Shown: piece after piece, positions 1 through 31,773 of the stretch | Layout: every line of letters starts with the position of its first letter | Numbering within the stretch: the first letter of the stretch is position 1 | The notes under the pieces: model-generated | Database searches by the model: none | Told to the model about the DNA's origin: nothing | The model's input: the letters and a program-made list of their open reading frames with translations, nothing else | NCBI GenBank assembly: GCA_005884985.1 | Contig: VAYK01000013.1 | Span: 1-31,773 of the forward strand | Reading direction: 5' to 3' | DNA from: Actinomycetota bacterium | GTDB taxonomy: Bacteria; Actinomycetota; Thermoleophilia; Solirubrobacterales; 70-9 | DNA length: 31,773 nt | Program-made: the position numbers and the translations under genes

Positions 1-1440
1 TTCGCCGAGCACGCGAGCCTTGCCCTCAACCACGCCCGAGCCGTCGAGGAAGCGGTGCACGAGGCGCTTCACGACTCACTCACGGGACTTCCCAATCGGT
101 CGCTGTTCGTCGACCGACTGCGCCACACCCTCGCGCGCGCCGAGCGGGCCGGCACCCCGGTGGCGGTGCTGTTCTGCGACCTCGACGGCTTCAAGACCGT
201 CAACGACAGCCTCGGTCACCGCACCGGCGACCGCCTGCTGGTCTCGGTCGCCGAGCGGCTCGCGGACTGTCTACGGCCCGCGGATACGATCGCCCGCCTG
301 GGGGGCGACGAGTTTGCGGTCCTGCTCGAGGAGCTTCGCGAGCCCGGGGACGCCGCGCGCGCCGCGCAGCGGCTGCTCGATTCGCTCAAGGCGCCGTTCG
401 AGCTGCGGGAGCGTGAGTTCTTCATCAGCGTCAGCATCGGGATCGCCGCCGGGACCGGGGAGGCCGAGACGCTGCTGCGCGACGCGGACCTGGCGATGTA
501 CCGGGCAAAGAGTCGCGGCAAGGGCCGCTACGCGATCTTCGAGCCCGGCATGCACACGGCGATCATCGAGCGCCTCGACCTCGAGGTCGATCTGAAAGGG
601 GCGATCGAGCGCGACGAGCTGATGCTTGCCTACCAGCCGATCTTCAGCCTCCGAAGCGGGGCGGTGGCCGGAGTCGAGGCGCTGGTCCGCTGGCAGCACC
701 CCACCCGCGGCGTCGTTCTGCCGGAGCACTTCGTGCCGCTGGCCGAGGAGAGCGGCGTGATCCGCGAGCTGGGCCGCTGGGTGCTGCGGACGGCGTGCCA
801 CCAGGGGGCGCTGTGGCGGGCCAAGTACCCGGGCCATCCGGAACTGCAGATCGGTGTCAACATCTCCGGAGCCCAGCTGCGCGAGCCCGGGCTGGTGGAG
901 GAGGTGGCCGAGGCGCTCGCCGCCGCCCAACTCGATGCTTCGGGCCTCACGCTCGAGATCACCGAGACGGCCCTGATGGAGAGCTTCGAGACGGCGATCA
1001 CCTTGCTCGACGCGCTCAAGGAGCTGGGCGTCGATTTGGCGATCGACGACTTCGGCATCGGCTACTCGTCGCTGCGCTACCTGCGGCGACTGCCGCTGGA
1101 CAACCTGAAGGTCGAGAAATCGTTCATCGACGGGATCGGCCGCCCGGACGACGAGCCGGCCCTGCTGCGGGCGATCGTCGACCTGGCCGAGATCTTTGGC
1201 CTCACCGTGATCGCGGAAGGTATCGAGCGGCCCGAGCAGCGCGCGCGGCTGCTCCAGCTGGGCTGCGATCTCGGCCAGGGCCACCTGCTCTCCGAGGCGC
1301 TCCTCAGCGCCGACGCCGATGCGCTGCTGTTCCGAGTTGGCCTGCTCGGCGGACCCGCGCCCCCCAATGCGGGGCCGTCCGAGGGCGACGAGCCATCACC
1401 GGCTACGATCGAGCCGAAGGCCGATCGTGGCGCGAGTTGA
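1..1440 (+). CDS. GGDEF-EAL diguanylate cyclase/phosphodiesterase, 5' end outside the window
   Basis: Frame is open from base 1 (FAEHASLALNHARAVEEAVH, which looks like the tail of a GAF domain). Then HDSLTGLPNR, DLDGFKTVNDSLGH, RPAD I-site five residues before GGDEF, EALVRW, LEITE, DDFGIGYSS, AEGIE. Confidence 0.95.
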   Translation, partial: FAEHASLALNHARAVEEAVHEALHDSLTGLPNRSLFVDRLRHTLARAERAGTPVAVLFCDLDGFKTVNDSLGHRTGDRLLVSVAERLADCLRPADTIARLGGDEFAVLLEELREPGDAARAAQRLLDSLKAPFELREREFFISVSIGIAAGTGEAETLLRDADLAMYRAKSRGKGRYAIFEPGMHTAIIERLDLEVDLKGAIERDELMLAYQPIFSLRSGAVAGVEALVRWQHPTRGVVLPEHFVPLAEESGVIRELGRWVLRTACHQGALWRAKYPGHPELQIGVNISGAQLREPGLVEEVAEALAAAQLDASGLTLEITETALMESFETAITLLDALKELGVDLAIDDFGIGYSSLRYLRRLPLDNLKVEKSFIDGIGRPDDEPALLRAIVDLAEIFGLTVIAEGIERPEQRARLLQLGCDLGQGHLLSEALLSADADALLFRVGLLGGPAPPNAGPSEGDEPSPATIEPKADRGAS

Positions 1441-1777
1441 GAACTACAGCCCCGGACGCGTCGTCGTCGATGGCGTCGAGCTCAATCGAGACGTGATCGT
1501 GCTCCCGAACCGCGTCCTGCGCAGCTGGTGGCGGCGGGAGGGCCATTCGCTCGTGATCGAGGACCTCGAGGACGTGCTCGACGAGCTCCCGGAGCGCCTG
1601 ATCGTCGGCTGCGGATACTCGAGCCGGCTGGAGCCCGATCCCTCGGTGATCGCGGCGCTCCAGAAGCGGGGCGTGAAGGTGGAGGCGCTGCCGACCGAGG
1701 ACGCGGTCGCCCGCTTCGAGGAGCTCGAGACCCGAAATCCGGCGGCCGTCGCGGCGGCCCTTCACCTGACTTGCTGA
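1427..1777 (+). CDS. Mth938-like (AAMDC/DUF498) domain protein
   Basis: GTG at 1427 overlaps the upstream gene end. YSPGRVVVDG...DVIVLP...HSL...LIVGCG...GVKVEALPTEDAV...AAALHLTC matches the Mth938 family pattern. Confidence 0.88.
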   Translation: MARVENYSPGRVVVDGVELNRDVIVLPNRVLRSWWRREGHSLVIEDLEDVLDELPERLIVGCGYSSRLEPDPSVIAALQKRGVKVEALPTEDAVARFEELETRNPAAVAAALHLTC

Positions 1778-3456
1778 TCGCCACGCTCGCCGTGGTGGCG
1801 GTGGCTTTGGTGGCGCCGGCACCGGCGGCCGCAAACGAGAACTTCGCCGACGAGCCGCCATTCGGCGGGGAGCTGCCGCCACCGCTCGTCACGCCTCCCT
1901 CCGAGCGGCGCCCGCCCGCCGGCTTCGAGTTGAGCGGACGCGAGGCGATCCAGATCGCCGACGGCGCCGAGGCGGTGCGCGACGAGCGCACCCAGAGCCC
2001 GGAGATGCGGCCGGTCGCCTTCGAGCGCGGGGGCGATTGGCAGGTGAGCTACTTGACCGGCTTCGGATCCAGCCGGACCGAGGTGGCCCAAGCGGTCGTT
2101 GACGACCGGACCGGCGGGGTGTTGGGCGCCTGGCACGACCAGCAGCTCGACGCACCGCTCGCCCGCGGTTATTCGGGCGCCATCGCCCAGAAGGTGAACT
2201 CCCCGTACGTCTGGCTGCCACTGTGCCTGCTGTTCGTGGCGCCATTCTTCGATCCGCGGCGCCCCTTGCGCCTTCTCCATCTCGACCTGCTCGTGCTGCT
2301 GGGACTCGGTGTCTCGCTGCTGTTCTTCAATCGCGGCGAGATCACCGCCTCGGTCCCGCTCACCTACCCGGTGCTGGGCTATGTCTTCGGGAGGATGCTG
2401 TGGGTGGGCATGCGCCCGCGCGATCGCCCCGGCCGGCTGATTCCGGTGCTCGGTGTGAGGTTGCTGGCGATCGCCGCCCTCGTCCTCGCCGGTGCCCGGA
2501 TCGCCCTCAACGTGGTCGACTCACACGTGATCGACATCGGCGTCGCCGGCGTCGTCGGCGCCGATCACATCACCCACGGACAGGAGCTCTACAACGGCGC
2601 CTTTGCGCCTGGGGTCGGAATCCGGGGCGACGTCTATGGGCCGTTCAACTACATCGCCTACGTGCCCTTTGAGGCGGCCTTCCCATGGCATGGTCACTGG
2701 GGTGACGTGCCCGCCGCACACGCGGCTGCCATCGCCTTCGACCTGCTCACGGCGCTCGGCCTGCTCGCCCTTGGCCGGCGACTGCGCCCAGGCGAGCACG
2801 GCCGGACGCTCGGGATCGCCCTCGCGTTCGCCTGGCTCGCCTACCCGTTCACGCTCTACACGATGAACGCGAACGCGAACGATTCGCTGATCGCGGCGAC
2901 GGGGGTCGGGGCGATGCTGGTGCTGACTTCGCCTCCCGCCCGGGGGGCGATGGTGGCGCTGGGCGCCGCGGCGAAGTTCGGGTCGGCGGCGCTGGCGCCG
3001 CTGTTCGCGACCGGCACCGGCGAGCGCCGGTGGCGCTCCGCGATCGTCTTCGGGGTCGCCTTCGTGGCGGTCACCGCGATGTTGATCTGGCCCTTCCTCC
3101 CGAACGGCGGCCTCCACGAGTTCTACGATCGGACGCTCGGCTACCAGGCCTCGCGCAGCTCTCCGTTCAGCATCTGGGGTCTGGCGCCGTCGCTCGACTT
3201 CCTGCGGCCGATCGAGCGGGCCGCGACAGTTGCCCTCGCGCTCGCGGTGGCGCTGTGGCCGGCGCGAAAGACCCCCGCCCAGGTGGCCGCGCTCGCGGCG
3301 GCGGTGCTGATCGCCGTTCAACTCGGGGCGACGCACTGGTTCTACTTCTACGTCGTTTGGTTCCTGCCGCTGGTGCTCGCGGCGCTGTTCGTCGCCCAGC
3401 GGGGCGAGGGGCTTACCCGATTCTCGTCTCGAGCCGCCCCAGGGTCGGTGAGCTAA
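1771..3456 (+). CDS. GT87/DUF2029-like (GT-C) polytopic membrane glycosyltransferase with N-terminal signal peptide and extracytoplasmic domain
   Basis: In-frame TTG at 1771 overlaps the Mth938 gene end and starts a signal-like stretch (LLIATLAVVAVALVAPAPAAA). Many TM segments, plus DVYGPFNY, NANDSL, AAAKF and HWFYFYVVWFLP motifs. Start position inferred. Confidence 0.7.
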   Translation: MLIATLAVVAVALVAPAPAAANENFADEPPFGGELPPPLVTPPSERRPPAGFELSGREAIQIADGAEAVRDERTQSPEMRPVAFERGGDWQVSYLTGFGSSRTEVAQAVVDDRTGGVLGAWHDQQLDAPLARGYSGAIAQKVNSPYVWLPLCLLFVAPFFDPRRPLRLLHLDLLVLLGLGVSLLFFNRGEITASVPLTYPVLGYVFGRMLWVGMRPRDRPGRLIPVLGVRLLAIAALVLAGARIALNVVDSHVIDIGVAGVVGADHITHGQELYNGAFAPGVGIRGDVYGPFNYIAYVPFEAAFPWHGHWGDVPAAHAAAIAFDLLTALGLLALGRRLRPGEHGRTLGIALAFAWLAYPFTLYTMNANANDSLIAATGVGAMLVLTSPPARGAMVALGAAAKFGSAALAPLFATGTGERRWRSAIVFGVAFVAVTAMLIWPFLPNGGLHEFYDRTLGYQASRSSPFSIWGLAPSLDFLRPIERAATVALALAVALWPARKTPAQVAALAAAVLIAVQLGATHWFYFYVVWFLPLVLAALFVAQRGEGLTRFSSRAAPGSVS

Positions 3457-4249
3457 TCGTGATCTCGTCGCCGGACTGAAGCCAGACCCGAGGTTGGCGG
3501 GTGCTGCCGACGCCCGCCGGCGTGCCAGTCGAGACCAGGTCGCCGGGCTCGAGGGTCATCAGCTTGGACAGGTGTGCGACCAGCGCCGGCACCGAGAAGA
3601 TCAGGTCGTCGGTGGACGCCGCCTGCATCTCCTCTCCGTTCAGCGTCAGCGAGAAGGAGATCCGGTCGTGGGGCCCCGCCTCGTCGGGTGTCACCAGGGC
3701 CGGACCGCACGGCGCGGAGCCGTCGAACACCTTGCCCGGCATCCACTGCGGCGTGGCGAATTGGAGGTCGCGGGCGGAGAGGTCGTTGAGGAGCATGTAG
3801 CCGGCGATGAAATCCGCGGCCTCGGATTCGCTGACGTCGCTGCATCGGCGCCCGACTACGAACGCGACCTCGGCCTCGAAGTCGACCTTGGCGCTGGCCG
3901 CGGGCAGGGGCACCGTGGCGCCCGGTGGCGCGAGCGCGTTGCGGAATTTGGCGAAGAAGGTCGGCGCGTCGGGCGGCTCGATCCCCGCCTCCGCGGCGTG
4001 GGCGCGGTAGTTGAGCCCTATGCAGACGATCTTCTCCGGATCGGGGACCGGCGGCTCGAGCTCGACCCGCTCGAGCGGCACCGGCTCGCCACCGGCGACC
4101 TCGGCCGCCTCCGCGAGGCGGTCGGAGGCGATCAGATCGCGGACGCTCGAGCCCTCGCCGGCGAGCGCGTCCCAAACATCGACCACCGAGTCGTCGCGCA
4201 GCACTCCCGCGCGCGCCCCCCGGTCGGAGCGATAGGTCACGATCCGCAT
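3413..4249 (-). CDS. Fumarylacetoacetate hydrolase family protein
   Basis: KIVCIGLNYRAH, VDFEAE, NDLSARD, KVFD and GDLVSTGTP motifs. ATG at 4249 lies 6 nt downstream of a TAACCT -10 box. Confidence 0.93.
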   Translation of the reverse strand: MRIVTYRSDRGARAGVLRDDSVVDVWDALAGEGSSVRDLIASDRLAEAAEVAGGEPVPLERVELEPPVPDPEKIVCIGLNYRAHAAEAGIEPPDAPTFFAKFRNALAPPGATVPLPAASAKVDFEAEVAFVVGRRCSDVSESEAADFIAGYMLLNDLSARDLQFATPQWMPGKVFDGSAPCGPALVTPDEAGPHDRISFSLTLNGEEMQAASTDDLIFSVPALVAHLSKLMTLEPGDLVSTGTPAGVGSTRQPRVWLQSGDEITISSPTLGRLETRIG

Positions 4250-4255
4250 CACGCC

Positions 4256-4261
4256 AGGTTA
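4256..4261 (-). promoter_or_regulatory. -10 box (TAACCT) of a probable leaderless FAH-family transcript
   Basis: TANNNT hexamer 6 nt before the ATG at 4249; no Shine-Dalgarno visible. Confidence 0.45.
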
Positions 4262-4291
4262 TTCCGGCGGCTGGCCTGGCCAGGAGCGCCG

Positions 4292-4297
4292 TAGAAT
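4292..4297 (+). promoter_or_regulatory. -10 box (TAGAAT) of tRNA-Asp
   Basis: Near-consensus hexamer 11 nt upstream of the tRNA 5' end. Confidence 0.55.
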
Positions 4298-4308
4298 CAA
4301 AACCCGCC

Positions 4309-4382
<74 letters not shown>

Positions 4383-4427
4383 CTCGCTGTCCCTGCTCGG
4401 TACCGCTCGCCATCCATGGCTCGCTAC

Positions 4428-4448
4428 GTTCGAGTCCCGTCGCTCCCG
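4428..4448 (+). repeat. Exact 21-bp copy of the tRNA-Asp 3' end (att-like scar 1)
   Basis: gttcgagtcccgtcgctcccg is identical to 4362-4382, with 45 bp between the two copies. Confidence 0.9.
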
Positions 4449-4480
4449 TACAGCACACCTGCGGCTCTCCGGGCCGGTGA

Positions 4481-6385
4481 TCAGGCGATCAACGAGCGCG
4501 CGCCGGCGGCTCGCACGGCGGTTGAGAGAGTCTCCACGTCGTATGCGCCGTCGTGGCGGCGCTCGTTGATGAAGAAGGTGGGCGTGCCGGTCACCCCGCT
4601 GCGGTCGGCCGAGTCTACGTCCTCCTCTACCCGCGAAGCTCCCGCCTGCTCGCTGAGGTCGTCCCGGAAGCGCTCGAGGTCGAGGCCGAGTCGCTCGGCG
4701 TAGGCCAGCAGGTCGCGGGACTGCAGATTGTCCTGGTGGTCGAGCAGAAGGTCGTGCATCTCCCAGAAGGCGTCCTGATTGGCCGCCGCCTCCGCCGCCT
4801 CCGCCGCCAGCTGGGCGCTCGGGTGGACGTCCGAAAGCGGCAGATGGCGCCAGACGTAGCGGACGTCTGCGAAGTCGGCGAGCAGCTCGCGGACGACCGG
4901 CTCGGCTCGGCCGCAATAGGGACACTCGAAGTCGCCGTACTCGACCACCGTCACCGGCCCCTCGGTGGGGCCGCGGACGTGGTCGCGCTCGGGATCGACC
5001 GGCACAGCGAGGTCGACCAGCGTCTGTGACGTGCCGAAGAGGGCGCGAATGCGCGCCCTGCGGGGCAGCCGTGCCGTGGCGCGCAGGACGAGCCAGCTCA
5101 GCAGCGCGGAGCTGGCCGCCGCGCTGAGCACGCCGAGCTTTGCCTGCTCGAGCTGTTCGCCGTGGAAGGCGAGGGTGGCGATCAGCAGCGAGACCGTGAA
5201 TCCGATGCCCGCGATCGCGCCCCCTCCGGCGACGGCGGCCCAGCCGACCGGCGGGCGCAGCCGTTCGCGGCTCAGCCTCGTCACCAGCCAGGACATGCCG
5301 CCGATCCCGATCGGCTTGCCGAGCACGTAGGCGAAGAGAATCCCCAGTGTGATCGGCGAGGAATAGGCGCGGGAGAGGAAGCCGCCGTTGATCGCTATGC
5401 CGACGTTGGCAAGCGCAAAGAGCGGCACGATCACGTAGCTCGTCCAGGGGTGGTAGAGCTGCTGCATGCGAGCGTTGGGCGAGACGGCCGCCCGCAGACC
5501 CGCCCGCGCAGTTCGAGCGAGCTCGGGGGTCGGCTGCTCGCGGAAGCTGCGGAACAGCTCCGTCGCCCGCTCCAGCTCACCGCGCCCTGCCGGGTACGCC
5601 AAGGTGATCAGACCGACTGCGACTCCCAGGACGACGGGATCGACGCCGGACTCGAACAGCGCCACCCAAGTGGCCACGGCAAGCAGGAAGTAGACGAGGC
5701 CGTGGCGGATGGGGACGGCGCGGGCGACGAGCGCCAGGCCGAAGATGGCGGCGGCGATGAGCAGCGGCGTGAGCGTGACGTCGGCGCTGTAGACGAGGGC
5801 GATGACGGCCAGCGCGACGACATCGTCGACGACGACGATCGTCAGCAGAAATGACCGCAGCCGATCGGGAAAGCGCGCCCCGACCAGTGCAAGCATGCCG
5901 AGGGCGAAGGCCGTGTCGGTCGACATTGCGACGCCCCACCCGTGCGCCGAGGGATGACCCGTGTTGATGGCCAGATAGATCGCGATCGGGACGGCCATGC
6001 CGCCAAGGCCGGCGAGAACCGGCAGCGTGAGCCGGCGGCGCTCCCGCAGCTCTCCGATGTCGAACTCGCGCCGCACCTCGAGCCCGACGACGAAGAAGAA
6101 AAAGGTCATCAGGCCGGTGTTGACCCAGCCGCGGAGATCCTGGGAGATTCCAGAGCCGCCGACGCGGATCGAGAGGCCCGTGTGCCAGACATCCCGGTAG
6201 GAGGAAAAGTCGATGTTGGCCCAGGCCAGCGCCGCCAGAGCGGCGCCGAGGAGGACGAGGGCGCTGCCGGTCTCGGTGCTCAGAAACTCGCGCAGCGGGG
6301 TTTCCAGGCTGCGAGCCCAGGCCGTTCGACCCGTGAAAGTGCTGCGAACGCGCGACGGCGTCGCTCGGCCAGGGCCGACACTCAC
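4481..6385 (-). CDS. nhaA: NhaA-type Na+/H+ antiporter fused to a C-terminal DsbA/thioredoxin-like domain
   Basis: LMTFFFFVVGLEVRRE, STDTAFALG, VVDDVVAL, GKPIG and GIGFTVSLLIA motifs. C-terminal VEYGDFECPYC, YVWRHLPL and GVTGTPTFFIN. Confidence 0.93.
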   Translation of the reverse strand: MSVGPGRATPSRVRSTFTGRTAWARSLETPLREFLSTETGSALVLLGAALAALAWANIDFSSYRDVWHTGLSIRVGGSGISQDLRGWVNTGLMTFFFFVVGLEVRREFDIGELRERRRLTLPVLAGLGGMAVPIAIYLAINTGHPSAHGWGVAMSTDTAFALGMLALVGARFPDRLRSFLLTIVVVDDVVALAVIALVYSADVTLTPLLIAAAIFGLALVARAVPIRHGLVYFLLAVATWVALFESGVDPVVLGVAVGLITLAYPAGRGELERATELFRSFREQPTPELARTARAGLRAAVSPNARMQQLYHPWTSYVIVPLFALANVGIAINGGFLSRAYSSPITLGILFAYVLGKPIGIGGMSWLVTRLSRERLRPPVGWAAVAGGGAIAGIGFTVSLLIATLAFHGEQLEQAKLGVLSAAASSALLSWLVLRATARLPRRARIRALFGTSQTLVDLAVPVDPERDHVRGPTEGPVTVVEYGDFECPYCGRAEPVVRELLADFADVRYVWRHLPLSDVHPSAQLAAEAAEAAANQDAFWEMHDLLLDHQDNLQSRDLLAYAERLGLDLERFRDDLSEQAGASRVEEDVDSADRSGVTGTPTFFINERRHDGAYDVETLSTAVRAAGARSLIA

Positions 6386-6673
6386 GAGCCTTCGAGCAGC
6401 CCGGCCACGGCCGTCGCGACCCGTTTGCCCTTCGCGGTCAGCCGGTACTCGGCGTGCGGCGGACGGCCGGAGACGAGCTGGCGCTCGACGATGCCGGCCG
6501 CCTCGAGCTGCTCGAGGCGCTCCGAAAGCGTGGTCGGCGAGACCCCCGGCAGGGACTGGCGAAACTCGTTGAAGCGTGCCGCGCCGCTGGAGCAGGCATA
6601 GATCGTGCCCAGCGTCCAGCGGCGCTCCAGCAGGTCCGCGACGGCGCGGAGCTGCGAGGGGACCGGGTCGCAG

Positions 6674-6693
<20 letters not shown>
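6382..6693 (-). CDS. HxlR/DUF24 family winged-helix transcriptional regulator
   Basis: DLLERRWTLGTI...RFNEFRQSLPGVSPTTLSERLEQLEAAGIVER...EYRLTAKG. Its stop overlaps the nhaA start. Start at ATG 6693 is inferred. Confidence 0.88.
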
Positions 6694-8965
<2,272 letters not shown>

Positions 8966-9066
8966 ACGTCCAGTTTCTGTAGCTACTCCAGACACGATAG
9001 CGGATGTGATCAGGCTGTTGTGGTTCGAGGAACGCTCGCCGTCATTCGACGGGAAGCACGACGGCT

Positions 9067-9363
9067 ATGGTGAGCACCCAGGCCCGCGACCGAGCACCCT
9101 TCGGCCTGCGCCTCGACGGGTTCGACGGCCGGCAACTTGGCCAGAGACTGTTCCAGGCAGGCGGTCGGGCGCGGCGGGTCGGCCAGCTCGAGTTGGTCGA
9201 CATCGGTGACTACGCGGTCGGTCCCGAGCCGCTGCTGCGGTCCGGCGACTTCGGCTTCGGAGCCCGCGACGCCTTTAGCCACAACCTAATCGTGCTGGCC
9301 ATCGGCGACAAATGCAGTCACGCGGGGATCCGACCTCCAGCTCGCCGCTGCGGATCTCGATGA
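9067..9363 (+). CDS. Hypothetical protein or gene remnant
   Basis: 98-aa ORF with moderately host-like codons and no recognisable motif. An in-register antisense ORF (9010-9282) also exists, so the strand is uncertain. Confidence 0.3.
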   Translation: MVSTQARDRAPFGLRLDGFDGRQLGQRLFQAGGRARRVGQLELVDIGDYAVGPEPLLRSGDFGFGARDAFSHNLIVLAIGDKCSHAGIRPPARRCGSR

Positions 9364-9684
9364 AACGACCCGGCTGGCAGTTGGGCTTCGCGAAAGTTAC
9401 CTGTTCGTTCGGGGACCGCCTGGCTCGGGCAAGACCTACACGGGTGCCCAGCTGATCCTGAGCCTGCTAGACGAGGGCAACCGCGTTGGGTTGCCGCGAG
9501 TTCTCACAAGGCGATCAACAACCTGCTGCATGAAGTAGAGCAACACGCGGGTGTCCGTGGCGTTGACTTCCGCGGCCTCCAGAACCATTCGGGCGGCGAC
9601 TCGAAGTTCGAGTCAAGGCTCGAGAGACCGTTGATCGGCTCCTTCGGGCAGCGCGGCGTCGTTCCCGACCGCTCAGGGGGTTGA
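9320..9684 (+). pseudogene. Fragment of a superfamily 1 (Upf1/Dna2-like, TM0106-type) helicase gene with a frameshift
   Basis: Manual translation gives LRESYLFVRGPPGSGKTYTGAQLILSLLDEGNRVG (Walker A at 9413-9436). After a one-base slip at the G run 9488-9490 it continues VAASSHKAINNLLHEVE (motif Ia-like). No motif II or later motifs. Absent from the supplied ORF track. Confidence 0.8.
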
Positions 9685-9780
9685 CCTCATGGCGGGCACG
9701 GCGTGGCTCTCGTGCCGAGAGGAAGTGGCGAGTCACGGGAATGCGGTGAACGGCCGCTCTGACGCCTCCTCCGGGTCGCT

Positions 9781-9822
9781 CCTGTCACGCCGGAGGTCAC
9801 GAGTCCGAGTCTCGTCGCTCCC
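9781..9822 (+). repeat. 42-bp diverged copy of the tRNA-Asp 3' half (att-like scar 2)
   Basis: cctgtcacgccggaggtcacgagtccgagtctcgtcgctccc versus 4340-4381: 37/42 identical, starting one base before the anticodon loop. Confidence 0.92.
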
Positions 9823-9968
9823 ATCTCTTTACGAACCACTCATCGGCCACCAGAATCCCGCTCACCTTGCCTCCCCCGGCACCGCAGAGCTTGCCTGAAG
9901 TGAAGCCCTGGACACCGCCCCTCTTCCGATCTAGGGTTGCCATAGACGGGTATGCCTAGGGAGAAGCC

Positions 9969-10846
9969 ATGAAACGCATCCGGATCGGAAGGCCGAGGTC
10001 GATACGGCTGGGCCGATCGATCCTGGTCGCAGTCGCGCTGGCGGCCACCGCGGGGAGCTCGGTCGCGATCGCACTGCGGAGCGCCCGGCAAAGCAAGACG
10101 ATCCCCTCGGGGTCGTTCGGAACGGCGGTCGCCAAATGCCGAGGCCGAAGAACTGCCGTCTCGGGCGGATTTGCCGCGCCCGGGTTCGACGCCAATAACG
10201 GGCCGACGATCGGCCGTCTCAGCTCCAAGCGAGTCGGCAGGCGTCGGATCGAGACCCGGGCCCTCAACTTCGGCAACCAGGCAGGCGACCTGGTCTCGTT
10301 CGCTTATTGCGCGCTGCACGATCATGGGCTCCGGGTGAAGTCTGCAAGCAGCTGGGTCAAGCCAAACGCCCTCGGATCGGCCGTCGCCAGATGCCCCCGC
10401 GGCACCGAGGCACTCGGGGGCGGCTTCGGCATCCATCGGTTCTCCACGACCCAGGGGCCGCAGGTGACCACCCTCACCTCGAAGCGGCTCGGCGAGCGCC
10501 GGTGGAAGGTGGTCGGGGTGAACTTCAGCGGGGTGCGAGCCGGCAGGCTGATCGCCCACGCCTACTGTGAGGCGGCGCCCTTCAAGCCCGTCACCAGGTC
10601 GAAGGAAGTGACGCCGCCGCCCACCGGCGGCCTCAAGACCTTCGACGTGCGTTGCCCTAACGGGAGTGGGGCGTTCTCTGGGGGCTTCGATGGCCACGTC
10701 AAGATTCAAGGGAACCAATCGAAGGCCACGACGGCGATCGCCTCGAGGCGAGCGTCCGGTGGCCGCGTTTGGCGCACCTCGGCGCTCAGCGCTTCGTGCC
10801 CAACCCTGGGTCGACGACCGCCTACGCCTACTGCCGCGAGCGGTAG
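9969..10846 (+). pseudogene. Secreted protein with three ~75-80-aa Cys-paired repeats; frameshift near 10790
   Basis: Basic N-region, hydrophobic core and AIA cleavage site. Repeats follow the pattern C..(S/G)GGF...AYC. The third repeat is completed only in the shifted frame (FVPNPGSTTAYAYCRER, TAG at 10844-10846). The supplied ORF runs to 10853 with an unrelated tail. Confidence 0.72.
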
Positions 10847-10929
10847 GAGCTGACTAGGGCGCCGACAGTCATGCCCTTCGTCCGCTAGTCGGCAGTCTGC
10901 GAAACGGCAGCCCCACGCTGGCCAAGCCT

Positions 10930-10943
10930 CCGTCGCTCCCGCT
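10930..10943 (+). repeat. 14-bp copy of the tRNA-Asp 3' terminus (possible att-like scar 3)
   Basis: ccgtcgctcccgct is identical to 4371-4384 and is intergenic. Short and GC-rich, so weaker evidence than the other two copies. Confidence 0.55.
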
Positions 10944-10996
10944 GCTCCTCGCGGTCGGTCACGCCCCGCGCCGGAGCGCGGCTCTATCGGCTGCTT

Positions 10997-11530
10997 CTAG
11001 AACGCGCCGCCCGCCGCCGGGGGAGCGGTGGGATCGTCGCCCTCCTGACCCAGACCCTCACGGGCGAGGTACTCCTCCACCAGCAGCGCGTTGTCCGCTG
11101 ACCGCTCGACCACCCTCAGCAGGTCGGTCATCGTCGACACCTCCTCGACCTGCTCCTTGACGAACCACTGCATGAACTGCTCGGCCTGGAAGTCGCCGTT
11201 GTCGCGGGCGAGCTTGAACAGCGCGTTGATCTCCTCGGTGACCCGATTCTCCTGGTCGAGCGCCATCCGCACCGGCGCAACGACGTTGTCGAAGCGGGTC
11301 AGCTTCGCCTCGATGTCGGGGATCCGCACCTCCTGGTTGGCGTCGAGCAGGTACTGGACCATCATCATCGCGTGGTTTCGCTCCTCAACCGCCTGGCGGT
11401 AGAAGAAGGCGGCCAGGCGGGGGAGGGTCTCTGACTCGTAGTAGACGGCCGCGCCGATGTACTGCTGGTGGGCGCCGAACTCGTTTGCGATCTGCTCGTT
11501 GAGCGCCTCGGCGAAAGGCTTCTGTGCCAT
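10997..11530 (-). CDS. Non-heme ferritin
   Basis: LNEQIANEF..HQQY, EERNHA, ALDQE and FMQWFVKEQVEE ferroxidase motifs. AGGAGG RBS just before ATG 11530. Confidence 0.93.
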   Translation of the reverse strand: MAQKPFAEALNEQIANEFGAHQQYIGAAVYYESETLPRLAAFFYRQAVEERNHAMMMVQYLLDANQEVRIPDIEAKLTRFDNVVAPVRMALDQENRVTEEINALFKLARDNGDFQAEQFMQWFVKEQVEEVSTMTDLLRVVERSADNALLVEEYLAREGLGQEGDDPTAPPAAGGAF

Positions 11531-11606
11531 CGGACCTCCTCGTCTCGTTACGGCGCAGGCTATCCGCGCTGGTCTTGGAACGGCGGTTCGCTCGGCGACC
11601 CGCGCA

Positions 11607-12692
11607 CTAGCGATCCGCCCACTCGCCCCAGCGAAAGCCGGTAGCCGAGGGCGACGGCTCGAGCGGGCTGGAGGGCAGCCCGTCGGGCACGCTCGGATCG
11701 TTGTAGCCGGAGGGGGCGACGTCGTTGGGCGTGTCGGGGTGGAAAAGCGAGGCCAGGTACTGGATCTGGCCGCGCCCGGGCCCCACCTCTCCCTGACCGC
11801 CGCCATAGATCGCGATTCCCTCGCGGTCGCAGTGCTCGTAGACGGCGAACAGCTCGCTCAGGGAGCCGAACCGCGACGGCTTCGAGTTGATCGCCCGCGG
11901 CTGGCGCTCGAGCGCCTCGATGTCGGCTAGCGAGTGAAGCGGCGCGTCCCAGGTGATCCGATCGGCGTGCGGCTCGAGCACGGGCCGGGTCTCGTCGTTC
12001 AGATCGGGGTCCTCGAGGTAGGCGTCGGGGAAGGTCTCGGCGACGGCGCGGTAGAGCTCGGGGTCGGTCTCGACGTCGACCGGCGTGCCGCGGTAAAGCC
12101 CCTTCAGGTCGAGGACGTCGACGCCCGCGATCTCCGCCAGCTCCGCGATCAGCTCGGCGTCCCAGTCGTTCTCGGGGTCGAGCTTGAAGCGCAGCGTCGG
12201 GTACTTCTCGAGTCGCCGGCGAACCGGCTCGGTGGTCGAGCGGGGGTGCTCGTCCCCGAAGCTGGAGAGGCGGGTGGAGCAGACGAAGGTGACTGGTCTC
12301 GGCTCGCGCCTCAGGGCCTCGTGCAGCGGGAGGTCGTTCTGGCGCAGCGCGAGGTCGAGCGCCGCGCTCTCATAGGCCCAGCGACGATAGTGGCGCGAGG
12401 CCTCGCGCACCGGCGCCGCGGCGGCGAACAGGTCGAGTTTGCCGAGCAGCTCGCAGAGCTCGCCCAGGGTCTTGGGACCGCTGAGATCGTGGACGGGTCC
12501 CGCGTCGCGGTGGGCGATGTGGTCGAGGACGTCGTAGACGACGTCCTCGCCGATGCCCTCCTGCCCCCTGCCCCGCAGGCTGATCACCGTCGACCCGCGC
12601 GTGAACTGGGGCGAGTACTCGCGGTCGTGGCCCTCGAGCTCGTACGAGGTGACCTCGATCGGCAGCCCGGCGACCTGCTCGAACACGCTCAC
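11607..12692 (-). CDS. Enolase (mandelate racemase-like) superfamily protein of unknown function
   Basis: N-terminal GEGIGE..Y and YRRWAYESAALDLAL capping domain. Barrel motifs FKLDP, DLKG, YLEDP, TWDAP, INSKPSRFG. GTG 12692 with upstream GGAG. Confidence 0.8.
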   Translation of the reverse strand: MSVFEQVAGLPIEVTSYELEGHDREYSPQFTRGSTVISLRGRGQEGIGEDVVYDVLDHIAHRDAGPVHDLSGPKTLGELCELLGKLDLFAAAAPVREASRHYRRWAYESAALDLALRQNDLPLHEALRREPRPVTFVCSTRLSSFGDEHPRSTTEPVRRRLEKYPTLRFKLDPENDWDAELIAELAEIAGVDVLDLKGLYRGTPVDVETDPELYRAVAETFPDAYLEDPDLNDETRPVLEPHADRITWDAPLHSLADIEALERQPRAINSKPSRFGSLSELFAVYEHCDREGIAIYGGGQGEVGPGRGQIQYLASLFHPDTPNDVAPSGYNDPSVPDGLPSSPLEPSPSATGFRWGEWADR

Positions 12693-12808
12693 GGCTCCAA
12701 GGCTATTGATACGAAGGCGAAACGATCTGACTTCCCACGCGACTGCGGATATGTTGCGACCGCAACCGAAAATCGCAACCACGGAAGAGCTAGAGGAAGG
12801 AGAGGAAG

Positions 12809-13489
12809 TTGGCGGAGCTAGACGCGGACGCCGGCGCTGGCCTCAAGGCGCTTGGACTCAACTGCACCCTGAAGAAGTCACCGGAGAGGTCCCACACCGA
12901 GGCGCTGATGGGCCGGGTATCCAGCCTGCTCTCCGAGCACGGTGTGGAGACGGAGCTCCTGCGCCCGGTCGACTACGCGATCGCCTTCGGGGTCAGCTCG
13001 GACGAGGGCGACGGCGACGAGTGGCCGCAGATCCTCGACAAGATCAAGGCCGCCGACATTCTCTTGATGGGGATGTCGATCTGGTTCGGGCATCGCTCCT
13101 CGGTCGCGCAGCTGGTGATCGAGCGCCTCGACGGCACCTACAACGAACGCAACGAGGTCGGCCAGTACCCGCTCTATAACAAGGTGGCCGGCGTGGTGGT
13201 GACCGGCAACGAGGACGGCGCCCACGCGTGCGCGGAATCCACGCTCTTCAACATGACCCACCTCGGCTGCGTGGTGCCCCCGAACGTCGACACCTACTGG
13301 GTGGGCGATGCCGGTCCCGGCCCCTCCTACCTCGATGCGGGTGGTCCCGAGCACGCGTACACGCAGCGGACGAGCTCCTGGTGCGCGCACAACCTCCTGC
13401 ACATGGCACGGATCATGCGCGATAACCCGATCCCCCCGATCGGGAACACCCTGGACGAGCACGGCGGCGACGCCGTGCATGGTGGGTAG
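12809..13489 (+). CDS. Flavodoxin-like / NADPH-dependent FMN reductase family protein
   Basis: LNCTLKKSPERSHT, DEWPQI..KIKAADIL...SIWFG, VIERL, KVAGVVVTGNEDGA. Purine-rich RBS before the TTG. Confidence 0.88.
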   Translation: MAELDADAGAGLKALGLNCTLKKSPERSHTEALMGRVSSLLSEHGVETELLRPVDYAIAFGVSSDEGDGDEWPQILDKIKAADILLMGMSIWFGHRSSVAQLVIERLDGTYNERNEVGQYPLYNKVAGVVVTGNEDGAHACAESTLFNMTHLGCVVPPNVDTYWVGDAGPGPSYLDAGGPEHAYTQRTSSWCAHNLLHMARIMRDNPIPPIGNTLDEHGGDAVHGG

Positions 13490-13498
13490 CCGGGCTGT

Positions 13499-14494
13499 GT
13501 GATCCCGACGATCGCGCTGCTCGGCGACGTGATGCTCGGGCGGCTGGTCGCCGAGCGGGTCGCCGACCAGCCGCCCGAGGAAGTCTGGGCACCCGAGGTC
13601 CGGGAGCTCTGCGGCTCGTGTGACCTCGTGATCTGCAACCTCGAGTGCTGCATCTCGTCGCGTGGTGAGCCGACGGCGCGCGTCCGCGACAAACCCTTTT
13701 TCTTTCGTGGGCCGCCGGAGGCGGTGCTGTCCCTCCAGGCGATCGGCGTTCGTGCGGTCGGCCTGGCCAACAACCACGCGCTCGACTACGAGGCCGAGGC
13801 GCTGATCGAGACGCTCGAGCTGCTCGCGCAAGCCGGGATCGCCGTCGCAGGATCCGGCCGGGACGAGTTCGAGGCGCGGCGCGGGGCGATCGTCGAGGCC
13901 GGGGGTCGGCGGCTCGGGCTGGTGGCCGTCTCCGACCATCCGCGCGAGTTTGCGGCCGACCCGGACTCTCCGGGAATCGCATACGCCAACCTGCGCCGTG
14001 GCGTTCCCAACTGGCTCGCCGACGAGCTGGCGCGACTCGACCGCGAATGCGACCACGTGGTGGCCTTCCCCCACTGGGGCCCCAACATGACCACGCAGCC
14101 GGCGGGCTGGCAGCGCCGGGCGGCGGAGCAGCTACAGGAGGCGGGCGCCGATCTGGTCGCGGGCCACTCGGCACATGTCTTTCACGCTGCCGGGTGGGGG
14201 CGGCGCGGCCCGTTGGTGTTCGATCTCGGCGACGCCCTCGACGACTACGCGGTGGACCGGCGGCTGCGAAACGACCTCGGCCTGATCGCGCTGTGGAGGC
14301 CAGGCGATCCCGAGGCCGAGCTGGAGCTCGTCGGCCTGGCCCTGGACTTCTGCCACACCCGACTCGCCGTCGGCGAGGAGGCCGAGTGGATCGCGCGGCG
14401 GCTGGCGCGAGCGTGCGCGGCGCTGGGAACCGTGGTCGAGCGGACCGCCGAGCAGCGCTTTCGCGCCACGCCGCGCGATCCCCCACAGGCGTGA
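13499..14494 (+). CDS. CapA family (poly-gamma-glutamate synthesis-like) metallophosphoesterase
   Basis: LLGDVMLGR, CNLECCIS, LANNHALD, PHWG, GHSAH and DLGD motifs. Confidence 0.9.
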   Translation: MIPTIALLGDVMLGRLVAERVADQPPEEVWAPEVRELCGSCDLVICNLECCISSRGEPTARVRDKPFFFRGPPEAVLSLQAIGVRAVGLANNHALDYEAEALIETLELLAQAGIAVAGSGRDEFEARRGAIVEAGGRRLGLVAVSDHPREFAADPDSPGIAYANLRRGVPNWLADELARLDRECDHVVAFPHWGPNMTTQPAGWQRRAAEQLQEAGADLVAGHSAHVFHAAGWGRRGPLVFDLGDALDDYAVDRRLRNDLGLIALWRPGDPEAELELVGLALDFCHTRLAVGEEAEWIARRLARACAALGTVVERTAEQRFRATPRDPPQA

Positions 14495-14509
14495 GGGCCC
14501 GTCGCGGCG

Positions 14510-14515
14510 TAGCCT
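14510..14515 (+). promoter_or_regulatory. -10 box (TAGCCT) of a probable leaderless hutH transcript
   Basis: Hexamer ends 7 nt before ATG 14523; no SD seen. Confidence 0.45.
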
Positions 14516-14522
14516 GGCGACC

Positions 14523-16055
14523 ATGATCGAGCTCTCCACCAAGAGGCTCGAGCTCCGTGATGTCGTCGCGGTCGCTCGCCAGGACGCCGAGGTGGTGCTG
14601 AGCGACGAGGCGCGGCGGGCGATGGCGGAGAGCGCCACGATCGTCCAGCGGCTGGCCGACTCCGACGAGCCCGTCTACGGCGTCTCGACCGGATTCGGCT
14701 CGCTGGCGACAACGCCGATCCCGGCCAAGCGGCGCACTGAGCTTCAGCGGGCCCTGCTCCGCTCTCACGCGGGGGGCATGGGCCCCCCCGTCGAGCGCGA
14801 GGTGGTGCGGGCGATGATGCTGCTTCGCGCTCGCACCCTGGCGATGGGCTACTCCGGCACGCGGCCCGAGGTGGCCGAGGCGATCCTGGTCATGCTGAAC
14901 GCCGGACTCACTCCCGTGGTCCCGGAGCATGGCTCGCTCGGGGCGAGCGGCGACCTCGCCCCGCTGGCGCACTGCGGACTGGCCCTGATCGGGGAAGGCG
15001 AGGTGTTCGCACGCCGGAGCGAGCGCCTCGCCACAGCCGAAGCGCTGGCCGCGAGGGGGATGGAGCCGTTGACGCTGACCGCCAAGGAGGGCCTGGCGCT
15101 GATCAACGGCACCGACGGCATGCTCGGCATCCTGGCGCTGGCCATCAACGACCTCGAGCGGCTCTTGCGGGTGGCCGACGTGAGCGCCGCGATGTCGGTC
15201 GAGGCGCTGCTCGGGACAGACCGCGCCTTCGCCGACGATCTGATCGCCCTGCGCCCGCAGCCCGGCCAGGGGGCGAGCGCGGCCAACATGCACCGCCTCC
15301 TGGAGGACTCGCCGATTGTCGCCAGCCACCGCGAGAACGATCCGCGCGTGCAAGACGCCTACTCCTTGCGCTGCGCGCCGCAGGTGAACGGTGCCGCCCG
15401 CGACACCCTGGCTCATTCTCGGCGAGTCGCGGAGGCGGAGCTCGCCTCGGCGATCGACAACCCGATGATCCTTCCGGACGGCCGGGTCGAGTCGTGCGGG
15501 AACTTCCACGGCGCTCCGGTGGCTTTGGCGTGCGACTTCCTGGCGATCGCCTCCGCCGAGGTCGGCGCGATCGCCGAGCGGCGAACCGACCGCCTCCTCG
15601 ACCCGGCTCGCTCACAGGGCCTGCCTCCCTTCCTGGCCGAGGGTCCGGGCGTCAACTCCGGGCTGATGCTCGCCCAGTACACGCAGGCGGCCATGGTCGC
15701 CGAGAATCGCCGTCTGGCAGCGCCGGCCAGCGTCGATTCGCTGCCGACCAGCGCCATGCAGGAGGATCACGTGCCGATGGGTTGGGGAGCGGCCCGGAAG
15801 CTGCGCACCTCGATCTCCAATCTCGCGGCCATCCTCGCGATTGAGCTGGTCGTCGCCGCCCGCGGCCTCGATCTGCGGGCCCCGCTCGAGCCCGGGGCCG
15901 GCACGGCCGCGGCATTGGGGGCCGTGAGGGCCGCCGGCGTCCCCGGCACGGGACCCGACCGGTGGCTTGCCCCGGAGCTGGCGGCCGCGGAGAGCCTGGT
16001 CGCATCCGGCGACCTCCTGGCGGCCGTCGAGGGCTCGGTCGGAGAGCTCGAGTGA
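14523..16055 (+). CDS. hutH: Histidine ammonia-lyase
   Basis: [23 protein letters not shown] (MIO-forming ASG), [33 protein letters not shown]. Confidence 0.97.
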
Positions 16056-17710
16056 GCGGTCCACGGGAGGTGCGCGCCCCGACGGGAGCCAGGATCTCCT
16101 GCCGCGGATGGCAGCAGGAGGCGCCGATGCGGATGCTGATGAACAACCTCGACCCAGAGGTCGCCGAGCGGCCCGACGACCTCGTCGTTTACGGAGGGAC
16201 CGGGCGGGCTGCGAGGTCCTGGGAGGCGTTCGATGCGATCGTGGCCACCCTGCGCACCCTAGGCGATGACGAGACGATGCTCGTCCAATCGGGTAAGCCC
16301 GTTGGCGTCTTTCGCACCCACGAGTGGGCCCCCCGGGTCCTGATCGCCAACTCCAACCTGGTCCCCGATTGGGCGAGCTGGGAGGAATTCCGAAGGCTCG
16401 AGCAGCTCGGGCTGACCATGTACGGCCAGATGACCGCGGGCTCGTGGATCTACATCGGAAGCCAGGGAATCGTCCAGGGGACCTACGAGTGCTTCGCCGA
16501 GATCTCCCGTCGCCGCTTCGGGGGCTCGCTGGCCGGCACGATCACGCTCACCGCAGGCCTCGGCGGCATGGGCGGCGCCCAGCCGCTGGCGGTGACCATG
16601 AACGGCGGCGTCGCGCTCTGCGTCGAGGTCGACCCGCAAAGGATCCGCCGCCGGTTGGAGACCCGCTACCTCGACGAGCAGGTCGAGAACCTCGCCGACG
16701 CGGTCTCTCGCTGTGAGGCGGCAAAGGCCGAGCGGCGCCCGCTCAGCGTCGGCCTGTGCGCCAACGCGGCCGACGTGGTGCCGGAATTGCGCCGGATGGG
16801 ATTCGAGGCCGACATCGTCACCGATCAGACCTCAGCACACGATCCCCTGAACGGCTATGTGCCCAACCTGATCACCCCGCAGGAGGCCGGGGAGCTTCGC
16901 GAGGCCGACCCCGACGAGTACGTGCGTCGCGCGCGGGCAGCCTGTGCGGCGCACTGCGCCGCCATGGTGGGCTTCCTCGACGACGGATCGGAGGTCTTCG
17001 ACTACGGCAACAGCCTGCGCGCGGAGGCTCAGCTCGGCGGCTTCGAGCGGGCCTTCGCCTACCCTGGCTTCGTCCCCGCCTACATAAGGCCGCTGTTCTG
17101 CGAGGGCAAGGGACCGTTCCGCTGGGTGGCGCTGTCCGGCGAGGAGGCTGACATCGAGGCGACCGACCGCGCGGTGCTCGAGGAGATCCCGGGCGATCCA
17201 GCCCTGGAGCGCTGGATCCGGCTGGCCGGCGAGCGGATCGCCTACCAGGGGTTGCCGGCGAGGATCTGCTGGGCCGGCTACGGCGAGCGCCACCGGCTCG
17301 GGCTGCGATTCAACGACATGGTGCGCTCGGGAGAACTCCGAGCGCCGATCGTGATCGGCCGCGACCACCTCGATTCCGGCTCGGTGGCGTCTCCCTACCG
17401 CGAAACGGAGTCGATGGTCGACGGCTCGGACGCGATCGCCGACTGGCCGCTCTTGAACGCGCTCGTAAACACCGCCGCCGGAGCCTCGTGGGTCAGCATT
17501 CACCACGGGGGCGGCGTCGGGATCGGCCGCTCGATCCACGCCGGCATGGTCTGCGTCGCCGATGGGACCGATCTCGCCGCGCAGAAGTTGGAGCGGGTGC
17601 TCACCGCCGATCCGGGGACCGGGGTGATGCGACACGCCGACGCCGGGTATGACCGGGCGCGGGCGGTCGCCGCGCGGCGCGGCGTGCGGATCCCGATGGC
17701 GGCGGACTGA
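16052..17710 (+). CDS. hutU: Urocanate hydratase
   Basis: GTGA overlap with the hutH stop. [63 protein letters not shown]. Confidence 0.97.
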
Positions 17711-17721
17711 GAGGGCTGGGC

Positions 17722-18981
17722 GTGAGCTCGCCCGCGTCCCCGGCCCAGACCATATGCCTGACCAAAGCCGCGCAGGTCGTGCGGCCGCCCGAGGACGGGC
17801 TGCCGTTCCTTCGGCACGATCGCGCCGCAGAGCTTCGTTTCGACCCGGTCCCTGTGACGATCGCGGGCGGCACGATCGCCGCCTTCGCGGAGACCGACGC
17901 AGAGCTTCGCATCGACGCCTCCGGCTGCGCGGTGGTGCCCGGCTTCGTCGACTGCCACACGCATCTTCCGTTCGCCGGATGGCGGGCCGGCGAGTACGAG
18001 CTCAAGGTCAGCGGCGCCAGCTACGAGGAGATCGCCCGGGCAGGGGGAGGAATAGCGGCGTCGGCCGCGGCCCTGGCCGAGGCCGGGGACGCCCAGGTCC
18101 TCGGCCAGGCCAAGTCGCTGGCGGACGAGATGCTGGCGTGGGGCACAACCGCCTTTGAGTGCAAAAGCGGCTACGGGCTGTCCGCCGAAGGTGAGCTCCG
18201 CGCCCTGCGGCTGGCCGATGAGCTCGATCGCTTGGTCAGTCAGACGACGGTCTCGACGGCGCTGCTCGCCCACGCGGTGCCGCCCGGCTACAGCGCGGAT
18301 GCCTGGATGGACGAGGTGGAGTCCCTGCTCCCGCGCGTCGCCGATGAGACGGATGCGACCGCCCTGGATATATACGTGGAGTCGATCGCGTTCTCCAACC
18401 AGCACCTCGCCCGCCTCGGCGAGCTCGCCGCCGACGCGGGCCTCGCGCTTCGCTGCCATGTCGAGCAGTTCACAGGTAACCGGTCGGTGCCGGTGGCGCT
18501 CGAGCACGGGGCGCGCTCGGTGGACCATCTGGCCTGCCTCCATCCGGACGACCTCGAACCGTTGGCGGCGAGCGAGTGCGCCGCGGTCCTGCTCCCGGGC
18601 GCCGAGTTCATGGCGGCCGAGCGCACCGCGCCGGCCCGTGAGCTCGCGAACGCCGGCGCGATCTGCGCCCTGGCGACGGACGCCAACCCCGGGACTTCGC
18701 CGCTGGTCTCGCTGCCGCTCGTGATCGGCCTCGCGGTGAGGCGGTACGGCTGGACGGCCGGCGAGGCGGTGCTCGCCGCTACGCACAACGCCGCCTGGGT
18801 GATCGGCTTGCACGAGCGCCTCGGGTCGCTCGAGATCGGAAAGAGCGCCGACCTCCTCCTCCTCGACGCCCCGATCGAGCACCTGCCCTACCGCCTCGGC
18901 CACAACCCGGTGCTGGCGGCCTTTCGGGCCGGCGAGCTGCTGTACGTGCGCGCCGACACTGCGGCCCGATTCGATGTCTGA
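17722..18981 (+). CDS. hutI: Imidazolonepropionase
   Basis: PGFVDCHTH, YEEIARAGGGI, ECKSGYGL, HVEQF, SVDHL, ATDANPGTSP; hut operon context. Confidence 0.93.
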   Translation: MSSPASPAQTICLTKAAQVVRPPEDGLPFLRHDRAAELRFDPVPVTIAGGTIAAFAETDAELRIDASGCAVVPGFVDCHTHLPFAGWRAGEYELKVSGASYEEIARAGGGIAASAAALAEAGDAQVLGQAKSLADEMLAWGTTAFECKSGYGLSAEGELRALRLADELDRLVSQTTVSTALLAHAVPPGYSADAWMDEVESLLPRVADETDATALDIYVESIAFSNQHLARLGELAADAGLALRCHVEQFTGNRSVPVALEHGARSVDHLACLHPDDLEPLAASECAAVLLPGAEFMAAERTAPARELANAGAICALATDANPGTSPLVSLPLVIGLAVRRYGWTAGEAVLAATHNAAWVIGLHERLGSLEIGKSADLLLLDAPIEHLPYRLGHNPVLAAFRAGELLYVRADTAARFDV

Positions 18982-20125
18982 GCCCGCGGGCCGCTACGAG
19001 ATCCCGGCGATGCCGAACGCCCACTCGCACGCCTTCCAGCGGGGCCTGCGGGCGATCGGCGAGCGACCGGCGCCGGCGACCGCGGCCAGCGACGACTTCT
19101 GGAGCTGGCGCGAGGAGATGTACCGGCTTGCGGGCTCGCTGGAGCTCGACTCGATGCACGATGCCGCCGTGGCGGCCTTCGCCGAGATGGGTCAGGCCGG
19201 CTACGGCGCCGTGGGCGAGTTCCACTATCTCCATCACCGGGCCGACGGGACGCCGTACGACGATCCGAACCAGATGGCGATCGCGGTCGCCGAGGGGGCG
19301 ATCGCCGAGGGCCTTCCGATCGTGCTCCTGCCTGCCGCCTACCACCGGGCCGGCTGGGACGGTGCCGACCTCGAGCCCGAAGGCGCGCAACGGCGGTTCT
19401 CCGACCCCGACGTCGAGACCTTCCTGGAGCGTGTCGATCGGTTGCGTGAATGGGCCGAGGGACGGGCCGAGGTGGAGGTGGGGGTGGCGGCCCACAGCGT
19501 CCGCGCCCTGCCCGCGAGCTGGCTCGAGCGGATCGCCGCCCACGCCGAGGAGCGGGGAATGGTGCGCCACGTCCACGCCTCGGAGCAGCGCCGCGAGGTC
19601 GAGGCCTGCCGCGCCGAGCATGGCTGCTCGCCGATCGCCCTGCTTCAACGGACCGGGTTCCTGGGCCCGCGGACGAGCGTTGTCCACGGGATTCACGTCG
19701 ACGCCAAGGACGTCGCCATGCTGGCGTCCACCCGGACGATCGTGATCTCGTGCCCGACCACGGAGGGAAACCTCGGCGACGGCCACTTTCCGGCGCTCGC
19801 CTATCGCGACGCCGGCGTCCGGATGGCGATCGGCAGCGACTCCCAGGTCAGGGTCGATCCCTTCGAGGAGGTCCGCGAGCTCGAGACGGGCGCCCGGCGC
19901 CAGGGGCAGACCCGCAGCGGGTTGCTCGCCGCCTACGGCGATCTCTGGGCCGAGCTCGCCGGCAACGGGGCGGCCAGCCTCGGCCTCGACCCCGATCGCC
20001 TCGACCGCGTCGAGCTCGACCTCACCCACCCGGCGCTTCGCGATGTGCCTCCCGAGGACCTCCCGCTGGCGATCGCCACCTGCGCTACCGCGAACGCGGT
20101 GGCCGGACGCGCGCCGACGGACTGA
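18974..20125 (+). CDS. hutF: Formimidoylglutamate deiminase
   Basis: MPNAHSHAFQRGL, DFWSWRE.MY, VGEFHYLHH, HSVRA, HVHASEQ, CPTTEGNLGDG, GSDS. Confidence 0.93.
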   Translation: MSEPAGRYEIPAMPNAHSHAFQRGLRAIGERPAPATAASDDFWSWREEMYRLAGSLELDSMHDAAVAAFAEMGQAGYGAVGEFHYLHHRADGTPYDDPNQMAIAVAEGAIAEGLPIVLLPAAYHRAGWDGADLEPEGAQRRFSDPDVETFLERVDRLREWAEGRAEVEVGVAAHSVRALPASWLERIAAHAEERGMVRHVHASEQRREVEACRAEHGCSPIALLQRTGFLGPRTSVVHGIHVDAKDVAMLASTRTIVISCPTTEGNLGDGHFPALAYRDAGVRMAIGSDSQVRVDPFEEVRELETGARRQGQTRSGLLAAYGDLWAELAGNGAASLGLDPDRLDRVELDLTHPALRDVPPEDLPLAIATCATANAVAGRAPTD

Positions 20126-20144
20126 CGGCGGCGGCGCCGTCAGT
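20121..20144 (+). terminator. Hairpin at the end of the hut operon
   Basis: Perfect 10-bp stem actgacggcg/cgccgtcagt with a 4-nt loop, overlapping the hutF stop. The U-tract is weak. Confidence 0.65.
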
Positions 20145-20157
20145 GTTGCCCTCGGGC

Positions 20158-20185
20158 TTGACGCCACCCAATCCGCGCGTACCGT
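20158..20185 (+). promoter_or_regulatory. Housekeeping-sigma promoter of a leaderless gene at 20191
   Basis: TTGACG-N16-TACCGT, then 5 nt to the ATG. Confidence 0.6.
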
Positions 20186-20190
20186 GTGGT

Positions 20191-20649
20191 ATGGCTCGGT
20201 ATCGGTCTGCGTTCGAAGGAAAGTCCTCACCGGAAAACGAAGGCGGAGGTCGACCCGGCGTCCTCGTCCGCTACCGCGTCTTCGGTGGTCCGGCGGCCGT
20301 CGACCAGCGCCTCACCGTGTTTGAGGACGGTGCCGTGCAGCTGGATGAGCGGCACCGCAGCCGCGACCCCACGTGGTTGCGGCTTGACGCGCCCGAGCTG
20401 GACAGGCTTCGCGCCGCGCTCGAGGAGCTGCCCGCGCGGCGCTGGTCGATCCTCGCCAGGCTGGGGCTGATGAGGGTCAAGAACCTGTTCGCCCTGTTCC
20501 CGAACCTGCGCATGCCCTCGGGCGCGCACTTCCAGCTCAAGCGGGGCCGCCGCGCGATCGTTGGGGGGACGGCCGAGGACCCGGACCTCGCGGCGCTCGT
20601 GGAGCTGCTCGACTCGCTCCGCGTGCAAGCCGTGCGCACGCATCCCCGT
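20191..20649 (+). CDS. Hypothetical protein of ~150 aa lacking a stop codon at its apparent end (formal ORF runs to 22413)
   Basis: Protein-like sequence (VLVRYRVFGGPAAVDQRLTVFEDGAVQL...LDRLRAALEEL) with typical codons and its own promoter. After ~20650 the frame is only the antisense shadow of the amidohydrolase. Confidence 0.65.
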
Positions 20650-21885
20650 TGGAGGATCGGAGAGCACCCGGTTGGCGAGCAGGCCGAAGGCCTCGATGCC
20701 GGTGGCAAGGTCGGGCTCGGGGGTGTCCTCCTGCTTGGCGTGGCTGATGCCGCTAGTGGAGGGACAGAAGACCATCGCAGCCGGCAGGACGCGGGCGACC
20801 TCGGCGGCGTCGTGGAGGGCGCCGCTGGTGAGCACGCGGTCCGAGCCCGCCGCTTCGCGGCAGGCCTCCCGCGCTGCGGCGATCAGACGCGAGTCGAACG
20901 GGATCGGCTCGATTCGCCACACCGGCTCCGATGCGTGCTCGCAGCCACGCTTCGCCGCCACCGCCTCGGCCGCGGCCAGGGCCTCGGCGAGCATCGATGC
21001 CAGCTCCTCGGCCTGGGGGTGGCGCAGGTCGATCAACAGCTCGGCCTCACCCGCCACCGCGGTCGGGATCCCGGGCCGCAGCGCGAGCGCACCGGTGGTC
21101 GCAACGCCGCCATGGCGACGGCCGATCTCCTCGACCCGCAGGGCGTACTCGGCCGCGGCGAGACCGGCGTCGCGTCGGCGGTCCATGGGCGTGGTGCCGG
21201 CGTGCGAGGCCTGGCCGCTGAAATGGAAGCGGTGACGCTCGACCCCGGCGCACCCGCTGACCGCGGCGGCCCGCAGGCCCTCCGCCTCGAGGACCGGCCC
21301 CTGCTCGATGTGGAGCTCGAGGTAGGCGGCGAGCCGCTCCTGGCGGCTGGCCGCCTCCGGCGCCCGATCCAGATCAACGCCGTTCTGCGCCAGCACGTCG
21401 ACGAGCATCCCGCCTTCTCGGTCGCGCAGGCCCCGCACCTCGGCGGGGTCGAGGGCCCCCGAGAAGGCGGAGCTGCCGAACAGGCTGCGGCCGAAGCGGG
21501 CGCCTTCCTCGTCGGCCCAGTCCACGAGCATCAGGGTCCGAGGCGGGGGGACGCCCGCCTCGGACCACGCCCTGAGCACGCCGAGCGCCGCCATCACCCC
21601 GAGCGCGCCGTCCAGCCAGCCACCCTCCGGCACCGAGTCGAGGTGCGACCCAAGCGCCAGCGCCGGCTCTTGCTCACCCTCCAAGGAGGCCCAGAGATTT
21701 CCGGCCGGGTCGGGCTCGGCTGTGAGGCCGATCTCGCCGAGCAGCTCGCCGAGCAGCGCCCGCGCCTCGCGCCACCCATCGCCCCAGCACAGTCGCTGCG
21801 CCCCGTCGGTCCCTCCGGTGCGGCGATCGAGCTCGCGCAGGTCGGCGATCGCCCGGCCGGAGTTGACCACGGGTCCGCCGCTCAT
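20227..21885 (-). CDS. Zn-dependent hydrolase, M20 hydantoinase/carbamoylase (allantoate amidohydrolase-like) family; family-like region ends ~20660, the rest is read-through
   Basis: LGSHLDSVPEGGWLDGALGV, WADEEGARFG, YLELHIEQGP, GQASHAGTTPM, SGALHDA, GISHAKQEDT. ATGA overlap with the upstream gene. Confidence 0.9.
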   Translation of the reverse strand: MSGGPVVNSGRAIADLRELDRRTGGTDGAQRLCWGDGWREARALLGELLGEIGLTAEPDPAGNLWASLEGEQEPALALGSHLDSVPEGGWLDGALGVMAALGVLRAWSEAGVPPPRTLMLVDWADEEGARFGRSLFGSSAFSGALDPAEVRGLRDREGGMLVDVLAQNGVDLDRAPEAASRQERLAAYLELHIEQGPVLEAEGLRAAAVSGCAGVERHRFHFSGQASHAGTTPMDRRRDAGLAAAEYALRVEEIGRRHGGVATTGALALRPGIPTAVAGEAELLIDLRHPQAEELASMLAEALAAAEAVAAKRGCEHASEPVWRIEPIPFDSRLIAAAREACREAAGSDRVLTSGALHDAAEVARVLPAAMVFCPSTSGISHAKQEDTPEPDLATGIEAFGLLANRVLSDPPTGMRAHGLHAERVEQLHERREVRVLGRPPNDRAAAPLELEVRARGHAQVREQGEQVLDPHQPQPGEDRPAPRGQLLERGAKPVQLGRVKPQPRGVAAAVPLIQLHGTVLKHGEALVDGRRTTEDAVADEDAGSTSAFVFR

Positions 21886-22778
21886 CCGCCCAGGCGCTGG
21901 CGGCGAAGCGCCTGCACCAAGCAGTGGGCGCCACCGCCCCCCAGCGTGAACATCGACAGGTCGAGCTCCTCGACGGTCAGCCCGCGGGCGCGCATCGACG
22001 CGTTCAGCGAGTCGGCTCCGGCAACCGAGAGCACGCGCTCGTCACCGAGCGAGATCGCGTTGGCGCCGAGCTGCAAGGCGTCCTCCGCGGACACCTCGAT
22101 CAGCTCGAAGCCGCGGTCCCGAAGCCAGGTCACGAAGCCGGCCGCCAGCACCTCGGTGCAGGCCGCGGCCAGCCGCTCCCCGAGGACCGCGAGCAGTACG
22201 TCGATGTGGACGAAGCGCTCGGGGATCGGCTCCACACGGACTTCCCACCCGTCCTCGGCCAGCCAGCCGGCGAGCTGCCGTGCCGCCGGCTCCTGGGTGC
22301 GATCCTCGCCGGCGCCGATCACAGCGCAGCCCGGCTCGAGGATCATCACGTCGCCCCCCTCCAGCGCCCCGGCCGTGATCATGCCGCGAATCGGGATCTC
22401 ACTGCCCTGGTAGAACCGGATCGCGGCCGCGTACTCGCCGCGCCGCCACCACTGGTGGAGCTGTGTGATCACCGCCCCGCCCGGGGTCATCGCGCTCGAG
22501 TCGCGAGCGAAGACCTGATATGGCAGCGCCGCGTCGGGCTCCAGGAAGTGGACCCGCACCCCTGCTTCCTGGTAGGCGGCGACCATCGCCGCGTGCTGGC
22601 GGCGCGCCAGGTCGCCGTCGAAGCGCCGCCCGCTCTCGAGGGTCGCGCGGGAGATCGCGCTGGTCGGCAGCCAGCGGAAGTTGTCGGGGCGGCAGACGAG
22701 CACGTCCCGCAGCCGTCCGTGCTCGGAGTCGACGCCCCAGGCGGGCTCAGGCTGTAGGGCCGCCGGGCCCTCGCTCAC
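21882..22778 (-). CDS. Amidinotransferase/pentein family (DDAH / arginine deiminase-like) hydrolase
   Basis: WGVDSEHGRLRDVLVCRP, QVFARDS, LEGGD, HIDV and GGGAHC catalytic elements. GTG 22778 overlaps the decarboxylase stop (GTGA). Confidence 0.9.
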   Translation of the reverse strand: MSEGPAALQPEPAWGVDSEHGRLRDVLVCRPDNFRWLPTSAISRATLESGRRFDGDLARRQHAAMVAAYQEAGVRVHFLEPDAALPYQVFARDSSAMTPGGAVITQLHQWWRRGEYAAAIRFYQGSEIPIRGMITAGALEGGDVMILEPGCAVIGAGEDRTQEPAARQLAGWLAEDGWEVRVEPIPERFVHIDVLLAVLGERLAAACTEVLAAGFVTWLRDRGFELIEVSAEDALQLGANAISLGDERVLSVAGADSLNASMRARGLTVEELDLSMFTLGGGGAHCLVQALRRQRLGG

Positions 22779-24229
22779 TCGCTGACCACCCGAATTGTGC
22801 GGAGGCTTCGGTCCACGGCTCCCCTCACCCAGCCGCCATGCTCGACCACCTCGTGGATGTAGTCGACGGTCTCCTGGGTCAAGCGCTCTCCGGGCAGCAC
22901 GTTCGGGATCCCCGGCGGGTAGGCGGCCAGGGACTCCGCGGCCACGCGCCCCACCGCCTCGTCGAACGGCACCACCTCCTGCGGCCCGAAGAAGGCCTCG
23001 CGCGGGGGCGCCTCGAGGCTCCCCCAGGGCGGCGGGGGCGTGAATGGCCGCTTCGGCAGCTGGGGCTCGGCCCCGAGGACCTCGACCGCCCGGCGCATGG
23101 CGGCGGCGAAGCGCCCTGCGCTCCGCGCCGCGTTCTCTCCCATCCCTAACGCCGCGACGACCACGTTCTCCGAGACCAGCTCGAGGTTGATGTCGTCCAG
23201 CTCGCGCATCAGCGAGGCGAGCCGCGTGCCGGTGCTGCCGGTAGCGCGGACGTCGATCGAGAGACGCAGCGGGTCCCAGCCATGGACCCCCGGGCGACCG
23301 ACCAGCCGCTCGTCGAGGACCTCCAGCCCTCCTATCCGCTGGACCTCGGCTCGGGCCCGCTCGACTCCCGCGAGAGTCTCGGCGAGCAGCTCCGTCCCGT
23401 GAACCGCCGCGTGTCGACGCGCGGCGTCCAGGGAGGCGGTGAGAAGGGCGCTCGGACTGGTCGATTCGGTCAAGGTCACGCAGCGATCGACCAGCAGCTT
23501 GTGCACCGAGGAGAGGACGAGGTCGGCATCGCACTCCAGCGCGCTCGCCGGCAGAAGCGGAGAGAAGCGCAGATGAGAGCCCCAGGCCTCGTCCACGACC
23601 AGCGGCAGGTTTCGGTCGTGGCAGACCTCAGCCAGACCGGTGACGTCGGCGACCGCGCCGAAGTAGGTGGGAGACACGGTCAGCGCCGCGACGGCATCCG
23701 GTGAGCGGTCGAGTGCCTCGGCGAGCGACTCCGGAGTCAGGCAATGGGCGACGCCGAGCTCGGCGTCGAGCTCGGGTGCGACGAAGCTCGGCTCCAAGCC
23801 GGCGAGGATGATCCCGTCGATGGTGCTCGAGTGGGCGTTGCGCTGAACAACGACGCGCTTGCCGGCGTGGCGAAGCGCGAGGCAGGTGCCGTGGTTGCCC
23901 TGTGAGGCGCCGTTGATCAGAAACCAGCTCCGCCGCGCGCCCCACGCCTTCGCGGCGAGGCGCTGAGCCTGCTGGAACGGGGAGTCCGCCCCGACGTCGA
24001 TGCCCTCGATCCCGGCGGGAACGTCACGGTCGAATGCCGCCTGGCCAAGCGCGTCGATCGCCGCCGGGTCCGCTCCGTGTCCCCCCTTGTGCCCGGGGAC
24101 GTGGAAGCGGCCGGGCCGGCGCTCCGCGTACTCGACGATCGCGTCCAGGTAGGGCGTCTGGTCCTGCTCGGTGCGCCCCTCCGTCGGGCGCCCGGCGCCC
24201 GTCGCCGATTGCAGAGCGTCCCCAGACAT
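22775..24229 (-). CDS. Orn/Lys/Arg decarboxylase (fold-type I PLP) with an apparent ~20-aa internal deletion
   Basis: RFHVPGHKGG, FLINGASQGN, QRNAHSS, SPTYFG, VDEAWGSH, SSVHK (PLP Lys), STSPS..L.ASLD, AYPPGIP. Confidence 0.9.
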   Translation of the reverse strand: MSGDALQSATGAGRPTEGRTEQDQTPYLDAIVEYAERRPGRFHVPGHKGGHGADPAAIDALGQAAFDRDVPAGIEGIDVGADSPFQQAQRLAAKAWGARRSWFLINGASQGNHGTCLALRHAGKRVVVQRNAHSSTIDGIILAGLEPSFVAPELDAELGVAHCLTPESLAEALDRSPDAVAALTVSPTYFGAVADVTGLAEVCHDRNLPLVVDEAWGSHLRFSPLLPASALECDADLVLSSVHKLLVDRCVTLTESTSPSALLTASLDAARRHAAVHGTELLAETLAGVERARAEVQRIGGLEVLDERLVGRPGVHGWDPLRLSIDVRATGSTGTRLASLMRELDDINLELVSENVVVAALGMGENAARSAGRFAAAMRRAVEVLGAEPQLPKRPFTPPPPWGSLEAPPREAFFGPQEVVPFDEAVGRVAAESLAAYPPGIPNVLPGERLTQETVDYIHEVVEHGGWVRGAVDRSLRTIRVVSE

Positions 24230-24310
24230 CCGCCGTGGACTCTAGTGCCGGGCCGGCCAGGGCCGTGGGATCAGACACCTAGGTCCCTGGTACCGTTCGA
24301 TCGTCCTCGT

Positions 24311-24394
24311 ATGGACGACGACCACCCTCCTCGAAGTACCAAGGACATAGGCGACGCCCGTAGTCCGGGCGAGCCTGCCCTGCGCCGGCCGTGA
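24311..24394 (+). other. Possible 27-aa upstream ORF coupled to the CNNM gene
   Basis: ATG 24311, [27 protein letters not shown]. Its TGA overlaps the GTG start at 24391 (GTGA). Confidence 0.3.
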
Positions 24395-25725
24395 GGGTCC
24401 TGCTCCTCATCCTGCTGCTGCTGCTCGTGGTGCTGAACGGGCTCTTCGTCGCCGCCGAGATCGGACTGGTGCGCTCGCGGCGGGCACGACTCGAGGTGAT
24501 GGGGAACGAGGGCGAGCGGGGTGCTCAGCAGGCGCTGCAGCAGATCAACCGCATGGCCGAGTTCATCGCCGCCTGCCAGGTGGGCATCACCCTGACCTCG
24601 ATCGGGATCGGGTTCCTCGGCGAGCCAGCGCTCGCGAAGCTGTTCGAGCCGGTGTTCGGCGGGCTCTCGCACGCCGTCGCCGCGACGATCTCCATCACGT
24701 TCGCCTTCCTCCTGGTCACCTCGATCCACATCACGTTCGGCGAGCTGACCCCCAAGCTGCTCGCGATTCCCCGCGCCGAGAGTACTGCGCGGCGACTCGC
24801 GCGACCGCTTGGTGCCTTCCGGGTCATCAGCGCGCCGTTCACGCTGGGGCTGACCAAGGTCGCAAGCGCGATCGTGGGACTGTTCGGAGCCCCGGCATCC
24901 CTGGACGAGCAGGCCAGCTCCGAGGATCTGAAGATCATCATCTCCCAGTCGCAGACTGGAGGCTCGCTCGACCCGGGAGAGGCGGTGATGCTCGGCGGCG
25001 TCTTCCATCTGCACGAGCAGGAGGCGCGCGAGGTGATGACGCCGATCCCCGCCGTGATCACCGTCAACGCCTCGGAAACGGTCGAGGAGGCGCTGCAGCG
25101 CTGCGTCTCCTCGGGTCACACCAGGCTGATCGCGATCGAGGACGACAACCCCGACCGAGTGCGGGGCGTCGTCCACAACAACAGCCTCGCGCGCCTCTAC
25201 ATGAACGCGGGCCCGGACACCTCGATCGAGCCGGCGATCCGCGAGGTGCCGATCTTCCCCGAGACCAAGCCGCTCGACGACCTGCTCGCCGAGCTGCAGC
25301 GCCAGCGCAGCTCGATCGCCGTGGTCTCGGACGAGTACGGCCGCACCGTGGGCATCGTCACCGTCGAGGACATCGTCGAGGAGGTGGTGGGGGAGATCGA
25401 GGACGAGACCGATCCGCGGGCCGCCTCGATGCGACGGCTCACCGACGGTGACTGGTACGTGCGGGGCCACATCTCCCTCGGCGATCTCGAGGACGTGGGG
25501 ATCCAGCTTCCGGTCTCCTCGGACGCCTTCAACTCGATCGGCGGCTACGTCTTCTCAGAGCTTGGTCGCCTGCCGAAGCGCGGCGACAGGATCGAGGCGA
25601 ACGGATACGAGATCAGGGTCGAGTCGGTGCGAGAGAACCGGATCGTCGCTGTTCGCATCCATCCGTCATCGACTGGCGAATTTCCCCGCCAGACGGGCAC
25701 GGGCGAGGCTCAAACCCGCAATTAG
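24391..25725 (+). CDS. Hemolysin/CNNM family protein (DUF21 + CBS pair + CorC_HlyC)
   Basis: [21 protein letters not shown]...[62 protein letters not shown]. Confidence 0.95.
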
Positions 25726-25805
25726 CGGCTTTCAGACCCCCTGGCTTCCGTCCGCGAACGGCTCTAGCTTGCGCGCAGTCCGGCTCATCTACCTGAGGGG
25801 CGACC

Positions 25806-26048
25806 ATGTGGGTAGTGAAGCTCACTGACAAGCAGCTCGAGGTCCTGAAGGCCATTCTTCGCGCCGAAGAGCATCTGGGGCCGGCGCTCCGCGGGGCGCT
25901 GGAAGCGCTCGACCTGGCCCGCTGGGATGACCTGCCCGAGGCGCAGCTTCCGTGGGAGGACGTCAGCGAGACGGCTCGCCGTCAGGGGATCTCGGAGGCT
26001 GACGTGATCTGGGACCTCGCCGGCAAGCGCAAGCGAACCGCCGCCTAG
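25806..26048 (+). CDS. Small hypothetical protein (80 aa)
   Basis: Fills an intergenic gap, GAGGGG RBS-like sequence upstream, host-like codons, helical amphipathic sequence. Confidence 0.7.
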   Translation: MWVVKLTDKQLEVLKAILRAEEHLGPALRGALEALDLARWDDLPEAQLPWEDVSETARRQGISEADVIWDLAGKRKRTAA

Positions 26049-26063
26049 TGGTACCACAGCCTC

Positions 26064-26870
26064 TCAGTCGTACTCGTAAAAACCAGCGTGGCTCTTGCGG
26101 CCAAGCTTGCCATTGCCGATCATCTCCTCGATCAGCCCGGGTGCGCGGTACCTGTCCTCCTCGGTGTCGGTGTAGAGGCTCTCGCCGATCGCCGCGGCGA
26201 CGTCTAGCCCGATGAAGTCGAGCAGGCGCAGCGGCCCCATCGGATAGCGCGCACCCAGCCGCATGCACGAGTCGACGTCGGCGGCATGCATGCCGGTGCG
26301 TTCCATCAGCCGCACGGCGTCGAACAGGTAGGGAAATAGCAAGCGGTTGACGACGAAGCCGGGTTGGTCCGGAACCTCGATCACGGTCTTGCCGAGCGCC
26401 CTGGCCCAGGCGCTCGCGCGTTCGCGCACCCCGTCGCGGGCGTGCTCCGGGACGCAAAGCTCCACCAGCTCCATCCGCTGCACGGGGTTGAAGACGTGGA
26501 AGCCGAAGATCCTGTCCGGATGGCCGCTCCGCGCCGCCAGCTCGGCCACCGGCAGCGACGACGTAGTGGTCGCCAAGTCGGCCTGGTGGCAGCAATCGCC
26601 GAGCTCCTGGAGCATGTCGACCTTGGCGTCGAGGTCCTCGATCACCGCCTCGACCACCAGGTCGGACTTGGAGAGGTCGGCGGGGTTGGTGGTCACGCGG
26701 ATCCGGCCCGGCCTCCCTCCCTCGACCTTCGAGCAATCAGCCTGGGCGCGCTCCTCCGCCCGCCAGGCCGAGACATCGCTTCGGGCCAGCAGCTGGACCT
26801 GGGCGATTGCCGAAGCGCAGGCGGCGAGTGCGCAACCGATCGCCCCGCTTCCGACCACCGCGGGACGCAT
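26064..26870 (-). CDS. 3-hydroxyacyl-CoA dehydrogenase family protein
   Basis: VVGSGAIG (GxGxxG), DLVVEAVIED, TTSS, GFHVFNPV, PGFVVNRLL, YPMGPL.LLDFIGLD, LGRKS..GFY. Confidence 0.93.
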   Translation of the reverse strand: MRPAVVGSGAIGCALAACASAIAQVQLLARSDVSAWRAEERAQADCSKVEGGRPGRIRVTTNPADLSKSDLVVEAVIEDLDAKVDMLQELGDCCHQADLATTTSSLPVAELAARSGHPDRIFGFHVFNPVQRMELVELCVPEHARDGVRERASAWARALGKTVIEVPDQPGFVVNRLLFPYLFDAVRLMERTGMHAADVDSCMRLGARYPMGPLRLLDFIGLDVAAAIGESLYTDTEEDRYRAPGLIEEMIGNGKLGRKSHAGFYEYD

Positions 26871-26957
26871 GTATCCATCCGAGCCGGTCACCCAACGTGG
26901 TTACTATCACGCCCCCGGCGGCACTGGGCTGGTCGCGCTGAGGGGTACCCTCCCTAC

Positions 26958-27404
26958 ATGGCGCAGCCCCAGAGGCGGCACGGTTCGGCGACGGCGACCG
27001 CCGGCATGGCCGCAACCCTCGTGGTCGCCGTGATGATGCTGGGCGCGGTGTCGATGTGGACGGTGATCCCGTTCGGATGGATCTGGGTCGGGTCGATGCT
27101 TTCGAGCTCCCAGCAACCGTCCGGCGGCCCCTACATGGTCGTCTTCGTCGGCATCGTCTGCTCGATCATCGCCATGGCCTGGGTGCTATCGCGGCTCAAC
27201 CGCCTCTATGCGCGGATCACGGGCAGCGCCAGCTTGCCGGGGCGCTACCTGCCGGCGTGGCGTAAGAGCCTCAGCGACGAGCGTGAGGGCCCCCACGGCA
27301 TCAGCGTGCTCGAGGCCGTGATCCTGGCCTCCGTGCTGCTGGCCGGAGCGGCGATGGCCATCTGGTTCTTCATCGCCGCCGGTTCCCCCCTCCCGAACCA
27401 GTAG
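26958..27404 (+). CDS. Hypothetical membrane protein (about 3 TM segments)
   Basis: ATG 26958 lies 6 nt after a TACCCT -10 box (26946-26951). Three hydrophobic segments; WRKSLSDER linker. Confidence 0.8.
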   Translation: MAQPQRRHGSATATAGMAATLVVAVMMLGAVSMWTVIPFGWIWVGSMLSSSQQPSGGPYMVVFVGIVCSIIAMAWVLSRLNRLYARITGSASLPGRYLPAWRKSLSDEREGPHGISVLEAVILASVLLAGAAMAIWFFIAAGSPLPNQ

Positions 27405-27435
27405 CCAGGAGCTCGGCGGTAGCCCGAAGCCGCCT

Positions 27436-27468
27436 GGTTGACTCGCCAGTCAACCGATCGGCTATCGT
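27436..27468 (+). promoter_or_regulatory. Thiolase promoter with a palindromic operator over the -35 box
   Basis: Perfect inverted repeat GGTTGACT-cgcc-AGTCAACC (27436-27455) containing TTGACT. TATCGT at 27463-27468 (19-nt spacer). GGAGG RBS at 27496-27500. Confidence 0.6.
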
Positions 27469-27508
27469 GCATGGAGGCGTCTCGAACGACTGAACGGAGG
27501 CATTCCGG

Positions 27509-28690
27509 ATGGCGAGCAACGGCAAGTTCCAGGGTCGCGAGGTGGTCATCGTGGAGGCCGTCCGCACGCCAATCGGCCGCGGTCACGAGGAGAAGGGCTA
27601 CTACAAGGACGTTCACGCCTCGAACCTTCTGTCGAGGACGTTCAAGGAGCTCGTCGACCGCGCCGGGATCGAAGCTTCCGAGGTCGAGGACGTGGTCGCC
27701 GGCTGCGTGCAGCAGTTCGGCGAGCAGGCCCTGAACATCGGCCGCAACGCCTGGCTCGAGGCGGGACTCCCGATCGAGACCCCGGCGACCACGGTCGACC
27801 GCCAGTGCGGTTCTGCGCAGCAGGCGGTCAACTTCGCCGCCGCGCTGATCGCCTCCGGCGTCCACGACGTCGCCATCGGCGGCGGCGTCGAGCACATGGG
27901 CCACCTCTCGTTCGCCGACGGGATTTCAGTCCAGCAGGAACACGGCTTCGCCTTCTCGCCGCAGCTGCTCGAGCGCTACAACCTCGTCCCGCAGGGGATC
28001 TCGGCCGAGATGATCGCCGACAAGTGGGAGATCCCCCGCTCCGAGCTCGACGAGATCGGCCTGCGCTCCCACCAGCTCGCCGCCAAGGCGACCGAGGAGG
28101 GTCGCTTCGAGCGGGAGATCATCCAGTTCTCGGTCAACGGCGACACCTACGTCACCGACCAGGGCATCCGCCCAGACACCAGTATCGAGAAGCTGGCGGA
28201 GCTGAAGCCCGCCTTCAAGGAGGACGGCAAGATCACCGCCGGCAACTCGTCGCAGATCTCCGACGGCGCCGCGGCCGTGCTGCTGATGACGCGGGAGAAG
28301 GCCGACGAGCTGGGGCTGAAGCCGCGCGCCAGGATCGCCGACGAGACCACCGTCGGCGTCGACCCGGTGATCATGCTGACCGGCCCGATCCCAGCGACGA
28401 ACAAGCTGCTGGACCGCAACGGCATGAAGATCTCGGACCTCGACCTGATCGAGATCAACGAGGCGTTCGCCTCGGTGGTGGCGGCGTGGCGGCGCGAGCT
28501 CGAGCCCGACATGGACAGGGTGAACGTGAACGGCGGCGCGATCGCCCTTGGACACCCGCTGGGGTCGACCGGCGCCCGCCTGATCACGACGCTGCTGCAC
28601 GAGCTGGAGCGCTCCGACAAGGAGTGGGGCCTGGTCACGATGTGCTGCGGCGGCGGCCTCGGCACCGGCACCCTGATCCAGCGCCTCTGA
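27509..28690 (+). CDS. Thiolase (acetyl-CoA C-acyltransferase)
   Basis: RTPIGR, RQCGS (Cys nucleophile), TAGNSSQISDGAAA, EINEAFA, GHPLG, TMCCGGG. Confidence 0.97.
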   Translation: MASNGKFQGREVVIVEAVRTPIGRGHEEKGYYKDVHASNLLSRTFKELVDRAGIEASEVEDVVAGCVQQFGEQALNIGRNAWLEAGLPIETPATTVDRQCGSAQQAVNFAAALIASGVHDVAIGGGVEHMGHLSFADGISVQQEHGFAFSPQLLERYNLVPQGISAEMIADKWEIPRSELDEIGLRSHQLAAKATEEGRFEREIIQFSVNGDTYVTDQGIRPDTSIEKLAELKPAFKEDGKITAGNSSQISDGAAAVLLMTREKADELGLKPRARIADETTVGVDPVIMLTGPIPATNKLLDRNGMKISDLDLIEINEAFASVVAAWRRELEPDMDRVNVNGGAIALGHPLGSTGARLITTLLHELERSDKEWGLVTMCCGGGLGTGTLIQRL

Positions 28691-29364
28691 GCCCACGCGC
28701 CCGCAACCGGCCGGCCGGGGCTCACGCTCGGAGAGCGGCGGCGCGGCTGAGCGCCGCCGACGAGCATCTGCGCTCCGCGGATCGCGTGATCAGGCGGCTG
28801 ATCGACGAGCGCGGGCCCATCGACCCCGGCACCGACCGGCGCGGCAGCCGGCCGGACGCCTACGAGGCGCTCGCCCGTGCGATCGTCGGCCAGCAGCTCT
28901 CGACCAAGGCGGCGCGCTCGATCTGGGAGCGGCTGATCGCCCCCTTCGGCGGCTCCTTCCCGCCCCCCGCTGAGCTGATCGCGACCGACCGTGAGTCCCT
29001 TCGCGAAGCCGGTCTCTCCTGGTCCAAGGTCGGCTTCCTGCGCGACCTCGCCGAGCGGATCGAGAATGGCGAGTTGAATCTCCAGCGGCTCGCACAACTC
29101 CCCGACGAGGACGTGGTCGCGGAGCTGATCCAGATCAAGGGGATCGGCGCCTGGACCGCCGAGATGTTCCTGATCTTCCATCTCGCCCGCCCGGACGTCG
29201 TCTCGACCGGCGACCTCGGGATCCGCCGCGCGGTGCAGCTGGCCTATGGCCTCGACGATCTCCCGGGGCCAGGGGACCTCGAGCGGATCGCCGAGCCCTG
29301 GCGCCCCCACCGGACGCTCGCCTGTCTCTATCTATGGCGGTCGCTCGACAATACGCCGGCCTGA
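28687..29364 (+). CDS. DNA-3-methyladenine glycosylase 2 family (AlkA-like, HhH-GPD)
   Basis: YEALARAIVGQQLSTKAARSIW, LREAGLS..K, HhH motif LIQIKGIGAWTAEMFLIF, GDLGIRRA, PWRP.RT.ACLYLW. Start uncertain (CTG 28687, CTG 28747 or GTG 28786). Confidence 0.9.
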   Translation: MSPRARNRPAGAHARRAAARLSAADEHLRSADRVIRRLIDERGPIDPGTDRRGSRPDAYEALARAIVGQQLSTKAARSIWERLIAPFGGSFPPPAELIATDRESLREAGLSWSKVGFLRDLAERIENGELNLQRLAQLPDEDVVAELIQIKGIGAWTAEMFLIFHLARPDVVSTGDLGIRRAVQLAYGLDDLPGPGDLERIAEPWRPHRTLACLYLWRSLDNTPA

Positions 29365-29438
29365 GAGTGCGGCTCCAACCTGGCTACGGATACTCGCAAG
29401 CGTTGTCGCGCCTTCCCGGATAGCCTGAATGCGTCCCG

Positions 29439-30272
29439 ATGAGCGAGTCCGACGCCGCCAACTTCAAGCTCTTCGAGGCCCAGGGCTGGACGGCGCAGGC
29501 GGGAACCTACGGCGAGCTGACCGGCCAGGTGACGAGCCGCTTCGCCGAGCCGCTCCTTGACGCCGCGGGTGTCCGCCACGGCGATCGGCTACTGGACGTC
29601 GCGACGGGCCCGGGCTATGTCGCGGAACGGGCCGAGGCCCGAGGGGCGGTCCCGCTCGGAATCGACATCGCGGAGGGAATGGTTGCCGTCGCCCGTCGCA
29701 ACCACCCGGAGCTCGAGTTCATGGTTGCCGACGCTGAGGAGCTTCCGTTGGAGGACGGTAGCTTCGATGCGGTGGTCGGCAACTTCGTCATCAACCACCT
29801 ACCCGCGCCGGAGCGCGGTGTCGCGGAGGCCGCTCGGGTCCTGGTGGGAGGGGGGCACATCGCGTTCTCCGCGTGGCTGCGGCCCGATCGGATGCTGATC
29901 ATGGGACTGATCGGCGATGCAATCGAGGTCGCCGACGTGGAGGAGGACGGGCAGGCCGCCGGTATCCCCCCCGGGCCGGACGGCTACCGGTTCGCCGACC
30001 AGGCCGAGTTCCGGGGGTTGCTCGAGGGAACCGGGCTGGTGGAGGTCGCCGTGGAGCCGGTCGTGCTCGTGCAGCGGATCGCGGACGCGGAGGAGCTGTG
30101 GCGAGGCTTCATGGGCGGGAGCGTGCGGGGCTCGGCGTTCGTCCGGGCTCAGTCTGACGCCGTTCGGGCGCGGATCCGGGACGCCCTCGACGCGGTCGTC
30201 GAGCCCTACTGGGCTGGCGATGCGCTCGAGGTACCAGTGGCTGCGAACATCGCCTCGGGTCGCAAGGTGTGA
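29439..30272 (+). CDS. Class I SAM-dependent methyltransferase
   Basis: LLDVATGPG, GIDIAEGM, ADAEELPLEDGSFDAVV, RVLVGGG. Confidence 0.92.
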   Translation: MSESDAANFKLFEAQGWTAQAGTYGELTGQVTSRFAEPLLDAAGVRHGDRLLDVATGPGYVAERAEARGAVPLGIDIAEGMVAVARRNHPELEFMVADAEELPLEDGSFDAVVGNFVINHLPAPERGVAEAARVLVGGGHIAFSAWLRPDRMLIMGLIGDAIEVADVEEDGQAAGIPPGPDGYRFADQAEFRGLLEGTGLVEVAVEPVVLVQRIADAEELWRGFMGGSVRGSAFVRAQSDAVRARIRDALDAVVEPYWAGDALEVPVAANIASGRKV

Positions 30273-30429
30273 GCGCGCGGCAGCGCTCCGGACGGGGTTC
30301 GAGGCGGGCCACTACTCGGCACTCGGCGAGCTCTATGCGGACCACGGCCCTCGAGGCAAGCGTGCAGGGGCCCGGGAGCGCGCCTCGGGTCCGGACGCCG
30401 CGGTGGCGGCGCGAGCAAACCGGCCTCGG

Positions 30430-31221
30430 TCAGGGTGCCAGTCGGCCGCCAACGAACTGAACCAGTCCGGCCAGGCGCTGGCGGACGTTCTCGAATCCGC
30501 GCTCCTGGAGCGCTCCCACGATCTCGTCGGACTCGAACACGCGCATGCCGCTGGCTCGCTCGATCAGCGGCTTCAGCGGCGGCAGGGTCACCTGGCGGCG
30601 GACCGAGGTCATGATTGCGATCCGCCCGCCAGCGCGGAGCACCCGCCGCATCTCGTCCAGCGCCGCGAACGGATCGGCGAACAGGTGCAGGGCGGCGAAG
30701 CAGCAGAGGCCGTCGAAGACGCCCTCGCGGAACGGGAGCACAGTCGCGTCGGCGCGGATCAAGGCCAGGTTGGCCAGGCCGGCGGCCTCAAGCTCTGCCG
30801 CGCCGCGAGCGAGCATCGTCCTCGAGGCGTCGATCCCCACCACGAGGCCGTCGTTGCCCACCGCGCGCGCGAACTCGCGCGTGAAGTTCCCCGGCCCGCA
30901 GGCGACGTCGAGCACGACGTCCCCGGGCGCGAGGCCGAGCAGCAGCCGCGCGATCCGCACCTCCTCGGCCATCCCTGGCCCGGTGACCCCCTTGACGGCC
31001 CGCGCCAGCGCGGGGCGCCAGTAGCGCTCGTAGATCGCCGGCACGAAGCGGGTGGTCATCAGGTCCTGCGCGGCGCCGGTCGACTCGAGCTCCCCGCCGA
31101 GCAGGTCGAGGTAGCCGGGGGCGCTCGCCTCGGGTTCCACCGTCCGTCCGGCCGCCTCTGTGGTGAGCAGCTCGCGCGCTCGTCGAAGCCCCTCGGCGCT
31201 CGTCCGTTTGGCGGTCGCCAC
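30430..31221 (-). CDS. Class I SAM-dependent methyltransferase (UbiE/MenG-like fold)
   Basis: VLDVACGPGNF, GIDAS..ML, ADATVLPF..GVFDG.CCFAALHL, RVLRAGGRIA. Confidence 0.92.
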   Translation of the reverse strand: MATAKRTSAEGLRRARELLTTEAAGRTVEPEASAPGYLDLLGGELESTGAAQDLMTTRFVPAIYERYWRPALARAVKGVTGPGMAEEVRIARLLLGLAPGDVVLDVACGPGNFTREFARAVGNDGLVVGIDASRTMLARGAAELEAAGLANLALIRADATVLPFREGVFDGLCCFAALHLFADPFAALDEMRRVLRAGGRIAIMTSVRRQVTLPPLKPLIERASGMRVFESDEIVGALQERGFENVRQRLAGLVQFVGGRLAP

Positions 31222-31236
31222 GCGAGCGCTCCCGCG

Positions 31237-31494
31237 TCAGTGGGCGGCGGGCGTGCCAGGCCCGAGGCCGCGAGGCTCTCCCGAGTGCTGCGCCAGCTCC
31301 GTGAGGCGCACGATCTGACGCTCGCCCTCGATTCGCACCGGATCGTCGGCGGGTAGCCGCTCGATCAGGCGCCGGATGCGGTTGCGGATCTGCAGCGCGA
31401 AGTGCGGCGTCGCGGGGCCGGCGAGCGCTCGGATGTCCTCGACTGTGATCCGGCGTTCGCTGGCCAGCCGGTCGGGCCGCTCGGCCTCGCTCAC
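31237..31494 (-). CDS. Small hypothetical protein (85 aa)
   Basis: GTG 31494; helical sequence ITVEDIRALAGPATPHFALQIRNRIRRLIERLP..DPVRIEGERQI; co-oriented between neighbours. Confidence 0.75.
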   Translation of the reverse strand: MSEAERPDRLASERRITVEDIRALAGPATPHFALQIRNRIRRLIERLPADDPVRIEGERQIVRLTELAQHSGEPRGLGPGTPAAH

Positions 31495-31516
31495 GGGTTG
31501 TCGCTCCTCGTCCCTC

Positions 31517-31773
31517 TCATTTCCCTCCCTGCCCGTGCTGCGGCGTTCCGGGCGGCGGGGCCAGCCCACCTCCGCCGCCGGACCTTACCTGTACGACCTC
31601 GGCGAGATCGTCGACCTGCGACTGGAAGCCGACCGAGATCGCGTTCTGGTCGCCGATCAGCCAGACGTGGTTGTAGACGGCGCGGGTCGGATCGTCCACG
31701 TAGCCGGGCTTCACGTCGAGGAGGTATCCACCCAACGCGGCGGGGACCTGTTCCGGGTCCTCTGTGATCAGCA
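31517..31773 (-). CDS. 3' part of a probable cell wall-binding repeat 2 family protein, 5' end outside the window
   Basis: Frame is open to the window edge: LITEDPEQVPAALGGYLLDVKPGYVDDPTRAVYNHVWLIGDQNAIS. The LL.T..VP...YL and WLIGD...IS pattern resembles CW_binding_2 repeats. Confidence 0.55.
   Translation of the reverse strand, partial: LITEDPEQVPAALGGYLLDVKPGYVDDPTRAVYNHVWLIGDQNAISVGFQSQVDDLAEVVQVRSGGGGGLAPPPGTPQHGQGGK

What the first reader, a model, noticed from the sequence alone, without database searches (positions are those of the whole stretch)
20660..24229. Coupled decarboxylase, pentein hydrolase and M20 carbamoylase: candidate non-canonical arginine-to-putrescine operon
Seen: three genes joined by 4-bp overlaps (GTGA at 22775-22778, ATGA at 21882-21885). 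Known: the standard routes use SpeA + AguA + AguB (nitrilase family) or ArcA + ArcB. Penteins convert guanidino groups to ureido groups, HyuC/AllC-like M20 enzymes remove N-carbamoyl groups, and fold-I decarboxylases act on Arg, Orn or Lys. Inferred: the three chemistries suffice for Arg > agmatine > N-carbamoylputrescine > putrescine, or for (methyl)Arg > citrulline > ornithine > putrescine. Either route would use a DDAH-like and an M20 enzyme in place of the usual families. This is the strongest candidate here for an undescribed pathway.
Basis: partly seen in the sequence, partly recalled or inferred. Interest (0 to 1): 0.68.

Follow-up and report, generated by a model that had tools for sequence, protein, structure and literature searches.

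The report
Two-enzyme stand-in for agmatinase behind a decarboxylase
A soil actinobacterium couples a basic-amino-acid decarboxylase to a DDAH/arginine-deiminase-like enzyme and an M20 carbamoylase, and in sister species that pair swaps in place with an ordinary agmatinase-type gene, so it is probably an undescribed two-step way to strip the guanidino group from an arginine-derived amine.

Summary
Three minus-strand genes are joined by GTGA and ATGA overlaps: an OKR_DC_1 decarboxylase, a DDAH/ADI-like pentein and an M20 hydantoinase/carbamoylase-family amidase.

This contig's copy has two lesions: a 63-bp in-frame deletion next to the PLP lysine, and an 89-bp deletion that removes the M20 stop. 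Conspecific contigs and Logan contigs of four soil metagenomes carry the intact form, so the lesions are private to this contig, as an artefact or a rare variant.

In 151 genomes of the same family:
- The pentein is in 73 and the M20 in 72, almost always adjacent. They are fused in one genome of another family.
- They follow the decarboxylase in 70 of 73.
- The decarboxylase is in 115.
- In 8 genomes without the pair, the same slot holds an agmatinase-family ureohydrolase.
- The partner switches several times inside genera, with no matching change in the decarboxylase.

So the pair very probably replaces a ureohydrolase (about 0.8).

Substrate:
- Arg > agmatine > N-carbamoylputrescine > putrescine: about 0.45.
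- A 4-guanidinobutyrate > GABA order: about 0.2. It fits better with the retained carboxylate-binding arginines in both enzymes.
- Arg > citrulline > ornithine: about 0.15.

Nothing has been assayed. First readers of this scan noted similar clusters in two other genomes.

The parts
22775..24229 (-). Fold-I Orn/Lys/Arg decarboxylase (ancestral short form, no REC wing). It is the first gene of the operon. This copy lacks 63 bp (21 aa) at 23493, directly after the PLP lysine (SSVHK).
   Evidence: PF01276 157 bits and PF03711 41 bits. Alignment with 12 relatives of 480-507 aa shows the gap. Conspecific genes are 505 aa. blastn against L054 gives the 63-bp gap.
21882..22778 (-). Pentein (guanidine-modifying enzyme) of the DDAH/ADI/ArgZ branch, 298 aa, intact. 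The GTG start overlaps the decarboxylase stop (GTGA).
   Evidence: PF19420 72 bits and PF02274 68 bits. No NCBIfam equivalog is reached (best DDAH-Mtb type, 80 bits against 300). Invariant or near-invariant R92-D93, R112, E140, D143, R160, H191, D193, C286.
20647..21885 (-). M20 hydantoinase/carbamoylase-family amidase. The ATG overlaps the pentein stop (ATGA). The homologous body ends about 20650.
   Evidence: TIGR01879 323 bits against 204. 226 bits to L-carbamoylase 3N5F. Relatives end 4-9 aa after ANRVL. The Asn equivalent to beta-alanine synthase N309 is Thr in all 14 pair M20s, while the His and Arg clamps are kept.
20227..20646 (-). Read-through tail of the M20 frame (about 140 aa of antisense translation). 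It is not part of the enzyme in conspecific strains.
   Evidence: The GC3 phase switches to a plus-strand frame at about 20660. M20 is 415 aa with a stop in conspecific contigs.
20647..20651 (.). Junction of an 89-bp deletion at a 5-bp CAACG microhomology. It removes both stops of the convergent M20 and small ORF.
   Evidence: blastn of window against L054. Contigs of runs X1, X3 and X4 carry 84 extra letters here.
20191..20651 (+). Convergent small ORF (153 aa in conspecific L054, no Pfam family). It lies between hutF and the M20 and has lost its stop here. It is a neighbour, not shown to belong to the pathway.
   Evidence: Plus-strand GC3 signal. L054 ORF 3793-4254. No Pfam match. No tblastn match in relatives.
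24239..24244 (-). Conserved TAGAGT (-10-like) box 9 nt before the decarboxylase ATG. It suggests a leaderless or very short-leader operon start. This is inference only.
   Evidence: Upstream regions of 13 relatives all keep (C)TAG(A/T)GT 9-15 nt before the start. The sigma-70 consensus scan found nothing.

Best explanation
The operon encodes a basic-amino-acid decarboxylase followed by a two-enzyme module. The module removes a guanidino group hydrolytically in two steps. The pentein deiminates guanidino to ureido and releases NH3. The M20 amidase then decarbamoylates ureido to amine and releases CO2 and NH3. The module does the job that a single agmatinase-type ureohydrolase does in sister species.

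My committed reading:
- The decarboxylase is an arginine decarboxylase.
- The pentein is a non-AguA agmatine deiminase.
- The M20 is a third, non-homologous kind of N-carbamoylputrescine amidohydrolase.
- Together they give Arg > agmatine > N-carbamoylputrescine > putrescine without urea.
- In some genera a clustered class-III aminotransferase and an aminoaldehyde dehydrogenase feed this on to GABA.

Shown: gene families, coupling, co-inheritance, fusion, and in-place alternation with the ureohydrolase.
Inferred: every substrate.

Odds: about 0.8 that the pair replaces a ureohydrolase, and about 0.45 for the agmatine route specifically.
For: 1. Coupling. There are 4-bp overlaps in the window. 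The same order and strand occur in 42 fetched genomes or assemblies.
2. Co-inheritance. In 151 family genomes the pentein is in 73 and the M20 in 72, in the same genomes and adjacent. They form one 757-aa ORF in G031, a genome of another family. A 48%-identical pentein sits two genes from another M20 carbamoylase.
3. Displacement. The decarboxylase is in 115 of 151 genomes. In 8 pair-less genomes the gene right after it is an agmatinase-family ureohydrolase. It scores TIGR01230 189-217 against a cut-off of 174 in the two scanned with NCBIfam, with over-cut-off TIGR01230 matches at the same slot in all eight. The arginase model scores at most 109 against 227. There is a 4-bp overlap in G437, and the flanks are the same CNNM-HBD-thiolase genes.
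4. The same decarboxylase serves both partners. The tree groups decarboxylases by genus. The partner switches at least 4-5 times on well-supported branches (g257, g305, g293). No alignment column separates the two partner classes.
5. The pentein keeps both guanidino-binding Asp (FARD, HID), unlike the putative citrullinase CtlX (PMC9007349).
6. No PF04371 agmatine deiminase was found in 5 of 5 good genomes. The triad M20 is the only TIGR01879 member there.
7. Context in g257, g297 and g264: a PotA-type polyamine ABC transporter, an APC permease, an aminobutyraldehyde-DH-like ALDH and a class-III aminotransferase flank the decarboxylase module.
Against: - Both enzymes keep residues that bind a substrate carboxylate in their solved relatives. 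The pentein keeps R112 and R160, which match PaDDAH R85/R132 by the alignment. The role of these two residues as carboxylate binders, and their equivalence to PaADI R185/R243, I take from my own knowledge of the published structures; I did not check it here. They are invariant in 27 family members. The M20 keeps the Arg and His equivalent to beta-alanine synthase R322 and H262 (PMC12169670, PMC10952681). Agmatine and N-carbamoylputrescine have no carboxylate.
- The residue that binds the alpha-amino group in DDAH and ADI is Tyr87 here.
- Distant family members sit in a true ADI cluster with OTC, so their substrate is arginine.
- TIGR01230 scores just above cut-off do not separate agmatinase from guanidinobutyrase.
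- Li et al. 2021 (PMC8503589) report that actinobacterial short-form SpeA homologues are of unknown function and that M. smegmatis has no polyamines.
- Many pair carriers also hold an agmatinase-family gene elsewhere.
- No activity has been measured.
Confidence: 0.45

Rival explanations
1. Same gene set, other order: a guanidino-acid route to GABA. The decarboxylase makes agmatine. The clustered class-III aminotransferase and ALDH oxidise its amino end to 4-guanidinobutyrate. The pentein deiminates that to 4-ureidobutyrate, and the M20 releases GABA. In sister species the ureohydrolase would then be a guanidinobutyrase.
For: - It explains the retained carboxylate clamps in both enzymes and the loss of the alpha-amino-binding Asp/Asn (Tyr87).
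- Bacterial M20 carbamoyl-beta-alanine amidohydrolases accept N-carbamoyl gamma-amino acids (PMC10952681).
- An ALDH lies directly upstream of the decarboxylase in g257 and g297, and near it in G443.
- An orthologous class-III aminotransferase sits at the cluster edge in 5 of 5 such genomes.
- Guanidinobutyrases belong to the agmatinase family, which would fit the near-cut-off TIGR01230 scores (family membership is from my own knowledge).
Against: - In most genera, the window's included, no ALDH or aminotransferase lies near the triad. The tightly overlapped genes would then encode steps 1, 4 and 5 of a pathway.
- Decarboxylase plus ureohydrolase with a 4-bp overlap reads most simply as SpeA-SpeB.
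- The decarboxylase-adjacent ureohydrolases score higher on the E. coli-type agmatinase model (273-290 bits) than the unlinked paralogues do (119-240).
- No 4-guanidinobutyrate deiminase is known. A literature search for 4-ureidobutyrate found only metabolomics and unrelated papers.
Confidence: 0.22
2. A split arginine dihydrolase feeding an ornithine decarboxylase: Arg > citrulline (pentein) > ornithine (M20 as citrullinase) > putrescine (decarboxylase). In sister species the ureohydrolase would act as an arginase.
For: - The carboxylate clamps fit amino-acid substrates.
- Distant family members are in ADI clusters with OTC and an ArcE/YfcC-like carrier.
- Another relative abuts a class-III aminotransferase, like Rv2323c-rocD in M. 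tuberculosis (PMC4569260).
- Short-form ODCs exist (PMC8503589).
Against: - The swapped-in ureohydrolase passes the agmatinase model and is far below the arginase model (at most 109 bits against 227).
- The same decarboxylase serves both partners.
- The M20 would have to cleave a delta-ureido group five atoms from the carboxylate. No M20 citrullinase is known. The known or proposed ones are Ctu (nitrilase fold) and CtlX (pentein) (PMC9007349).
Confidence: 0.15
3. The pair degrades some other guanidino compound (for example a methylarginine, homoarginine or an N-amidino acid). It merely hitch-hikes on the decarboxylase promoter, with no metabolic link between the three genes.
For: - The pair occurs without the decarboxylase in G142.
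- In G031 it is 858 kb from the decarboxylase, next to an NCS1 permease.
- In G508 it is divergent and unlinked.
- Decarboxylase homologues have unrelated contexts elsewhere: after a release-factor gene in family f3, and alone in g15.
Against: - 70 of 73 carriers place the pair right after the decarboxylase, with overlapping stop and start in the window and in the loci where I read the junctions.
- The slot is otherwise filled by a ureohydrolase that also removes a guanidino group.
- The swap recurs within genera.
Confidence: 0.12
4. The M20 is the missing last enzyme of the adjoining histidine-utilisation pathway (an N-formyl- or N-carbamoyl-glutamate amidohydrolase). It is only incidentally next to the pentein.
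For: - A hutH-hutU-hutI-hutF operon converges on the M20 in the window and in several relatives.
- No FGase (PF05013) was found in 5 hut-carrying genomes.
- The M20 scores 301 bits on the ErtE N-carbamyl-glutamate model, against a cut-off of 520.
Against: - G002, G022, G003 and G018 have no hutU yet keep the triad.
- The closest relatives have an MslH-like gene there instead of hut.
- Relatives' hut operons carry their own deformylase-family gene.
- The M20 co-occurs with the pentein, not with hut.
Confidence: 0.03

Closest known systems
Agmatine deiminase routes AguA + AguB, or AguA + AguY (Li et al. 2025, PMC12283126)
   Same: The chemistry proposed is the same: guanidino > ureido (+NH3), then ureido > amine (+CO2 +NH3). 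Both are two-gene modules, linked to an arginine decarboxylase in some genomes and not in others. Both have a patchy distribution and alternate with agmatinase.
   Different: Neither enzyme is homologous to the known ones. AguA is PF04371, and here the deiminase is a DDAH/ADI-like pentein. AguB is nitrilase-fold and AguY is amidase-signature, and here the amidase is an M20 metallo-amidase. Both enzymes here keep carboxylate clamps that agmatine-route substrates do not need. No activity has been shown.
SpeA-SpeB (arginine decarboxylase + agmatinase)
   Same: Sister species carry decarboxylase + agmatinase-family gene at the identical locus with a 4-bp overlap. The pair occupies that slot.
   Different: It is two hydrolases instead of one, with ammonia and CO2 as by-products instead of urea. 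The decarboxylase is the short AAT-fold form from a clade whose function Li et al. 2021 (PMC8503589) call unknown in Actinobacteria.
Arginine deiminase, DDAH and arginine dihydrolase ArgZ (penteins acting on arginine-type amino acids)
   Same: It shares the Pfam families, the catalytic Cys-His-Glu/Asp set, FxRD and HxD guanidino binders, and both carboxylate-binding Arg. Distant relatives lie in ADI clusters.
   Different: It reaches no equivalog model (at most 80 bits against 300-490). It is about 300 aa like DDAH but has an ADI-like FxRD motif. The alpha-amino binder is replaced by Tyr. It is obligately paired with an M20, which none of these are.
Hydantoinase-process L-carbamoylases, beta-alanine synthase, AllC (M20, TIGR01879)
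   Same: It passes the family model. The metal-ligand motifs match (GSHLDS, DG, DEEG, ELHIEQG, SH). The dimer-domain His and the Arg clamp are kept. The reaction type is decarbamoylation.
   Different: The carboxylate-anchoring Asn (beta-alanine synthase N309) is Thr throughout the pair clade. It is partnered with a pentein rather than a hydantoinase or dihydropyrimidinase. It is below every equivalog cut-off.
Guanidinobutyrase pathway (GbuA, with KauB aldehyde dehydrogenase) of arginine catabolism
   Same: An agmatinase-family ureohydrolase, an aminoaldehyde dehydrogenase and a transaminase lie in one catabolic context ending in GABA.
   Different: The known route uses a ureohydrolase and yields urea. 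A deiminase-plus-carbamoylase version via 4-ureidobutyrate has not been described, to my knowledge and in the literature search.

Membership tests
Pentein / guanidine-modifying enzyme superfamily, DDAH-ADI branch | Pfam PF19420 or PF02274 above the gathering score | tested here: met
   72.3 and 68 bits against 23 and 22.8
Pentein / guanidine-modifying enzyme superfamily, DDAH-ADI branch | Catalytic Cys near the C terminus, catalytic His, acidic partner, and two guanidino-binding Asp (FxRD, HxD) | tested here: met
   C286 (GGGGAHC), H191, E140/D143, R92-D93 and D193 are invariant or at least 90% conserved in 27 relatives and align to PaDDAH C249, H162, E114, D66. The criterion is from PMC9007349.
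Named pentein equivalogs (DDAH, ADI ArcA, arginine dihydrolase ArgZ, CtlX) | NCBIfam equivalog score above the curated cut-off | tested here: not met
   Best is 79.8 bits against 300 (DDAH, Mtb type). ArcA 51 against 489, Arg_dihydro 41 against 450, CtlX 17 against 334.
Agmatine deiminase AguA (PF04371 PAD_porph) | Homology to PF04371 | tested here: not met
   No PF04371 hit for the pentein. The family was not found in 5 of 5 genus genomes of at least 94% completeness. If it deiminates agmatine it is an analogue, not a member.
M20 hydantoinase/carbamoylase family amidase (TIGR01879) | Family model above cut-off and di-metal ligand motifs | tested here: met
   322.7 bits against 204. His, Asp, Glu, His, His motifs align with L-carbamoylase 3N5F.
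M20 hydantoinase/carbamoylase family amidase (TIGR01879) | Substrate-carboxylate anchors His262, Asn309, Arg322 (S. kluyveri beta-alanine synthase numbering) | tested here: inconclusive
   His and Arg are kept. Asn is Thr in all 14 pair or triad M20s, including the fusion. Residue roles are from PMC12169670.
N-carbamoylputrescine amidohydrolase AguB (nitrilase) or AguY (amidase signature) | Homology to PF00795 or PF01425 | tested here: not met
   The M20 hits only PF01546 and PF04389. It would be a third, non-homologous type.
Orn/Lys/Arg decarboxylase, short 'ancestral' AAT-fold form (SpeA/YaaO-like) | PF01276 major domain, PF03711 C-terminal domain, PLP lysine, about 490-505 aa, no REC wing | tested here: met
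   157 and 41 bits. SSVHK is present. Intact orthologues are 480-518 aa. The window's copy lacks 21 aa after the lysine.
Arginine decarboxylase activity (SpeA function) | Preference for L-arginine | not testable with these tools
   It is inferred only from coupling to an agmatinase-family gene. HMM and PDB scores do not separate ADC, ODC and LDC.
Agmatinase SpeB (for the gene that replaces the pair in sister species) | TIGR01230 above cut-off and arginase model below cut-off | tested here: met
   189 and 216.6 bits against 174.3. PRK02190 273-290 against 302. TIGR01229 at most 109 against 227.6. This does not exclude guanidinobutyrase.

The most novel reading that the evidence does not exclude
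The pair is a guanidino-acid deiminase plus ureido-acid amidohydrolase. It converts 4-guanidinobutyrate through 4-ureidobutyrate to GABA. That would be a catabolic reaction and intermediate not described for any organism. The retained carboxylate clamps in both enzymes would then make sense, and the neighbouring ureohydrolase in sister species would be a guanidinobutyrase.
Probability: 0.22. Interest if true: 0.75.

Novelty: new variant of a known kind. Interest (0 to 1): 0.62.

Why it matters
Putrescine formation from agmatine is currently described by three routes. All deiminase routes use AguA (PMC12283126, July 2025). A DDAH/ADI-like deiminase with an M20 amidase would add a fully non-homologous fourth solution. 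It would also give a function to a pentein subfamily and an M20 clade that automatic annotation calls 'dimethylargininase' and 'allantoate amidohydrolase'.

It may also bear on the short-form SpeA homologues of Actinobacteria, whose role Li et al. 2021 left open.

The natural experiment makes the question directly testable with a few recombinant proteins and an E. coli speB mutant: the same decarboxylase, at the same locus, carries either a ureohydrolase or the pair, and the partner swaps repeatedly within genera.

Physiologically, the pair yields ammonia directly instead of urea. That could matter for nitrogen economy in soil bacteria.

Tried and rejected
I got wider named-genome context from the genome search and the look-up of encoding contigs instead.
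- The long 'fusion' hits of the representative search were mostly miscalled high-GC ORFs or unrelated N-terminal domains (desaturase, TetR) and gave no lead.
- Several 44-50% identical penteins lie on contigs too short to show neighbours.
- Rfam found nothing in or near the operon. The sigma-70 and terminator scans found nothing. I saw no ARG-box-like palindrome in the aligned upstream regions, by eye only.
- The M20-for-Hut idea was tested and set aside.
- Genome inventories gave no clean pattern. The arginase family is in 3 of 5 carriers, weak spermidine-synthase hits are in 2 of 5, and an AR-fold decarboxylase (probably lysA) is in 5 of 5.
- Agmatinase-family genes are not anticorrelated with the pair genome-wide, only at the slot.
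- The clustered class-III aminotransferase could not be typed. It scores about 190 bits on both the GABA-AT and the putrescine-AT models, far below both cut-offs. No flavin amine oxidase lies near the clusters.
- I ran no structure or complex prediction. I make no binding claim, and the tools return no coordinates for pocket analysis.

Full report
**What is there.** The window is a 70% G+C contig (C22) of a 72.6%-complete, 228-contig MAG. Close protein relatives are named Solirubrobacterales or Actinomycetota MAGs. The stretch is held by soil metagenomes of 14 studies.

On the minus strand lie three ORFs:
- 22775-24229, 484 aa.
- 21882-22778, 298 aa, GTG start.
- 21885 downwards.

The overlaps GTGA (22778-22775) and ATGA (21885-21882) are read directly from the sequence.

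- OKR_DC_1 major and C-terminal domains.
- DDAH_eukar and ADI.
- M20 of the hydantoinase/carbamoylase family, TIGR01879 323 bits against 204.

None of the three reaches any NCBIfam equivalog cut-off.

**Two lesions, private to this contig.** Relatives' M20 genes stop 4-9 codons after ANRVL. The window's frame runs on for about 145 codons to 20227, across a stretch whose GC3 phase belongs to a plus-strand gene. The decarboxylase lacks 21 residues, the invariant GSLTQS... segment, directly after the PLP lysine.

Two assemblies of the same species (pentein 99-100% identical) carry a 505-aa decarboxylase, a 298-aa pentein and a 415-aa M20 with a stop. A separate convergent small ORF follows, and then hutF, hutI, hutU and hutH.

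blastn against one of them (L054, 99.3-99.4% identical) shows what the window lacks:
- 63 bp at 23493.
- 89 bp at 20647-20651, at a 5-bp CAACG microhomology. The 89 bp hold the end and stop of the M20, a 74-bp spacer and the stop of the small ORF.

This also explains the companion note that two convergent genes both lack a stop.

Logan contigs of four soil metagenomes from four studies carry the extra 84 and 62 letters at these sites. None bridges either site in the window's form. I therefore treat both lesions as an assembly artefact or a rare variant. The operon is intact in the species.

**The unit of inheritance is the pentein-M20 pair.** In a 151-genome sample of the same family:
- The pentein is found in 73 genomes (26 of 58 genera). 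The M20 is found in 72, in the same genomes and adjacent.
- The decarboxylase is found in 115 (40 of 58 genera).
- By the printed coordinates, the decarboxylase lies directly upstream of the pentein in 70 of the 73 carriers.
- The exceptions are G142 (no decarboxylase found), G508 (M20 divergent, decarboxylase on another contig) and G473 (fragmented).

In 401 genomes drawn across the phylum, the pentein subfamily appears in only 9, mostly this family.

Outside the family:
- G031 carries pentein and M20 as one 757-aa reading frame with no stop between them. It sits next to an NCS1 permease, 858 kb from its decarboxylase homologue.
- A metagenomic pentein of 48% identity lies two genes from a standard-type M20 carbamoylase, with an AsnC-type regulator between.
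- A MAG with a 51%-identical pentein has the full triad in a different neighbourhood.

Co-inheritance, fusion and recurrence together say that the two enzymes act in consecutive steps.

**The key result: an in-place swap with a ureohydrolase.** In 8 pair-less genomes (G437, G438, G443, G482, G488, G509, G515, G563), the gene immediately after the same decarboxylase is an arginase-fold ureohydrolase.

I scanned two of these with NCBIfam:
- They pass the agmatinase equivalog, with 189 and 217 bits against 174.
- They come close to the E. coli-type agmatinase model, with 273 and 290 bits against 302.
- They lie far below the arginase model.

In G437 the two genes overlap by 4 bp. The flanks are the same as for the triad: CNNM, hydroxyacyl-CoA dehydrogenase and thiolase.

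Genera g257, g305 and g293 contain both forms. In a maximum-likelihood tree of 30 decarboxylases the sequences group by genus. The partner label needs at least 4-5 changes on well-supported branches, for example G563 (ureohydrolase) as sister to G484 (pair) at 100/98. No alignment column separates decarboxylases with the two partners.

One species of the window's own genus (G565) has the decarboxylase followed at once by the MslH-like gene, with no pair.

The simplest reading is that the pair and the ureohydrolase are interchangeable solutions to one task downstream of an unchanged decarboxylase. A ureohydrolase removes a guanidino group as urea. A pentein followed by a carbamoylase would remove it as ammonia, CO2 and ammonia.

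**Which substrate.** Decarboxylase plus agmatinase-family enzyme is the classical SpeA-SpeB pair. On that reading the pair would convert agmatine through N-carbamoylputrescine to putrescine.

Supporting points:
- The pentein keeps both guanidino-binding aspartates. The putative citrullinase CtlX lacks them (PMC9007349).
- No AguA-type gene was found in five good genomes.
- The triad M20 is the only member of its family in those genomes.

There is real counter-evidence:
- By alignment to P. aeruginosa DDAH, the pentein's R112 and R160 match R85 and R132. From my knowledge of the DDAH and ADI structures, those residues hold the substrate's alpha-carboxylate. Both are invariant in all 27 aligned family members.
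- The residue that binds the alpha-amino group in DDAH and ADI is Tyr87 here.
- The M20 keeps the Arg and His that anchor the substrate carboxylate in beta-alanine synthase, R322 and H262. Only N309 is changed, to Thr, in all 14 pair M20s.
- Agmatine and N-carbamoylputrescine carry no carboxylate.

Two alternatives respect these residues.

1. The guanidinobutyrate order. Agmatine is first oxidised at its amino end to 4-guanidinobutyrate. That is deiminated to 4-ureidobutyrate and decarbamoylated to GABA.
   - For: in g257, g297 and g264 the module sits in a larger cluster. It holds an aminobutyraldehyde-dehydrogenase-like ALDH directly upstream, a PotA-type polyamine ABC transporter, an APC permease and an orthologous class-III aminotransferase at the edge.
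   - For: bacterial M20 carbamoyl-beta-alanine amidohydrolases accept gamma-ureido acids (PMC10952681).
   - Neutral: the same gene set equally serves putrescine > 4-aminobutanal > GABA after route 1.
   - Against: most genera, the window's included, have no ALDH or aminotransferase nearby.
2. The citrulline route. Arg > citrulline > ornithine > putrescine.
   - For: distant family members sit in a true ADI cluster with OTC (TIGR00658 399 bits against 281) and an ArcE/YfcC-like carrier.
   - Against: the swapped-in ureohydrolase would have to be an arginase, which the models do not support.

Odds as I weigh them:

| Reading | Probability |
|---|---|
| Pair replaces a ureohydrolase | about 0.8 |
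| Agmatine route | about 0.45 |
| Guanidinobutyrate order | about 0.22 |
| Citrulline route | about 0.15 |
| No metabolic link to the decarboxylase | about 0.12 |

**The hut neighbourhood.** The M20 converges on a hutH-hutU-hutI-hutF operon in the window, which raised the idea that it is the missing last Hut enzyme. Evidence against this:
- Four relatives have no hutU yet keep the triad.
- The closest relatives have the MslH-like gene directly beside the M20.
- Other relatives' hut operons carry their own deformylase-family gene.

I set this reading aside at about 0.03.

**Comparison with what is known.** Li et al. 2025 (PMC12283126) list three routes from agmatine to putrescine. Both deiminase routes use AguA. 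The amidohydrolase is AguB (nitrilase fold) or the newly found AguY (amidase signature). No DDAH-like deiminase or M20 amidohydrolase is mentioned.

Li et al. 2021 (PMC8503589) state that short-form SpeA homologues of Actinobacteria are of unknown function. The coupling of this family's orthologue to an agmatinase-family gene is a hint towards arginine decarboxylase, but no more than that.

Decarboxylase homologues in the neighbouring family f3 (48-53% identical) sit right after a class-I release-factor gene. Those of other actinobacteria (36-38% identical) have yet other contexts.

The finding is therefore a new variant of a known kind: known reaction types and known protein families in a combination and role not described.

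First readers of this scan noted look-alike clusters in two other genomes. One of those notes, an ALDH-decarboxylase-pentein-M20 operon, led me to look for the ALDH and aminotransferase, which I then found in g257 and g297.

**Verdict.**
- The pair is a real, conserved, probably functional module.
- Its substrates remain to be assayed.
- The copy in this window looks damaged, but the damage is not seen in any other assembly of the species.

Noticed in passing
window 24311-24350 (+): A conserved 13-codon upstream ORF (MDDDHPPRSTKDI-stop in the window, MSDDDQPPSTRPH-stop in G004) lies about 40 nt before the CNNM/CorC-type transporter gene. That gene diverges from the decarboxylase. The DNA around the uORF is conserved across several genera, and Rfam has no match. 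It may be a proline-containing leader peptide controlling the transporter.
   Followed up: partly
window 20191-20651 (+); L054:3793-4254 (-): A 153-aa ORF with strong coding GC3 and no Pfam family follows hutF in this species only. It has no tblastn match in any fetched relative. In relatives the hut operon instead holds a deformylase-family gene, so this ORF might be an unrecognised last Hut enzyme. That is pure conjecture.
   Followed up: partly
L021:3059-3634 (+), L026:4639-5214 (+): Relatives' hut operons (hutH-hutU-X-hutF-like-hutI-like) carry a 191-aa polypeptide-deformylase-family gene (PF01327, 149-158 bits) between hutU and the formimidoylglutamate-deiminase-like gene. It is a candidate N-formylglutamate deformylase replacing HutG. 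FGase (PF05013) was not found in five hut-carrying genomes.
   Followed up: partly
window 17722-20125 (+) versus L021-L026: The window's hutI and hutF are only 36-52% identical to the genes at the corresponding place in relatives and stand in the opposite order, while hutH and hutU are 76-89% identical. The hut operon seems to exist in two versions within one genus. It is absent from the closest relatives.
   Followed up: no
L048:8914-9891, L049:8649-9638, L050:6172-7152: In three genomes of the neighbouring family, the decarboxylase homologue (48-53% identical) directly follows, and overlaps, a class-I peptide-chain release-factor gene (PCRF + RF-1 domains). This recalls the link of Bacillus YaaO to EF-P modification and hints at a translation-related role for that clade.
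   Followed up: no
L051:8609-10414 (-) with decarboxylase 7093-8652 (-): In a 5.6-Mb actinobacterium (G214), an amidase-signature gene (PF01425, 397 bits) overlaps the start of the 37%-identical decarboxylase homologue. AguY, the recently described alternative N-carbamoylputrescine amidohydrolase, is of that family.
   Followed up: no
G498:C11:21301-24889 and G498:C9:554390-557997: One genome of the family carries two complete decarboxylase-pentein-M20 triads on different contigs.
   Followed up: no
L029:9266-11374 (+): A 26%-identical pentein is read in one frame with a class-III aminotransferase (702-aa ORF). This resembles the Rv2323c-rocD neighbourhood of M. tuberculosis. I did not check whether it is a true fusion or a missed stop.
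   Followed up: no
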